Counted from the first letter of the stretch, positions 1 to 64,000 are shown. The stretch: 64,000 nt of DNA from Alphaproteobacteria bacterium (GCA_965262615.1 OZ253545.1:800001-864000), one strand, 5' to 3'. Numbers and translations: made by a program. The notes: generated by a model from the letters alone, not told the origin.

Positions 1-1105
1 AGCCATTGGTGATGTCATGGGCGTCCGCCAGCGAGCCGATGGATTGTTCCATGACGGTGGGGCAGTCTTCATGCAGCAGTTTGGCTTTTTTGAGTTCCCC
101 CAGAACCGCCATGACACCGCCGGCGCGATGAAAATCCTCCATATGAAAATGGGAGCTGGGGGCGATTTTACACACATTGGGAATTGTGCGTGACAGGCGG
201 TCAATGTCGTTCATGCCAAATGAAATGTCACCCTCCCGTGCGGCAGCCAGCAGATGCAGCACCGTGTTGGTAGAGCCCCCCATAGCGATATCCACCGCCA
301 TGGCGTTTTCAAAAGAAGGGAAGGCGGCAATGCGGCGCGGCAGGACAGAATCATCATCGTGTTCATAGTAGCGTTTGGTGAGAGCCACGATGCGCCGCCC
401 TGCGTCCTTGAACAATTGCCCTCGCTTGTGATGGGTGGCGAGCAGACTGCCATTGCCGGGCTGCGCCAATCCGATGGCTTCGGTCAGACAATTCATGGAA
501 TTGGCGGTGAACATGCCGGAACACGAACCACATGTGGGACACGCACTGCGCTCATACCGCAGTGATTCATCATCACTGACATTGGGATTGGCACTCTGAA
601 CCATGGCATCAATGAGGTCAATGCTGCGCTCCTTGCCATTGGTTTCAATTTTGCCGGCTTCCATGGGACCGCCCGAGACAAAAATGGTGGGAATGTTGAG
701 CCGCATCGCCGCCATCAGCATGCCGGGGGTGATTTTGTCACAATTGGAGATGCACACCAGTCCATCGGCACAGTGGGCATTTGCCATGAATTCCACCGCA
801 TCGGCGATAATTTCGCGCGAAGGGAGAGAATACAGCATACCGTCATGCCCCATGGCAATGCCGTCATCCACGGCGATGGTGTTGAATTCTCGCCCGATGC
901 CGCCCGCCTCATAGATGGCATCCGCCACCAAGCCGCCCAAGTCTTTGAGATGCACATGCCCGGGCACAAATTGCGTAAAACTATTGGCGATGGCGATGAT
1001 GGGCTTGCCGAAATCATCATCGCTCATGCCGGTGGCGCGCCACAATCCTCGCGCGCCTGCCATGGTGCGTCCGTGGGTTGAGGTGCGTGAGCGATAGACT
1101 CCCAT
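1..1105 (-). CDS. ilvD: Dihydroxy-acid dehydratase (5' part; runs off the window edge)
   Basis: Manual translation from ATG at 1105 gives [27 protein letters not shown]...; later SNCDKITPG and [18 protein letters not shown] are IlvD motifs. Absent from the ORF track because there is no stop codon in the window. Confidence 0.95.
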
Positions 1106-1125
1106 GACTAATGATTGTTGCAATC

Positions 1126-3744
1126 TCAGGCTGAACTGTCAAGCAATGAGGCAAGGGTGGATTCGTTGGCATCACAAGCCTCAAGGCGAGTTTTGTGCTG
1201 TGCAATCACATCTTCCGAGGCGCGCGTGATGAAGGCTTCATTGGCGAGTTTTTTTTGCAGTTGGGCGCGTTCTTTTTGCACCTCCGTCAGGTTCTTTTGC
1301 AATGTTGTCATGACGGCATTGCTTCGCAGTGCGTGAGGCAAAACCAGTGTGGCGTGATTGTGCTGCGTGCGAATGGTCACACGCCAATCGTCATCCTTGC
1401 CGTTTTCACGCAAGGGATTCAGGCGCGCCAGACGGCACAACGCCTCCTCATACCGATGACACAATTCGTGCCAATGGGAGGATGGCTCTATTGTCAGATG
1501 CCACAAATCATTGGGTTTGACATTCATCAAAGAGCGCATGGTGCGAATACGACCAATGAGATGGATGAACTCATTCACCCCAATGTCAATCTTCTCATGA
1601 GGTGGCAGTGTGACGGGTTCTGGAAATGATTGCGTCACCAGCAACCCCTCATCGTCACTGGCATGATGCCACAATTCCGCACTGACAAATGGCATAAACG
1701 GATGCATCAGACGCAGCAAACAGTGCAAAACATATCCCGTCACATGGCGCGTCTCATGGCTGTGCTGAGCGCGTAGAAGCGGTTTTGCCAGTTCCACATA
1801 CCAGTCGCAAAAATCATCACGGGTGAGATGGAGCAGATGATGGGTTGCCATGTCAAAGCGTCCGTTTTCAATGGCGTGGGTGATGGCGCGGGTGGCATCA
1901 TTGAGACGGCTCACCATCCACAAATTGAGAGGCTCTTGAAGGGTTTCATTGCGCCACGGCTCGGCGCGACATTCATTCATCAGGCAAAAACGGGTGACAT
2001 TCCACAGCTTGGTGGCAAAGTGACGATAGCCCTTCAGGCGCGCCTCATCCATGCGAATGTCTCGCCCCGGTGTGGTGAGTGCGGCAAGCGTAAAGCGAAG
2101 CGAGTCTGCTCCGTAGTCATCCACCAGCTGCAACGGGTCAATCACATTGCCTTTGGATTTGGACATTTTTTGCCCTTTGGCATCGCGCACCAGCGCATGA
2201 ACATAGACTTTGCGAAAAGGAATCGTGTCGGTCAATTCCAGTGACATCATCATCATGCGGGCGACCCAAAAAAAGATAATATCAAATCCCGTCACCAAGA
2301 CGGAGGTGGGATAGTACTGTTTCATGTCATCGCTGTCATTGGGCCATCCCAAAGTGGAGAAGGGCCACAGGGAGGAAGAAAACCATGTGTCCAGCACATC
2401 GGAATCTTGGGTGAGGGTGACAGGCGCGCTGTGGTGTTGTTGTGCTTTTTGCCTCGCTTCTTCCTCGCTCATGGCAACAAAAATGTGTCCTTGTTCATCG
2501 TACCATGCGGGGATGCGGTGTCCCCACCAGATTTGGCGCGAGATGCACCACGGCTGAATGTCGGCGAGCCATTGTTGATAGGTCTTGTTCCACTTGTCGG
2601 GAATGAAGATGGTGTCGCCTTTTTGCATGGCTTCGCTGGCGCGCTGTGCCATTTTTTTGGTGTCCACGAACCATTGGGAAGTGAGGTGCGGCTCAATGAT
2701 CGCTCCAGAGCGATCGCCATGAGGCGTGGGGATGAGGCTCTCTTCTTCTTTGAGCAGTAGATTTTGTTGTGCCAACTCTTTGAGGATGAGGGCGCGCGCC
2801 GCAAAGCGATCCATGCCGCGCCATCGCTCGGGGACTTCATCATTGTAGCGGGCGTGTCCATCAAAGACCGACGGCATGGGCAAGTTATGACGCTCCCCGA
2901 CGGCAAAGTCATTGAAGTCATGAGCGGGCGTGATTTTCACCGCGCCTGAGCCTTTTGTCGGGTCGGCATGGGAATCGGCAATGATGGGGAGAGTGCGATC
3001 AAAAAGCGGCAGACGGCACTCCTTGCCGATGAGAGGTCGGTAGCGTTCATCATCGGGATGCACCGCAACGGCACTGTCACCCGCCATGGTCTCAGGACGG
3101 GTGGTGGCAATGACAATAGAGCCGCCGCCAATCAACGGGTAGCTGATATGCCACAAATGACCCTTCACATCGCGCGTCTCCACCTCCAAATCGGAAATGG
3201 CGGTCGCCAGCACAGGGTCCCAATTGACAAGACGCAAGCCTCTATAAATGAGACCTTTGTGATAGAGCCGAACAAATGCTGTGCGAACGGCGTGAGAGAG
3301 TCCGTCATCCAGCGTGAAGCGGGCGCGCTCCCACGCAGCGGATGCACCCAGTCGTTGCAATTGATTGACGATATGATGCCCCGACTCTTCTTTCCACTGC
3401 CAGACGCGCTTCAAAAATGCCTCTCTGCCCATGCTGTGGCGGTCTTTGTTCTCGGTCTCCAATTGACGCTCCACCAGAGCTTGTGTGGCAATGCCGGCGT
3501 GGTCGGTGCCGGGCTGCCAGAGGGTTTTGCAGCCTCCCATGCGATGATAACGCACCAAAATATCTTGCAAGGTGGTGTTGAGGGCATGACCCATGTGCAG
3601 CCTGCCGGTCACATTGGGCGGCGGCATCATGATACAAAACGCTTCGCCATCGCCCGTGGCGGCAAAGGCGTTGTGACTCATCTCTTGGGAAAAATGATCG
3701 TGTTCAAAGCGGGAGGGATCAAAATTCTTTGGAAGCGTTGTCAT
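1126..3744 (-). CDS. valS: Valine--tRNA ligase
   Basis: [29 protein letters not shown] motifs; C-terminal coiled coil. Confidence 0.98.
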
Positions 3745-4588
3745 GATTTGTTTTTTTCTTCAGTGCTTGATCAACCGCTTGCTCCACTAATTGGGGCATG
3801 TGTGCCTCCAGCCATTCTTTGGCTTTGAGCTCAATGACATCATCTATTTTTTCTTCTTTGGTGAAGATATGACTGATTTTGCCCTTCAATTGATTCATGA
3901 CAGACGCCTTGACAGATGCCTCATGAGAAACGCCGCCGCTATCCGCCGTGCCAATGAGAGGCAGGCTGATAATGGTGCCGTTGTCATCAATCATGTCGGT
4001 GAGCTCAAGGCACGGAGTGGTCTCGGTGATGGTGTTTTGCGGCGCAGCAGGGAGCTCTTTAACACTTTCTTTGGTGACGGGCTTTTTGAAAACGGCGACA
4101 TCTTCTTGTGGGGGAGGCTCTTCAGCTTTTTTCATGACCGGAGGCGAGAGGATTTTTTCTGTGGGAAATTCACTGGGCGTGTCGGCTTTCACCTCGCTGG
4201 AAGGTTCACTGGGCGGCGTATCGGTTTTCACTGTGCTGAAAAGTTGATTGGGCGGCGTGTCTGTTTTACCGCCGCGAAAAACCGCCGCTTGCGGTGAGGC
4301 AGAAAATTTTTTCCTGGTCAGAGAACGAGCAGGAGCTGATGGCGAAGGGGGCTCAGCAGGTTTTGCAGCAACAGGGGCAGCAGGCGGCGCGGGTGCGGCA
4401 GGAGGCGGCGGCGGTGAAACAGGAGGCGCAGTCTCCACAGGGGGTGCAGTCTCCACAGGGGGTGGTTGAGAGGCAGAGGGCGGCACAGAAGCGTCATCAT
4501 TTTGATCAATGATGCGACTGACCGCACGCAAAATATCTTCGGTGGATTCAAAGCGATCAATTTTGGATGTTTGATTGGAATCGTCCAT
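3719..4588 (-). CDS. popZ: Polar organizing protein PopZ-like (DUF2497)
   Basis: N-terminal helix STEDILRAVSRII, Pro/Glu-rich linker, C-terminal KEWLEAHMPQLVEQAV; conserved pcm-tolC-popZ-valS order. Confidence 0.8.
   Translation of the reverse strand: MDDSNQTSKIDRFESTEDILRAVSRIIDQNDDASVPPSASQPPPVETAPPVETAPPVSPPPPPAAPAPPAAPVAAKPAEPPSPSAPARSLTRKKFSASPQAAVFRGGKTDTPPNQLFSTVKTDTPPSEPSSEVKADTPSEFPTEKILSPPVMKKAEEPPPQEDVAVFKKPVTKESVKELPAAPQNTITETTPCLELTDMIDDNGTIISLPLIGTADSGGVSHEASVKASVMNQLKGKISHIFTKEEKIDDVIELKAKEWLEAHMPQLVEQAVDQALKKKTNHDNASKEF
4428..4463. repeat. 18-bp tandem repeat x2 (PPVETA) in popZ linker
   Basis: gcagtctccacagggggt at 4428-4445 and 4446-4463. Confidence 0.9.
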
Positions 4589-4626
4589 GCTCAGTGCTCT
4601 TGAAGGTGTTCTTTGGTGGTTTCAAT

Positions 4627-5910
4627 TTAGTCTTTTGCGCGTGGAATGGCAAGAGTTTGTGGTGTGAGCGCGCCGACCGCTTGCAACAGGCGGTAATGAT
4701 AGAGGGCACGGTCGCGTTTGCTACGCACCAAATCGCTTTGCGATTGAAACAGCTCTTGTTCGGCATTGAGAACATCCAGCACATCTCTTTGTCCCAGTTC
4801 TTCTTCGCTTTGCACCCCATCCAGAGCGAGGCGATTGGCTTTGACCTGATTGCGCAATGCCCGCACACGAGCCGATGAGGCTTGCCACTGATGCCATGCG
4901 GTGGTGGCTTCCTGTTTGATGCGCTCTTTGGCATTGTGATAGAGATACTCTTTGCTACGGCGCAGGCTGCGTTTTTCGTCAATGGTGGCGTAATCGCTGG
5001 CACTGAAAATGTTCATCCGCAGGCGAGCGGTGGCAGTGAGAGAGTCACTGCGGCTGCCCTTGTTGAACGAATCAAACTGACGACCCACACTGCCTTCCAA
5101 TTCAAATGACGGCAGCAACGCAGCAAATGATTCACTCACTTCTTCGCGAGCCGCCTGCCACTCATGACGATGCTTGCGAATGGTGGGATGAGATTGAGCG
5201 CGCGTCAACGCGTCTCCGAGCGATGAAGGGGCTTGTCCGATGAGGGGGGGCTCTTGATCGGCAGGGTTTGTGTCATCAAGCTGCGTGACCTGAATAAAGC
5301 GAGCCCGTGTTGCGGCTAAAGTTGCTTGCGCAGCAGCCGTGGTGGCGCGTGCCGATGCCAGACGCGCCTCAGACTGAGAGACATCCGTCTGCGTGCTGTC
5401 GCCCAGCTCATATCGCTGTGTGACTTCATCTTTTTCCCGTGTGAGCAATTGTTCGTTGTGGCGCGCCAGTTTGACCAGTTCTTGGTCTTGCACAAGATTG
5501 AGATAGGCGGTGATGGCTTCCAGCAGAATTTCTTGCATGACCTCAAGGGTTTGAGCGATTTGTGCTTCTTGATTTTCTTCGGCTTTGCGAATGCGAGCGA
5601 TTTTCGCACCCCCTTCAAAAATAGGTTGGGTAACGCTGATGGATGCGGCGCGTGGGTTTCTGTTTTCATCGGCACTGAAGAAAGCGGTTTTGCTCTCCAC
5701 TTTGGATGTTCCCACACTGGCTTGAGCCGACACGGTGGGCAAGTATGCCAGATACTGCCGCCAGACTCGTGACGATGCGGCATCACGCTCCTCCCGCATC
5801 GCCAGCAGGCGCGGATGATTAAAATAAGCGGACGCAAAACTTTCTTGAAAGCCAACCCCGTGACTATCAGAAATCCATGCCAGTGCGACAATAAAAGCGA
5901 GAATTTTCAT
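4627..5910 (-). CDS. tolC: TolC-family outer membrane efflux protein
   Basis: Signal peptide; YLPTVS, QPIFEGG, G.RDVLDVLNAEQELF motifs. Confidence 0.9.
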   Translation of the reverse strand: MKILAFIVALAWISDSHGVGFQESFASAYFNHPRLLAMREERDAASSRVWRQYLAYLPTVSAQASVGTSKVESKTAFFSADENRNPRAASISVTQPIFEGGAKIARIRKAEENQEAQIAQTLEVMQEILLEAITAYLNLVQDQELVKLARHNEQLLTREKDEVTQRYELGDSTQTDVSQSEARLASARATTAAAQATLAATRARFIQVTQLDDTNPADQEPPLIGQAPSSLGDALTRAQSHPTIRKHRHEWQAAREEVSESFAALLPSFELEGSVGRQFDSFNKGSRSDSLTATARLRMNIFSASDYATIDEKRSLRRSKEYLYHNAKERIKQEATTAWHQWQASSARVRALRNQVKANRLALDGVQSEEELGQRDVLDVLNAEQELFQSQSDLVRSKRDRALYHYRLLQAVGALTPQTLAIPRAKD

Positions 5911-6569
5911 GAAACAAAAGCAAATGAGGACGATGTGTGCGCCATTGCCAAAGGAGGGGAATCCAGATTGCTCGCCACCATCACCGCACCGCCTCGGGCG
6001 CGGTGGCGCATCATGGAACAGCTGATGCCATCGTTCACCAGCACCATCAGCACCCCCCGTGATGTCAATTGTTGGGTGAGGTGGCGCATGGACACCCCCT
6101 CATCCACAAAGCCCGCCAACACAATGATGTCATAGGGCGCATGAGGAAGGCAGCCGCTCAGTAAATGACCTTGATGAAAATGAATGTGCTCATCGCCGTG
6201 TGTTTGCTGCTTCAGATGCTCAATATCTGCATCCAGCAGCGTGACACTGAGATTTAATTGACGCGCAATGGCTGTGCCATATAAAGAAGGCTCACCAATA
6301 ATCAGGATGTTGCGGGCATCGGGCACTGCCAGCAATGCCTCTTGCATCAGGCGGGCAAATGTCAAAACTTTGAGCAGGCAACGCTCCGCCGTGATGGGTA
6401 TATTCCGATCGCTATAGGCGATGGCTTGTTGTTTCAGAGGCAGATAGCGTTCTCGCTGCACGCTGGCGATGGCTTCCAGCAGTCGGTCATGAAAAATCCC
6501 TTGCGGACGCAGCTGTCCGTCAATCATTGTGCGCCTTTGCCCGTCACGATTTTTGTCAAAGCGATCCAT
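5907..6569 (-). CDS. pcm: Protein-L-isoaspartate O-methyltransferase-like
   Basis: RRTMIDGQLRP, RERYLP..AYSD, APYDII; SAM-binding Gly loop degenerate; position upstream of tolC. Confidence 0.75.
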   Translation of the reverse strand: MDRFDKNRDGQRRTMIDGQLRPQGIFHDRLLEAIASVQRERYLPLKQQAIAYSDRNIPITAERCLLKVLTFARLMQEALLAVPDARNILIIGEPSLYGTAIARQLNLSVTLLDADIEHLKQQTHGDEHIHFHQGHLLSGCLPHAPYDIIVLAGFVDEGVSMRHLTQQLTSRGVLMVLVNDGISCSMMRHRARGGAVMVASNLDSPPLAMAHTSSSFAFVS

Positions 6570-6575
6570 TCTTTT

Positions 6576-6603
6576 TTGTCAAATCACTATTGTATGCTAT
6601 AAA
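6576..6603 (+). promoter_or_regulatory. Candidate sigma70 promoter for dnaX
   Basis: TTGTCA-N16-TATAAA with an extended TG, 20 nt upstream of the dnaX ATG. Confidence 0.4.
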
Positions 6604-6623
6604 GAGTCGTTGGATAACACAAG

Positions 6624-7877
6624 ATGAATAAAACAGAAAATCAAGAGACTCTGGTGCTGGCGCGCCGCTATCGTCCTGCTCGCTTCACCGATGTGATTGG
6701 ACAGGATGTCTCCGCTCGCATTTTGATGAACAGCTGTGAGACGGGACGAGTGGCTCATGCCTTTTTATTGAGTGGCATCAGGGGCACAGGCAAGACAACG
6801 CTGGCGCGCATCATGGCACTCGCGCTCAATTGTCAGGAGACCGACCGACCCAATCCTCATCCGTGTGGCACATGTGATTCGTGTCGCGCCATTCTGGAAG
6901 GACGCGCCGTGGATGTGATTGAACTGGACGCCGCCAGTCATACCGGTGTGGATCACATGCGCGATCTGCTGGACAGGCTTTCCTATGGCGCGGTGGCGGC
7001 ACGCACCAAGGTGTATATTTTGGATGAAGCTCACATGTTGAGCAAGGGGGCGGTCAATGCATTGTTGAAAACATTGGAAGAGCCACCGTCTGGCGTGGTT
7101 TTTATTCTTGCCACCACCGAATTGGATCGCATTCCTGCCACCATTCGCTCTCGCTGTCAGCATCATGTTTTGCGCCGTGTGTCTCATGGAACTTTGCAAA
7201 AGCATTTTTTGCACATTGCTAGCCAAGAAAATCTCACCTTGCATGAAGATGCCGCCGCCTTGCTGGCGATGCTGGCGGAGGGGTCGGTGCGCGATGGTCT
7301 CTCCTTACTGGATACGGCGATTGCCGCAAGTGACAAGGGAGTCATCACCGCCGCCATCGTCCGAGACATGGTGGGAATGGCACAGCAGACGCAAACGCAG
7401 CAATTGCTGGATCATATTCTTGCCGCCAACACTAGCGACGCCCTCACCCATGCGCGCGCCCTCTATCAAGAGGGCTCCGAGCCCGAACAATTGGCGCGTG
7501 AGCTGTTGCGATTGTGTCATGAATCATTGGTGCATCATGTGATGGAACAACAGACACCAGATGATGCCTTGCTGGTGCGTTACAGTCGTTTGTGGCAAAT
7601 TCTTTTGCACAATTATGAGGACATCACGCACGCTCCTCATCCGATGGCAACACTGGAGATGGGCATTGTGCGGGCGACTCATGCACTCAATGTGGCAGGC
7701 ATGGATGATATGGTGAGACATGTGGCACAGCAATTGCGACATGGTGCGCCGTCACCGCCGCCCCATGCCCCAAAAAAAGATACCACCGCACCTCAAGCCT
7801 TATCCACTGATGAGGCATCTCTCACTGAGGCGGCATTGACACTTTTTCCTGATGCCACCGTTGAGCCCTCGTCCTGA
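6624..7877 (+). CDS. dnaX: DNA polymerase III subunit gamma/tau (short form)
   Basis: LARRYRP, Walker A GIRGTGKT, Zn Cys cluster, DEAHML, SRC motif, C-terminal AALTLFPDA. Confidence 0.97.
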   Translation: MNKTENQETLVLARRYRPARFTDVIGQDVSARILMNSCETGRVAHAFLLSGIRGTGKTTLARIMALALNCQETDRPNPHPCGTCDSCRAILEGRAVDVIELDAASHTGVDHMRDLLDRLSYGAVAARTKVYILDEAHMLSKGAVNALLKTLEEPPSGVVFILATTELDRIPATIRSRCQHHVLRRVSHGTLQKHFLHIASQENLTLHEDAAALLAMLAEGSVRDGLSLLDTAIAASDKGVITAAIVRDMVGMAQQTQTQQLLDHILAANTSDALTHARALYQEGSEPEQLARELLRLCHESLVHHVMEQQTPDDALLVRYSRLWQILLHNYEDITHAPHPMATLEMGIVRATHALNVAGMDDMVRHVAQQLRHGAPSPPPHAPKKDTTAPQALSTDEASLTEAALTLFPDATVEPSS

Positions 7878-8494
7878 TGGCGCAGAGCTTGCTGCACCGA
7901 CTCATTGATTCTCTTGCGCGCCTGCCTGGTTTGGGTCCTCGTTCGGCACGGCGCATTGCGTTTCATCTCTTGCGTCATAGGGATTCTCTCATGACACCTC
8001 TGGCGCACATCCTCACCCAAAGCGCACAGCAGATTATGGCGTGTCGCCACTGTGGCAACTGGGATGAGTGCGATCCGTGTCATTTGTGTGATGATGAAAG
8101 CCGTGACAGCCACTCATTGTGTGTGGTGGAGCAAGTATCAGACTTATGGGCTTTGGAGCGGGCGGCGATGTATCAGGGGCGTTATTTTGTTTTGGGAGGC
8201 ACTTTATCGGTCTATCGCGAAATGAATCCCGAATTGTTGCGCCTGCCTCAATTGGTGCAATGGATTGAGCGTCATGATGTGCAAGAGGTCATTCTTGCCA
8301 CCAATGCCACTGTGGATGGACAAATGACCGCCGACTACATTGTGTCTATGCTCACCGAGCATTATGGGGAGCGTTTGCGGGTGTCTCACTTGGCGCGCGG
8401 GCTTCCTGTGGGAGGCGAACTGGACTATTTGGATGATGGCACTCTGGCGGCGGCTTTCACCGAGCGCATTCGCTCTGAGGTGGAGTCAAAATAA
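7877..8494 (+). CDS. recR: Recombination protein RecR
   Basis: LPGLGPRSARR HhH, C4 zinc finger, Toprim EVILAT, GGELDYLD. Confidence 0.97.
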   Translation: MAQSLLHRLIDSLARLPGLGPRSARRIAFHLLRHRDSLMTPLAHILTQSAQQIMACRHCGNWDECDPCHLCDDESRDSHSLCVVEQVSDLWALERAAMYQGRYFVLGGTLSVYREMNPELLRLPQLVQWIERHDVQEVILATNATVDGQMTADYIVSMLTEHYGERLRVSHLARGLPVGGELDYLDDGTLAAAFTERIRSEVESK

Positions 8495-9411
8495 TGCGTT
8501 TTGCGTTGTGGTGTGTGGGTGTGCTGAGTTTGTCTGCGTTTGACGCGCTCGCCGATACGCCACTGTCTTTTGCACTGGATGAGGGGGAGTCTGTGGAGAT
8601 TGGGGCACAGGGAGATATTACTTGGTCAGAGGTGCATCACAGTTTGACGGCGCGCAAATCGGCTTTTGTGGCACAGGGGCAGCAGCGCGTGGATGCCGAC
8701 ACCATCTTTTTCTTTTTCGCCGATGACCCATCGCAAGATGGCATGGATTCTTTGCAATTGGTCTCAATGGATGCGGCAGGAGAAGTGCATATTCAAAACG
8801 CTCGTAGCCGCGCCACGGCACAGCGTGCCAATTATCATGCGACAACGCGCGTTCTCACTCTTTATGCCGATGAGGCAGAAGAGGTCTGGCTTTATTTTCC
8901 CGACAGAAAGTTTGAACTCACCGCCAAGCAGCAATTGGTTTATGATGACATCAAAGGGCGCGCCCATGCCACAGGAGGCACGCTTTTTACCCATCACCAA
9001 TTCACGCTGCACAGTGATGAGCTCATTGCTTTCATGACGGATGCGCCCAATCGTGCCATGGCGGCGTTGCGTGCCAATCATGGCGTGATTTTGCGTCATC
9101 CCCAAGGGCAGTTGCAAGGCAAGCACGGCGTGTACGACCTTGCCGCCAATGTGGTCACCATGAGTGGCGATGTGCGTCTGACCAGTGACGGTAAGGAATT
9201 TGCGGGTGATTACGGAATTTTTAATTTGCGGACGGGAGTCAGTCGCTTGGTTTCATTTGCCGAAGCCGAGCATTTGCGCGCCCGCTACAAAGCCCCCATT
9301 GAGCGCACCGTTCGCACTGAGATGGGCAGTGACTCAAAACGCCCCACGGCTGTCATCACCATCAATCCCAACGGTGCACAAGAAAACGAACCATCCAGCG
9401 AGCAGCAATGA
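8494..9411 (+). CDS. lptA: LptA/OstA-family LPS transport protein
   Basis: Signal peptide; two beta-jellyroll-like repeats (A.GEVHI..ATAQRANY; GVYDL..VTMSGDVRL); upstream of lptB. Confidence 0.75.
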   Translation: MRFALWCVGVLSLSAFDALADTPLSFALDEGESVEIGAQGDITWSEVHHSLTARKSAFVAQGQQRVDADTIFFFFADDPSQDGMDSLQLVSMDAAGEVHIQNARSRATAQRANYHATTRVLTLYADEAEEVWLYFPDRKFELTAKQQLVYDDIKGRAHATGGTLFTHHQFTLHSDELIAFMTDAPNRAMAALRANHGVILRHPQGQLQGKHGVYDLAANVVTMSGDVRLTSDGKEFAGDYGIFNLRTGVSRLVSFAEAEHLRARYKAPIERTVRTEMGSDSKRPTAVITINPNGAQENEPSSEQQ

Positions 9412-9633
9412 TTAGCCTCTGCGAACGGGCTTGCCTTTAAGTGCCTGTTCATACTCCCATTTGGCGGCAGATGCTCGCGTGACCCTATGCCCCACTTGGA
9501 AAATATGACCTTTTTTGCCGTATGTTCGCTTATGCTCCTCTTCGCGTCGTTGAAGATCATTGGTGATGCCCGTATGGATGATCCTGTTACCTTTTTTGAA
9601 ATGGTACTTATAGATGCACTTATCCTGATACAT
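9412..9633 (-). CDS. Mini GIY-YIG-like protein, copy A (73 aa)
   Basis: IYKY...HTGITNDLQRREEEH...KWE; AAGGAG SD upstream of ATG 9633. Confidence 0.75.
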   Translation of the reverse strand: MYQDKCIYKYHFKKGNRIIHTGITNDLQRREEEHKRTYGKKGHIFQVGHRVTRASAAKWEYEQALKGKPVRRG

Positions 9634-9668
9634 GACAAACTCCTTCAGCAAGATGGGGTGCTGATTCC

Positions 9669-9696
9669 AGTATAGTCTTTATTTGTGTTTTTTCAA
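9669..9696 (-). promoter_or_regulatory. Sigma70-like promoter of mini GIY-YIG copy A
   Basis: TTGAAA-N16-TATACT on the minus strand; near-duplicate at 9962-9990. Confidence 0.6.
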
Positions 9697-9713
9697 TTGA
9701 GCAGGAATAATTA

Positions 9714-9926
9714 TTAGTGAATAGGCGTTCCTTGCCGTGCTTGTTCATGTTCCCATTTGACAGCATCGTATCGCGTCACTCTGTCCCCCACTCTCTCAAC
9801 AGAACATTGGGAATTTTCCTGCTCATATTCTTTTTCAATGAGTTCAATATCTTTGGTGATGCCCGCATAGACAATCTTGCCATCTACTTTCAAAAAGTAA
9901 CGATAAATGCACCTGTCCTTATACAT
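9714..9926 (-). CDS. Mini GIY-YIG-like protein, copy B (70 aa; Arg/His replaced)
   Basis: IYRY...YAGITKDIELIEKEY...VG.RVTR..A.KWE; clear paralogue of 9412-9633; GAGGGAG SD. Confidence 0.72.
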   Translation of the reverse strand: MYKDRCIYRYFLKVDGKIVYAGITKDIELIEKEYEQENSQCSVERVGDRVTRYDAVKWEHEQARQGTPIH

Positions 9927-9961
9927 GACAAACTCCCTCAATAAAATGGACTGCTGATGCC

Positions 9962-9990
9962 AATATAGTCTTTATTTGTGTTTTTTTCAA
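9962..9990 (-). promoter_or_regulatory. Sigma70-like promoter of mini GIY-YIG copy B
   Basis: TTGAAA-N17-TATATT on the minus strand. Confidence 0.6.
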
Positions 9991-10494
9991 TTATGAATTT
10001 GCATAATATGCCTGAATTTTTTTCAAAATGAGCAAAGTAATTTTAGCAAATTGATTGATATCAAAGGTGACTTCCCACTTCGCTTCTATTTTATTATTGG
10101 GATTTTCACCCGTCATGGTGACAGAAGACGCATAGTGGTAAGCATATGCGTGAATAACCTTATGACATAATGGCAAAAAATAAATTGTTTCTTTTTCTTT
10201 CTTACCTTCTTTGCTGGTCATCAGAATCGTGCCACATTTCTCGTCATCAAAAGTACTGAGAATTTTTTCTTTTTGCTTTCTTTTTTCCTCATTTTTGTCG
10301 GCAAGTGTTTGTTCGTTTAATTTACGCATAAAGACGGCGATGATGATGAGCGATTTGGTGGCTGTTTCATTCAATGTGTCGTGATGGGAAGGTGTGTTCA
10401 ATGACTGCATATTTTCTTTTGCCGCAAGAATGGCTTGCAAAAGATAAAGTTCCTTGTGCAATTCGGCAACATTGAAAAGGAATTGAGCATTCAT
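9991..10494 (-). CDS. Hypothetical AT-rich protein, possibly HEPN-like
   Basis: 167-aa ORF with a helical-looking N-half and an LCHKVIHA motif loosely resembling the HEPN Rx4-6H motif. The ORF is likely real; the family call is weak. Confidence 0.6.
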   Translation of the reverse strand: MNAQFLFNVAELHKELYLLQAILAAKENMQSLNTPSHHDTLNETATKSLIIIAVFMRKLNEQTLADKNEEKRKQKEKILSTFDDEKCGTILMTSKEGKKEKETIYFLPLCHKVIHAYAYHYASSVTMTGENPNNKIEAKWEVTFDINQFAKITLLILKKIQAYYANS

Positions 10495-10570
10495 GTCACC
10501 ATCATAGACAATGCAATGATGATTGTGAAGTTGGCATCACTGTGCTAGTGTGCGTTTCGTTGTGTGATTG

Positions 10571-11365
10571 ATGGCGACAGGAAAAACAAAAAAACGCAAT
10601 CTATCGGTGGTTCGCGAGGGACTGGCGGTTGAGCACATCACCTATGAGGTGGGTCGTCGGCGCATTGTGCGGGATGTGAGTTTGCATGTGGGGCGCGGCG
10701 AGGTGGTGGCGTTGTTGGGCCCCAATGGGGCGGGTAAGACCAGCACCTTTCATTCCATCACGGGTGTGGTGCGTCCGCGACGAGGAACGGTGTGGCTGGA
10801 TGGCTATGATGTGACGGGCTTGCCGATGTATCGCCGTTCTCGCTTGGGTCTTGGTTATTTGCCGCAGGAGTCTTCCATTTTTCGCGGCATGAGTGTCAGT
10901 GACAACATCATGGCGATTTTGGAGATTGTGGAGAGTGATGCCCTCAAGCGTCGCACCACATTGGATGAGTTGCTGGCGGAGTTTTCCATTTCGCACTTGG
11001 CGGAGGCGGAGTCTGTGTCGTTATCGGGTGGTGAGCGTCGGCGTTTGGAGATTGCTCGCTGTCTTGCGTCAGAGCCTCGCTACATGTTGTTGGATGAGCC
11101 GTTGGCGGGGATTGATCCCATTGCGGTCAATGATATTCGTCACTTGGTGGCGCGTCTGAAAAATCGGGGTCTGGGGGTTTTGATCACCGACCATAATGTG
11201 CAGGAGACCCTTGCCATCTCAGATCGCGCCTACATCATTCATGACGGCACGATTTTGCGCGAGGGCACGCCTGATGACATCATCAAGGATGAGACCGTTC
11301 GCAGCGTGTATTTGGGTGATGATTTCTCGCCGTCTCATTTTGCCACTCTTCGTGCTCGGCGGTGA
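10571..11365 (+). CDS. lptB: LPS export ABC transporter ATPase
   Basis: GPNGAGKT, YLPQESSIFR, LSGGERRRLEIAR, LLDEP, LITDHNV. Confidence 0.97.
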   Translation: MATGKTKKRNLSVVREGLAVEHITYEVGRRRIVRDVSLHVGRGEVVALLGPNGAGKTSTFHSITGVVRPRRGTVWLDGYDVTGLPMYRRSRLGLGYLPQESSIFRGMSVSDNIMAILEIVESDALKRRTTLDELLAEFSISHLAEAESVSLSGGERRRLEIARCLASEPRYMLLDEPLAGIDPIAVNDIRHLVARLKNRGLGVLITDHNVQETLAISDRAYIIHDGTILREGTPDDIIKDETVRSVYLGDDFSPSHFATLRARR

Positions 11366-12663
11366 GTGGGGGTTCGGTTGTTTTAGCGGCACCGTCTTCC
11401 CATCAGGGCAAGACTTCTGTGACATTGGCATTGATTGCGGCGTGGAAGAGGCGCGAGCTGCGCGTGGGCGCATGCAAGGTGGGTCCTGACTATATTGATA
11501 GCGGATTGCATCGGCGCGTGGGAGCGGATGTCACAATTAATTTGGACCTGTGGGCGATGCGCGATGAGGTGTGCCGTCATGGATGGCACGAGTTGGAGGA
11601 TGCCAGCGATCGCATCGTGGTGGAAGGCGTGATGGGATTGTTTGACAAAGGCGGCAGAGGCTGCTGCACCGCCGATGTGGCGGCGTATTTGGGGTTGGGG
11701 GTGATTTTGGTGGTGGATGCCGCCCACATGGCGCAATCGGCTGCCGCCTTGCTGGAAGGATTTGCTCACCACAGAGACGATTGCGCGGTGCGGGGGGTGA
11801 TTTTCAATCGCGTGGGCAGTGCCCGCCATGGGTCTTATTTGCGTGAGGCGGCTCATAGTGCCAATGTGCCGTTGTTGGGATTGTTGCCGTCCGAGCCATC
11901 CATTGCCATTGCGTCTCGCCATCTGGGATTGCATCAGGGGCATGAGATGTCCGACCGCTTGGTGCACGATTTGGCTCACTGGCTGGAGAGCAACGCCGAT
12001 GTGTCCGCCATTGAAAAAACGAGTGATTCATCGTCACTGAGTGGGTCATCATCTCACCACAAGTCGTTGGTGTCTCTTTGTGATGTGAGTCATGTGGCGG
12101 TGGCGCGCGATGAGGCGTTTTCTTTTTGTTATGAGTGGCTCACGCGCGGTTGGCAGCGGGCGGGCATGCGCGTCTCTCACTTTTCGCCGTTGGCGGGCGA
12201 GATGCCTCATAAAGATTGTGATGCGGTGATGCTGGTGGGCGGCTATCCCGAGCATCACTTGGAGGCATTGGGGGATGGTTTTTTCGCCACCATGAGGGAG
12301 CTCGCGGCGCGCGGCGTTCCCATTTATGGGGAGTGTGGCGGATTTATGGTTCTGGGGCGCAGTGTGACCGATGGCGATGGGGTGCGTCATGAGATGGCGA
12401 ATTTGTTGCCTGTGGATTTCTCGTTCGTCTCGCCGCGCCGTTCATTGGGCTATCGCCGTTGTCGGTTGGTGCATGATTGTTTTTTGGGGACGAAGGGCAG
12501 GGTGTTGCGGGGGCATGAGTTTCATTACGGACGCATCACCCATCAAGAGGGTGCGCCGCTTTTTCGCATGGAACACGATGACGGCGAAGGCTGGCATGAT
12601 GCTGGTTGTCGGGTGGGGTCGGTGATGGGGAGTTTTTTTCATTTGATAGATTTTGAATCGTGA
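11362..12663 (+). CDS. cobB: Cobyrinate a,c-diamide synthase
   Basis: GKT, KVGPDYID, VEGVMGLFD, SRHLGL, GGYPE, ECGGFM, GHEFHY. Confidence 0.93.
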   Translation: MSGGSVVLAAPSSHQGKTSVTLALIAAWKRRELRVGACKVGPDYIDSGLHRRVGADVTINLDLWAMRDEVCRHGWHELEDASDRIVVEGVMGLFDKGGRGCCTADVAAYLGLGVILVVDAAHMAQSAAALLEGFAHHRDDCAVRGVIFNRVGSARHGSYLREAAHSANVPLLGLLPSEPSIAIASRHLGLHQGHEMSDRLVHDLAHWLESNADVSAIEKTSDSSSLSGSSSHHKSLVSLCDVSHVAVARDEAFSFCYEWLTRGWQRAGMRVSHFSPLAGEMPHKDCDAVMLVGGYPEHHLEALGDGFFATMRELAARGVPIYGECGGFMVLGRSVTDGDGVRHEMANLLPVDFSFVSPRRSLGYRRCRLVHDCFLGTKGRVLRGHEFHYGRITHQEGAPLFRMEHDDGEGWHDAGCRVGSVMGSFFHLIDFES

Positions 12664-12705
12664 TTGCGGTATGATGGTGGGTGATTCAACGACAAAAGGG
12701 AGGCG

Positions 12706-13662
12706 ATGATGGCAAAAGCAACGAAACTGGCTCTGGTGGGAGCGGGGCAGATTGGTGGCACACTGGCGCACTTGGCGGCGCAGGATGTGTTTGATGAGAT
12801 TGCCCTTTATGACATCGCGGGGGATATGGCGCGCGGCAAGGCATTGGATTTGATGCAAGCCGGCGCGGTGGAAGGTTTTGAGGCACACATTCACGGCGGC
12901 GATGAGGATTCTTTGGTGCGTGATGCCGATGTGGTGATTGTCACTTCGGGCTTGCCGCGCAAACCCGGCATGAGCCGCGATGATTTGATTGAAAGCAATT
13001 GTGCCATCATCAAAAAAGTGGGGGCGTTGATTAAGACGCAATCCCCCAAGGCGTTTGTGATTGTGGTGACCAATCCGTTGGATGTGATGGTGTGGGTGAT
13101 GCGGCAGGTGACGGGTTTTCCTCATGCACGAGTTGTGGGCATGGCGGGCGTTTTGGACTCGGCGCGTTTTGCTCATTTTTTGAGCGCAGCTCTGGGCATC
13201 GCCAAGAATGATATTTCCTGCACGGTGCTAGGCGGGCATGGTGATTTGATGGTGCCCCTCATCGGTTATTCATCGGCTGGGGGTGTCTCGCTGGATGAAT
13301 GGGTGCACAGCGGGCGGTTGCCACAGGATGTTTTGGATGGCATCATTGAACGCACGCGCGGCGGCGGCGGTGAGATTGTCAAACTGCTGGGGACCGGTTC
13401 GGCGTTTTATGCGCCCGCAGCATCGGCGTTGCGCATGGCGCGAGCGTTTGTCCGAGACGAAAAACGCCTGCTCACCGCGGCGGCATGGCTAAGAGATGCT
13501 TATGGCGAGCGCGATGTTTATGCCGGCGTTCCGGTTACAATTGGTGCGGGTGGCGTTGAGCAAATCGTCCAGCTGAGCCTCAGTGACACGGAGCAAGCGG
13601 CATTCAAACAATCGGTGGCGGCGGTGCGAGAATTAGTTGCCGTTGCCGAAAAAATGATATAA
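12706..13662 (+). CDS. mdh: Malate dehydrogenase
   Basis: GAGQIG, PRKPGMSRDDL, TNPLD, LDSARF, GGHGD. Confidence 0.97.
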   Translation: MMAKATKLALVGAGQIGGTLAHLAAQDVFDEIALYDIAGDMARGKALDLMQAGAVEGFEAHIHGGDEDSLVRDADVVIVTSGLPRKPGMSRDDLIESNCAIIKKVGALIKTQSPKAFVIVVTNPLDVMVWVMRQVTGFPHARVVGMAGVLDSARFAHFLSAALGIAKNDISCTVLGGHGDLMVPLIGYSSAGGVSLDEWVHSGRLPQDVLDGIIERTRGGGGEIVKLLGTGSAFYAPAASALRMARAFVRDEKRLLTAAAWLRDAYGERDVYAGVPVTIGAGGVEQIVQLSLSDTEQAAFKQSVAAVRELVAVAEKMI

Positions 13663-13674
13663 AAAGGATTCATC

Positions 13675-14838
13675 ATGACTGTTATTACCAGACCCGCTAT
13701 TGAAGTAACGCAGGGCAGATACAAATTGTATCTGACATCCTTTACTGCCGAGCATTTTAACATGGCTGATTTTTATGATGTTAAGAAATTAAATATTGAC
13801 GCAGAAGGTGGCTATCAAAGAGGTTTGCAAGAAACGCGCGTCAAAAGGTTTGTTACAGACATTGTCCGAGCCTCTCACGATTCGAGGGCAGCTACCGAAG
13901 ATAATAATTTCGGGTCGTGCTTTTATCCCACATCGGTTTTTTTGACAACAGAACATGATGTGAAATATGACGATGAGAAGAGAGAAATATTATTTGACAC
14001 AAGCATTTGTCCTTTCAACATTGTGGATGGTCAGCATCGTGTGGAGGCTTTGCGGAAAGCCAGTAACGGGAATACCGCTTTGGATGATTTTCCCATGCCC
14101 GTCACACTGGCAACCAACCTCAAGGAAGTGGAACAAATGCTTCAATTTTTGATTGTGAATAGCCAACAAAAGAAGGTTGAAAAAGGAGTGGAGCAACACA
14201 TTTATGCGCGTTTATGCGATATGCAAACACTTAAACCAATGCCTTTTTTGCCAGGAGTGGTGGAAAGAGAAGTAGGAAAGGGCTTATATCGTGAGTGTTT
14301 TGACATTGTCAAATTTCTGAATAATGAAGAAACTTCTCCTTGGAAAGGAAAAATTGTCATGGCTGATGATGACCCTAAAAAGAAAGGTGTTAAACAAGCT
14401 GCGTTTGTGGGTAGTTTGAAAAGGTATATTTTTGCCCAAGGCAACCTTTTGCATGAGAAAAAGGATGATATTCGTTATGTGAAAAATTTTCTTTTGAACT
14501 ACTGGATCGCTTTAACCGAATTCGCATCTCGGGACATTCGTATTGAGTCTGATTCAAATATTTTCAAAACAAATGGACTAAACTTTTTTCATGAAATTTC
14601 TAGCCTTTTTGCAGAAAAGTGCTTGAATAATGATGATGCGACAGTCCCCACAATTAGAGGATATTTTGAGGGGGTGAACGACTGTGCGTTGGAATTGGGA
14701 AATGAAAAGGTGGTAAAATTGATGGCATCTGCAAATTGGGCGAAAGGTGGTGAATTTGGTAAATTGAATCTAGGGGGCATTAGGGGCAAGGCTAGTGAAT
14801 ATAGTGCAATTTTTAAGAGTTGGGATTTAGGATTCTAG
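13675..14838 (+). CDS. DGQHR-domain protein (DndB/ParB-like superfamily)
   Basis: GYQR.L...R, YPTSV, IVDGQHR, QFLIVN..QKKV motifs; AT-rich; AAAGGA SD directly after the mdh stop. Confidence 0.9.
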   Translation: MTVITRPAIEVTQGRYKLYLTSFTAEHFNMADFYDVKKLNIDAEGGYQRGLQETRVKRFVTDIVRASHDSRAATEDNNFGSCFYPTSVFLTTEHDVKYDDEKREILFDTSICPFNIVDGQHRVEALRKASNGNTALDDFPMPVTLATNLKEVEQMLQFLIVNSQQKKVEKGVEQHIYARLCDMQTLKPMPFLPGVVEREVGKGLYRECFDIVKFLNNEETSPWKGKIVMADDDPKKKGVKQAAFVGSLKRYIFAQGNLLHEKKDDIRYVKNFLLNYWIALTEFASRDIRIESDSNIFKTNGLNFFHEISSLFAEKCLNNDDATVPTIRGYFEGVNDCALELGNEKVVKLMASANWAKGGEFGKLNLGGIRGKASEYSAIFKSWDLGF

Positions 14839-14854
14839 GCAGTGAGCTCAACCT

Positions 14855-15196
14855 TTGAATATTGCTAATTTAACCCCTCAAGTTGAGCACAAAGTATCCT
14901 TTAGTGGCAGAGAGCTTTTGTCCGTTCCTAAAGAGGCGGGTTGCTATGTGCTGACCAATTTTAGTGGTGAGATTTTTTATATTGGTAGGGCTAAAGATTT
15001 GTGCAGACGCATGGCACAGCATTTAGAAAATCCAAAGATGAGACAGCGAATTACTGCAGGCAAGGCAACTCAATTCCACTATCGCTTGTGTGAGGTCAAA
15101 GAGCTTCCCTATCTTGAAAGAGGCTGGATGAACGAGTATAGAATGAATAATGGTGGCAGGTTGCCCCCTTTTAATGAGGTGGATGCTGCCATCTAA
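14855..15196 (+). CDS. GIY-YIG nuclease family protein
   Basis: P..AGCYVL...IFYIGRAKDLCRRMAQH...LE...LPPFN; TTG start. Confidence 0.85.
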   Translation: MNIANLTPQVEHKVSFSGRELLSVPKEAGCYVLTNFSGEIFYIGRAKDLCRRMAQHLENPKMRQRITAGKATQFHYRLCEVKELPYLERGWMNEYRMNNGGRLPPFNEVDAAI

Positions 15197-15223
15197 GATT
15201 TTGCCATCTAATTGGAGGTTTTT

Positions 15224-16393
15224 ATGAATGTTCATGAATATCAGGCGAAACGCCTGCTTGGTCAGTTTGATGTTCCCACGCCTGTTGGGGATGTTGCTTA
15301 CAACACGCATGAGGCGGAGCGCATTGCCAATTGGCTTGATGAGGATGTGATGGTGGTGAAGGCTCAGATTCATGCTGGGGGGCGTGGTTTGGGCGGTGGT
15401 GTCAAGGTGGTGAAATCGGTGGCGGATGTGGTGAAGTCTGCCGATGCCATGTTTGGCATGATGCTCAAAACTCCGCAAACGCCGCCTGAGGGCAAGAAAG
15501 TGCGGCGCGTTTATATTGAAAAGGGGGTTAATATAGACAAGGAGATTTATTTTTGCGTTGTGGTCAATAGGGCAACGGGCGGGGTGGACATCATCGCCAG
15601 CAAGGAAGGCGGCATGGACATTGAGGAAATCGCTCAAAAGAAACCCAAGTCAATCATGAAGGTGTCGTTGCCTGCGGGGGCGCGTCTTGCCTCGCACCAT
15701 GTGCGCCGTCTGTGCTACGGGCTGGGGCTCGGCGGACGCTTGGGACGCAAGGCACAAAAAACCATGCTGAATATTTGGCGCGCCTATGACAATCTGGATG
15801 CCTCCATGCTGGAGATCAATCCACTGGTCACCACCAAAGAGGAGGAGGTCTTTGCTCTGGACTGCAAGGCGGACTTTGACGACAATGCTCTGTTTCGTCA
15901 ACGGCGGGTGGAAGAAATGCGTGATGATGACGAAATGGACCCCCTTGAGCTGGAAGCCGCGCGTCACAATCTCAACTATGTGAAGCTGAACGGCAGCATT
16001 GGGCTCATGGTCAATGGCGCGGGACTCTCAATGGCAACGATGGACATCATTGAGAGCATGGGGGGCAAGGCGGCAAACTTCATGGATGTGGCAGGAGCGG
16101 CAACCTCGGAGCGTGTCGCCGCCGCATTCAAACTGATTTATCGCGATGCCGATGTCAAAGGTATTCTCATCAACATTTTTGGCGGCATGATGCGCTGCAA
16201 CTCCATCGCCGAAGGCTTGGTCGCCGCCGCCGGCGAGGTGGGGCTGGAGAAACCGCTGGTGGTGCGTCTGGAGGGAACAAATGTGGATTTGGGACGCAAA
16301 ATCCTCAAGGACTCGCCCTATCCCATAGAACCAGTCGCCACCATGTACGAGGCGGCGGAGAAAATCGTGAACGCCGTCAAAAAAGGAGGCTGA
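15224..16393 (+). CDS. sucC: Succinyl-CoA ligase beta subunit
   Basis: [34 protein letters not shown]; GGAGG SD. Confidence 0.97.
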
Positions 16394-16394
16394 C

Positions 16395-17273
16395 ATGGCT
16401 ATTTTACTGGACAAAAACACCAAGATTATTTGTCAGGGCTTCACGGGAGCGCAAGGGACATTTCACTCACAGCAGGCGTTGGATTATGGAACGAATTTGG
16501 TGGGCGGCGTGACGCCCGACAAAGGCGGCAGCAAACACTTGGGACTGCCCGTCTTCAACACGGTGGAAGAGGCGGTGGAGAAAACAGGATGCACCGCAAC
16601 GGGCGTTTTTGTGCCGCCACCCTTTGCCGCCGATGCCATCTTGGAGGCGGTGGAGGCTGAGCTGGAACTGGTGGTGTGCATCACCGATGGTGTGCCGGTC
16701 AGCGATATGCAACGAGTCAAAAGTGCCCTTGTGGGCAAAAAAACCCGCCTCGTGGGACCCAATTGTCCGGGCGTTTTGACTCCTGATGTGGGCAAAATCG
16801 GCATCATACCAGGGCATATTTGTCAAAAAGGACGGGTGGGAGTGATTTCTCGCTCCGGCACATTGTCTTATGAGGCGGCGGTGCAGACCAGTCAGTCGGG
16901 GCTGGGGCAATCCACCATCATTGGCATTGGCGGTGACCCTGTCAATGGCACGAACTATGTGGATGCCTTTGAACTCTTCATGCAGGATGATGAAACCGAT
17001 GCCATCATCATCATTGGCGAGATTGGCGGTGTGCCAGAGATCAATGTGGCGCATTATATCAAGGACTTGGGCAAAAAATCCAAACCTGTGGCGGCGTTTG
17101 TCGCAGGGGCTGCCGCACCGCCAGGAAGACGATTGGGACACGCAGGGGCAATCGTCTCGTCTGACGATGAAACCGCTCAAGCCAAAAAAGAAGCTTTGCG
17201 TTCCGCAGGCGCAGTGGTGGCTGATATCATCACCGATATCGGCAAAGCCATGCGCCAAGCGATGAACTCATAA
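16395..17273 (+). CDS. sucD: Succinyl-CoA ligase alpha subunit
   Basis: [25 protein letters not shown]. Confidence 0.98.
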
Positions 17274-17291
17274 CTCAAGAGGAGACACACC

Positions 17292-17816
17292 ATGAAAGCG
17301 CACGCCCTTATTTCTTACATGGGACCCGATAAACCCACGCTTATTTCTTCCATCATTGCGTTGCTGGAGGAGCTGGGCGGCAGCTTTGGTGATGTCACAT
17401 TTGCCACTTTGGGTGAGGCGGGGGAGCTCACCTTTATCTACGAAATGCCCGATGGACTTGAGGTGGATGCGCTCAGAGGCCAATTAGAATCACTGAGTGT
17501 GTTGCAAAGCGGCACGGTGCGGGTGGAATCGTTTGCTTTGAAGGCGGAGAAGGGCCCCACCAGCCGCATCACCCATCGCATTGTGTTGTCTGGCGAGGAT
17601 CGCTCTGGACTGCTCAAAAGCATTATTGATGTGTTGGACAAACACGGTGCGGTGATTGTGCGCATGAATGCCGAGCGACTGCACGGAGCGACAACGGTGC
17701 GCTATGCGGCGCGCATTGCACTGTCGGTGCGCGAGGAGCGCGCCCCTGATTGCCTCAGTGACATGGCGCGCCTTGCGGCTTCTCTCAATATGACCTTGCG
17801 CTACGAGACCGCCTGA
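17292..17816 (+). CDS. Two-ACT-domain protein (GcvR-like)
   Basis: GPDKPTLI and GEDRSGLL ACT starts; AGGAG SD. Confidence 0.8.
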   Translation: MKAHALISYMGPDKPTLISSIIALLEELGGSFGDVTFATLGEAGELTFIYEMPDGLEVDALRGQLESLSVLQSGTVRVESFALKAEKGPTSRITHRIVLSGEDRSGLLKSIIDVLDKHGAVIVRMNAERLHGATTVRYAARIALSVREERAPDCLSDMARLAASLNMTLRYETA

Positions 17817-18867
17817 AGCGTTTGGCTTGCCAGCTTGTTTTCAGCAACAGATGATGCAACACAATATGCCCCCATGAGGGCGAGTGGCTTTTGAGTTGTT
17901 CTTCAAGGGCGAGCCATTCTGTCATCACGGCGGTGAGGGTGTCATTGTCCCATAGCTGCCATGTGCGCCTGAAGGCTGCTTTTTGTTTGAAAAAAACGGG
18001 GGGTTTGATGGATGACAGTGCCTCCTCCAAACTCATGCCGTCCGCCATCAAATGATAGCCATCCTGCAGACGGCGCAGATGATAGAGCACAAGGCGCACC
18101 AGCTGAATATGGTCATCGTGCGGCACATGATGCACCCGCACATCCTTCCACTGTCCCAGCATGATGGCATGAGGCAATCGCTCCAAAGACGAAGGAACGC
18201 CATGATGAACCGACAGACACGCCACCACATCGCTTTCGCTCACCTCTTTGGTGTCGTGAGCATAGAGCATCACCATATCTAAAAATCCTAAGAGGTCATC
18301 GCGATTGTCGCTTTTGAGTGCCAGCAATTGACGAGAAGCATCAGGATGAATCGTTTTATCATGTTTTGCGGCGTGTTCTCGCAAGAGGTCGGAGAGGGTG
18401 CGCTCGGAATCTTCGTAACAACCGATGGCGATGAGGTTTTTTTTGTCTTTTTCAAACAGTTGGCGAAGAGGCGAGCGCGGCGCAAGGGCATCGGCTTTGA
18501 CAATCACAGGATGCAGCATATGAGGCAACGCTTTGCGAATGGCTTGAGCCGTGGGACTGTCGGCATCATGAGCGGCATCAATCATGACAAGGCGGGCGTC
18601 CCCAAAAAGTGATGGCATGGCACTTTCCATCTCCAGCCATGCGGCAAGGTCATCCACTTCAGCCGCGCGGCATGAAACAAAGCGCATGGGATCGCTCGTA
18701 ACTTCTTGCAGAGCATCCCGTGACGGCAGTGACAATTGATGCATCGCCCATTCATCACAGCAGCTGCGCGCCAATCCGTGATTGACGCCAAACGCCAACA
18801 AGGATTTCACCTCGCCCGCTGCGGTGCGACGGCAATGGTCGCGCAATTGGTAGGATTTCACTTGCAT
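17785..18867 (-). CDS. holA: DNA polymerase III delta subunit
   Basis: SLFG..RLV, SPLRQLFEK, IGCYED, PPVFFKQK; follows lptE. Confidence 0.88.
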   Translation of the reverse strand: MQVKSYQLRDHCRRTAAGEVKSLLAFGVNHGLARSCCDEWAMHQLSLPSRDALQEVTSDPMRFVSCRAAEVDDLAAWLEMESAMPSLFGDARLVMIDAAHDADSPTAQAIRKALPHMLHPVIVKADALAPRSPLRQLFEKDKKNLIAIGCYEDSERTLSDLLREHAAKHDKTIHPDASRQLLALKSDNRDDLLGFLDMVMLYAHDTKEVSESDVVACLSVHHGVPSSLERLPHAIMLGQWKDVRVHHVPHDDHIQLVRLVLYHLRRLQDGYHLMADGMSLEEALSSIKPPVFFKQKAAFRRTWQLWDNDTLTAVMTEWLALEEQLKSHSPSWGHIVLHHLLLKTSWQAKRFRRSRSARSY

Positions 18868-19337
18868 CAGATGGGATCAATGGTGTGAAGCAATTGCATG
18901 GTGATGCGACTGGCAAGGATGGTCAATAGGTGTTCTCGCAATCGCTGTTTTGCGTGAGAGTCGGCATAGCTGGTGCTGCCAATGCGATAGGTGGCACTCT
19001 CATGCAGCTGGCGTTTGATGACGATGCGTGTTCCTTGGCGCAAAACCACATCGGCAGAGATGATTAATTCACTGCCACGCGCCGATGTGTTGGGCTGAAT
19101 GAATAGTGACTGTGACCTCTCACGCAAAGAAATATCCAACCGATAGGGGGCATCGGGGTGAATGTTGAGTTGCCGATCCAATTGCCCTGCCAAAAAAAGA
19201 TGATGGTCATCATTGTTGGGTGTGAGGGCGATGACCACATTCTTTTTGCGCAATGAATCGCCATAGAGGGGTGTCAGGCTGCAGCCAGCCATCACCAGCG
19301 AAGGCAACAGGACAATCAGTGAGCGGATGACAGGCAT
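18867..19337 (-). CDS. lptE: LPS assembly lipoprotein LptE
   Basis: Lipobox MAGC followed by LTPLYG; directly upstream of holA. Confidence 0.75.
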   Translation of the reverse strand: MPVIRSLIVLLPSLVMAGCSLTPLYGDSLRKKNVVIALTPNNDDHHLFLAGQLDRQLNIHPDAPYRLDISLRERSQSLFIQPNTSARGSELIISADVVLRQGTRIVIKRQLHESATYRIGSTSYADSHAKQRLREHLLTILASRITMQLLHTIDPI

Positions 19338-19969
19338 TGTTTCATAAATTGTTGTGCCCGCACAATGATGGCATCATTGATGCCATGACCAAGACCGTGT
19401 TCCAACAGACTGGCAACCGCAATCCCACTGGCTTTGAGCTGAGATTCGGCATCATGCATATGGGTGTAGGCAATGAGGGGGTCGTCACTGCCATGGGTCA
19501 GCAAAACAGGTGGATAGTGGGGCATGGGCGGTGGTGGCTCTGCCAAAATGGACGAAAAACTCATAATCCCCGCCACAGGTGATGCACGCCGCAGGCCCAC
19601 ATGCAATGCCAACATTCCTCCTTGGGAAAAACCGCTCACAATCAAATCGGAGGCATTCAGCTCATAATAGGTGAGCAATTCGTCAAGGTATTGATTGACC
19701 AGCGGCGCACTTGCCGTGAGCAATGACACAATGGCACTGGGTTCTAATCCTTGCGTGAGACTAAACCATTGCCTGCCCATTCCGCCTTCATGAGGGTGTG
19801 GCGCATCAGGAGAGACAAACAGGGTATCGGGAAAATGACGCTGCCAAAAAGTCACTAACCCCAGCAAGTCGTTGCCGTCAGCTCCATAGCCGTGCAACAG
19901 CACCACCAGCGAGCGCGGACGGCTCAAGGAGGAAGGCGCATGGTGGGTGACAAGAGAAAATGATGACAT
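19316..19969 (-). CDS. Phospholipase/carboxylesterase (alpha/beta hydrolase)
   Basis: LLHGYGADG, GFSQG, HGSDDPLI, GHGI catalytic motifs. Confidence 0.92.
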   Translation of the reverse strand: MSSFSLVTHHAPSSLSRPRSLVVLLHGYGADGNDLLGLVTFWQRHFPDTLFVSPDAPHPHEGGMGRQWFSLTQGLEPSAIVSLLTASAPLVNQYLDELLTYYELNASDLIVSGFSQGGMLALHVGLRRASPVAGIMSFSSILAEPPPPMPHYPPVLLTHGSDDPLIAYTHMHDAESQLKASGIAVASLLEHGLGHGINDAIIVRAQQFMKQCLSSAH

Positions 19970-20033
19970 GGTCTTTTGCTTACCTTGCTTTATCATACGC
20001 AAATGATTATGTCATCTATCAGGAGGCAAAAGG

Positions 20034-20405
20034 ATGGAATCATTACAGATGTATCATAATCCCAATTGCGGGACATCTCGGGGCATTTTGGCACACCTGC
20101 GAGCGCGTGGCATTGAGCCCACCATTGTGCTGTACATGAATGACCCTCCCAGCAAAGAGACACTGCTTTCACTGCTCGCCAAGATGGATGAGGTGCGTCC
20201 CGCCCATGCCATTTTGCGCCGCCGTGAAAAGCTCTGTAGCGAGATGGGGCTGGAGGGCGATGATGTCAGTGAGGAGGCGTTGATTGAGGCAATGGTGGGC
20301 AATCCAGTATTGATTCAGCGTCCCATTTTGATCAAGGGGGATCGCGCCGTGCTGGCGCGTCAAGCCGAAGTGGTGGATGACTTTTTGGATGAGGTGCTGG
20401 AATGA
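20034..20405 (+). CDS. arsC: Arsenate reductase (glutaredoxin-dependent ArsC family)
   Basis: YHNPNCGTSR and LIQRPI motifs. Confidence 0.88.
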   Translation: MESLQMYHNPNCGTSRGILAHLRARGIEPTIVLYMNDPPSKETLLSLLAKMDEVRPAHAILRRREKLCSEMGLEGDDVSEEALIEAMVGNPVLIQRPILIKGDRAVLARQAEVVDDFLDEVLE

Positions 20406-21046
20406 ACAAAACCGAACGCCGCATTGCCGCCAAGAAGCGCAAAGCCGATGCGGCGCGCGGGATTGCTCCGCAACGCTCTTCTGAGACGCGCTTGCCGCCG
20501 GGGCAGCATCTGGTGGCGCAATTTCCCGTCTTGGATTTAGGTATTCAGCCCGCCATTGATACCGCACAGTGGCGATTGACCGTGCATGGCTTGGTGGCAC
20601 AGCCATTGGATTTGGACTGGCAGTCGTTTCATCGGTTGCCGCAAGAAGAGTTTGTGTCGGACATTCACTGTGTGACCAGTTGGTCGCGTTTTGACAATCA
20701 TTGGCGCGGCGTGGCGGTGCGTCATCTGTTGGAGTCGCTGCGTCCCATGCCTGAGGCGCGCTTTGTCTTCATTCGCTCCTCTGACAACTACACCACCAAC
20801 ATGCCCCTTGCTGACTTTGCTCACGAGCAGTGCTTGCTGGCGACTCACTGGGAAGGCAAGCCTCTCACCCGTGAGCACGGTGCACCGGTGCGTCTCATTG
20901 TGCCTCACTTATATTTGTGGAAAAGTGCCAAGTGGATCAAAGAGATCATTCTTGCCGACACCAATGAGCGCGGATTTTGGGAGCAAAACGGCTATCACAA
21001 CGATGCCAACCCGTGGGACGAACAACGATATGCGTGGCAGGAGTGA
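20402..21046 (+). CDS. Sulfite oxidase-like molybdopterin oxidoreductase
   Basis: RLPPGQ, DIHCVTSWSR, HGAPVRL, WKSAKW, GFWEQNGYH. Confidence 0.9.
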   Translation: MNKTERRIAAKKRKADAARGIAPQRSSETRLPPGQHLVAQFPVLDLGIQPAIDTAQWRLTVHGLVAQPLDLDWQSFHRLPQEEFVSDIHCVTSWSRFDNHWRGVAVRHLLESLRPMPEARFVFIRSSDNYTTNMPLADFAHEQCLLATHWEGKPLTREHGAPVRLIVPHLYLWKSAKWIKEIILADTNERGFWEQNGYHNDANPWDEQRYAWQE

Positions 21047-21055
21047 GAAGCGGTG

Positions 21056-22090
21056 TTACAGCTTCAGGTCGGTTTTGTCTTGCAGCTGACGGCGATATCG
21101 CGTTCGCTCTTTTTGAGGTGCGGGAATCAAGCCAATGTCTGTGGCAATGCCATCATCGCCAATGACATCATCCGACATGAAAAAGCGGGTGTATTCATCC
21201 AAGCCCGTGACCGTGCCCAAGTGTTGCCCCTTGACATAGATATACAAAGGACGAGCGATGGGCCAACCGCCGTCACTGATGGATTCAAAACTGGGCGACT
21301 GACCCCCCACCGTTGCCACCTGAATGCGATCACGATTTTGGTCGTAAAAGCTAAAGCCAAAGACTCCCATCGCACCCTTATTGCTTTGAATACGGGTGAG
21401 CGTCACGGTGTAATCGCCGTCAATGTCCACAGCGACCCCGTCTTTGCGGATGCGTTTGCAAAAAGACTTGAAGGCTTTGGCATCACCGCCCACCAAGTCC
21501 TTGAGCCCCGCCACTTCCTTGCAGCCGCCTCCCATGACGATGGTTTCAAACACATCGCGCGTACCGTGTTTCTCACCGGGAATGAAGGCAAGAATTGTGG
21601 TGTCTGGATAGGCGGGATTGATGTCGCTCCATCGCTCAAAGGGGTTGTCTACCAGCGTGTCATTCACAGGAACTTGCGCCGCCAAAGCCAAGAAAAGATC
21701 TCTAAGAGAGACATCCATAGGCGGCACGGATATATCACTGGCAAACACAATGCCGTCATAGCCGATGCTGAGCTCAATGACCTGCACGCCGTTGGCGTTA
21801 CATGTCTCCAGTTCCTTTTTCTTCATGCGGCGCGAGGCATTGGCGACATCAATGGTGTCAGTTCCCACACCCTGACAGAACAATTTGAGTCCCGCCGAAC
21901 TGCCTCCCGATTCCACCACAGGGGTTTTGAAGTTTGGATACCGCCGCTTGAAGCCCTCCGCCGCCGCCGCAGCGAAAGGCAAAACGGTGGATGAACCCGC
22001 CACACTGACATAATCACGAGCATGAGCATTCGTGAGAGGCAGTGTAAGCATCCCCAAGCATAGCAGGGTCAGCAGGGTTGTTTTTTTCAT
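21056..22090 (-). CDS. pstS: Phosphate ABC transporter substrate-binding protein
   Basis: Signal peptide, AGSSTVLPF, DVANASR, GYDGI, WPIARPLYIYVK. Confidence 0.92.
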   Translation of the reverse strand: MKKTTLLTLLCLGMLTLPLTNAHARDYVSVAGSSTVLPFAAAAAEGFKRRYPNFKTPVVESGGSSAGLKLFCQGVGTDTIDVANASRRMKKKELETCNANGVQVIELSIGYDGIVFASDISVPPMDVSLRDLFLALAAQVPVNDTLVDNPFERWSDINPAYPDTTILAFIPGEKHGTRDVFETIVMGGGCKEVAGLKDLVGGDAKAFKSFCKRIRKDGVAVDIDGDYTVTLTRIQSNKGAMGVFGFSFYDQNRDRIQVATVGGQSPSFESISDGGWPIARPLYIYVKGQHLGTVTGLDEYTRFFMSDDVIGDDGIATDIGLIPAPQKERTRYRRQLQDKTDLKL

Positions 22091-22117
22091 GGTTAGGTCT
22101 CCTCTGTTAGGGGGTGG

Positions 22118-23344
22118 TTAAAAAGCAAACTGCAGGCGCATTTGCACACCATAGGGCTCATCGGTGCTGTCGCATCCGCACAGCTGTGCGCTGCGCCACG
22201 CTTGCGCCCATTCGGTCATGACGCGAATGTTTTTGACGGGCATCCATATCGCACCGACAGTGACGGCTCGAAATGTGCCTCTGTCAAAGTCGCTGAAAAA
22301 CATCTGATTCCAACGAACACCAACGCCAAACGCACCATAGCCGCCCGATTGAATGTCACGCTTCGGACTCACCCCTTTGGGGATGCCCTTTTTGACATCA
22401 AACTTGTTGTGCTCTCCGGTGAGCCAATAGTTGGCTTGCAGATAAAATCCCATGACGGTGTTGTCATCCCGACTGGAGCTGTTGTTATACCTCACTTGGG
22501 ACAACAGGAATTCGCTCTGCATGGCGAATGATTGATAGCCCACAGCAATCTCGGGGCTAAAATCAATGCGGGCATCGGCATCGGTGGCTTTGACACTGTA
22601 GGTCTTATTGTGAAAGACCGCCTTGGTGAAGGGAGCTCTCGATTCATAAGCCACATCGCCATGACGGTTGTGCACATAATGAACGCTGCCGCCCACATGA
22701 AGATACATGTCATCGTCCATAATGGGCGCAAAGGTGAGCCGAGCCGCCACACCAAAATCGGTGTCATGAGTCTCCTCAAAGGCGGCATTCGCCCCCTTGA
22801 TGGTATCCCCATGCACACCAAAGCCAACCTGACCCATCTTAAACCGATAGTAAATGTTGGCGCCATAGTAACGCGACTCTGGAATCACAACACGCTCCAT
22901 AAAGGGTAGGTTGTTGGAGCTGGAAGGCGGCAACAGTCCAAACGGCGGCTTGTCATGTCCCACCCGCACAATCACATTCTTGATTCCGTTATAATCAAGA
23001 TAGAAACCTTTCATGGAAACACCATTGTCGGAGAAGTCTATGACAGATTTATAGGCAAAGTCCTTGAGGATTTTGCCAGAGAATCCAAAACGGGCTCTGC
23101 GAAACGCTGTTCCAGTATTGCCTTTGACGAATTGGGGATTGCTGTCATCGTCAGCATCAAACAGCGTATCCATATGAAACCGCCCTGAGAGGCGGACCGA
23201 CCAATCTCGGCAGGAGATGGATATTTTGTCCTCATCATAGTCACACTCGGCGAGACTTGCTGCGTGAGCGGGCGCATCAAAAGAGAGCAAAAGGCTTGCG
23301 CCCAATAGTCCTCCCATGATGGTGTTTGGGTTTTTTTTCAACAT
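22118..23344 (-). CDS. Phosphate-selective porin OprO/OprP family
   Basis: FRRARFG, KPPFGL..SSSNNLPFMER, WLTGEH, C-terminal RLQFAF; upstream of pstS. Confidence 0.9.
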   Translation of the reverse strand: MLKKNPNTIMGGLLGASLLLSFDAPAHAASLAECDYDEDKISISCRDWSVRLSGRFHMDTLFDADDDSNPQFVKGNTGTAFRRARFGFSGKILKDFAYKSVIDFSDNGVSMKGFYLDYNGIKNVIVRVGHDKPPFGLLPPSSSNNLPFMERVVIPESRYYGANIYYRFKMGQVGFGVHGDTIKGANAAFEETHDTDFGVAARLTFAPIMDDDMYLHVGGSVHYVHNRHGDVAYESRAPFTKAVFHNKTYSVKATDADARIDFSPEIAVGYQSFAMQSEFLLSQVRYNNSSSRDDNTVMGFYLQANYWLTGEHNKFDVKKGIPKGVSPKRDIQSGGYGAFGVGVRWNQMFFSDFDRGTFRAVTVGAIWMPVKNIRVMTEWAQAWRSAQLCGCDSTDEPYGVQMRLQFAF

Positions 23345-23374
23345 AAGAGCCTCCTTGTTGGTTGAAAAAAACTC

Positions 23375-23416
23375 AAAAAAAAGACCCGATACCTAAAAGG
23401 TAACGGGTCTTTTTTT
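23375..23416 (-). terminator. Rho-independent terminator (potentially bidirectional)
   Basis: A8-GACCCG-a-TACC-taaaa-GGTA-a-CGGGTC-T7 hairpin just downstream of the 23441 porin stop. Confidence 0.85.
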
Positions 23417-23440
23417 AAGTGTTCATAACTGGCAATTCAC

Positions 23441-25135
23441 CTACCAACCGACTTGCGCTCGGAACTGAATTCCGTATGGAGCTTGCCGATTTCCATCGGC
23501 TTCCACGACCCATGCCCTGACGAATTCGGTAACGAATTTGGTGTAAGCATTGGGAAGCCAAGTCATATTGATGGTGAGTCCTTCATGTCTTCCAAAGTTA
23601 GCGAATCCATCAGACAGGTCAGCATATTGATATCTGAGTCCGAATCCGATAGCCCCTGACCCTCTTCCTGATCCGAGGAATTCATTGCGAGGCTTGATTC
23701 GTCCAAAGGTAGCACTTTGATCATCGTATTGATTAATCTCACCCGTGAGCCAATAGTTCACTTGGGCATACCAAAGGTGCATTGTGGAATCAAGTTTAAT
23801 TCCATCACTTCCGACAATGGTTGGTCTGAGCAGTGTGTATTCTGCTTGGAAAGCGAGGGGTCCCATGACGAGAGCGGCTTCAGGATTGATAGCGTAGAAC
23901 TCCTCATTGAGGTACTCTTGACTGACATGCGTCTGATAGTCCACGGCAAGGAGTGGCTGGCTTAAAGTTGCTGAGAATGGCGCACCGATTCCGAGGATAG
24001 GATTTGTCTTGGACTGGGCATTATTGAAGTTAGCATAACGACCACTGAATCCAAGGTGGAGAAGGGAGCGATTGCTCAGTTCGAAGGAACTGGTGAAACG
24101 ACCTGTGATTCCCACATCGCCTTGAGCATTGGCGGACTCCTTGGTGTCATCGCTTCCTTCCAGCCCTCCGATATGGACAGCACCGGCAACGGTGTTGCCT
24201 CGTTGGGCGACACGCGCCATGACGGCAAAGCGAGTGATATCATAGAATCCTGGGCGTTCCATGAAGTATTCATTTCCATGGGGAGCGGTTTGTTCCAATC
24301 CAAAGGGGAGTTTCATTAAACCAACCTGCATGATGGCACTATCAAACCCTTGATAACGGACATAGGCATCATGGAGTCCGGCTTTGGTTCTGTGGTCGGA
24401 ATATTCTTCCGATGCGGCGAAGATTCCTTTGAGTTCATAGGCCCAGTCCCTGCTGTAAGTTCCTTGCACACCGAGATAGGCACGATTGATATCGGCATAG
24501 GAGCTGGAGATACCTTCTTGAACCGAATTGAGGAAGACGGCATCAACTTGGATAAGTCCGTTGAGGGACAGTGTCCAGTTGCCACAATCCAGCGTGACCA
24601 ATCCTGTTTCCAGAGCGGCACTGCTCACGACCGCACAGCCAGAAACGCTTCCAGAGCCGAAGTCATCGTAGGATTCGGCGAAAGTTCCGTAATCCTCAAA
24701 ACCTTCATCTTCCATGACCTCAGGCTCTTCCTCTTCTGTGAACATATCCAAGAAACCGTAATCTTGAAAATCCTGCATGGGTTCTTCTTCAACAACCTCC
24801 ATGACGGGCTCCTGATCGTAGCTGTCATAGTCATCGAATTCTTCTTCCTCAAACTCTTCATAGTCAATGTCGGAGACATCAACTTCCTCTTCAAGATCGA
24901 CATCATCGTAGCCTTCCTCAAATTGGTATTCATCGAAGACTTCAACGATTTCTTCCTCTTCTTCGTAATAGAGAGGTTCTTCTTCGTAGAAGAAGGTTTC
25001 TTCTTCCTCTTCGAATTCAAATTCTTCGTCAAAGAACCCGCTGTCCGCGCGTGCGGATTGGGGTGAAACCTGGGAAAGCAGCAAGGAGAAGCCGATAATA
25101 ATTCCCAATGGGATTGAATGCCTCAGAACAAACAT
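23441..25135 (-). CDS. OprO/OprP-family porin with a hyper-acidic N-terminal extension
   Basis: Likely start ATG 25135 (GAGGGAG SD), signal peptide ending ARA-D, ~130-aa D/E/F/Y tract, then barrel motifs KLPFGLEQ, FMER, WLTGE, C-terminal RAQVGW. Confidence 0.88.
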   Translation of the reverse strand: MFVLRHSIPLGIIIGFSLLLSQVSPQSARADSGFFDEEFEFEEEEETFFYEEEPLYYEEEEEIVEVFDEYQFEEGYDDVDLEEEVDVSDIDYEEFEEEEFDDYDSYDQEPVMEVVEEEPMQDFQDYGFLDMFTEEEEPEVMEDEGFEDYGTFAESYDDFGSGSVSGCAVVSSAALETGLVTLDCGNWTLSLNGLIQVDAVFLNSVQEGISSSYADINRAYLGVQGTYSRDWAYELKGIFAASEEYSDHRTKAGLHDAYVRYQGFDSAIMQVGLMKLPFGLEQTAPHGNEYFMERPGFYDITRFAVMARVAQRGNTVAGAVHIGGLEGSDDTKESANAQGDVGITGRFTSSFELSNRSLLHLGFSGRYANFNNAQSKTNPILGIGAPFSATLSQPLLAVDYQTHVSQEYLNEEFYAINPEAALVMGPLAFQAEYTLLRPTIVGSDGIKLDSTMHLWYAQVNYWLTGEINQYDDQSATFGRIKPRNEFLGSGRGSGAIGFGLRYQYADLSDGFANFGRHEGLTINMTWLPNAYTKFVTEFVRAWVVEADGNRQAPYGIQFRAQVGW

Positions 25136-25395
25136 GAATATACTCCCTCTATCGTTCGTGAAAGAACACTTATATTGCGTTATGGTGTGACTTCGCCGCC
25201 TGACCGATGTCTCGCCCATTGATTGCGATGAAGCCATCAAGGACAGTTTATCGCACATAATCATAATGATTGCAAGAGTGATAAAGTGGAAAATTAATAA
25301 ATAATTCATGAAGACAGGTGGTGGTTAGTTGCCTCTTTGGCGGATGTGTGTCAGCATTGGTGGCTCAATTGGGAGAGAAATTTTGGGAGTTGGGC

Positions 25396-25767
25396 ATGAG
25401 TCTATGGCGTGCATGGCGTGATTTTTGGCTTCGGCGAGCGGCGGTTCTGGTGTATGTGACCTCACCCACCAAGCAAGAAGCCGAGCATCTGGCGCGCAGC
25501 ACGGTGGAGGCACGATTGGCGGCGTGTGCCAATATTTATTCTATGAGGTCTGTGTATCATTGGCAGGGCAAGGTGGTGGATGACGAGGAATGGGCGTTGT
25601 GGCTGAAAACGCGCCGCTCAATGCGTCACGAATTGGTGAGGCATATCGTTGCCCATCATTCTTATGAGTGCCCCTGTGTGGTGATTGTTCCATTGTGGAT
25701 TGGACACATTCCATTCGCACAATGGATTATTGAAAGCACGGGGATTATTGAAAGCACAAGTCATTGA
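25396..25767 (+). CDS. cutA: Divalent-cation tolerance protein CutA
   Basis: LAACAN, SVYHWQG, E..L.LKT, HSYECP. Confidence 0.9.
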   Translation: MSLWRAWRDFWLRRAAVLVYVTSPTKQEAEHLARSTVEARLAACANIYSMRSVYHWQGKVVDDEEWALWLKTRRSMRHELVRHIVAHHSYECPCVVIVPLWIGHIPFAQWIIESTGIIESTSH

Positions 25768-25800
25768 CGATTTTTTTTTGTTCATTTATAAGAGGGCATC

Positions 25801-26502
25801 ATGATGGTCAAAAAAGACGAACCCAAGACAGCACAAAAGAAAACGCCAGCCAAAAAGAAGGCTGCCGCGCCGAATGTTGCTGTGCCGAATGTTGCTGTGC
25901 CCAAGACAAAAGCTGTGGCACGCAAGAAAACTGTCTCACCATCGGTCGCCGCAAAGAAGGTTAGTAAATCGGAAGTAAAGCCAGAAATAAAAATTGTCAA
26001 TGGACGCATGGTTCGTAAGGCGCGCCTGCCTCGTCAGGATAGTTACACATTGCGCGCGAGTGAGGTGAATCGTCAGTGGTGGATTGTGGATGCTCGCGGG
26101 TTGGTGCTGGGGCGCATGGCGGCGGTGATTTCGTCTGTGTTGCGCGGTAAGACCAAGCCCACCTATACGCCTCATATGGATGGCGGCGATGGCGTGATTG
26201 TGGTCAATGCGCGCGCTGTGGCATTGACGGGCAATAAGCGCGCCGGTAAGATTTATTATCGTCACACGGGCTATCCGGGTGGACTCAAGGAGCAACAGGC
26301 GGGAGCGATTTTGGATGGCAAGCATCCCGAGCGCGTGGTCACCCTTGCGGTCAAGCGCATGTTGGGACGAGGTCCCATGGCGCGCCAACGGCTGTCTCAT
26401 TTGAAGGTGTATGGAGGCGAGACCCATCCTCATGAGGGATTGCAGCCCAAGTCGCTGGATGTGGCGGCGATGAACAAGAAGAATGTGAGGCATGGATCAT
26501 GA
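25801..26502 (+). CDS. rplM: 50S ribosomal protein L13 with N-terminal Lys/Ala/Pro-rich extension
   Basis: [34 protein letters not shown]. Start at 25801 (GAGG SD) or internal Met near 26008. Confidence 0.95.
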
Positions 26503-26966
26503 CCGAGACGGTGCAAGAGAAAAAAAGCGAGTCGGCTGAGGCAACACCCAAAGCCGCGCCGCCAATCAAGGACATGCCGCCCAGTGGTTTTTATGCCACC
26601 GGACGCCGCAAGGACGCGGTGGCGCGCGTGTGGCTACGCAAGGGCAAGGGAACGGTGACGGTCAATCATCGCTCTTTTGAGACTTATTTTGCCCGTCCTG
26701 TGTTGCGGATGGTGATTGCTCAGCCGCTGGAGCTGGTGGGGGTGACATCACACTATGATGTTTTTTGCACGGTGAAGGGCGGCGGTTTGTCGGGACAGGC
26801 GGGGGCGGTGCGTCATGGCATTGCTCGCGCCCTGGCGATGAGTGACGATGCCGCTCATTCTCAATTGCGCCGCAACGGATTTCTCACGCGCGATGCTCGC
26901 GTGGTGGAGCGCAAAAAATACGGCAGACACAAAGCGCGCCGTTCCCATCAATTCTCCAAACGCTAA
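26499..26966 (+). CDS. rpsI: 30S ribosomal protein S9
   Basis: [32 protein letters not shown]. Confidence 0.98.
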
Positions 26967-26981
26967 TGGTGAATCACGCCT

Positions 26982-27308
26982 TCAGGGCGCGCTGTCGGAA
27001 AACAGACGAATCACCGCAACCCCCAAAACAATTAATGCGATGCCGATGAGTGCGGCATTGTCCAGCACTTCGTCAAACAGCAGCCATCCCATGACGCTGA
27101 TGAGAATGATGCCGATGGCACTCCACAGGGCATAGGCGATGCCGATGGGAATGGATTGTAGCGACAGGGTGAGAAAATAAAATGACACCCCATAACCCAC
27201 CATCACGATGGTGCTGGGAAGCCACTCAGTGAATTGATTGGTGTATTTGAGTGCCGATGTGGCAATCACTTCGGCAACGATGGCGACAAACAAATACATG
27301 TAATGCAT
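26982..27308 (-). CDS. SMR-family small multidrug efflux transporter (EmrE/QacE-like)
   Basis: Four TM helices, AIVAEVIATSALK with the conserved Glu, IAYALWS.IG. Confidence 0.92.
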   Translation of the reverse strand: MHYMYLFVAIVAEVIATSALKYTNQFTEWLPSTIVMVGYGVSFYFLTLSLQSIPIGIAYALWSAIGIILISVMGWLLFDEVLDNAALIGIALIVLGVAVIRLFSDSAP

Positions 27309-27347
27309 GATGCCGTATCGTAATTGGAGCGATGAAAAATCACAAGA

Positions 27348-27448
27348 AGACTTATGATTTTATGGTGATTTTGTTTTGTTGCCAAAAATAAAAATCATAA
27401 GCAGACTTATGATTTTGATTTTGTTTTATTGCCAAAAACAAAAATCAT
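27348..27448. repeat. Imperfect ~50-bp duplication of the DUF6804-like gene 3' end
   Basis: agacttatgatttt...tgattttgtttt(g/a)ttgccaaaaa(t/c)aaaaatcat at 27348-27398 and 27403-27448. Confidence 0.85.
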
Positions 27449-27817
27449 CATAGTGGCACACAGGGTGATGGTGGCGGCATTGATGCCATCCCACACCTCT
27501 CGTGCAAATCCAAGAGGCACGAAGGGATTGTAAATGACGGCAAAAATCACCAGCACAGCCATGAGCCATTTTGTGGGGGCGGCGCGCGACTGTGTCATCA
27601 TGGATGACAGTCCATGCACAAGAATGACCATGTAGCCACAAATCATCCAACGGGTGAAAATATAGTAGCCATAGGGCAGACCCAACACATCCCCCAGCAT
27701 GGCGACCGAAAGAATGAAAATTGGCAACAGATGATTTGACCAGTGATTAAAAAAGAACACTTTTTTGGTGAGATGGTCACGAACGGCAATACGCCAAGAG
27801 TGTGAAGAAGGTGTCAT
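27407..27817 (-). CDS. DUF6804-like small membrane protein
   Basis: LPYGYY.F.RW, IFAVIYNPF.P..F.RE.W..I motif; GGGAG SD before ATG 27817. Confidence 0.7.
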   Translation of the reverse strand: MTPSSHSWRIAVRDHLTKKVFFFNHWSNHLLPIFILSVAMLGDVLGLPYGYYIFTRWMICGYMVILVHGLSSMMTQSRAAPTKWLMAVLVIFAVIYNPFVPLGFAREVWDGINAATITLCATMMIFVFGNKTKSKS

Positions 27818-27833
27818 AGCAGCAGCTCCCTGA

Positions 27834-28144
27834 TGCAGTATTGAACAAAACACCCACACTAAGTGTTGGGCGTGCCACACACTAGACATCCTAGATAGCC
27901 CGTCTATTCCCCACAGAACCCATCAGCAAAACTGATGATATGGGTGTTGTATTCAACAGGACACCCAACCAAAGGTTGGATGCCTATGTGTGTGGCAGCG
28001 TGATGGTAGGTTAAAAGGCGATAAAAATCAAGTTTTTTGATTGGGTGTTGTTCTTCACTAGGAGCACCCAGCCCTGTCTATTTCCCTTGCGGCACACGAA
28101 GCACCATTGGGTATTGTATTCAACAGGACACCCAACCCAATTCA
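27834..28144. repeat. Hairpin-rich non-coding element with repeated TGGGTGTTGTATTCAACAGGACACCCA motif
   Basis: Motif copies near 27941-27970, 28041-28073 and 28107-28137, degenerate copy near 27834-27859; long inverted repeat 27873-27891/27978-27997. Confidence 0.75.
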
Positions 28145-28576
28145 TCAAAAGACTGAATATGCGCGTTTTTGTTCAACGGCTTGGCGGTAATAGTTTATAA
28201 TTTCTTTGCTGGTGGAATCGCTTTTGAACAGTCCCTCGCATATCTTGATGAGAATGTCATTGCTCAAATAAGAGTCTTGTCCTTGACTTTGCATGGCAAG
28301 AGGCAGGTTTTGTAAGGCTTCGTGGCTTGTGGAAATGCACCTTGCCCACTTATAGATGATGTAACTGTCACGAATGATGCTGTAATGGTCACCTTTTTTG
28401 AGAAGACATGTTCTATCTATATGATGGCGTTTTCCGCCGTAGCTATTTTTGACACTGGATGCATTGGCGTAAATGATATAGTGACCTTCCTTTTTATTTT
28501 GGGGCGTAAAAGGGTCGGTGAGAGTAAAAGCAGGGTGGTCTTTTATGATGAAGTATCTGCCTCTGTCAAGGCTCAT
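28145..28576 (-). CDS. Putative toxin, copy 2 (uncharacterised; possibly PemK/MazF-like fold)
   Basis: HPAF.LTDP, NASSV, D.TCLLKKGDHYSI..DS.I.Y; 4-nt overlap with the upstream Panacea gene. Confidence 0.65.
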   Translation of the reverse strand: MSLDRGRYFIIKDHPAFTLTDPFTPQNKKEGHYIIYANASSVKNSYGGKRHHIDRTCLLKKGDHYSIIRDSYIIYKWARCISTSHEALQNLPLAMQSQGQDSYLSNDILIKICEGLFKSDSTSKEIINYYRQAVEQKRAYSVF

Positions 28577-29166
28577 GCGACCTCACCGTGTTGGTGTATG
28601 TAATCGTCAAGAGCTTGAAAGGAGCGAATTTCGTCACTGCAATCTTTTGCCTCTTCGTCATCGTATCCGTAGGCTTTGAAGACATCTTCGTATGCAATAC
28701 GAATGGAGCTGCCGTGTGGGTCTTGCCACTCAGGGATTTTTTCAGAGTCGTGAGTGTAGTGGGAGAGTTGGTCGGCGGTCATAGAGCCAAACCGATTCCA
28801 TATGTCTTGCATGACACGGTGATTGAGTCTTGACAATCTCCCAACGGCATCTTCGTCTATGGGTTGGTTTTTTTTGAGTTTGATGTCGTATTGATTTGTG
28901 TGGTCAATCCACTCCAGCCAATCTTTTTGTGTTGCCTTTGTTTTGCCCGCCAGCAGATTATAGGTGTGTGACAAAACAGGACCCCGCGGCAAAGAATACA
29001 AATCATCATCACAGATGGTCACGCCATGACTGCCAATGCATTCTCGCTCGGACAAATACAACAGCTTGATGAGTTTCATGACGCTCATCTTGTCGCTCGT
29101 CTGGCGATTTTTATCAAGGAAGAACAAAATCATGTGGGTGGCGGTTCGTTCGCAATACATGTGCAT
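28573..29166 (-). CDS. Panacea-domain (DUF4065/SocA-like) antitoxin, copy 2
   Basis: MKLIKLLYL, GPV, FGSMTA.QL..YTH, PEW motifs. Confidence 0.88.
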   Translation of the reverse strand: MHMYCERTATHMILFFLDKNRQTSDKMSVMKLIKLLYLSERECIGSHGVTICDDDLYSLPRGPVLSHTYNLLAGKTKATQKDWLEWIDHTNQYDIKLKKNQPIDEDAVGRLSRLNHRVMQDIWNRFGSMTADQLSHYTHDSEKIPEWQDPHGSSIRIAYEDVFKAYGYDDEEAKDCSDEIRSFQALDDYIHQHGEVA

Positions 29167-29190
29167 TTTCTCCTGCTCGTGTTATCTACG

Positions 29191-29219
29191 AATATAATAT
29201 CAAAATTTGTCCTTTGCAA
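29191..29219 (-). promoter_or_regulatory. Sigma70-like promoter of TA cassette 2
   Basis: TTGCAA-N17-TATATT; both hexamers identical in the 30321-30349 copy while the spacer has diverged. Confidence 0.65.
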
Positions 29220-29230
29220 CAACGGTGGGC
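29213..29230. repeat. 18-bp direct repeat that includes the tRNA-Val 3' end (att-like)
   Basis: tttgcaacaacggtgggc identical at 29213-29230 and 30343-30360; period 1130 bp. Confidence 0.85.
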
Positions 29231-29267
29231 AAAGATGGTGCTGTGAAGCGATTTGAAAATCAAGGTT

Positions 29268-29711
29268 TTAAATTTTATATGCACAGCCCTGTTCAACAGC
29301 TTGGCGGTAGAAGTCTTTGACATCAGACCTTGCGAGAGTGCTTTGCATCAAGCCTTTGCATATTTTCATGAGGATGGCGGGAGTGAGGAAGGCATCTTGT
29401 CCTTGACTCTGCATGGCAAGGGGAAGGTTCTGTAAGGCTTCGTGGTTCGTGGAAATGCACTCTGCCCGTTTATAGGCGATGAAACTGTCATGGGTGATGC
29501 TGTAATGGTCACCTTTTTTGAGAAGACATGTTTTATCTACAATTCTCTTCTCGCCTCGCCAATCTCTCACACTAGAAGCATTGACACAAATGACCTTTTT
29601 TTGCGTTTGTCCCTTGGGTTTGCCCTTTGGTATGAATGGATCGGTGAGAATAAAAGCAGGGTGTTCCTTAAAAATAAAATATCTGCCCCTGCTGATGTCA
29701 TCAAGGCTCAT
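29268..29711 (-). CDS. Putative toxin, copy 1
   Basis: Paralogue of 28145-28576 (CIST.HEALQNLPLAMQSQGQD shared); ATGA overlap with the antitoxin. Confidence 0.65.
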   Translation of the reverse strand: MSLDDISRGRYFIFKEHPAFILTDPFIPKGKPKGQTQKKVICVNASSVRDWRGEKRIVDKTCLLKKGDHYSITHDSFIAYKRAECISTNHEALQNLPLAMQSQGQDAFLTPAILMKICKGLMQSTLARSDVKDFYRQAVEQGCAYKI

Positions 29712-30295
29712 GCGAGAGCCTCGCCTTGTCGCATTTTTTCTGTAAAAGATTGCTGAAAGCGAATTTCTTCACTGTACATTTTTGCCTCTTTTTCATTGCA
29801 TCCATAGGCTTTGAAAATATCTTCATACTCAATGGGGATAGAACTGCCGTGAGGGTCTTGCCATTCGGGAATTTTTTTGGAGTTGTGGGTGTAGTCAGAG
29901 AGTTGTTGGGCGGTCATAGAGCCAAACCGATTCCATACATCTTCCATAATGTCGTGATCAACTTGAGCCAATCTTCCCAAATTTTTTCTCATGACGGGTT
30001 TATTGTCTTTGATTTTGATATCAAATGTATTGGCAGCATCAATCCATTCCAGCCAATCTTTTTGTGTTGGGTTTGTTTTGCCCGCCAGCAAATCATAGGT
30101 GTGTGACAAAACAGGACCGAGCGGCAAAGAATACATCGTGTCATCACAGATGGTCTCTCCATGCTTGCCAATGCATTCTCGCTCGGACAAATACAACAGC
30201 TTGATGAGTTTCATGACGCTCATCTTGTCGCCCTTCGCACGATTTTGATCAAGGAAGAACAAAATCATGTGGGTGGCGGTTCGTTCGCAATACAT
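29708..30295 (-). CDS. Panacea-domain (DUF4065/SocA-like) antitoxin, copy 1
   Basis: Same motifs as copy 2; AGGAG SD upstream of ATG 30295. Confidence 0.88.
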   Translation of the reverse strand: MYCERTATHMILFFLDQNRAKGDKMSVMKLIKLLYLSERECIGKHGETICDDTMYSLPLGPVLSHTYDLLAGKTNPTQKDWLEWIDAANTFDIKIKDNKPVMRKNLGRLAQVDHDIMEDVWNRFGSMTAQQLSDYTHNSKKIPEWQDPHGSSIPIEYEDIFKAYGCNEKEAKMYSEEIRFQQSFTEKMRQGEALA

Positions 30296-30320
30296 TATTA
30301 TGTCTCCTGTGTTATCTACG

Positions 30321-30349
30321 AATATAATATCAGCGAGTGTGTTTTGCAA
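30321..30349 (-). promoter_or_regulatory. Sigma70-like promoter of TA cassette 1
   Basis: TTGCAA-N17-TATATT immediately downstream of tRNA-Val. Confidence 0.65.
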
Positions 30350-30355
30350 CAACGG

Positions 30356-30427
30356 TGGGCGCGGCTGGGATTGAACCAGCGACCCCTACGATGTCAACGT
30401 AGTGCTCTCCCGCTGAGCTACGCGCCC
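30356..30427 (-). tRNA. tRNA-Val (anticodon GAC); CCA not fully encoded (ACCG)
   Basis: GGGCGCG-TAGCTCAGCGGGAGAGCA-CTACG-TTGACAT-CGTAG-GGGTC-GCTGG-TTCAATC-CCAGC-CGCGCCC-A folds as a cloverleaf. Confidence 0.97.
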
Positions 30428-30509
30428 ATGCCTCATCCCTACACATTATCGGCATAAACGGCAAGAGCTGGCTCTTGAGAGACGGCGGCGCGCAAGATAC
30501 AGTAACGCC

Positions 30510-31217
30510 ATGATGCCTCTCACTTCTCACGCATCCACACAAAAGATTTTCACTCGCGTCGCGCCCTATTATGAGCGCATGAATGATGTCATGTCTGGCG
30601 GTTTGCATCGTGTGTGGCGGCGGGTGTTGGTGAATTATTTATTGCGGCATCAGCCGTCTGATTCCATATTGCTGGATGTGGCGGGCGGCGGTGGTGCGGT
30701 GAGTCAGTCTTTTTTAGAATCATTGCCTCAGGGGCATAAGGGCAAAGCGCGCGCCATTGTGTGTGACCACAGTTGGGGCATGATGAAGGAACTGTCACCG
30801 CATCATTCCATTGCCGCCATTGGCGGTGTGGCGGAGCGTTTGCCCATCAAGGATGCATCCATCACCCACTGCTCATGTGCCTACGGATTGCGTAATTTTG
30901 CCGACTATGAAAAATCTTTGCGAGAGATGCGGCGGGTGCTGATGACGGGAGGACGCGTTGCCATCATGGAATTGGGGCGGGTGGATGTGCCGTTGCTCGC
31001 GTCCCTTCACTGTGCCCATGTGAATTATGGCGTGCCGCTGCTGGGACGCGTGATTGCCCATGATGAAGCCAGCTATCGTTATTTGGCACAATCCATCGCG
31101 AATTTTGCCGCGCCGCACGAGGTGATGGCATCCATGGAGTCTGCGGGCTTTGCGGTGATTGGTCACAGGCAATTGCATGGCGGCGCGATCAATTTTTTCT
31201 TTGCCGAGGCGTGGTAG
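30510..31217 (+). CDS. ubiE: Ubiquinone/menaquinone biosynthesis C-methyltransferase
   Basis: F.RVA..Y..MNDVMSGGLHRVW, LDVAGGGG, YGLRN, YRYLAQSI. Confidence 0.88.
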   Translation: MMPLTSHASTQKIFTRVAPYYERMNDVMSGGLHRVWRRVLVNYLLRHQPSDSILLDVAGGGGAVSQSFLESLPQGHKGKARAIVCDHSWGMMKELSPHHSIAAIGGVAERLPIKDASITHCSCAYGLRNFADYEKSLREMRRVLMTGGRVAIMELGRVDVPLLASLHCAHVNYGVPLLGRVIAHDEASYRYLAQSIANFAAPHEVMASMESAGFAVIGHRQLHGGAINFFFAEAW

Positions 31218-32746
31218 GGATGTCTAAAATGAATGTCCTGATGCGCCTGCGGATGGCGCGTGTGGTGTGGATTTTGGCATCATCGGGGGCGCATCGCGTG
31301 GCGCATCAGTTGGGCGCGCCTGCCAGTTTGGTGCGGGTGATGGCGATTCTTTCGTTCACCAAGGATGACCGCCATCAGGGCGAGGCTTTGGGGCGCGCTC
31401 TGGAGCGGATGGGCGCGGGATTCATCAAACTGGGACAGCTGCTTGCCACCCGCAGTGATATTGTGGGCGAGGCGGTGGCGCGCTCGCTTTCTTTTTTGCA
31501 CGATGACCTCAAGCCGCTCAGTCCTGCGCGCGCCAAAAAACAATTGGAAGAGGTTTTGGGCGGTGAGCTCACAGAGCATTTTCGGACCTGTGATGTGCAC
31601 GCGGTCAAGGCGGCATCCATTGCCCAAATTCACAAAGCCACCACCCATGATGGCAAGACGGTTGCCATCAAGCTGCTGCGTCCCAATGTGATGCGGCAGT
31701 TCATGAAGGATTTTAAGCTTTTGCGCGTTCTTGTGAGTTGGATCGAAAAACATCGCCCCGATTTGCGGCAGTTGCGATTGCATCAGGTGCTGGATCATTT
31801 GGAGGTGACCGTTCGCAATGAGCTGGATTTGCGTCTGGAGGCATCGGCGATGGCGATTATTGGGGAGCGGCTCAGGCAAAGCCGTCATCATCGCGTGCCG
31901 CGAGTGTATTGGCAGTGGAATCACGAGAAACTGCTGGTGATGGAATGGATTGATGCCACACGCATGGATGAGGTGACATTGAGCAAAAAGGAGCGCACCG
32001 CCATTGTGACCCACCTCACACGGGCGGTGTTTGGTCAGATTTTCCGAGACGGATTTTTCCATGCGGACATTCATCCGGGCAACATTTTGTTGGATTCACA
32101 AAAGCGCATGGTGTGGCTGGATTTTGGCATCACCGGCGCGCTGGATGAGGAAGAGCGTTTGTTGCTCGCCATGATGATGGATGCTTTTTTTCAGCATGAC
32201 TATGAGCGGGTGGCTCGCTTGCACAAACAGGCGGGGTATGTGTCCATGATGGAATCCACAAAATCGTTTGCCATTGCCATGGAGCGCATTGCCGTTCCGG
32301 TGTTGCACAAGCCTTTGAAGGAGGTGTCCATGGCGCACTGGATTGCCCAAATTCTCAACATCACCGAGAACTTTGCCATGGAGGCACAGCCCCAATTGCT
32401 CATGCTGCAAAAGACACTGTTCCTGCTGGAGAGCCTCGCCCGTATGCTCAATGACGACATGGATTTATGGACGCTAGGGCATGGAGAGGTGACGCAATGG
32501 CTCAAACACCAATCGCCGCGCCAAAGGGTAGAAAGGAATTTGCGGGAGTTGTTGCCAGTGGTGGGACAATTGCCGCGCCAATGGCAGCGTGTGAATCATT
32601 GGTGGCAAGAGATGGAGAAAGACGGGTTACGGCTGCACCATGAGACTGTGAAAGAACTACGCCCAAAGTCGTCACGCGTTGTGCCTTTTGTGTGGTGGCT
32701 GTTGGGGCTTGTGTGTGGCGGTGGTGCTGTGTGGTTATGGGGGTGA
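31211..32746 (+). CDS. ubiB: Ubiquinone biosynthesis kinase-like protein UbiB
   Basis: IKLGQLLATR, AASIAQIH, FFHADIHPGN, DFG, QPQLLMLQKT. Confidence 0.93.
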   Translation: MVGMSKMNVLMRLRMARVVWILASSGAHRVAHQLGAPASLVRVMAILSFTKDDRHQGEALGRALERMGAGFIKLGQLLATRSDIVGEAVARSLSFLHDDLKPLSPARAKKQLEEVLGGELTEHFRTCDVHAVKAASIAQIHKATTHDGKTVAIKLLRPNVMRQFMKDFKLLRVLVSWIEKHRPDLRQLRLHQVLDHLEVTVRNELDLRLEASAMAIIGERLRQSRHHRVPRVYWQWNHEKLLVMEWIDATRMDEVTLSKKERTAIVTHLTRAVFGQIFRDGFFHADIHPGNILLDSQKRMVWLDFGITGALDEEERLLLAMMMDAFFQHDYERVARLHKQAGYVSMMESTKSFAIAMERIAVPVLHKPLKEVSMAHWIAQILNITENFAMEAQPQLLMLQKTLFLLESLARMLNDDMDLWTLGHGEVTQWLKHQSPRQRVERNLRELLPVVGQLPRQWQRVNHWWQEMEKDGLRLHHETVKELRPKSSRVVPFVWWLLGLVCGGGAVWLWG

Positions 32747-33076
32747 TGGAGGCATCAGCTTTTTCACAAACTTTTTCAAATCATCATCGTCAATGACTGA
32801 TGTATCGCCTTTTTTTACCTTTTCCCATTTTTCTTTATCTTTAGATAATTTAATCAGCTTGCACCCTAATGGGGTCAATTGTCTCACCATTATTGAGCTA
32901 GGTGGTTCGTAATCGGACTCAAAATTATCCTTTTCCAAAAGCCCAAAATCAATGAGTTCTCGGAGAATTTTCTTTCTAGTCTCATCAGATTCCAACAAAT
33001 GCACACGACCTTTCGTAAGTTCAAGTTCGTCTTTGTAAAATATTAAATCTTCTACAACGCGTTCAAGTTTTGACAT
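32735..33076 (-). CDS. Hypothetical AT-rich protein, DUF2513-like winged helix
   Basis: L.ELIDFGLL...RQLTPLG..LI....KWEKVKK pattern. Confidence 0.55.
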   Translation of the reverse strand: MSKLERVVEDLIFYKDELELTKGRVHLLESDETRKKILRELIDFGLLEKDNFESDYEPPSSIMVRQLTPLGCKLIKLSKDKEKWEKVKKGDTSVIDDDDLKKFVKKLMPPSPP

Positions 33077-33333
33077 GTCCTATTCCCTCTTTTTTGCTGG
33101 TTTTGATTTTTCCAATATAGCAAAAATTTTCTGCATTGCCAATTTCATTCTATGTTGGCGGATGATGAGACATCTTCCCCCACTGCATCGCCATCGCGCA
33201 CTTGCACACTGCCATAAAAGCCCTCGCCACTGAGAGAGACATTGACATTGGATGCTTCCATCGTGTCGCTCACCCGCAGTCGGAACACATCTTTTGACAC
33301 CCGCACATCCTTGCCATAAGGCGAGAGCAAACA

Positions 33334-33867
33334 TCATTTCAGAATAAGTGTCACCAGAATGCCGCCAAGAAAAACAATCATTCCCACGGCGGCGCGATTG
33401 AAGGCATACAACATCTCATTTTTCGCCTTTTCAATCTTATGATCCATGGCTGCCATGGCTTGCTTGTTTTCAGCCCGCACCTGAGCGATTTGAGTCTCCA
33501 ACTTGGCGATGTCTTCCTTACTGTCAGCTCCCGCATCAGCAATTTTAGTCTCCAACTTGGCGATTTGAGCTTCCAGTTTGGCGATGTCTTCCTTACTGTC
33601 AGCTCTCGCATCAGCAATTTTAGTCTCCAACTTGGCGATTTGAGCTTCCAGTTTGGCGATGTCTTCCTTACTGTCAGCTCTCGCATCAGCAATTTTAGTC
33701 TCCAACTTGGCGATTTGAGCTTCCAGTTTGGCGATGTCTTCCTTGGTGGCAAAGTTATGGGACTGCTCCTTGAGGGTGGCAACATCCACCTTGAGATTCA
33801 CCACATCATCATGCAAGCCATTCGCACCGACATGCTTGGGTTTTTTTTGTTCCGTTTCTATCGTCAT
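33334..33867 (-). CDS. Coiled-coil repeat protein with C-terminal TM anchor (DUF1640/CCDC90-like)
   Basis: ATKEDI motif, three-plus 25-aa repeats, hydrophobic C-terminus. Confidence 0.75.
   Translation of the reverse strand: MTIETEQKKPKHVGANGLHDDVVNLKVDVATLKEQSHNFATKEDIAKLEAQIAKLETKIADARADSKEDIAKLEAQIAKLETKIADARADSKEDIAKLEAQIAKLETKIADAGADSKEDIAKLETQIAQVRAENKQAMAAMDHKIEKAKNEMLYAFNRAAVGMIVFLGGILVTLILK
33494..33744. repeat. 75-bp tandem repeat, ~3.3 copies
   Basis: ctgtcagctc recurs at 33521, 33596 and 33671; unit KEDIAKLEAQIAKLETKIADARADS. Confidence 0.95.
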
Positions 33868-33940
33868 GGTGGTGATCATATGTGCATTGCAAGCGTTTGT
33901 CAATGACAAGACGCTTCCTGACATATCTTTATGGTGAGGC

Positions 33941-35296
33941 TCATGGTTGGGGTGAAAGCGAAGGTGAAAAATCCTCTCCCACTGTCACTAGCAGGGGGGA
34001 TTGACCGAAGACATTGCGCGCCACGCGAGCACAATCCTCAAGGGTAACAGACTCAATCAACGCCCTCCGCTCCGTCAAATAATCCATGCCCAATTGGTGG
34101 TATTGTAGTGTGACGAGAAAGTCTGCCAGTCTGCCTCGTGAGGTGAGTCGCAATGGCAACGCCGCCAGCAGATAATTTTTGGCATCGTCAAGTTCCGTTT
34201 GGCTGATGCCATTGTCGGCAATGAATTTCCATTGGTCGTGAAGCAGGTTTATGGCATCCTGAGCTGTGGCGGTGGAGGTGGCAAGAGAGCCCATCACGAG
34301 TGGCGCGGCGCGCAGTTCGGTGAGCCATGTGCCCACATGATAGACCAGACCCCGTTCCTCGCGCATGGTGTGCATCAGGCGAGAGGAAAACCCGCCGCCT
34401 CCCAACACATGGTTGATAACCTGCAGGACGAAATAATCCTCATGACGGCGCGGCAACCCGGGCACACCAAACACCACCTGACTTTGCGGCGATGGGTGCG
34501 GGACGAAAATCCGCTCCGTTGTCATGGGTGGAGGTTGGGGATTTTCTTTTGACGGTGCAGAATTGGGGAGGTCACCGAACAAATCATCCAAAAGTTTTGC
34601 GGCTTGCTTTTTGTCAATATCCCCGCTCATGCCGATGATGAGATTGTCTTTGGCGAGCCATGCCATGCGAGCGCGCATCATGGCGGGGGTGATGGCGGCG
34701 ATGGATTCCTCATTGCCATCGGTGGGCTCGCCGTAGGGGTGGGGGTCAAAGGCGTTATGATAAAAGGCTTTGGAGGCAATATCTCGCACCCGCTCTTTTT
34801 GCCGTTTGAATGAGGCGAAAAACTGCTCTTTGACGCGAGTCACGGCATCGGCATCAAAGCGCGGCTCGGTCAAAGCCAATCGCACAAGCGCGGCGGTCTC
34901 ATCTCGCTTGTCTGTGAGCATGGTGACCTCGCCGCCGATGGTGTCTCGTCCATTGCCCATAGACCAATTGCTTGCCAGTTCTTCCATTTTTTTCTTGAAG
35001 GTCACGCCGTCCAGCGAGCCCGCCCCTTCATCCAGCAATGCCATGGTGAGCGCGCCCAATCCTGCGGTGTCATCGCGGCGGCTGCCAGCATCGGCGAACA
35101 TGAAGGACACGGTAATCATGGGCAGACTGGAATCCTCAATCAGCCATGCGCGCACACCCTTCTCGCTGGTGACCGCCTGAATGTGCCAATCGGACTTGGC
35201 GGGTGACAAAACAGGTGCCGAGTCACACCCCATCAGCATGACACACAACAACAGACGACACATGAAGTCATGGCGCGGCATCATTGCCAAGCCCAT
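33941..35296 (-). CDS. M16 peptidase family, non-catalytic subunit
   Basis: AWLIED.SLP, LLDEGAG, LGGGGFSSRL..REERGL.Y; no HxxEH. Confidence 0.88.
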   Translation of the reverse strand: MGLAMMPRHDFMCRLLLCVMLMGCDSAPVLSPAKSDWHIQAVTSEKGVRAWLIEDSSLPMITVSFMFADAGSRRDDTAGLGALTMALLDEGAGSLDGVTFKKKMEELASNWSMGNGRDTIGGEVTMLTDKRDETAALVRLALTEPRFDADAVTRVKEQFFASFKRQKERVRDIASKAFYHNAFDPHPYGEPTDGNEESIAAITPAMMRARMAWLAKDNLIIGMSGDIDKKQAAKLLDDLFGDLPNSAPSKENPQPPPMTTERIFVPHPSPQSQVVFGVPGLPRRHEDYFVLQVINHVLGGGGFSSRLMHTMREERGLVYHVGTWLTELRAAPLVMGSLATSTATAQDAINLLHDQWKFIADNGISQTELDDAKNYLLAALPLRLTSRGRLADFLVTLQYHQLGMDYLTERRALIESVTLEDCARVARNVFGQSPLLVTVGEDFSPSLSPQP

Positions 35297-36626
35297 CTAA
35301 AGATTTGTCCAATTGTGCGGTGACATGGGGATTGGTGTCATGCAAAAATGCTGCGGCATCTCGCAGTTGTTCTGTGGTGACATCATTGATGCGTTGGGGA
35401 AATTCCTCCACATCGGCAAGAGTGCCACCGGTCGTCAGAGCAATGCCGAACAGATAGGCGGGCGCCATGAGGCTGTCTTGAGAATAAACGGCTTCCGCCA
35501 GCAGATGCTGGCGCACGCGCTCCATGTCATCAGTGGGGATTGTCTCATTCATGATGGCGCGCCATTGGGAGCGAATGTGGGAATTCAGCTGCTCCAGTGT
35601 GACATCGGCAACGGGGATGACCGACAGCACAATGTCATCATAATCGCGCCCCCATGAATCAAAGGACAATGACACCGACACCGCCACGCCATCATCCACC
35701 ACCCATTGCTCATAAAGGCGAGAGCTTGAGCCGCCGCCCAGATAGTGGGTGAGGATGCTAAAGGCTTCATCGCTTGCTCTGTCCTCATCATGGCGGTGTT
35801 TGGGCAGTCGCCAGTAGTAGCGCAGGGTGGGCTGTTGCACGCGATCATCAGTGAGACGCACGGTGCGCTCGGTAATAATGGGCGGGTCGGTCACGCGTTG
35901 GCGTGGTGTGACGGTGCCGCGCTCAAGGTCGCCGTAGTAAAATTCCGCAAGGCTTTGAGCTTCTTGCAGTGTGATCGCCCCGCTCAAAATCACAATGGCA
36001 TTGTTGGGATGATAATAACGCCGATAAAAATTCGCCACATGGTCGCCATTGAGCCGAGCGATTTCATGCCGCCAACCAATCAATGGCGTGCCGTAGGGAT
36101 GATGATTGTAAAGGCTCGCCGCGGCGGCTTCATGGAGCAGAGCGGAGGGATTGTTATCGGAACGGCTTTTGCGTTCCTCCAAAATGACATTGCGCTCGGT
36201 GAGAATATCCTCATCGCGCAGGCGCAGATTTTTCATGCGGTCGGCTTCCATGCTCATGACATCCCCCAGCTGCGGGCGCGCCACGATTTGAAAATACGCC
36301 GTGTAGTCATAAGAGGTAAAGGCATTGTCGCGCCCGCCGTGCTTGGTGACAAAGCGTGAGAACTCACCCACTTCCAGCGTGTCGGTTGCCTTGAACATGA
36401 GGTGTTCCACAAAGTGGGCGAGCCCGGATTGTCCTTGCGGGTCATCGCCGCCGCCCACTTTGTACCAGATCATGTGACACACCGCGTCCCCTAAATTTTG
36501 TTCAATCACCACCACCCGCAAGCCGTTATCCAGCGTGAAGCTGTGCGGATGAAACACCGCCGCCGATGAAAGCGATGCTGTGGATGTCATGAGTGCCATG
36601 AGATAAAAAACGGCTCGGGCAACCAT
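35268..36626 (-). CDS. M16 (pitrilysin-like) zinc peptidase
   Basis: GLAHFVEHLMFK (HxxEH), NAFTSYDYT, YYHPNNA. Confidence 0.93.
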   Translation of the reverse strand: MVARAVFYLMALMTSTASLSSAAVFHPHSFTLDNGLRVVVIEQNLGDAVCHMIWYKVGGGDDPQGQSGLAHFVEHLMFKATDTLEVGEFSRFVTKHGGRDNAFTSYDYTAYFQIVARPQLGDVMSMEADRMKNLRLRDEDILTERNVILEERKSRSDNNPSALLHEAAAASLYNHHPYGTPLIGWRHEIARLNGDHVANFYRRYYHPNNAIVILSGAITLQEAQSLAEFYYGDLERGTVTPRQRVTDPPIITERTVRLTDDRVQQPTLRYYWRLPKHRHDEDRASDEAFSILTHYLGGGSSSRLYEQWVVDDGVAVSVSLSFDSWGRDYDDIVLSVIPVADVTLEQLNSHIRSQWRAIMNETIPTDDMERVRQHLLAEAVYSQDSLMAPAYLFGIALTTGGTLADVEEFPQRINDVTTEQLRDAAAFLHDTNPHVTAQLDKSLDGLGNDAAP

Positions 36627-36637
36627 CGCGCAACCAT

Positions 36638-37018
36638 TTACGGATTCAACGGCGGTGGCGGCGCGGTGCGACTTTGTGGCGGGTTTGCGCTGCGAGTTGG
36701 CTTGTCATTGGTGTCACTGGTGTTGGGCGCGGGCAGTTTGGTGAGAGATTTCGGCACGGCGGACGATTCCTCTTGGGGGCGCGGCGGTCTTCTTGTTTGC
36801 GCGGATGCTCTTGTTTTTGCTCTTCTCCAAGCGGGTGGTTTTATCAGGGGGCGTTCCAGAAAATCGGGAGGAATGATCAGTGGCGGCGCATTCAAAACGG
36901 CGGCTTCTTGAGCGGTGGGGTTTGCCAAGATGTCGGTGAAGCTCTTGCCGCCGCAACCGCTCATGATGGCGGCGGCAAAGCAAAGCAAAAAATAAGCAGA
37001 GGGAAAATGGCGTGACAT
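36638..37018 (-). CDS. DUF3035-like lipoprotein
   Basis: Lipobox MSGC, APPLIIPPDF; lspA-DUF3035-M16 order. Confidence 0.7.
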   Translation of the reverse strand: MSRHFPSAYFLLCFAAAIMSGCGGKSFTDILANPTAQEAAVLNAPPLIIPPDFLERPLIKPPAWRRAKTRASAQTRRPPRPQEESSAVPKSLTKLPAPNTSDTNDKPTRSANPPQSRTAPPPPLNP

Positions 37019-37043
37019 GATGATTGTCTTACTATGGAGCATT

Positions 37044-37196
37044 ATGGCACTGAAGACAAGTCTTTAGCAAGTCTTGGGCGGCGGTGACAGCAAATAAAGA
37101 ATGACACCAAAGGTGATGACACTGAAGACAAGTCTTTAGCGAGTCTTGGGTGGCGGTGACAGCAAATAAAGAATGACACCAAAGGTGATGGCACTG
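37044..37196. repeat. 72-bp tandem duplication of the lspA 3' end
   Basis: Units start at 37044 and 37116; atggcactg microhomology at 37044 and 37188. Confidence 0.93.
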
Positions 37197-37621
37197 TCGG
37201 CGATATTGAATGTGTAAAAATGCCATCCTGCGAAATGGACATCCAGAAAGTCAATGACAGCCCCGTTGAGCAGGCGATCCAATCCATTGGACAAGCCACC
37301 GCCGCCGATTGCCGCCAGCGCAATGGTGCGCAGGTGCGTCTGTTCAAACAGGGCAATGGTGATGAACGCCCCGCCGATGATGAAACTCACCCCCGCCATC
37401 ATCAAGGGTGACACCGCCGCCTCCGACAAAATGCCAAAGGCAATGCCCTCATTATAAACCAGCACAATGTTCAAAAAAGGCGTGAGCATGAAAGGTCCCC
37501 CCGTGGCAATGAGAGCTTTGACCAGCACCTTAGAGACCGAATCCAAAACCACAATAACGATGGAAACCGAAAACGCCAGAATATGCCGCAACAAACGGCG
37601 GGTTCGTTGCCTATCAACCAT
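37136..37621 (-). CDS. lspA: Lipoprotein signal peptidase II
   Basis: N.GIAFG, GGLSN.LDR, VIDFL, FNIADSAI. Confidence 0.93.
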   Translation of the reverse strand: MVDRQRTRRLLRHILAFSVSIVIVVLDSVSKVLVKALIATGGPFMLTPFLNIVLVYNEGIAFGILSEAAVSPLMMAGVSFIIGGAFITIALFEQTHLRTIALAAIGGGGLSNGLDRLLNGAVIDFLDVHFAGWHFYTFNIADSAITFGVILYLLSPPPKTR

Positions 37622-40475
37622 AACACACCTCATAACAGCGAGCACAAATGCCTTTGTCCTTGAGGTGAGGCTCATTCTGATGTTCATACCGCCAGCATCG
37701 CGCACACTTGGGATTTTTTGTCGGCTCGGGGTTAAGATAGAGTTTTATATCTACATCTTCTTCAGCACCACCATATTCTAGTATCTTTTCAAAATCTTTT
37801 GCCGTGAGATATTCTCGGTCGTTTTCCCAATCAGAGTATTTCTTGACCTCAAAAGAAGCGGTCATTGTTAATTCTTTCATATCAATATCCTTCAAAAGCT
37901 CAGTCATATTCGTGTAACACACCAATTCAGCTTGTGAATTGGTGGTGAAATCATCACGCTTATGTTCTAATTTATGCTCTACACTGTAGATAATTGTTTT
38001 AATATTACTCATCAGTGCTTTTGCCTGCTGAACTTCACTAAAGTGTTCGTGCAAGTAATCTCCTAATGATAGCAGTGGTTGTGTGTCAAAGTCATGACAG
38101 TGAATGTCTTTGTCTTGTCCATGTCGGAGCTTCCACGCCTCATCGGCGGTGAATACCAATACAGGAGCAAGCCATTTGCACAAGCGGTCAAATGTAATTG
38201 CCAAAACCGCAAGGCTTAAGCGTCTCTTGGGAGAATCTTTGCCATCGCAGTAGAGACAATCTTTACGCCTTTCCAAATAAAAAGCCGACAAGTCTCTCGC
38301 GCAAAAATAATGCAACATGTTGTAGAATTCATCAAAGCGAAAGTTGCAATTATCCTGAGTGCACCATGCCGTATGACGCACATCATAATTAAACAGACTG
38401 TTCAGCAAATCTTGCTCCAGTGGCTCTAATTCTTCAAAAGGCGGTAGTTCTATGGAGTCGTCATAATCGTGCAACACCCCCAGCAAAAAACGCAAGCAAT
38501 TGCGAAAACGGCGATAGTGATCCTTGGCATGGGTGAGGCTTTGGTGTCCCAGCTTCATATCCTCACGGGTATCCGATAATGCCACCCACAGACGCAGCAC
38601 ATCCGCGCCGTGTTCCGCCATAATCTTTGGCAGTGTCAGGGTATCGCTTTTTGATTTGGATAGTTTATAGCCTTTGTCATCCAGCACAAAACCATGGGTG
38701 AGCACATTCTTATAGGGAGCGTGTCCCGAAGTGCCGCAGCCGTGCAACAGGGATGATTGAAACCAGCCGCGGTGTTGGTCAGACCCCTCAAGATACAAAT
38801 CAGCCTGTGTGTCGCCCAGCACAAACGAATGACTGCAACCGGAATCAAACCACACATCCAAAATATCCATGACTGGTTCATAGGCATCGCGATGAGTTTC
38901 GGCAAGAAATCGTCTTGGGTCGTCTTTGAACCACGCATCCGCGCCCTCATCTCTGAAGGCATCAATGATGTGCCGTTCGGTTTTTTTATTTTTCAACAGT
39001 GAGCCATCGTCCGTGTGTTGAAAAATAGCTAACGGCACGCCCCAGCGTCTTTGGCGTGACAGACACCAATCGGGGCGTTCGCGCACCATCGCCTCAATGC
39101 GCGCCTTGCCCTTCTCAGGATACCATTTCACCTCGTCAATGGCGCGCAACGCCTTGCCGCGCAAATCGTCATGAGTCATGGAAATGAACCATTGCGGCGT
39201 GGTGCGATAAATGAGCGGTGTTCCCGACCGCCACGAATGAGGATACGAATGTCGCCAGCCAAAATGATACAGCACCCGATTTCCCATCGCCGCCATCAAT
39301 TCCTCATGCACCTTGAAAATAAACCGCCCCCCAATCAATGGTGCGGTGTCACGATAGACACCGCGACTGGTCACAATGTCCTTAATTCCAATCTCATATT
39401 GCCTCGCAAGGCGAAAATCATCCTCGCCGTGCGCCGGGGCAATATGAACAAAGCCGGTGCCGGAATCATCACGGACAAAATCCGCCTGATACACCCGCGG
39501 GCAGTGGTCAAAACCCTGCTCGTGCAATGGATGGTGGGTGACAATGCGCGCATCATGCAACTGCTCCCCCGTGAAGGAATGCCGCACCGTGCCATCGCAA
39601 CCTAGACGCGTCCGCATCTCATCATAGCGTCCCTGTGCCACCAGCATGAGTTGAGGATGATTGGCAAACTTCACCAAAAGATAGGTGAGCCCCGTTCCAC
39701 ACGCCAATGCCACATTGGCGGGAAGAGTCCAAGAAGTTGTCGTCCAAACGGGAATAATGGAATTCTTGAGGGCATCAATACGCGATTCAGCAACCGCAAA
39801 GGCAACGGCGATGCTGGGGGATTCAATTTCTTTGTAATCCACTTCGGCTTCCGCCAACGCGGTTTGTTCCGCCACCGACCACAACACCGGACGCAACGCC
39901 CGCACCAACGAGCCATCCATGATAAAATGACTGAGCTCGGCACGAATCGCCCCCTCGGTCGCATGGGTCATGGTGCTGTAGGGATTGTCCCAGTCGCCAT
40001 GCACCCCCAGTGCCATGAATTGCTCTTTTTGCCGCGCCATCCAGTGACTGGCATGGTCACGACAGGCGGCGCGAAAGGCGATGTCATCGTTGAGCACATC
40101 ATTTTTTTTCTTCTGGCGCAGTTCTTGTTCCACCTGCCACTCAATGGGCAGACCGTGACAATCCCACCCCGGACGATAATCAATGCCCCACCCCGCCATG
40201 AAATAACTGCGGTTGATGATGTCTTTGAGAACCTTATTGAGAGCATGACCCATGTGCAGGTCGCCATTGGCATAGGGAGGTCCATCGTGCAGGATGAATT
40301 GCCTGTCTGGGTTTTTTAATACTCGCTTTTTTGAAATGTCTCTGATGCGCTGGTCACATTTGCGCGCATGATATTCGGCGCGCCACCCGGGCTCGTGCGT
40401 GGGCAGGGATGCCTTCATGGGAAAATCCGTCTGCGGCAAAAAAAGCGTGTCGCGCCAAGATGTGTTTTTTGTCAT
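37614..40475 (-). CDS. ileS: Isoleucine--tRNA ligase (type 1)
   Basis: LHDGPPYANG.LHMGH, WDCHGLPIE, WCLSRQR.WG, KLSKS, C-terminal CARC..CARC zinc finger. Confidence 0.97.
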   Translation of the reverse strand: MTKNTSWRDTLFLPQTDFPMKASLPTHEPGWRAEYHARKCDQRIRDISKKRVLKNPDRQFILHDGPPYANGDLHMGHALNKVLKDIINRSYFMAGWGIDYRPGWDCHGLPIEWQVEQELRQKKKNDVLNDDIAFRAACRDHASHWMARQKEQFMALGVHGDWDNPYSTMTHATEGAIRAELSHFIMDGSLVRALRPVLWSVAEQTALAEAEVDYKEIESPSIAVAFAVAESRIDALKNSIIPVWTTTSWTLPANVALACGTGLTYLLVKFANHPQLMLVAQGRYDEMRTRLGCDGTVRHSFTGEQLHDARIVTHHPLHEQGFDHCPRVYQADFVRDDSGTGFVHIAPAHGEDDFRLARQYEIGIKDIVTSRGVYRDTAPLIGGRFIFKVHEELMAAMGNRVLYHFGWRHSYPHSWRSGTPLIYRTTPQWFISMTHDDLRGKALRAIDEVKWYPEKGKARIEAMVRERPDWCLSRQRRWGVPLAIFQHTDDGSLLKNKKTERHIIDAFRDEGADAWFKDDPRRFLAETHRDAYEPVMDILDVWFDSGCSHSFVLGDTQADLYLEGSDQHRGWFQSSLLHGCGTSGHAPYKNVLTHGFVLDDKGYKLSKSKSDTLTLPKIMAEHGADVLRLWVALSDTREDMKLGHQSLTHAKDHYRRFRNCLRFLLGVLHDYDDSIELPPFEELEPLEQDLLNSLFNYDVRHTAWCTQDNCNFRFDEFYNMLHYFCARDLSAFYLERRKDCLYCDGKDSPKRRLSLAVLAITFDRLCKWLAPVLVFTADEAWKLRHGQDKDIHCHDFDTQPLLSLGDYLHEHFSEVQQAKALMSNIKTIIYSVEHKLEHKRDDFTTNSQAELVCYTNMTELLKDIDMKELTMTASFEVKKYSDWENDREYLTAKDFEKILEYGGAEEDVDIKLYLNPEPTKNPKCARCWRYEHQNEPHLKDKGICARCYEVCYG

Positions 40476-41413
40476 GAGGGGCTTCCTGTCAGAGAAAAAT
40501 AGGCTTGAGCATGAGTTATGTCCTGTTGCATCTTTTGTTGCAAGTGAGTGGTGGAGGGAGCGTTTTCGTCACCGCTGATCCACTCAATGAGGCGCACGGT
40601 GATGTCTCTGCCGCGCAGTGATGGCAGGTGGGGCACAAAAATATGAGCCTCCAGTGAGGGCGCGCGCTCGGCAAAAGTGGGGCGCGTGCCCCAATAGACA
40701 ACCCCGCCATGCCAGAGAGACGCGTCATTGTGTCCATCATGAATGGCGATGGCAGCCACATAACTGCCATAGCGAGGATGAACAATATGAGGATGAATTT
40801 TCACATTGGCGGTGGGCACGCCCAAATCATGCCCCCTGCCCGCACCGCGCATGACCCGTCCGCTGACCTCCCACGGATTGCCCAGCAACGCCGCCGCCTG
40901 TTTCATATCACCCGCCTGCAGCAACTCCCGCACCCGCCGCGATGAGATGCGAATGTCATGGTGTGCATCACGCACCTCATCATGAGCTTCATACACAAAC
41001 CGATGAATTGTTGCGGCGCGGTGCAGGTGACTTTCATCCCCAATCGCCCCCGTGCCAAAACGAAAGCCAACCCCCGTGATGAGGGCTTTGAGCACAAGGG
41101 GTTCAATCAAAACGGAGCGAATGAATTCATCGGGCTTCAGGCGATAAATGCGGCGAAAGGGCATGATGATGCACTGCTCAATGCCGGCATGGCGCAGGCG
41201 GGCGATTTTTTGTTTGAGAGGCGAGATGAGCGGTGTGGATTCGTGTTCCTGATGCAAAAAACGGCGCGGATGGGGATGAAAAGTGAGAAGGGTCGGCACG
41301 GCATCATGCTGGCGAGCCAGCGCGCACAAGCGTCCGATGAGTGCCTGATGCCCCCGATGGACACCATCACAATTGCCAATGAGCACGGCGCGCGGCGTGC
41401 GATCATGAGGCAA
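40472..41413 (-). CDS. ribF: Bifunctional riboflavin kinase/FAD synthetase
   Basis: GN.DGVHRGHQ, TFHPHP, ISS..VR, G.PTAN, RPTF, LEAH. Confidence 0.93.
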   Translation of the reverse strand: MPHDRTPRAVLIGNCDGVHRGHQALIGRLCALARQHDAVPTLLTFHPHPRRFLHQEHESTPLISPLKQKIARLRHAGIEQCIIMPFRRIYRLKPDEFIRSVLIEPLVLKALITGVGFRFGTGAIGDESHLHRAATIHRFVYEAHDEVRDAHHDIRISSRRVRELLQAGDMKQAAALLGNPWEVSGRVMRGAGRGHDLGVPTANVKIHPHIVHPRYGSYVAAIAIHDGHNDASLWHGGVVYWGTRPTFAERAPSLEAHIFVPHLPSLRGRDITVRLIEWISGDENAPSTTHLQQKMQQDITHAQAYFSLTGSPS

Positions 41414-41434
41414 TTGACGAAAAATCCGCAGGGG

Positions 41435-41854
41435 TCACCCTCCGCCCAATTGAGGAAAGAAAATCACCGCTTCGCCGCTCGCCACCTGCGTATCCCCCAC
41501 ATGAGCATCGGTGGTGAGGGTGATGCGTTTTCTCTTGTCATCAATGGCGGTGATGGTGAGAGTCACGCTGAGCTCATCGCCGATGGCAACGGGCGCAATA
41601 AAGCGCAATTGCTGAGAGAGATAAATAGAACCCTCACCGGGCAACTCAGATGCAATGGCGGCAGAAATCACCCCCGCCGTGAGCATACCGTGGGCGATGC
41701 GTTTTTTGAAAAATCCTTTGGCGGCGGCGGCTTCATCCATGTGGAGAGGATTATAATCTCCTGAGGCATCGGCAAAAGACTGCACCGCCGCCTCATCAAT
41801 CACTTTGGTGAAATGAGCCGACTGTCCCACTGTGAGAACGGAAGCGTTCATCAT
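41435..41854 (-). CDS. MaoC-family (R)-enoyl-CoA hydratase
   Basis: SGDYNPLHMD, IAHGML, LPGEGSIYLSQ.L.F.APV. Confidence 0.92.
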   Translation of the reverse strand: MMNASVLTVGQSAHFTKVIDEAAVQSFADASGDYNPLHMDEAAAAKGFFKKRIAHGMLTAGVISAAIASELPGEGSIYLSQQLRFIAPVAIGDELSVTLTITAIDDKRKRITLTTDAHVGDTQVASGEAVIFFPQLGGG

Positions 41855-41909
41855 GGAAGCATCATAAAATATGATGACAAAAGCTACAAGATGGGCGTAT
41901 GATAATGAT

Positions 41910-42356
41910 ATGGTGCAGTCACTCCATATTGTATTGGGAAGCGACCATGCGGGCTTTGCGCTGAAGGAGGTCATCAAAGGCGCATTGCAGCGCGAGGGGT
42001 ATGGCTGTCATGATGTGGGCACGCACGATGAAGATTCGTGTGACTATCCGGTTTATGCCCATCGGGTTGCCGATGCGGTGGTGTCGTCATCCGATACGAT
42101 GGGCATTTTGGTGTGTGGCACGGGGCTGGGCATGAGCATGGCTGCCAATCGTCATAAGGCGGTGCGGGCGGCGGTGTGTCATGATGATGAATCGGCGCGC
42201 TTTGCGCGCGCTCATAATGATGCTAACATTCTGGCTCTTGGCTCGCGTTTGCTGGATGCCCAAACCGCACTTTCGTGTGTTCGGTGCTTTTTGCAAACCC
42301 AATTTGACGGCGGACGCCATCGCAAACGCATTCACGCCATTGAACTCAACCAATGA
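41910..42356 (+). CDS. rpiB: Ribose-5-phosphate isomerase B
   Basis: GSDHAG, DYP, CGTGLGMS, HNDAN, GGRH. Confidence 0.95.
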   Translation: MVQSLHIVLGSDHAGFALKEVIKGALQREGYGCHDVGTHDEDSCDYPVYAHRVADAVVSSSDTMGILVCGTGLGMSMAANRHKAVRAAVCHDDESARFARAHNDANILALGSRLLDAQTALSCVRCFLQTQFDGGRHRKRIHAIELNQ

Positions 42357-42374
42357 TCCCTCAAGGAGAAGACC

Positions 42375-43655
42375 ATGAATACCATGACGCATGATTTCTT
42401 TCATAAAGAACTGACAGACACAGCCGTGGTGGATGCCATTCGCGCCGAATATCAGCGACAAAGCGAACAGATTGAACTCATCGCATCGGAGAACATCGTC
42501 TCGCGCGCCGTGATGCAGGCACAGGGGACTTTGCTCACCAATAAGTACGCCGAGGGCTATCCGGGCAAGCGGTATTATGGCGGCTGTGCCCATGTGGATA
42601 CGGTGGAGGAACTGGCACGGGAGCGCATCATGCAATTGTTTGGCTGTTCTTATGCCAATGTGCAGCCTCATTCGGGCTCGCAGGCGAATCAGGCGGTGTT
42701 TTTGTCGTTGTTGCAACCGGGCGACACCATCATGGGCATGAGTCTGGCGGCGGGCGGACATCTCACGCATGGCTCGCCGCCCAATCAATCGGGAAAGTGG
42801 TTCAAGGCGGTCAATTACGGCGTGGATGATGCCAGTCACCGCATTGATTATGACGCGGTGGAGGAGCTCGCACAAAAAACCAAGCCACAATTGATTATTG
42901 CGGGGGGCTCTGCCTATGCGCGTCCCATTGATTTTGAGCGTTTCCGAGCCATTGCCGATGGGGTGGGGGCGTATTTTCTGGTTGATATGGCTCACTTTGC
43001 GGGATTGGTGGCGACAGGATTGCATCCTCATCCGTTTCCCCATGCTCATGTGGTGACTTCCACCACCCATAAAACTTTGCGGGGGCCTCGCGGCGGCATC
43101 ATTTTGTCCAATGACGAGGCACTGGGCAAAAAATTCAATTCGGCGGTTTTTCCGGGTTTGCAGGGAGGGCCTCTCATGCATGTGATTGCTGCCAAAGCGG
43201 TGGCATTTGGTGAGGCACTGTTGCCATCCTTCAAGGACTATATGGGGCAGGTGGTGGATAATGCGCGCTGCTTGGCTGAGGTGATGCAACAGCGCGGCTT
43301 AGATATTGTGAGCGGCGGCACCGATACCCATTTGATGCTGGTGGATTTGCGCCCTAAAGGGCTCAAAGGCAATCGCGTGGAAGATTCTCTGGAAGAGGCG
43401 GGCATCACCTGCAACAAGAACGGTGTCCCCGATGACCCCGAAAAGCCGATGGTGACTTCGGGCATCAGACTTGGCACGCCCGCTGGCACAACGCGCGGAT
43501 TTGGCATTGAGGAATTCACTCAAGTGGGCAATCTCATTGGTGATGTGCTGGATGGATTGCAACAATCCGATGACAATCACAAGGTGGAGAAACGCGTGCG
43601 GGCGGCGGTGCTGGAGTTGTGCCGACGCTTTCCTTTGTATTCTGAGGCGATGTGA
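42375..43655 (+). CDS. glyA: Serine hydroxymethyltransferase
   Basis: [26 protein letters not shown]. Confidence 0.99.
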
Positions 43656-43661
43656 TGCGTC

Positions 43662-44135
43662 ATGCTGTGTCCTCTGTGTGGTCATAAGGAGACTTCGGTT
43701 CTTGACTCTCGTCCTGCCGATCGCGGATGTTCCATCAGACGCAGGCGCAGCTGCGAGAACTGTGGCGGACGATTCACCACCTTTGAGCGTGTCCATTTGC
43801 GCGATATCTTGGTGGTTAAAAGTGACAACAGACGCGAACCCTTCAGCGGTGAGAAAATTGAAAAAAGCCTTCGCATCGCGTGTAACAAGCGTCCCATCAC
43901 CGAAGACATGATTCAACGCGCCGTGCATGATATTCAACGCAAACTAGAACAGGCAGGCGAGCATGAAGTCAAATCACGCACGGTGGGGGAATTGGTGATG
44001 CGCGCTTTGAGCGAGCTGGATGAGGTTGCCTATGTGCGTTTTGCATCCGTCTATCGTGATTTTAAGGAAGCGGGGGACTTCCATAGTTTTATAGAGCATG
44101 ATGTCTCACCCAGAAATGATTCTGCCAAGCGATGA
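43662..44135 (+). CDS. nrdR: Transcriptional repressor NrdR
   Basis: CPLC..V.DSR..IRRRR.C..C.RFTTFE, AYVRFASVY. Confidence 0.97.
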   Translation: MLCPLCGHKETSVLDSRPADRGCSIRRRRSCENCGGRFTTFERVHLRDILVVKSDNRREPFSGEKIEKSLRIACNKRPITEDMIQRAVHDIQRKLEQAGEHEVKSRTVGELVMRALSELDEVAYVRFASVYRDFKEAGDFHSFIEHDVSPRNDSAKR

Positions 44136-45198
44136 GAAATTGATGCGGGCGGCGGTGTCGCTGGCGCGTCGTGGTTTTGGACAGACACATCCCAACCCAT
44201 CGGTGGGGTGTGTGGTGGCATCTTGTGACGGCTCGGTGATTTATGGCGCGGCTCACACGGCACGAGGGGGCAGACCTCACGCCGAAGCACAAGCACTGGT
44301 TCAGGCGGGTGACCACGCCAAAGGCAGCACGGTGGCGGTGACGCTAGAGCCGTGTTGTCATCATGAAAAATCCTGTTCTGCTTTATTGGTGCAGGCGGGG
44401 GTGGCGCGCGTGGTGGTGGGAATCACCGATGATGACCCTCGCATGCAAGGAGAGGGCATTGACTCTATGCGCCGTCATGGCATTGAGGTGGTCATACCGT
44501 GTTGTGAGTCATTGGTGAATGTGGTGCATGGTGCGCATCGGTTGCGTCACAGGGAACACCGCCCCAGCATTACCTTGAAGACGGCTTTGTCCATTGATGG
44601 ACAGATGGCGGCGGGCGATGGCTCAAGTCAGTGGATCAGCGGTGACGATGCCAGACGCTATGGACATTTTCTGCGCTGTCGCCATGATGCCGTCATGATT
44701 GGCTCTGGCACATTGCGGCGTGATAATCCTCGCCTCACCGCTCGCATCGCAGGGGTGCGCCAGCCCATTCGCATTGTGCTGGGAGGAACTAAAAAACAGC
44801 TGGCAGCGTCTCATTTGAGCACGGACACCAAGAGCGCCCCCGTGTGGTGGATGACCCATCAGCCGCAATCGGTCAATGATGTCACGACTATTTCTCTGCC
44901 GCAAGGATTTTCCATCACGGATGTGTGTCACACATTGTATGAGCGCGGCATCACGCGCCTTTTGGTGGAGGGCGGGGCGCGTCTGGCATCATCGTTTTTG
45001 CGGGCGGGCGTGGTGGATCAATGGGTGGTGATGCGCGGCAGCATTGATTTAGGCGGCGGTGGCATTGCCATGAAGCAGAAGATTGAGTCTATGAGTGCGG
45101 CGCATCATTATGAGCGCGCGGCGACACGCATCATGGGAGACACGGTGATGACTCTGTATCATCCGCCTCACATGAAAACCAATCTGTGGGCGTTGTGA
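44116..45198 (+). CDS. ribD: Riboflavin biosynthesis deaminase/reductase
   Basis: PNPSVG, HAE, TLEPC.H, DNPRLT, LLVEGG. Confidence 0.93.
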   Translation: MILPSDEKLMRAAVSLARRGFGQTHPNPSVGCVVASCDGSVIYGAAHTARGGRPHAEAQALVQAGDHAKGSTVAVTLEPCCHHEKSCSALLVQAGVARVVVGITDDDPRMQGEGIDSMRRHGIEVVIPCCESLVNVVHGAHRLRHREHRPSITLKTALSIDGQMAAGDGSSQWISGDDARRYGHFLRCRHDAVMIGSGTLRRDNPRLTARIAGVRQPIRIVLGGTKKQLAASHLSTDTKSAPVWWMTHQPQSVNDVTTISLPQGFSITDVCHTLYERGITRLLVEGGARLASSFLRAGVVDQWVVMRGSIDLGGGGIAMKQKIESMSAAHHYERAATRIMGDTVMTLYHPPHMKTNLWAL

Positions 45199-45209
45199 GG
45201 GATTTGTGA

Positions 45210-45824
45210 ATGTTTGGCGGCGTTGTGCGAGTGATGGCGACCATTGAGCAGGTGCGGGATTCATCTGATGGGTCACCTGATGGGCGAGCGTTTGTCTTGG
45301 CGGCGCAATGGCAAGAATCTGACGCGCCGCAAAAGGGCGACTCCATTTGCTGTCATGGCATTTGTTTGAGTGTGGTGAAGGCGGGCAATGATTCCATCAC
45401 GGTGGAGGCGAGTTCCACCACATTGCAATGCACCACGGCGGCACGGTGGTGCGAGGGCGATGTCATTCACTGTGAGCGCGCTCTTGTGGTGGGAACAGAC
45501 CGACTGGAAGGACACATTCTTTTTGGGCATGTGGATGGCGTGGCGCAGGTGGTGGCGATGGAACAACAAGGAGACGGACGGTGCATGCAATTGCGTCTGC
45601 CGAACCAATTGATGCCGTTGATGGCGGCGCGCGGCTCGCTGGCGGTCAATGGCATTTCCCTCACCATTGCCGCGCTGAGTGATGATGACAGCACCGTCAC
45701 CTGTGCCTTGATTCCTCTCACCTGTCGCATGACCACGCTGGCGCGTCTTGAAGTGGGGGATGATGTGAACATTGAAGCCGATATGATTGCCCGCTATGTG
45801 GCGCGCGCGAGGAATTTCTCATGA
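45210..45824 (+). CDS. ribE: Riboflavin synthase (alpha chain)
   Basis: MFGG.V, GHVDG, GSLAVNGISLT, VNIEAD. Confidence 0.92.
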   Translation: MFGGVVRVMATIEQVRDSSDGSPDGRAFVLAAQWQESDAPQKGDSICCHGICLSVVKAGNDSITVEASSTTLQCTTAARWCEGDVIHCERALVVGTDRLEGHILFGHVDGVAQVVAMEQQGDGRCMQLRLPNQLMPLMAARGSLAVNGISLTIAALSDDDSTVTCALIPLTCRMTTLARLEVGDDVNIEADMIARYVARARNFS

Positions 45825-46900
45825 CATGGGCATCACTGGATGAGACGCTTGCGCGTCTGCAGGCGGGGGGCATGGTGATTTTAACCGATGATGAGGCGCG
45901 CGAAAATGAAGGTGATTTGGTGGTGGCGGCGCAATACGCCGATGCCTCGGTGATTAATTTCATGGCGCGCTACGGGCGCGGCTTGATTTGTCTGGCGTTG
46001 GATGAAACCCGTGTGACGCAGTTGGATTTGCCGTTGATGGCGGCGCGCAATCGCTCTCGTCATGGCACGGCGTTCACGGTGTCCATTGAGGCGCGCGAGG
46101 GCATCACCACGGGCATTTCGGCGGCTGACAGAGCTCGCACCATTGCGGTCGCCATTGATGACCAATGCACCAGCGATGACCTTGTGAGCCCTGGGCATAT
46201 TTTTCCTCTGGTGGCGGCGCGCGGCGGCGTGTTGGTGCGGGCGGGACACACCGAAGCCGCCGTTGATTTGGCACGGGCGGCTCGGCTCAATCCCAGTGGT
46301 GTCATTTGTGAAATCATGAATGATGATGGCACGATGGCGCGCCACACAGACCTCATGGCATTTGCCGAGACTCACCGACTGCCGATGGCGCGCATCTCCG
46401 ACCTCATCGCATGGCGGCTCGCCCATGAGGAGCACATTCGCTGCACCCATGAAGAGGATTTTCACGCGCGCGATGGCGGGCGATTTCGCCTCAAACAATT
46501 CACCGATGACATCGCTCACGGCACTCATGTGGCATTGATCAAGGGCGATATAAAGCCCGATGGCGATGTGCGGGTGCGGGTGCAGGGATTGAGTGGAATG
46601 ACCGATGTGGTGGAGCTTTTGCGTTTTGAGGCAAAACAATACGGCATGGCGGCGTTGCCCATGGCGTGTCGGCACATTGAGCGTCATGGCGCGGGCGTTA
46701 TTTTGCTCATTGACCATGATCAAACAGCGAGTCAGCAACAGGAGGGGGATGGTTTGCGTCACTATGGCATTGGGGCGCAGATTTTGCGTCATTTGGGAGT
46801 CAGCCGCATGGTGTTGCTCACCAATCACCAGACTCACATTCACGGGTTGGAGGGCTTTGGCTTGACAATCATCAAGCGTCAGCCTCTTAATGAATCATGA
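45821..46900 (+). CDS. ribB: 3,4-dihydroxy-2-butanone-4-phosphate synthase with degenerate GCH-II domain
   Basis: DDEARENEGD, FTVSIEA, PGHIFPL, GHTEA; C-terminal YGIGAQIL domain lacks the Zn Cys residues. Confidence 0.93.
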   Translation: MTWASLDETLARLQAGGMVILTDDEARENEGDLVVAAQYADASVINFMARYGRGLICLALDETRVTQLDLPLMAARNRSRHGTAFTVSIEAREGITTGISAADRARTIAVAIDDQCTSDDLVSPGHIFPLVAARGGVLVRAGHTEAAVDLARAARLNPSGVICEIMNDDGTMARHTDLMAFAETHRLPMARISDLIAWRLAHEEHIRCTHEEDFHARDGGRFRLKQFTDDIAHGTHVALIKGDIKPDGDVRVRVQGLSGMTDVVELLRFEAKQYGMAALPMACRHIERHGAGVILLIDHDQTASQQQEGDGLRHYGIGAQILRHLGVSRMVLLTNHQTHIHGLEGFGLTIIKRQPLNES

Positions 46901-47307
46901 AGCCCATTTTGGTGGTCACCGCTTCTTTTTATCGCAAGATTGTCGCATCCCTCTATGATGCCGCCGCCGAGCAGTTGCGTGACCATTCTCTCACCCGCAT
47001 TGATGTGGCGGGAGCGTGGGAAATTCCTGTGGCACTGGCCCATCACATGAACACAAAACGCTATGAGGGCGCGCTGGCGTTGGGATGTGTGATTCGCGGC
47101 GAGACCGACCACTATCATTATATCTGTCACCATGTGAGCGGCCAGCTGGCACAGCTGGCGGTGCATCATGATTGGGTGATGACGCAGGGCATTATTATGG
47201 CACATTCCCGCAAGCAAGCCGAGCAGCGCGCCCGCCATGATGATGCCAACTACGGACGCAAAGCCGCCAAAGCATGGCGAGCCTTGCATCAGGCGATTCA
47301 TGGCTAA
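46897..47307 (+). CDS. ribH: 6,7-dimethyl-8-ribityllumazine synthase
   Basis: VAGAWEIP, ALGCVIRGET.H. Confidence 0.92.
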   Translation: MKPILVVTASFYRKIVASLYDAAAEQLRDHSLTRIDVAGAWEIPVALAHHMNTKRYEGALALGCVIRGETDHYHYICHHVSGQLAQLAVHHDWVMTQGIIMAHSRKQAEQRARHDDANYGRKAAKAWRALHQAIHG

Positions 47308-47683
47308 AGGCACTTCGCGTCATGCCACCCGGCGCATTGCGGTGCAGTGTCTCTATCAGGCATTGGTGCAGCAAGAGGCGCGCCCCCTCAAAGCCGATGC
47401 CATCATGGAGGATTATCTTGCATGGCGCGCCCGCCAAACCCCCAAGCCGCCGGTGCAGCTGTCGTTTTTGCAAAAAATCATTTTTGAGGCGGCACGGCAA
47501 AAAGATGACGAGACATCTCTTTCCGTCACCGCTCGCGCCATCATCATGGCGGCGCGCAGTGAACTGGCGGCAGACACCATCTCCACCCCGCGCGCCGTGG
47601 TGTTGAGTGAATATGTCACACTCGCCGCTCAGTTGTGTGACGATGGCGAGGTCGCCGTCATCAACGGATGTTTGGACTCATGA
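47300..47683 (+). CDS. nusB: Transcription antitermination factor NusB (short, divergent)
   Basis: RH..R..AVQ.LYQ, P..VV..EYV.LA, INGCLD; ribH-nusB-thiL order. Confidence 0.75.
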   Translation: MAKGTSRHATRRIAVQCLYQALVQQEARPLKADAIMEDYLAWRARQTPKPPVQLSFLQKIIFEAARQKDDETSLSVTARAIIMAARSELAADTISTPRAVVLSEYVTLAAQLCDDGEVAVINGCLDS

Positions 47684-48633
47684 AGGAATTTGAGCGGGAA
47701 TTTGAGTGGATTGACCGCTATTTCAAACCTTTGGCTCACGATGATGAGGCATACACCTCGTTCAATCTCAGTGATGACGGCGCGCTGCTGGATGGTCATG
47801 TTGTTGTGACGGATTCTCTTTTTGAGGGAACGCATTTTTTGGCGAATGATGACCCCGAACAAGTGGCGCGTTTGTTGAGCCGAGTGAATGTGTCTGATTG
47901 TGCGGCGATGGGGGCGCGTCCGTTGTGTTACTGGCTCAATGTGGGCGTGCCGCGTGTCTCGGCTCAGCGATGGATGGAAGCTCTGGCGCGTGGATTGGCA
48001 CATGAGCAAAAAATCTACGGCATGACTCTGATGGGAGGCGATTGCGGCGTGGTGTCACAGCATGTGGCACTCTCCATGACGCTGGTGGGGCATCTGGAGG
48101 GGCGCGCTGTGCGCCGCAGTGGGGTGCAGCCCAATGATGTGATTGCCGTCACAGGCACGCTGGGCGATGGCGGATTTGCGTGGCATCTGGCAAGCGGCGG
48201 GCAGGACGATGGCGATTGCGATTTTTTTCATCGCGCCCGATTGCTGCCCTCGCCTCCCGTCACCTTTGCCACACAGGCGGCGCATGTGCTGCATGGCGCG
48301 GTGGATGTCTCGGACGGTCTGTGGGCGGATATCACTCATCTTGCCACCGCCAGTGGCGTTGGAATTGATATCAGGTTGGAGGACTTGCCTCTGTCGCCAC
48401 AGCTCATCCAAGCCGTTGCCCTTGATGATGCCTATCAATACGCCTTGACGGGCGGCGGCGATTATCAATTGGTTGTGGCGGTGGCGCGTGACAATTGGCA
48501 ACAGCTGAAAACCATCGCACAAAACAATCAGGTGACCATCACGCCAATTGGTGCGGCGCGCAAAGGCAAAGGGGTCACATTGCAGCATGGGCGACTCGCC
48601 GAATTTCATCGGACGGGCTTTCAGCATTTTTGA
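47680..48633 (+). CDS. thiL: Thiamine-monophosphate kinase
   Basis: EFEWI, DDGA, N.SD.AAMG, GGD, D.SDGL, GG.DY.L, GFQHF. Confidence 0.93.
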   Translation: MKEFEREFEWIDRYFKPLAHDDEAYTSFNLSDDGALLDGHVVVTDSLFEGTHFLANDDPEQVARLLSRVNVSDCAAMGARPLCYWLNVGVPRVSAQRWMEALARGLAHEQKIYGMTLMGGDCGVVSQHVALSMTLVGHLEGRAVRRSGVQPNDVIAVTGTLGDGGFAWHLASGGQDDGDCDFFHRARLLPSPPVTFATQAAHVLHGAVDVSDGLWADITHLATASGVGIDIRLEDLPLSPQLIQAVALDDAYQYALTGGGDYQLVVAVARDNWQQLKTIAQNNQVTITPIGAARKGKGVTLQHGRLAEFHRTGFQHF

Positions 48634-48723
48634 TGCGCGCCTCTTGTCATTGCCTCTTGTCATTGTGTCTTGCTTTTGGCATGGTGACGGCATCAATTCA
48701 GCAATTCAAAAGGAGTTTTGTTT

Positions 48724-50847
48724 ATGCACCATGTTCTTCCCGTTTATGATCTTATGACTTTGGTTTTTCTGTGTGGCGTGGCAGCCCTCGTGTTTGGCGG
48801 CTGGCTGATTAGGTCTGTGATGGCTTTGCCCAGTGGCGATAAAAAAATGCTTGCCATTGGCTCTGCCATTCAGGAAGGTGCGGCGGCTTATTTGCAGCGT
48901 CAATACACCACAATTGCTGTTGTGGGGGTTGCGGTGGGCATTGTGATTGCACTCACTTTGGGTGTGTATGCGGCGGGTGGTTATGTTTTGGGTGCGGTGC
49001 TGTCGGGCTTGGCGGGATTCATCGGGATGCATGTTTCTGTGCGCGCCAACATGCGTACCGCTCAAGCCGCTCGCAAGGGACTGGCTCAAGGACTCTCGGT
49101 GGCGTTTCGTTCTGGTGCGGTCACGGGATTGCTCGTCGTGGGATTGGGACTGCTGGGAATTGTTTCCTACTATCTTTTTTTGCAGGAACATCTCAACATG
49201 GCTCATGATCCATCAGCATTGCGTGAAATTTTGGAATCTCTCATCGCTATGAGTTTTGGCGCGTCTCTGATTTCCATCTTTGCTCGCTTGGGCGGGGGTA
49301 TTTTCACCAAAGGTGCGGATGTGGGCGCGGATTTGGTGGGAAAAATTGAAGCGGGAATTCCCGAAGATGACCCTCGCAATCCCGCCGTCATTGCCGATAA
49401 TGTGGGCGACAATGTGGGCGACTGCGCCGGCATGGCGGCTGACCTTTTTGAAACCTACATCGTCACGCTGGTTGCCACCATGCTGATGGCTGCCATCACC
49501 TTCAGTGCGCCGCCCGCGCAAATCATCATGATGAACTATCCTTTGGTGATTGGTGCGGTGTGCATCATTGCCTCCATCGTGGGATGCCTTGCCGTGCGCT
49601 TGGGGCGCAGCAAAAATGTCATGGCAGCTTTGACCAAAGGATTTCTTGTGAGTGCCATTTTATCCGCCATTTTGATCGCCATCGCCACCGACTATGCCGT
49701 GGGCTTGAGTGCCGTCTATGGCATTGATGGCTCGTCATCGTTGAGTGGCTGGCACTTGGTGTGGGCGGCTTGGGTCGGACTCGCCGTGACCGCTCTCATC
49801 GTTCGGATTACCGAATACTACACCGGAACCGATTATCGTCCCGTTCGCTCCGTTGCGGGGGCATCACAGACGGGGCACGCCACCAACATCATTCAAGGGC
49901 TTGCCGTCTCTATGGAAGCCACCGCATTGCCTGTGGTGATTATTTGTCTGGGCATTTTGGTGTCCCATTTGGTGGCGGGAATTTTTGGCATTGCGGTTGC
50001 CGCCACAGCCATGCTGGCGTTGGCGGGCATGGTGGTGGCGTTGGATGCCTACGGTCCTGTCACCGACAATGCCGGTGGTATTGCCGAGATGGCACAGCTG
50101 CCCAGCAATGTGCGTGAGACCACCGATGCTTTGGATGCCGTGGGCAACACCACCAAAGCCGTCACCAAAGGCTATGCCATCGGCTCGGCGGGATTGGCGG
50201 CAGTGGTGCTCTTTTCCGCTTACACCCATGATGCAGGGCATTACTTCCCCGACATCACCCTCTCTTTTGAACTGATTGACCCCTATGTGGTGGTGGGACT
50301 GTTCATCGGCGGCTTGCTGCCCTATCTGTTTGGTGCGATGAGCATGATGGCGGTGGGCAAAGCGGCGGCGGCGGTGGTGCAAGAGGTGCGCCATCAATTC
50401 AAGACCATCAAGGGAATCATGCAGGGCAAAGCCAAGCCCGCCTATGGCAAGGCGGTGGATATTCTCACCAAAGCCGCCATCAAAGAAATGATGCTGCCGT
50501 CATTGTTGCCCGTTGCCGCGCCTTTTGTTGTGTTCGGTGTCATTCATCTCATTGCTGGCGAAGCCGCCGCTCTCACCACACTGGGCGCATTGCTGTTGGG
50601 CACGATTGTCACGGGGCTGTTTCTTGCCATCTCCATGACTTCGGGCGGTGGCGCATGGGACAACGCCAAAAAATACATTGAAGATGGAAATCTGGGAGGC
50701 AAAGGCTCGGACAGTCACAAAGCCGCCGTCACCGGAGATACCGTGGGTGACCCCTATAAAGACACCGCGGGCCCTGCCATCAATCCCATGATTAAAATCA
50801 TCAATATTGTCGCCTTGTTGCTGCTTGCCACACTGGGTCATGGCTGA
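48724..50847 (+). CDS. hppA: Membrane-bound H+-translocating pyrophosphatase (probably K+-independent)
   Basis: [41 protein letters not shown] (Lys variant), [10 protein letters not shown]. Confidence 0.96.
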
Positions 50848-51631
50848 TGGCTTGCGTCTGACAGCGTCATCGCGCATCCTCATCACCAACGATGATGGCA
50901 TTGACGCAAGAGGCATCACGGCATTGGAGACAGTGGCGCGCTCTCTCAGCGATGATGTGTGGGTGGTTGCCCCTCGCCGTGAGCAAAGCGGCATGAGCCA
51001 TGCTTTGACGCTTCGTCACCCCATCCGTTTTGAGCCCGTGGGTGAGCGGCGGTATGTTGTTGATGGCACGCCCAGTGATGGCATTTTTATCGCCATGCGC
51101 CATTTGTTTGCAACCCACAAGCCTGACTTGGTGCTGTCGGGATTCAATGAAGGTGTCAATGTGGGCAATGATGTCATTTATTCCGCCACTGTGGCGGCGG
51201 CGCGCGAGGCTGCCTTCATGGGAATCCCTGCGTTGGCACTCAGTCAAGCGATGGGGGACAATCACACTTATGATTTTTCTCTTGCCTCCACCACCCTTCC
51301 TGTTTTGCTGCGTCAATTGGAGGGCTATGACTTTCCCCATCACATGGTGCTCAATGTGAATTTTCCTCAGCCATCGGCAAAAGAGGCGCGCATGGAGCTG
51401 TGTCCCCATGGCTTGGATGTGCGTGTCGCCGACATGGAGCAGCGTCATGACCCCAGAGGCGTGCCGTATTTTTGGATTGGCATCGCGCACCATCTCAAGC
51501 ACAGCGATGAGAACAGTGACATTGCGGCATTGGCGCGCGGCAACATCGCCATCTCGCCCTTAGCGTCTCATTTGAACCAAGCACACACACTCAAAGCACT
51601 CGCCGACTTTATGCCTTCATCGCTTGTCTGA
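50840..51631 (+). CDS. surE: 5'/3'-nucleotidase SurE
   Basis: [32 protein letters not shown]. Confidence 0.95.
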
Positions 51632-51658
51632 TGGCTCGCTATCCAGTATCCTTGTGAG

Positions 51659-52588
51659 ATGAAAAACACTGTTTTCCTGTTTGTGTGTGTGTTGGTGGGA
51701 TGGTCTTGTGCACCCAAAGAGCCTCCCACTTTTGCCTCTGTCGCCATTGAAGATTTATTGCCCCCTTCCTCCAGCTATGAACAAAAACCAGAGCCAGAAA
51801 TAGTGTCAGAAGTGGATGTGTCTCCCGAAGTTGATGCGCCGCCACCGCAAGGTCAATTGATGCAAGAAATCACCGTCCGTCTTGGCGATACTCTGTGGAG
51901 CTTGTCGCAGCTGCATCGGTTGTCGGTGGACCGATTGATTGACATCAATGGACTTGAAGACCCCTACAATATTTTTGAAGGAGACATATTGCTCGTGCCC
52001 AAAAAGGATGAGCCTCAGGTTGCTCCAATAGCTCAAACATACAGGGTGCAAACGGGGGATACATTTTACAGCATCGCCCGCCGTCATGGCGTTTCTTTGT
52101 CTCATGTGTGGCAAGCCAATGGCATGAGTGAAAGCACCATCCTGCGAGAAGGAATGGTGTTGACCATTCCCGCCAAAGGGATGATGGTGTCGCCACCACA
52201 AAAGGAGATGACGGCGTCATCGGTTTTTGTTTTTCCCGTTCATGAACTGCTTGAGCCGCGCAATTTTCCCAGTGGTGATGAGGGAATGGACATCGTCACC
52301 CGCCGTGGCGCGGCGGTGCGCTCCATCGCCGAGGGCGATGTGATTTATGCCGGTAACGATGTGGAGGGATATGGCAATTTGTTGCTGATTCGCCACAACG
52401 ATGGATGGGTGTCGGCGTATGGTCACAATGAATCGCTGATGGTGGGTGAGGGCGATCGCGTCATGCGAGGGCAAACCATTGCTCGTGCGGGAACATCCGG
52501 TTCATCGGACATTGCCGAGCTCTATTTTGAATTGCGCCGTTATAATCGTGTGGTCAATCCGCGTCCCTATTTAGAACCATCACCGTGA
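51659..52588 (+). CDS. nlpD: LysM/M23 lipoprotein NlpD-like
   Basis: Lipobox-like GWSC, two LysM repeats (GDTL/GDTF), M23 core YGNLLLIRH...AYGHN...FELR with degenerate Zn ligands. Confidence 0.85.
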   Translation: MKNTVFLFVCVLVGWSCAPKEPPTFASVAIEDLLPPSSSYEQKPEPEIVSEVDVSPEVDAPPPQGQLMQEITVRLGDTLWSLSQLHRLSVDRLIDINGLEDPYNIFEGDILLVPKKDEPQVAPIAQTYRVQTGDTFYSIARRHGVSLSHVWQANGMSESTILREGMVLTIPAKGMMVSPPQKEMTASSVFVFPVHELLEPRNFPSGDEGMDIVTRRGAAVRSIAEGDVIYAGNDVEGYGNLLLIRHNDGWVSAYGHNESLMVGEGDRVMRGQTIARAGTSGSSDIAELYFELRRYNRVVNPRPYLEPSP

Positions 52589-52896
52589 CGGCGGCTTTGC
52601 GCCCAATTCCGAGCACTTCTGCCTGATCGTCCCCAATTTATTGCCCATTGGTCGGCATCCTCATACCACTCGCCCTCATCGCCATCAAGGTCACACAAGG
52701 CGGCGTGATGTCGCACCATTTTCGGGTGGTCAATCCGTGTCCCTATTTAGAACCATCACCATGACGGCGGCTTTGCGCCCAATTCCTAGCACTTCTGCCT
52801 GAGCGTCCCCGATTTATTGCCCATTGGTCGGCATCCTCATACCACTCGCCCTCATCGCCATCAAGGTCACACAAGGCGGCATGATGCCGCACCATT
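52550..52896. repeat. ~171-bp tandem duplication (period 176) of the convergent nlpD/ATPase 3' ends
   Basis: Copies at 52550-52720 and 52726-52896 differ by 7 substitutions. Confidence 0.95.
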
Positions 52897-53531
52897 GCGC
52901 GCCATGTGGTATCATCGCAGTGATGAAATCCCAACTGCAACCCAAAGCGATCGCTCAATGCCAGACGGTCATTGCGCGCATCGCTCGCATGAGGATCAAT
53001 GGTGCTGACACTGGCATCGCTTGCCGTCTGTTGCAGATGGCGCAGGTTGGAGGTGACATAAAACGCAAATAATGGCGGCGTCACCGTCAAGCTGCCTTCC
53101 AAGATGGTCTTGAAGGGATGGGCTTCATGGCTGTCAAAGGCGACATCATCACAAAAAATGATAAAGGGAGTGTGATGAAAAGGAGACAATTTACATAAGA
53201 GGCTGTCCAAGCGTGTTATATCACGATGGTGTAACTGGATGAGAATGACAGAGGGCTTGTCAATCGTATTGACATGGTGATGGACGGATTGCACCAGAGC
53301 GCTTTTTCCCATGCCGTGTGCCCCCCATAGCAAAGCATGTTGAGCCTTATAGCCTTTTTGTAGCCTTTGCGTGTTGGTAAGCAATAGTTGCTTTTCTTTA
53401 TCAACGCCGACAATTAAGTCCCATGCCAGAGGCTTTTCATTGTTTGCCTCGTGAAATTCATCCTTTTCGCCATGCCAGATGACGCGTGTGCCGTGATTCC
53501 ACTTTTTTGCCGTGTCATTGTCATTATTCAT
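52743..53531 (-). CDS. DUF815-family AAA+ ATPase
   Basis: LLWGA.GMGKS, FCDD..F, K..LEG, TSN.RHL, LSDRFGL.LGF, RSGR.A. Confidence 0.88.
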   Translation of the reverse strand: MNNDNDTAKKWNHGTRVIWHGEKDEFHEANNEKPLAWDLIVGVDKEKQLLLTNTQRLQKGYKAQHALLWGAHGMGKSALVQSVHHHVNTIDKPSVILIQLHHRDITRLDSLLCKLSPFHHTPFIIFCDDVAFDSHEAHPFKTILEGSLTVTPPLFAFYVTSNLRHLQQTASDASVSTIDPHASDARNDRLALSDRFGLQLGFHHCDDTTWRAMVRHHAALCDLDGDEGEWYEDADQWAINRGRSGRSARNWAQSRRHGDGSK

Positions 53532-53928
53532 GGATGATGTCTCCCCATATCACGCGCACTCCCGCGCTCACGCCGTGTTCGCGAAACCATCCCTCATTGA
53601 CTTCAAGGGCGTAGCGAGCGGGCATCAGAGCACAGTGGCTGTCATCACGCAAAGGCTTCATGGATTCTATATTAATTATAATGCCCTCGCTGTCAAGGAA
53701 TGCCACGCTCAAAGGAATGTAGGTGTTACGCATCCACATGCAGTGGCGTTGGTCGGTATCAAAAACAAAGAGCATGGCGTGGTCGGCGGGCAAAGAAAAG
53801 CGGTGCATGAGTCCTTGCTGGCGTTTGGCAGGAGAGTCGGCAATCTCAGTGTGAAGAATATGGGTGTTAATGTGCAGCGTCATGCTGGCATCGCTCATTG
53901 CCAGCAATGCCAAGCCGAGAAATGTCAC
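53524..53928 (-). CDS. DUF192-family protein
   Basis: EIAD...R..GLM.R, MLFVF, WMRNT.IPL, ALEVN.GWF; start uncertain (GTG 53928 chosen). Confidence 0.85.
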   Translation of the reverse strand: MTFLGLALLAMSDASMTLHINTHILHTEIADSPAKRQQGLMHRFSLPADHAMLFVFDTDQRHCMWMRNTYIPLSVAFLDSEGIIINIESMKPLRDDSHCALMPARYALEVNEGWFREHGVSAGVRVIWGDIIHE

Positions 53929-53945
53929 GCGATGAGGCGCGGATA

Positions 53946-53973
53946 TTGCATTTTGCAGGCGGTGCTTTATAGT
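53946..53973 (+). promoter_or_regulatory. Candidate sigma70 promoter of yajC-secD-secF
   Basis: TTGCAT-N16-TATAGT. Confidence 0.45.
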
Positions 53974-54018
53974 GCGGCTCATGGAATTGCGGCTTATGGA
54001 ATTGCGGCTTATGGAATT
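53974..54018. repeat. 15-bp tandem repeat x3 at the yajC 5' end
   Basis: gcggct(c/t)atggaatt at 53974, 53989 and 54004. Confidence 0.93.
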
Positions 54019-54022
54019 GTTC

Positions 54023-54340
54023 ATGTCATCTCCTTTGTGGGCGCAGAGCACCGCCGCGCCGCCGCCACCTGGGTTGTTGGATTTGTTGATGCCCTTCATG
54101 CTCATCATGTTGGTCTTCTATTTCCTTCTCATACGCCCTCAGCAAAAAAGACTCAAGGAGCATCAAGAATTGCTGGCACGACTCAAAAAAGGCGATGTGG
54201 TGGTGACGGCGGGCGGCTTGATTGTCACCGTCATCAAGGTGCGCGACACCGATGTGCAGGTCAAGCTGGGTGATGATGTCACCGTTGCCATTGTCAAAGA
54301 CAGCATCACCTCCATTCACGGTGGCGGGCAAAAGCCATGA
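54023..54340 (+). CDS. yajC: Preprotein translocase subunit YajC
   Basis: FYFLLIRPQQKR, LKKGD.VVTAGG; alternative in-frame ATGs lie inside the upstream repeat. Confidence 0.93.
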   Translation: MSSPLWAQSTAAPPPPGLLDLLMPFMLIMLVFYFLLIRPQQKRLKEHQELLARLKKGDVVVTAGGLIVTVIKVRDTDVQVKLGDDVTVAIVKDSITSIHGGGQKP

Positions 54341-55920
54341 CTTATTTTTCTCGCTGGAAAACCATTGTCATTGTGACCATTTGTCTGTGGGGTGTCATGA
54401 TGGCATTGCCTGCCCTGTTGCCGTCATCGGTGACTGATTCTTTGCCCTCGTGGCTGCGGACGCAAAAAATCAATCTCGGATTGGATTTGCGCGGCGGTGC
54501 ACATCTGTTGTTGGAAGCCGATGTGAATCATGTGGTCAAGGAACGCTACGATGCTCTTGTGGATGGTGTGCGCCGTCATTTGCGCGAGCAAAAAGTCGGA
54601 TACAAAGGACTCGCCCGCCGTAGTGATTCCGTCACCTTCACCCTCACCCAGCCCGCCATGAGCGATGATGTGCGCTCCTTGCTGCGTCAACGCATCAATA
54701 CCACCAACGACTACCGCATTGATGTGGATGGCGCGGGGACATTCTCCATCTATTTTACCGATATTGCCCTTCGGGATCTCATCACCAGCGTCATGGAGCA
54801 ATCCATTGAGGTGGTGCGCTCGCGTGTTGATGCCACAGGCACCAGTGAGCCCATCATTCAGCGACAGGGCAAGGATCGCATTCTTGTGCAATTGCCCGGA
54901 GAAGACCCCGCGCGCATCAAAAGTCTGCTGGGGAAAACCGCCAAACTCACCTTCCACATGCTGGATCAAGCCACCATTGAACTGGTGAAACAGCGAGAAG
55001 GGAGCGTTCCGTCTCGTGCCTTTATTGCCCTTGCGTATAATCCTTTAGACCCCGAACAAGAATATGTGGTGCGTAAAAAAATAGAACTCTCCGGCGAGCG
55101 ATTGGAAAACGCCGTTGCCAGCTTTGATACTCAAGGACGCGGCTATGTTGTCAATATGAAGTTTGATGGTTTGGGGGCGCGCCAGTTTGCGCGCATCACC
55201 AAGGATAATGTGGGCAAACGCTTTGCCGTCTTGTTGGATGGCAGGGTGATTACCGCACCTGTCATTCGTGAGGCTATTCCTGGCGGCAATGCTCAAATCA
55301 GCGGACAGTTCTCGGCGCAAGAAGTCAATGACTTGGCATTGTTGTTGCGAGCGGGAGCTCTGCCTGCCCCCCTTGCTATTTTGGAGGAACGCTCTGTGGG
55401 TCCCAGTCTTGGGGCGGATTCTGTTGAAGCGGGTCGCATCGCCAGCATCATCGGACTGATTTGCGTGTTGCTGTGGATGGCGGTTTTTTATGGTTTATTC
55501 GGTCTTTTTACCAACACCGCCCTTGTGGTGAATTTGGCACTGTTGGTGGCATCATTGGCGTTTGTGGGGGCGACTCTCACGCTGCCCGGCATTGCTGGAA
55601 TTGTGCTCACCATCGGCATGGCGGTGGATGCCAATGTCCTCGTCTTTGAGCGCATTCGCGAAGAACTGCGTAACGGCAGAACGCCCGTCAATGCCGTGGA
55701 TAAAGGATACGCACGCGCCTTTGATACCATCATTGATGCCAATCTCACCACCTTCATCGCCGCCGTGTTATTGTATCTGTTTGGCTCTGGCCCTGTGAAA
55801 GGATTTGCCGTCACATTGTCCATCGGCATTGCCACCTCCATGTTTACCGCCATCATGGTGACCCGTCTCATGGTGGTGACCTGGTTGCGGCGGTATCGTC
55901 CTGAAAAACTTCCCTTGTAG
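54337..55920 (+). CDS. secD: Protein translocase subunit SecD
   Basis: LGLDLRGG, LRAGALPAPL, GPSLG, GMAVDANV. Confidence 0.97.
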   Translation: MTYFSRWKTIVIVTICLWGVMMALPALLPSSVTDSLPSWLRTQKINLGLDLRGGAHLLLEADVNHVVKERYDALVDGVRRHLREQKVGYKGLARRSDSVTFTLTQPAMSDDVRSLLRQRINTTNDYRIDVDGAGTFSIYFTDIALRDLITSVMEQSIEVVRSRVDATGTSEPIIQRQGKDRILVQLPGEDPARIKSLLGKTAKLTFHMLDQATIELVKQREGSVPSRAFIALAYNPLDPEQEYVVRKKIELSGERLENAVASFDTQGRGYVVNMKFDGLGARQFARITKDNVGKRFAVLLDGRVITAPVIREAIPGGNAQISGQFSAQEVNDLALLLRAGALPAPLAILEERSVGPSLGADSVEAGRIASIIGLICVLLWMAVFYGLFGLFTNTALVVNLALLVASLAFVGATLTLPGIAGIVLTIGMAVDANVLVFERIREELRNGRTPVNAVDKGYARAFDTIIDANLTTFIAAVLLYLFGSGPVKGFAVTLSIGIATSMFTAIMVTRLMVVTWLRRYRPEKLPL

Positions 55921-55928
55921 GTGGCGTT

Positions 55929-56837
55929 ATGTTTCCTTTGCGTCTTATTCATCAAGAACCCACGATTCCTTTCATGCGCTTTTATCGCTGGACGCTCGGT
56001 CTGTCGGCGGTGGTGGTGGTGCTGTCCTTGTCGTTGTTTGCCACCAGGGGATTGGATTTGGGAATTGATTTTCGCGGCGGCATCTTGCTGGAAGTGGGAT
56101 ATGATCAAGCTCCCGATGTTGTCATGTTGCGTGATGAGCTCAATGCCTTGCGCCTGGGGCGCAGTAACATTCAGACCTTTGGCAATGATGAGACCATTCT
56201 CATTCGTGTGCAGCGTCAAGAGGGCGGTGATGAGGCACAGCTCAGTGCCATTGACAAAATCAAAACCATGGTGGGCAATGGCGTGGATTATCGCCGCACC
56301 GAATTCGTCGGTCCTGTCATTGGCAGCGAACTGGTGGCAAAGGCTCAAGCCGCCGTGCTGTATGCACTGCTGGCGATTTTGCTTTATATTTGGTTTCGCT
56401 TTGATGGAATTTATTTTGCCTCGGCTGCCATCATTGCCCTGGTGCATGACATCATCGCCACAATAGGGTTGTTTTCCTTATTGCAGTTGGAATTTAACCT
56501 TGCCACCATTGCGGCATTGCTCACCATTGCCGGGTATTCCATCAATGACACGGTGGTGGTGTATGATCGCATTCGCGAAAATCTGCGGCGGTATCGCACC
56601 TCGCCGATGGAGACCATTTTGAATCGTTCCATCAATGGAACGCTGGCGCGCACGCTCATGACCAGTCTCACCACTTTGCTCGCCTTGTTGGCATTGTTCT
56701 TTTTTGGTGGCGAGGTGCTGCGCGGCTTCATCTTTGCCATGATGTGGGGCGTGCTCATTGGCACATGGTCATCCATTTTTGTCGCCGCGCCCTTGCTTCA
56801 GTTGTTCGGATTGAATCCTCGCGACATTCAATCGTGA
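55929..56837 (+). CDS. secF: Protein translocase subunit SecF
   Basis: LGIDFRGG, EFVGP, GYSINDTVVVYDRIRE. Confidence 0.97.
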   Translation: MFPLRLIHQEPTIPFMRFYRWTLGLSAVVVVLSLSLFATRGLDLGIDFRGGILLEVGYDQAPDVVMLRDELNALRLGRSNIQTFGNDETILIRVQRQEGGDEAQLSAIDKIKTMVGNGVDYRRTEFVGPVIGSELVAKAQAAVLYALLAILLYIWFRFDGIYFASAAIIALVHDIIATIGLFSLLQLEFNLATIAALLTIAGYSINDTVVVYDRIRENLRRYRTSPMETILNRSINGTLARTLMTSLTTLLALLALFFFGGEVLRGFIFAMMWGVLIGTWSSIFVAAPLLQLFGLNPRDIQS

Positions 56838-56854
56838 CACCAATGGTGTCGCCA

Positions 56855-59800
56855 ATGGTGTCGTTTATTCCTCTCAAGCTCACCTCCAGCTATTCTTTGC
56901 TGGAGAGCATGCTCAAGACCGATGACATTATCCGTCTGTGCCGTCATCATGGGTTGCCTGCCTTTGCGGTGACGGATCACGGCAATCTTTATGGGGCGAT
57001 GGAACTCAGCATCAAAGCACTGGCGGCGGGAATTCAGCCCATCACGGCGTGTTCTTTGGGAGTCATCATGCACGATGGCGCACAGTCTCCCAAATCCAAT
57101 CATAGAGTGTCTCTTTATGTGGAGAATGCGCGAGGGTGGCAGAATCTCATTCATCTGGTGACGGCGGCACACAAGGCACATATTGTGGACGGAGGAGACA
57201 GCACCGCGGTCACATGGAAGCAGCTGTGTGAGCATCATGAGGGATTGTTATTGCTCTCTGGGGGGCGAGAAGGCGCGCTGGTCTCCTTGTTGGCAAAGGG
57301 CAATGTCTCTGCCGCCGCCGCATGGGTGGAGCGGTGTCGGCAGCTGTTTGGCGATCGCTTTTATTTGGAACTCAATCGTCATGGCTATGAGGAGGAGCGT
57401 CTGGCTGAACCGCATATTTTGGCATTGGCTCAGCGGCATGGCATTCCTGTGGTGGCGTGTCATCAAGCCTGTTATGAAAGCAAGGACGATGTCACCGCCC
57501 ATGAAGTTTTGCACTGCATCGCTCATAAAACCACTGTGGGAAAAAATATCCATGACGCGCGCCCTGTTCATGTCTTTCCCAATGACCAATTGATGAGGCA
57601 GCAATTTGCCGATTATCCCGAGACGATGCACCAGAGCGTGCTGATTGCAAAACGATGCTCGTGGTTTTTGCATGAAGAAAAAAATCCTCGCATGCCTGTC
57701 GTGGGAGACGAGACACAATTGCGAGCCGCCGCCAATGAAGGATTGGCACAGCGTATTGCTCATATTAAGGATGCCACAGAACGGCAACACTATCAAAAGC
57801 GATTGGATGATGAATTGAATATCATCATCAGTGCCGATTACAGTGGCTATATGCTCATTTTGGCGGAGTTCATGAATTGGGCGCGCGCCCAGGACATTCC
57901 CGTGGGACCTGGACGCGGCTCAGGGGCGGGTTCATTGGTGGCATGGGCACTGGGTGTCATTGATATTGATCCTGTGCCTCTGGGGCTTTTGTTTGAGCGG
58001 TTTCTCAATCCGAAGCGCATTTCCATGCCGGATATTGATATTGATTTTTGCCGTGACGGACGCGATCGGGTGATTGAGCATGTGCGTGAGCAGTATGGCT
58101 CGTCACAGGTGGCGCATATCATTACTTTTGGTGCGCTTAAGTGTCGCGCCGCCATTCGTGATGTGGGACGCGCACTGGGCTATCCCTACGGACAGGTGGA
58201 TGCCATCGTGCGCCATTTTCCCAATGGTCCCGATGATACCATTGCCAGCGGACTGAAAAACGATAGCAATCTCAGAGACATGATTAAAAAGGATGATGAA
58301 GCTGGACACATTGTGTCCATTGCTCGCCGCGTTGAGGGTTTGTATCGCCATGTCTCCACCCATGCGGCGGGCGTGGTGATTGGCGACAAGCCTCTGGATG
58401 AATTAGTGCCGTTGTCTTTTGATCAAGAGAAAAAAACCGTTCTCACCCAATGGTCTATGAAGCTGGTGGAGAAAGCGGGGCTGGTTAAGTTTGATTTTCT
58501 CGGTTTGAAAACTCTGACGATGCTGCGCCATGCTGAAGATTTGCTGGCGGCAGATGGGGTCTCGGTGGATTTCATCACCCTGCCTCTTGATGACAAGCTG
58601 ACCTATGAGCTGATGGCGCGCGGCGATACAACAGGAATTTTCCAATTGGAGAGCAGTGGCATGCGTGGCATGCTTGAGCAACTTCAGCCTGATTGTTTTG
58701 AAGATGTGATTGCGGCGGTGGCTTTGTATCGTCCTGGTCCGATGCAGCATATTCCAGACTTTATTGCCCGCAAGCATGGACGCAAGAAAGTGACCTATCC
58801 GGATGAGCGTCTGCAGGAATTGCTGGAGAGCACCTACGGCATCATTGTTTATCAAGAGCAGGTGATGAAGATGGCGCAAATTTTAGCGGGTTTTAGTTTG
58901 GGCAAAGCCGACATATTGCGGCGCGCCATGGGAAAGAAAGATTCGGCAGAAATGGCAAGCCAAAAGGATGAATTCATCAAAGGGGCAATTGACAATGGCA
59001 TGAAGTCTGACAAAGCCGAAAAGATTTTTAATCTCATCGCCGAATTTGCCTCCTATGGCTTTAACAAGAGCCATGCGGCGGCATATGCCGTGCTGGCGTA
59101 TCAGACGGCGTGGCTGAAGGCGCATCACACGGAGGTGTTTTTTGCCGCCTCCATGTCCATTGATGTGGATGTGCCCGAAAAGTGCGCCGAATTTTATCAA
59201 GAAGCGTGTGAGGCATCCATCAGTGTTTTGCCTCCTTCCGTTAATGAATCGGACACCCTGTTCACCGTGCGCCAGCACGATGATGCCAAGCATCTGGTCT
59301 ATGGACTGGCGGCATTGCGTCATGTGGGATTGGCGGCGGCTGGACACATCGTTCAAGAGCGCAAAGACAACGGAGCGTATCAATCGTTGTTTGATTTTTT
59401 GAGCCGTCATTCGCCGCATGTGCTCAATAAACGATTGCTGGAATCTCTCATCAAGGCGGGGGCGTTGGACGAGCTCATTCCTTCACGACGATGGGGGGTG
59501 GAAAATCTGGATGGCTGGATGTTGTCACTGCAGCAGTGTCACAAAGAGCGTCAGCAACGGCAAGCCAATCTCTTTGGTGATGACGGCGGGCAATTATTGG
59601 CTCTGGAAGTGCCTGAGGATGCCGATGAGTGGGACATCAGTGAAAAACTTGATCATGAAAAAGAAATTTTGGGATTTTATCAATCGGAGAATCCGCTCGC
59701 GGTGTTTGATGAGTATATGCAGCGAGAAAACATGTCCATCCTTTCACAAGTCATGGAGCAGTGGCAAAACGAGACTTTGAAAGTAAGGAACAAGGGAAAA

Positions 59801-60322
59801 CGGGTGCATTGTTTAATGCTCATTAACGGATTCAAAAAACGCTACAGCAAAAAGACGAAGGAACCGTTTGCCTTTGTGTCCTGTTGGGATCGTCACAATG
59901 TTCATCACGAGGTGGCTTTTTTTGGCGATGTGTTTACCAAGTTCCGACCTTTGCTGGATAAGCCATTGCGCTGCGAAATGGCGATTGAATTGAAACCAGA
60001 TAAGAAGAATAATGAGATGACGCGTCTCAATGTCTTATCCGTCAAGGTTCTGCCCACACAGATGTCTGACGCTCCCGCCGCCACACAGCTGGAGGGACAA
60101 GTTGTGGTGCGGGTGACGGTGGACACCATGAGAAATCTTTTGCAGCTTCAACACATGATCAAAGACCTCCCCAAAGGGGATGATACCCTTGAGTTGATTT
60201 TGCGAGATACAGGGGATGAGTTCAAGCGTCTGCGTCTGCCTCATCGCTATCGTTTGGGTCTGGCTGCCATCACGGCTTTGCGTCAGATATGCCCTCAAGT
60301 CGATAAGGAGCGATTGTTTTAG
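56855..60322 (+). CDS. dnaE: DNA polymerase III alpha subunit
   Basis: PHP domain, GPGRGSGAGS, PDIDIDF, KFDFLGL, YGFNKSH; start at 56843 or 56855 (duplicated 12-mer). Confidence 0.97.
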   Translation: MVSFIPLKLTSSYSLLESMLKTDDIIRLCRHHGLPAFAVTDHGNLYGAMELSIKALAAGIQPITACSLGVIMHDGAQSPKSNHRVSLYVENARGWQNLIHLVTAAHKAHIVDGGDSTAVTWKQLCEHHEGLLLLSGGREGALVSLLAKGNVSAAAAWVERCRQLFGDRFYLELNRHGYEEERLAEPHILALAQRHGIPVVACHQACYESKDDVTAHEVLHCIAHKTTVGKNIHDARPVHVFPNDQLMRQQFADYPETMHQSVLIAKRCSWFLHEEKNPRMPVVGDETQLRAAANEGLAQRIAHIKDATERQHYQKRLDDELNIIISADYSGYMLILAEFMNWARAQDIPVGPGRGSGAGSLVAWALGVIDIDPVPLGLLFERFLNPKRISMPDIDIDFCRDGRDRVIEHVREQYGSSQVAHIITFGALKCRAAIRDVGRALGYPYGQVDAIVRHFPNGPDDTIASGLKNDSNLRDMIKKDDEAGHIVSIARRVEGLYRHVSTHAAGVVIGDKPLDELVPLSFDQEKKTVLTQWSMKLVEKAGLVKFDFLGLKTLTMLRHAEDLLAADGVSVDFITLPLDDKLTYELMARGDTTGIFQLESSGMRGMLEQLQPDCFEDVIAAVALYRPGPMQHIPDFIARKHGRKKVTYPDERLQELLESTYGIIVYQEQVMKMAQILAGFSLGKADILRRAMGKKDSAEMASQKDEFIKGAIDNGMKSDKAEKIFNLIAEFASYGFNKSHAAAYAVLAYQTAWLKAHHTEVFFAASMSIDVDVPEKCAEFYQEACEASISVLPPSVNESDTLFTVRQHDDAKHLVYGLAALRHVGLAAAGHIVQERKDNGAYQSLFDFLSRHSPHVLNKRLLESLIKAGALDELIPSRRWGVENLDGWMLSLQQCHKERQQRQANLFGDDGGQLLALEVPEDADEWDISEKLDHEKEILGFYQSENPLAVFDEYMQRENMSILSQVMEQWQNETLKVRNKGKRVHCLMLINGFKKRYSKKTKEPFAFVSCWDRHNVHHEVAFFGDVFTKFRPLLDKPLRCEMAIELKPDKKNNEMTRLNVLSVKVLPTQMSDAPAATQLEGQVVVRVTVDTMRNLLQLQHMIKDLPKGDDTLELILRDTGDEFKRLRLPHRYRLGLAAITALRQICPQVDKERLF

Positions 60323-60933
60323 TTGGTGTAGTTATCCGGCAAGCCGTAGCTGTTGTCATCATCTTGGTGAAATCCTTGCTCGTGCTGTGGCTGGCGGGAA
60401 TCTGCGGGGCGCGTGAAATCTTTGGCGATATCTTGCAGGTCAACAAAATTATCGGTTTGTCGCCGCAAATCATCCGAGATCATGGGGGGCTTGGTCTTGG
60501 CGGTACTCACCACCGTGATGCGCACGCCTTGCCGTTGCAGATGATCCACCAAACGCCGCAAATCGCCATCGCCAGCAAATAAAATCATGTGATTGGCGTA
60601 GGGAGCCATTTCCACCATGTCCATCGCAATCTCCACATTGACATTGCTCTTGACTTTGCGTCTGCCTTGAAAGTCAACAAACTCTTTGACAGGTTTGGTC
60701 ACCACGGTGAAGTTATTGTAATTGAGCCAGTCAATCAAAGGACGCACAGGCGTGTATTCCTGACCATCCAGAAGGGCGGTGTAATAGAAGGCTCGCAGCA
60801 GTCGTCCCTGGCTATCAATGAAATCATAGAGGCGGCGGTAGTCAATATCAAACTGCAGATGTTTGCCAGCGGCAAAAATATGGCTACCATCAATAAAAAC
60901 GCCAATGCGTTCGTCATCAAAAAAGCGTAACAC
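60319..60933 (-). CDS. NYN-domain (LabA/DUF88) protein
   Basis: FIDG, LRAFYY, GDGD, LRRQ.D.FVDL; divergent from folK. Confidence 0.9.
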   Translation of the reverse strand: MLRFFDDERIGVFIDGSHIFAAGKHLQFDIDYRRLYDFIDSQGRLLRAFYYTALLDGQEYTPVRPLIDWLNYNNFTVVTKPVKEFVDFQGRRKVKSNVNVEIAMDMVEMAPYANHMILFAGDGDLRRLVDHLQRQGVRITVVSTAKTKPPMISDDLRRQTDNFVDLQDIAKDFTRPADSRQPQHEQGFHQDDDNSYGLPDNYTN

Positions 60934-61017
60934 GATTATCTCCTTGTGGTGTATTCTTTAATCACAATCACGGAACTATGATATAATCAGCAATTGAGAA
61001 GGATGCAAGTCTTTGTG

Positions 61018-61563
61018 ATGGAAGAAAAAATTTTCATAGCCATTGGGTCTAATCAGCCTTGTGTTGCGCGCGGCTGTGAGGATTCTTTGGCGGTGTGTTT
61101 ATCGGCGGTGGCTCGTTTGCGTGGCGATGGGGTGGTGTGTGTGAGGGGGTGTTCATCGTGGTATTATTCTGAGCCTGTGCCTCGCTCGGAGCAGGCGTGG
61201 TTTGTCAATGGCGTGGTGGCGGTGACATCTCACTGTGCGCCGCGGGCGTTGCTTGCTTATTTACATGGCATTGAGCACGATTATGGACGGGTGCGTCACA
61301 CGCGCAATGAGGCTCGTCCGCTGGATTTAGATCTCCTTGCGTATGGTGAGCGGGTGGTGACATCATCGGACATTGTTCTTCCTCACCCGCGTATGGAGGC
61401 GCGGTCGTTTGTGTTGTATCCGATGCGGGATGTGATGGCGCATTGGTGTCATCCTGTGAGTGGCATGACGGTGGATTCGTTGTTGTCCAGATTGCCTGAG
61501 GGTGCGATGATGCGCCTTGCCGATGCCGATGGGACGCGTCTGGCGACACCTCAGTCATTATGA
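61018..61563 (+). CDS. folK: 2-amino-4-hydroxy-6-hydroxymethyldihydropteridine pyrophosphokinase
   Basis: IAIGSN, FVNGV, R.LDLDLL, LPHPRM..R.FVL.P. Confidence 0.93.
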
Positions 61564-61609
61564 TGCACAGCTCTTGCGCGTGAGACAAAAATATACTATG
61601 TGTTTTCTT

Positions 61610-61948
61610 ATGGCTCGTGTGACGACAGAAGACTGCATTGACAAGATTTCCAATCGGTATGAGTTGCTGGTTTTGGCGGCTCATCGGGCGCGCCAGCTGA
61701 GCGAGGGCGATGCGCCGCGGGTGGAAGAAGCACAAGATAAACCCACCGTGCTGGCATTGCGAGAGATCGCCGCGGGCAAAGTGGAGAGCGATGATTTGCG
61801 TGAGAATCTTGTCAATAATTTGCGTCATATTTCGCCTCAGGATCATGATGGTGACGAAGAGGTGCATTTGGTGGGTGATCCCTCTGCGATGATGGAGACG
61901 AAGGAAGAAGGAAGTGCTGCTCAAAAGGACGCACAATCACGCGTCTGA
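61610..61948 (+). CDS. rpoZ: RNA polymerase omega subunit
   Basis: [34 protein letters not shown]. Confidence 0.95.
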
Positions 61949-61982
61949 TAAGGCTCAGAGTTTTTGCCGATCGTTGCGGGGG

Positions 61983-64000
61983 GTGCGGGTCTGTTTGACC
62001 GATGAGCTTGCCTCTTATCTCTCACCACAGGATATCACGGATGTGCGGCGGGCGTGTGCTTTCATGATGCGTGCCCATGCGGGTCAACGGCGGGCATCGG
62101 GCGAGCCGTACGCGATTCATCCGTTGCAGGTGGCTTTGATTTTAGCGCAGCGGCGATTGGATGCCGCCACCATTGTCACGGCATTGCTGCACGATGTTTT
62201 GGAGGATACCGATGTGGCGGCACAGCAATTGCGTGGGATGTTCGGTGCTGATGTGGAATCGTTGGTGCGCGGGGTGTCGCAATTGTCACGGCTGCATATT
62301 CCTTCTGAGAGGGAGCGAGACGCTGAAAATTTTCGCCGTTTTTTGTTGGCAATATCCGATGACATACGGGTTTTGCTGGTGAAGTTGGCGGATCGATTGC
62401 ATAACATGCGCACACTGCATTTTTTGTCTGAGGATCGCCAGCGGCGCATTGCGGCGGAGACGATGGATGTGCACGCTCGCTTGGCGGAACGCATGGGATT
62501 GCGAGACATTGCCGATGAAATGGATGACCGCGCCCTGGAGGTTTTGGAAAGTGATGCCATTGCCGCCATTCGTCAGCGGTTGGATGACATGCGCGAGCGT
62601 GATGGCGGTCATATTGAGACCATCATCAAACACATTGAGGCGATTTTGTATAAACATGGATTACATGGACGAGTGGAGGGGCGTGAGAAAGCCATTCATT
62701 CCATTTGGCAAAAGTTGCAAAACAAAGAGCGGGCGTTTGAGAAGTTATCGGATATTTTTGCGTTTCGTGTCATCGTGGCGGATGCCAAGGCGTGTTATGA
62801 GACGCTTGGCGCGATTCATCAGTCTCATCGGATGGTGCATGGTCAGTTGAAGGATTACATTTCCTCGCCCAAGCCCAATGGCTATCGGTCGTTGCATACG
62901 GTGGTTTTGGGGGCGTATCACCGTCCCATTGAGATTCAGATTCGCAGCGAACAGATGCATCATGAGGCAGAACACGGACTGGCGGCGCATCATTGTTACA
63001 AGAGTGGCTGGCATCACGATGTGAAGAAAGATTGGCTGGATTCTCTGTTGCACATCAGTGAGAAATCCACCGATGCCGATGATTTTTTGCGTCACACCCG
63101 CCTTGAGATGTATCGCGATCAGGTTTTTTGTTTCACGCCGCGCGGCGATATGAAGGTGTTGCCGCAAGGAGGCACGGCTCTTGATTTTGCCTACAGCCTT
63201 CACAGTGATCTCGGAGCCCATGCCATTGGGGCAAAGGTCAATGGGTATGAGCGTCCGTTGGGATATGCTTTGAGCAATGGCGATCGGGTGGAGATTGAAT
63301 GTGGGGACGATGTCATCATTCATGAAGGATGGGAACACATGGCGCACACCGGCAAGGCGCGCTCTCATATTTTGCAGGCGTTGCGAAACCGCACCCGCGA
63401 TGAATTCACCGATTTGGGCAAACGCTTGTGGGTGGCTTTGGTGGGAGACGCTTCCTATGTGCCGTCTGCGGATGAATTGCTGCAGATGAAGGCGGATGAC
63501 ATGCCCTCATTGTTCTGGTCTTTGGGCAGTGGCAAGATTTCATTGGGGCATGTGATGAGCTGTGTGAAGACGGGGCGCGCCATGGAGGTGGTGTCGCTGG
63601 ATGGCTTGCGTTTGGGGGTGTCGCTGCACTATGGCGACTGTTGCTATGGCATGGATGGTGAGGAAGAAATGCTGGCTATTCTCAGACAGAACTACGGACT
63701 CATGCTTCATCGGCGTGATTGCGATGTCAGAGATAAAAAAGAAGTTGTGCGGGTGCGCTGGCGCGGTGAGGAGGGTGAGCGGCATCATGTGCAGTTGCAG
63801 TGCTCGTTGCTTCATCGGCGGGGCAGTTTGGCGGCGATGAGTCAGGTGATCTCAAAGAGTCACGGCAATATCATGAACATCACCACACTGCATCACACGG
63901 CGGAGCGATTTCACATTGTGTTGTCGCTGGAGCTGCGTGACTTTGCTCATCAGAATTTGATCATGAAACGCCTTGAGGATTTGGATGAGGTGTGTGCGGT
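61983..64000 (+). CDS. spoT: Bifunctional (p)ppGpp synthetase/hydrolase (runs off the window edge; start approximate)
   Basis: Manual translation: HAGQRRASGEPYAIHP, LLHDVLEDT, VKLADRLHNMRTL, KPNGYRSLHT, EIQIR, TGS FTP.G..DFAY..H; follows rpoZ. Confidence 0.95.
   Translation, partial: MRVCLTDELASYLSPQDITDVRRACAFMMRAHAGQRRASGEPYAIHPLQVALILAQRRLDAATIVTALLHDVLEDTDVAAQQLRGMFGADVESLVRGVSQLSRLHIPSERERDAENFRRFLLAISDDIRVLLVKLADRLHNMRTLHFLSEDRQRRIAAETMDVHARLAERMGLRDIADEMDDRALEVLESDAIAAIRQRLDDMRERDGGHIETIIKHIEAILYKHGLHGRVEGREKAIHSIWQKLQNKERAFEKLSDIFAFRVIVADAKACYETLGAIHQSHRMVHGQLKDYISSPKPNGYRSLHTVVLGAYHRPIEIQIRSEQMHHEAEHGLAAHHCYKSGWHHDVKKDWLDSLLHISEKSTDADDFLRHTRLEMYRDQVFCFTPRGDMKVLPQGGTALDFAYSLHSDLGAHAIGAKVNGYERPLGYALSNGDRVEIECGDDVIIHEGWEHMAHTGKARSHILQALRNRTRDEFTDLGKRLWVALVGDASYVPSADELLQMKADDMPSLFWSLGSGKISLGHVMSCVKTGRAMEVVSLDGLRLGVSLHYGDCCYGMDGEEEMLAILRQNYGLMLHRRDCDVRDKKEVVRVRWRGEEGERHHVQLQCSLLHRRGSLAAMSQVISKSHGNIMNITTLHHTAERFHIVLSLELRDFAHQNLIMKRLEDLDEVCA

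Follow-up and report, generated by a model that had tools for sequence, protein, structure and literature searches.

Two tandem candidate PanAT toxin-antitoxin pairs with mosaic variable patches next to tRNA-Val(GAC) in an alphaproteobacterial sequence

Tandem two-gene units next to tRNA-Val(GAC)

We analyzed a 64,000-nt stretch of DNA from Alphaproteobacteria bacterium (GCA_965262615.1 OZ253545.1:800001-864000), hereafter called the window. Directly 3' of tRNA-Val(GAC), the single tRNA gene detected by ARAGORN in the 64-kb window, two units of ∼1.13 kb lie on the minus strand with the same order of parts (Table 1). The initial annotation had described two tandem units of ∼1.1 kb, each with an 18-bp repeat of the tRNA end, a TTGCAA-N17-TATATT promoter, a Panacea gene (panA) and an ATGA-coupled partner ORF of ∼145 aa (panT), with all four ORFs intact. 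Most of this description was confirmed: the four frames are open, the quoted peptides are present, the promoter-like site is found at both places (9/12 to the consensus), panA and panT overlap by 4 nt (ATGA) in both units, and the partners are 147 and 143 aa long.

The repeat (GCCCACCGTTGTTGCAAA) is indeed exact and present once per unit, but only 7 of its 18 bases (GCCCACC) lie inside the tRNA according to ARAGORN, or 5 according to Rfam; the remaining 11 nt of copy 1 are downstream of the tRNA and include the -35 hexamer. Exactly two copies were found in 64 kb (chance expectation 0.16; at least two matches in 2/100 shuffles). A third copy is absent from the 64 kb at up to 3 mismatches, and 24-nt and 14-nt probes of the tRNA end detected no additional copy in the region. 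The 18-mer is the beginning of a unit-long homology, which continues for 52 nt at 87% identity and then through the genes. The tRNA 3' end (…GCCCA-CC) abuts the array; since the base following CC in the genome is G, the CCA of tRNA-Val is incompletely encoded. A 24-nt block spanning the -10 and the start region is shared by the units without a mismatch; the promoter consensus scan as a whole gave no enrichment (6 sites found vs 4.8 expected). The 37-nt spacer at the junction of the units is not significantly similar to the sequence past the distal unit (75/1000 shuffles scored equally well). The array has a G+C content of 0.438 vs 0.525 for the window and is its lowest 2.2-kb stretch. A scan of the 57 larger ORFs of the window detected no integrase, transposase or recombinase domain, in line with the earlier description of the array as integrase-free.

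Table 1. Features of the tandem array and its tRNA-Val neighbor, with positions counted from the first nucleotide of the window.
Feature	Position	Strand	Distal counterpart	Evidence
tRNA-Val (anticodon GAC)	30354..30427	-		ARAGORN; Rfam RF00005 30356..30427, 67.5 bits
18-bp exact repeat, copy 1	30343..30360	-		Exact-match search of 64 kb
Promoter-like site, proximal unit, TTGCAA-17-TATATT	30321..30349	-		Consensus scan 9/12; starts 5 nt past tRNA end
Proximal panA, 195 aa	29708..30295	-		Pfam PF13274, E 2.9e-19; AlphaFold model
PanA central variable patch, proximal, residues 86-116	29948..30040	-	28813-28905	
PanA variable C-terminal tail, proximal, residues 164-195, long helix	29711..29806	-	28576-28671	
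Proximal panT, 147 aa, MazF/PemK-fold toxin candidate, ATGA-coupled	29268..29711	-		Model pLDDT 86.3; Foldseek; hhalign; phrog_19071 E 3e-10
PanT N-terminal variable module, proximal, residues 27-56	29544..29633	-	28424-28507	
PanT C-terminal variable module, proximal, residues 105-134	29310..29399	-	28190-28279	
Unique 37-nt spacer, proximal panT stop to second 18-bp repeat	29231..29267	-		Sequence
18-bp exact repeat, copy 2, head of distal unit	29213..29230	-		Exact-match search of 64 kb
Promoter-like site, distal unit, TTGCAA-17-TATATT	29191..29219	-		Consensus scan 9/12
Distal panA, 197 aa, Panacea domain, alternative allele type in central patch and C-terminal helix	28573..29166	-		Pfam PF13274, E 5e-18; alignments
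Distal panT, 143 aa, of the proximal panT family; N- and C-terminal modules of the other allele type	28145..28576	-		phrog_19071 E 1.9e-8; alignments

The upstream genes of the two units matched Pfam PF13274 (SocA_Panacea) with scores of 66.5 and 70.5 bits (gathering cut-off 25.7). Proximal panA begins with an ATG codon preceded by AGGAG at 8 nt; a TTG start at 30352 proposed by the ORF lister was set aside as not common to the other copy. The proximal PanA (AlphaFold model pLDDT 92.9, pTM 0.90) combines a Panacea domain (residues 30-140) with the conserved PEWQDPHGSS(I)PI stretch and, at the C-terminus, a long helix (residues 168-194). PEWQDPHGSS is the most conserved stretch of PanA across 60 relatives and is near-identical between the two copies. 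PanA antitoxins were reported to carry a conserved GPV motif in strand 2 adjoining the central helix (Kurata et al., 2022, PMC8832971). The motif is found in both copies as PRGPVLSH and PLGPVLSH, with G60 and P61 invariant in 60 relatives, and in the model strand 60-63 follows helix 27-45, which is the expected position.

Fold and family of the PanT proteins

Sequence searches with PanT were largely negative. There was no credible Pfam match for the four window proteins and 36 distant relatives searched, no NCBIfam match to PanT, and chance-level PDB matches by sequence (E at least 0.5); the Pfam PemK model (PF02452), applied with an E limit of 10, did not match either PanT or any of the 49 members of the family. 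An AlphaFold model built from the 49-sequence alignment (pLDDT 86.3, pTM 0.83) was more informative: among the Foldseek matches listed from PDB, all were MazF/PemK-type chains, with 4mzp_A as the best (E 4.7e-3, probability 1.00, TM 0.51 by target length). These fold matches are modest, with no E-value better than that of 4mzp_A and TM of 0.42-0.59 (0.46-0.59 by target length). A search of a viral structure library placed PemK-like proteins and endoribonucleases on top, and in the ESM Atlas the nearest Pfam-assigned cluster was PemK, which we take as a lead. We concluded from the model that PanT is predicted to have the SH3-like barrel fold of the MazF/Kid/CcdB type. Within the family H17 (46/46), D59 (47/49), H69 (49/49), S76 (47/49) and Y80 (48/49) are near-invariant, and all five are kept in both copies.

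One distant relative (P0013) matches plasmid pAOF1 of Acetobacter orientalis FAN1, where a Panacea gene lies 14 nt upstream of the partner. For FAN1, Dataset S1 of the PanAT survey lists exactly one PanAT pair, in cluster T6, with the order A|T and a gap of 14 (Kurata et al., 2022, PMC8832971). T6 also includes a pair of Pseudomonas moraviensis with the labels "TA" and "EndoA/PemK/MazF-family RNAses"; experiments validated its PanT as a toxin that the cognate PanA rescues and that acts as a specific inhibitor of protein synthesis (Kurata et al., 2022, PMC8832971). By hhalign, the 49-sequence PanT profile matched three plasmid partners at 99.5-99.8% probability (E 2e-22 to 8e-28), among them the FAN1 partner at 99.7% (E 7e-27). 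The window PanA and FAN1 PanA share 34% identity over 190 aa (E 3e-34), and in BLASTP the PanTs share 33% over 72 aa (E 9e-9). The link to T6 has one bridge, the FAN1 pair, matched to its published row by strain, single occurrence and 14-nt gap rather than by accession. Fold and profile homology show that the predicted window PanTs belong to the family of PanT cluster T6. The partner had initially been considered a possible uncharacterised toxin family, a view now superseded by the MazF/PemK matches of the model and the hhalign link to T6; membership in a described PanT family, one half of what the initial annotation had named as contrary to its reading, is what the FAN1 pair indicates.

A Panacea gene is found directly upstream of the PanT relatives in 9/9 loci, i.e., 3/3 plasmid loci and 6/6 of the phage loci inspected (from 9 phage records matched). 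The gap between the Panacea gene and its partner ranges from -4 to +14 in eight loci, and the plasmid and phage loci come from different genera; in phage Sirocco, whose record has no annotation for the partner, 44 nt separate the Panacea gene from the tblastn match. In phages YeP1 and SKA5 the pair adjoins an integrase, and a tRNA was found near 0/3 of the plasmid-borne relatives. Some relatives appear to carry two to three copies on single contigs: a longest contig of 62,561 nt is common to three PanT clusters and one of 57,431 nt to two PanA clusters. Both window units, with their -4 overlap and an order kept in relatives, agree with the definition of a PanAT two-gene locus (Kurata et al., 2022).

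Mosaic divergence and matching of variable modules

The two units are identical at 827 of 1108 aligned bases (74.6%), and the encoded proteins share 69% (PanA) and 64% (PanT) amino-acid identity. The alternation of near-identical blocks and strongly diverged patches pointed out at the outset proved to be beyond chance. The three longest tracts of identity measure 66, 48, and 38 nt, and the longest tract in permuted alignments had a mean of 20.4 and a maximum of 47, with 66 nt reached in 0/5000 permutations. Synonymous divergence ranges from 0.12 to saturation: in panA, dS is 0.12 for codons 1-82, 2.9 for codons 83-122, 1.15 for codons 123-162 and 0.30 for codons 163-197; in panT, the blocks give in order 1.4, saturated, 0.32, and saturated.

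Four variable patches were delimited. The PanA central patch, modeled as a loop, a short strand and a short helix inside the Panacea domain, is 41% identical between the copies vs a background of 69% (dS 2.9, dN 0.41) and occurs as two types among 11 relatives. In the PanA tail (dS 0.30, dN 0.43), the last 16 residues are 19% identical. The PanT N-terminal module is 38% identical and the C-terminal module 37%, each with two types (among 13 sequences for the former) and saturated synonymous sites. The toxin patches had been described as loops; in the model this fits the N-terminal module, which covers strand 3 together with the loops on either side of it, the first of them following strand 2, but not the C-terminal one, which covers helix 111-123 and the beginning of helix 129-140. 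Three of the four patches have a pN/pS of 0.4-0.5 and so give no hint of positive selection; the PanA tail has a pN/pS of 1.34 with a bootstrap interval of 0.68-3.2, which is not significantly above 1.

Every variable segment is bimodal among 13 PanT and 11 PanA sequences, and all four combinations of PanT N-type and C-type are present among the 13. In a PHI-type test of the protein alignments, permutations at or below the observed value numbered 0/2000 for PanT and 1/2000 for PanA; the test used amino acids, in which selection can add homoplasy. From these results and the saturated dS we concluded that each variable patch is an old class of two allele types which has been reshuffled between relatives, and not a loop that diversified in recent times.

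In 6/6 pairs, the last 16 residues of PanA and the C-module of PanT are of matching type; four of these pairs were put together solely by equal size of the longest contig. With three pairs of each type, the one-sided exact probability of the association is 0.05, and a single pair (P0066/P0007) sets the tail (6/6) apart from the central patch and the first part of the tail (5/6 each). PanAs showed strict cognate specificity in a 10 × 10 matrix (Kurata et al., 2022, PMC8832971), and C-terminal helices added to the Panacea core can be the neutralising element (Ernits et al., 2023). The initial annotation had proposed insulated specificity or different phage triggers as the role of the variable patches, of which insulated specificity is plausible. 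Because the PanA tail type tracks the PanT C-helix type, we tentatively take the C-terminal helix of PanA and the C-terminal helices of PanT as matching specificity surfaces that might insulate the two pairs from each other.

Interpretation and comparison with known systems

The reading that we consider reasonably probable is that the locus consists of two tandem, independently promoted type II PanAT operons with putative MazF-like toxins, diversified by homologous recombination. Each unit would give rise to one bicistronic message from its sigma-70-like promoter, and panA and panT are, to judge from the ATGA overlap, translationally coupled. By analogy with the P. moraviensis T6 toxin, PanT would most likely arrest growth via a translation block, probably as an endoribonuclease; PanA, like the antitoxins of validated PanAT pairs, would most likely neutralise it through direct binding, and PanT would act upon loss or switch-off of PanA, e.g., after locus loss or phage infection. 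The units would be old paralogues, in which most of panT and the middle of panA are saturated at synonymous sites; recent gene conversion would have homogenised the promoter, the first 80 panA codons and the middle of panT, and homologous recombination would shuffle the two old types of each of the four patches among array copies of related strains. Since patch types would be shuffled and blocks converted by homologous recombination, the array could grow, shrink and diversify by unequal crossing-over, conversion and allele exchange without a dedicated integrase.

We regard it as doubtful, though worth weighing, that the units are redundant duplicates whose pairs cross-neutralise freely, the patches being tolerated variation of a non-critical surface carried along by recombination. 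The pN/pS values of three of the four patches would fit such a reading, and the PEWQDPHGSS stretch, near-identical in both PanAs, could be the real binding element. However, the patches fall into two well-separated types across 11-13 sequences with no continuum, the tail type tracks the toxin C-module type in 6/6 pairs, and neither window pair has a broken frame or lacks any residue conserved in the family. The natural PanAs tested to date are also strictly cognate-specific (PMC8832971).

An unlikely origin for the array is a prophage or island that had integrated at tRNA-Val and whose addictive toxin-antitoxin modules outlived the rest, to be duplicated in place later. Its remnant would be the low-G+C segment from rpsI to tRNA-Val, which carries an SMR transporter, a DUF6804 gene, two elements resembling sRNA-Xcc1 and both PanAT units. 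It agrees with the low G+C content (0.44-0.47) from about 26.8 to 30.4 kb and with the occurrence of T6-type pairs as phage and plasmid cargo, adjoining an integrase in two phages. The sRNA-Xcc1 family has been reported on integron cassettes, transposons and plasmids. Past the distal unit there are two weak matches to this cassette-borne RNA, but at 30.6 and 25.8 bits vs a Rfam gathering score of 53 they are below threshold. Moreover, a search for an integrase remnant, phage gene or flanking tRNA-end repeat found none. As a statement about origin alone, the relic reading does not conflict with the favoured account of present function.

That small mobile cassettes were captured successively at the tRNA-Val 3' end, by a recombinase encoded elsewhere and with the 18-bp repeat as the crossover core, we judge quite improbable. 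Anchoring at the tRNA 3' end and accretion had been suggested in the initial annotation. The exact direct repeat, which starts within the tRNA end and stands at the head of both units, the low G+C content of the array, and the relatives on plasmids and temperate phages, next to an integrase in YeP1 and SKA5, would be in favor of a site-specific process. Such a process was not supported: only 7 nt of the tRNA are repeated, and two insertions should leave three cores, of which two were found at up to 3 mismatches and none at the distal edge. The 18-mer starts a unit-long homology, so homologous recombination accounts for the repeat equally well. No integrase was found in the 57 ORFs scanned, none of the three plasmid relatives lies near a tRNA, and nothing past the distal unit matches the tail of the proximal unit significantly.

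There is also a small probability that PanT is not an RNase toxin, and either poisons another target in the manner of CcdB or is non-toxic, with the MazF fold but a different role beside PanA. The MazF/CcdB fold also houses gyrase poisons, and the catalytic residues of MazF are an Arg/Thr pair, unlike the His/Asp/His/Ser set, or the Tyr, conserved in the PanT family. The failure of the Pfam PemK model on all 49 members points in the same direction, as do the HHpred lists for the neighboring MazF-like cluster T5, which also include CcdB in Dataset S1 (PMC8832971). Against it stand the validated T6 member, toxic, PanA-rescued and specific for protein synthesis in the same source (PMC8832971), and the best structural matches of the PanT model, all of which are MazF/PemK RNases and not CcdB. 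Least probable by far is an assembly artefact joining two strains' alleles head to tail: the source is apparently an uncultured lineage known from metagenome assemblies and tracts of identity between the units reach 66 nt, but the junction has a unique 37-nt spacer and shared sequence of only 18 nt (usual assembly k-mers are longer), units of 74.6% identity are far from collapsible, and relatives appear to have two to three copies on single contigs.

Read as two tandem PanAT operons, the locus joins a PanA to a MazF-like toxin, which is a known kind of module and not a new type of system. The nearest described pairs are those of T6 (type: P. moraviensis BS3668), which likewise have a PanA without an N-terminal domain, antitoxin-first order and a small gap or overlap, with toxins annotated as "hypothetical protein" that have no CDD/Pfam match and a MazF/PemK-like fold. 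The window differs in carrying two diverged pairs in tandem, on the chromosome and beside a tRNA; among 45 of the 57 T6 cells in the survey data, one assembly has two T6 pairs, with non-adjacent accession numbers (PMC8832971). Its putative antitoxins and toxins are also distant from the FAN1 bridge pair (33-34% identity). With MazEF and PemIK (Kid-Kis), the window shares the toxin fold, the antitoxin-first operon and the expected action on translation; its antitoxin, however, is Panacea and not MazE/AbrB-like, and its toxin fails the Pfam PemK model and has two extra C-terminal helices. SocAB of Caulobacter, a type VI toxin-antitoxin system, is the founding Panacea-domain system, and its antitoxin carries PF13274 as in the window. 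The window PanAs scored 14.4 and 19.1 bits with the SocA equivalog NF047745 (cut-off 190), and their partner is MazF-like, not SocB, so that a proteolytic-adaptor mechanism is not implied.

The mosaic itself has parallels elsewhere. In the target-recognition domains of type I restriction HsdS proteins and in CDI/Rhs arrays of orphan immunity genes and toxin tips, conserved frames flank recombining variable modules; these are analogies only, unrelated to the window pairs in sequence and function. In ParD-ParE, Aakre et al. (2015) and Lite et al. (2020) reportedly found that a few specificity-determining positions insulate paralogous toxin-antitoxin pairs, an idea which the two-type patches of the window pairs parallel. 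That work dealt with dispersed paralogues and point substitutions, whereas in the window whole segments of old type would be exchanged by recombination between tandem copies.

Anatomy of the tandem panA-panT units

Two homologous units, each consisting of a Panacea-domain antitoxin gene (panA) and a downstream partner ORF encoding a MazF/PemK-fold toxin candidate (panT), lie directly downstream of tRNA-Val(GAC) on the same strand; the unit nearer the tRNA gene is referred to as proximal and the other as distal. Both panA copies match Pfam PF13274 (SocA_Panacea) far over the cut-off, all four frames are open, and the panA stop overlaps the panT start (ATGA) in each unit. A TTG at 30352, given as the proximal panA start by an ORF listing, was set aside after the unit alignment pointed to the ATG at 30295, which is common to both copies and preceded by AGGAG in each. 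A TTGCAA-17-TATATT site occupies the equivalent position in both units, and 24 nt over its -10 element are identical between them. Because a scan of the window for promoter-like sites was overall not enriched over shuffles, the weight of these two sites rests on their conservation. The cassettes are thus as the initial annotation described them: two intact units, each with a repeat, a promoter-like site, a Panacea gene and an ATGA-coupled ORF. An assembly artefact as the source of the tandem is unlikely, since the unit junction contains a unique spacer of 37 nt and merely 18 bases are common to both unit heads as an exact repeat. A profile search of 1435 six-frame ORFs detected no further copies or remnants in the window.

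Coordinates of the tandem array and of other features in the window
Feature	Position	Strand	Remarks
tRNA-Val(GAC)	30354-30427	minus	only tRNA gene in the window; Rfam 67.5 bits
Proximal panA	29708-30295	minus	195 aa
Proximal panT	29268-29711	minus	147 aa
Distal panA	28573-29166	minus	197 aa
Distal panT	28145-28576	minus	143 aa
sRNA-Xcc1-like elements (two, related, structured)	28031-28137 and 27858-27969	minus	~110 nt; immediately follow the distal panT stop and precede the DUF6804 gene
DUF6804 membrane-protein gene	27407-27889	minus
AT-rich repeats	27335-27448		between the SMR and DUF6804 genes
SMR-family transporter gene	26982-27308	minus
Low-G+C stretch	about 26800-30400		G+C 0.44-0.47 vs 0.525; between rpsI and tRNA-Val; takes in the SMR and DUF6804 genes, the sRNA-Xcc1-like elements and the TA array
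ORF with DndB-like domain	13675-14838	plus	387 aa; PF14072 (DNA-sulfur-modification associated), E 1e-9
Porin_O_P (phosphate-selective porin) paralogues	22118-23344 and 23441-25309	minus	neighbouring genes
rplM ORF as listed	25801-26502	plus	begins 90 codons ahead of the L13 domain
Low-G+C ORF	32735-33076	minus	113 aa; G+C 0.363; just after ubiB, on the opposite strand

Within the 64 kb the 18-mer GCCCACCGTTGTTGCAAA has exactly two copies, one heading each unit. It had been described as a tRNA-end repeat; the exact repeat is real, but just 7 of its 18 bases (GCCCACC) are in the tRNA, namely the last four acceptor-stem bases, the discriminator base and CC, and the remaining 11 are sequence downstream of the tRNA, the -35 hexamer among them. 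Homology continues past the 18-mer for 52 nt at 87%, then through the genes, and stops at the stop codons. The 18-mer is the beginning of a unit-long homology and no free-standing repeat. Allowing up to three mismatches gave no extra copy in the window, including beyond the distal unit, and longer tRNA 3'-end probes found no other copy at the distal edge or in that region. Homology between the tail of the proximal unit and the flank beyond the distal unit was also considered and rejected (best local alignment 12 nt, equaled in 75 of 1000 shuffles). Across the window 57 larger ORFs, housekeeping genes (e.g., valS, ileS, dnaE, rplM, rpsI, ubiE, ubiB, sucCD and rib genes), were scanned; none has an integrase, transposase or recombinase domain, and to that extent the array is integrase-free as initially proposed. 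The accompanying proposal of accretion anchored at the tRNA 3' end was not supported, there being no third repeat copy and the 18-mer merely opening the unit-long homology; continuing site-specific capture at the tRNA end is weakly supported. A tRNA-adjacent pattern of repeat plus cargo can come from plain tandem homology, without site-specific integration.

Fold and family of the partner ORF

PanT could not be named by sequence: Pfam, NCBIfam and PADLOC gave no match, and comparison of the single protein and of a 49-sequence profile with PDB sequences gave chance-level matches alone (E 0.5 or more). Eleven close relatives (62-88% identity) came out of a word-indexed search of 5.8 billion proteins, every one of them from an ENA assembly; exhaustive HMMER comparison with 1.84 billion representatives gave 49 proteins at E ≤ 1e-3, of 84-175 aa bar one of 1337 aa. 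No credible Pfam family was found in any of 36 distant relatives scanned, and the Pfam PemK model matched none of the 49 family members. Residues H17, D59, H69, S76, Y80 and G120 are near-invariant in the 49-sequence alignment and are kept by both PanTs of the window. The structural search proposed at the outset for the partner ORF led to the MazF/PemK fold: with an AlphaFold model built from this alignment (pLDDT 86.3, pTM 0.83), the Foldseek matches listed against PDB were solely MazF/PemK-type endoribonucleases (best 4mzp_A, E 4.7e-3, probability 1.00), and PemK-like proteins and endoribonucleases topped the list from a viral structure library. As modeled, the kinship of PanT to MazF/PemK is at the level of fold and not of sequence-level membership.

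We also searched plasmids and phages for the family by tblastn. The window's own PanT gave no match; with distant relatives as queries, family members turned up in nine phage records and on three plasmids, pAOF1 of Acetobacter orientalis FAN1 and one each from Endozoicomonas and Acinetobacter baumannii. Immediately upstream of the partner, each of the three plasmid loci and of the six inspected phage loci has a Panacea-domain gene (Pfam E 5e-18 to 6e-27). The gap between the two genes is -4 to +14 nt in eight of these nine loci; in the ninth, from phage Sirocco, the partner has no annotation and the match begins 44 nt downstream of the Panacea gene. By hhalign the family profile matched the three plasmid partners at 99.5-99.8% probability. 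In Dataset S1 of Kurata et al. (2022; PMC8832971), FAN1 has exactly one PanAT pair, with the antitoxin first and a gap of 14 nt, assigned to toxin cluster T6, and the pAOF1 locus has the same geometry. Cluster T6 also holds a validated pair ("TA") from Pseudomonas moraviensis, whose toxin is EndoA/PemK/MazF-like by HHpred (PMC8832971, Dataset S1); this toxin specifically inhibited protein synthesis and is without a CDD hit (PMC8832971). Window and FAN1 PanA are 34% identical over the full length (E 3e-34), and the PanTs 33% identical over 72 residues (E 9e-9). Because of the profile match and these identities to the FAN1 T6 pair, we place the partner ORFs, by homology, in a described and experimentally anchored PanT family, and the "uncharacterised toxin family" of the initial annotation is accordingly withdrawn. 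For the antitoxin, a sequence profile found no structurally solved PanA relatives, and the fold search with the PanA model gave a best E of 0.18.

Mosaic units, allele types and antitoxin-toxin matching

The two units are 74.6% identical in DNA, very unevenly along their length. Between the panA copies, dS is 0.12 over codons 1-82, 2.9 over 83-122, 1.15 over 123-162 and 0.30 over 163-197; between the panT copies it is 1.4 over codons 1-22, saturated over 23-55, 0.32 over 56-100 and saturated again over 101-130. Identical tracts reach 66, 48 and 38 nt, against a maximum longest tract of 47 nt in 5000 permutations of the differences. Because panA codons 123-162, which include the PEWQDPHGSS stretch, combine this high dS (windows up to pS 0.89) with a dN of 0.09, the units are taken to be old paralogues under strong constraint; some tracts, namely the promoter, the 5' portion of panA and the central part of panT, have undergone recent homogenisation. 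The alternation of near-identical and diverged blocks noticed initially is thus confirmed by the uneven dS and the 66-nt tract, but, with synonymous sites saturated and pN/pS at 0.4-0.5, the patches are no rapidly evolving loops. The PanA C-terminal tail is the sole patch with pN/pS above 1 (1.34, not significant; bootstrap 0.68-3.2).

Alleles were typed in alignments of 13 PanT and 11 PanA sequences, in which every variable segment falls into two well-separated types. For PanT, all four combinations of N-module (residues 27-56) and C-module (105-134) types are present, and one relative has a C-module 100% identical to that of the window's proximal copy together with a distal-type N-module. 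Three of the four combinations of PanA central patch and last 16 residues are present, and the two halves of the PanA tail recombine with each other too. In a PHI-type incompatibility test on the protein alignments, 0/2000 (PanT) and 1/2000 (PanA) permutations were at or below the observed value. One longest contig, of 62,561 nt, is common to three PanT clusters, and another, of 57,431 nt, to two PanA clusters, which suggests relatives with arrays of three and two units.

In a confident AlphaFold model of PanA (pLDDT 92.9, pTM 0.90), the central patch (86-116) lies inside the Panacea domain as a loop, a short strand and a short helix; right behind the Pfam domain comes a loop formed by the conserved PEWQDPHGSS stretch (about 143-155), and the variable tail is a single long helix (168-194). 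In the PanT model the N-module takes in strand 3 and the loops on both sides of it, the first of which follows strand 2, and the C-module is both C-terminal helices; these two helices are not known from typical MazF. We compared types in six PanA-PanT pairs, two from the window and four inferred from the relatives' equal-sized contigs: the PanA tail-end type equals the PanT C-module type in all six, the central patch and the first tail half each agree with the C-module in five, and the PanT N-module is in step with the PanA type in just four. The association is thin: with 3+3 pairs the one-sided exact probability is 0.05, and one recombinant pair alone sets the tail apart from the central patch. 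The tail/C-module matching accords with the findings of Ernits et al. (2023) on PanAs in which neutralisation resides in the C-terminal helices and the Panacea core is proposed to sense a trigger. Kurata et al. (2022; PMC8832971) report strict cognate specificity in a 10 × 10 matrix.

We propose that each unit would be a self-contained type II TA operon in which PanT, with its MazF fold and T6 kinship, is a toxin that most likely blocks translation, probably as an RNase, and PanA would neutralise PanT by binding it directly. Matching C-terminal surfaces probably insulate the two pairs from each other, and the array most likely diversifies by homologous recombination through unequal crossing-over, gene conversion and allele exchange with other strains; a role in phage defence is conceivable. 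What the data establish directly are the layout, the fold, the kinship with T6, the conserved antitoxin-toxin gene pairing and the recombinant mosaic; toxicity, RNase activity, direct binding, insulation and a part in phage defence are inferred. A further reading, which we consider improbable, is that the array is a natural combinatorial library with the pairing, target and trigger jobs each in its own exchangeable module. A lock-and-key code between the C-terminal helix of PanA and those of PanT would then insulate the pairs, the PanT N-module, freely recombining relative to the antitoxin, might set the cut target, and the two-type patch in the Panacea core might be the trigger-sensing surface postulated by Ernits et al. 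(2023). If so, tandem and inter-strain recombination would deal new trigger-target-lock combinations without dedicated machinery.

Origin, neighbourhood and relation to known systems

The array is the lowest-G+C 2.2-kb stretch in the window (0.438 vs 0.525), and the low-G+C stretch around it may be one acquired islet. PanAT relatives are carried by plasmids and temperate phages, with an integrase adjoining in some. In locus extracts of Yersinia phage YeP1 (926-2998) and Escherichia phage SKA5 (1-1911), the integrase gene is the immediate neighbour of a Panacea/T6-like pair, which occupies the prophage end that carries the attachment site; after phage integration the pair would adjoin a tRNA gene. 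Horizontal acquisition of the array, perhaps within an element once integrated at tRNA-Val, is plausible. Its best matches are 91% (PanA) and 88% (PanT) identical, vs 99% for ValRS of the same genome. This ValRS matches one ENA cluster (16 members) at 99%, the next at 62% and then Alphaproteobacteria MAGs at ~53%, and the source, apparently an uncultured alphaproteobacterium, seems to have few sequenced relatives. A close-family pattern scan of 185,579 species-representative genomes, from which the window's lineage is evidently absent, gave no true match; a Sphingobacterium match of 15 residues, antisense inside another gene (210-aa ORF), was dismissed as chance.

The two structured elements after distal panT are full-length, sub-threshold matches to RF02221 sRNA-Xcc1 (30.6 and 25.8 bits; gathering score 53) with stable folds (z -2.8 and -2.6). 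They have in common the motifs AAUACAA(U/C)ACCC and GGG(G/A)AAUAGAC and a 21-mer found nowhere else in the window. In published examples sRNA-Xcc1 lies upstream of the symE toxin gene, on integron cassettes, or of an ORF6N protein, in APSE phages. The AT-rich repeats comprise two tandem copies ~50-55 nt apart (27 nt at 93%, 33 nt at 94%) and hairpins with 17-26-nt arms. Elsewhere in the window, between mdh and sucC, a further pocket of low G+C (about 0.44) contains the DndB-like ORF, which may be a small defence-type insertion within the housekeeping gene row. The 113-aa ORF may likewise be a small acquired gene; it is weakly similar to DUF2513 (E 1.4e-4, below cut-off) and to phrog_585 (E 2.9e-4). 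The second Porin_O_P paralogue has an additional N-terminal region of ~250 aa. The Lys/Ala/Pro-rich stretch ahead of L13 is either a real basic N-terminal extension or a product of the listing, which would then have taken an in-frame ATG upstream of a true start at about residue 70-90.

We found no description of tandem PanAT arrays in the literature searched: "tandem," "paralog" and "duplicat" are absent from the main text of PMC8832971 and "tandem" from that of PMC10440598, and none of 45 of the 57 T6 entries in Dataset S1 (PMC8832971) represents two adjacent T6 pairs in one assembly. The locus amounts to a natural experiment, with two intact pairs adjoining and four segments in two old versions each, recombined among relatives. 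Its value to the Panacea field lies in ready-made natural chimeras, which address two open questions: where in a stand-alone PanA the neutralisation of a MazF-fold toxin resides, and whether a distinct and perhaps sensory surface exists on the Panacea core. Tandem or paralogous TA pairs and their insulation are familiar in other TA families. As a system, the locus adds one more instance to a TA class already described, in which PanA is paired with a MazF-fold T6 toxin, and its PanT has in common with the validated P. moraviensis T6 PanT a MazF/PemK-like character.
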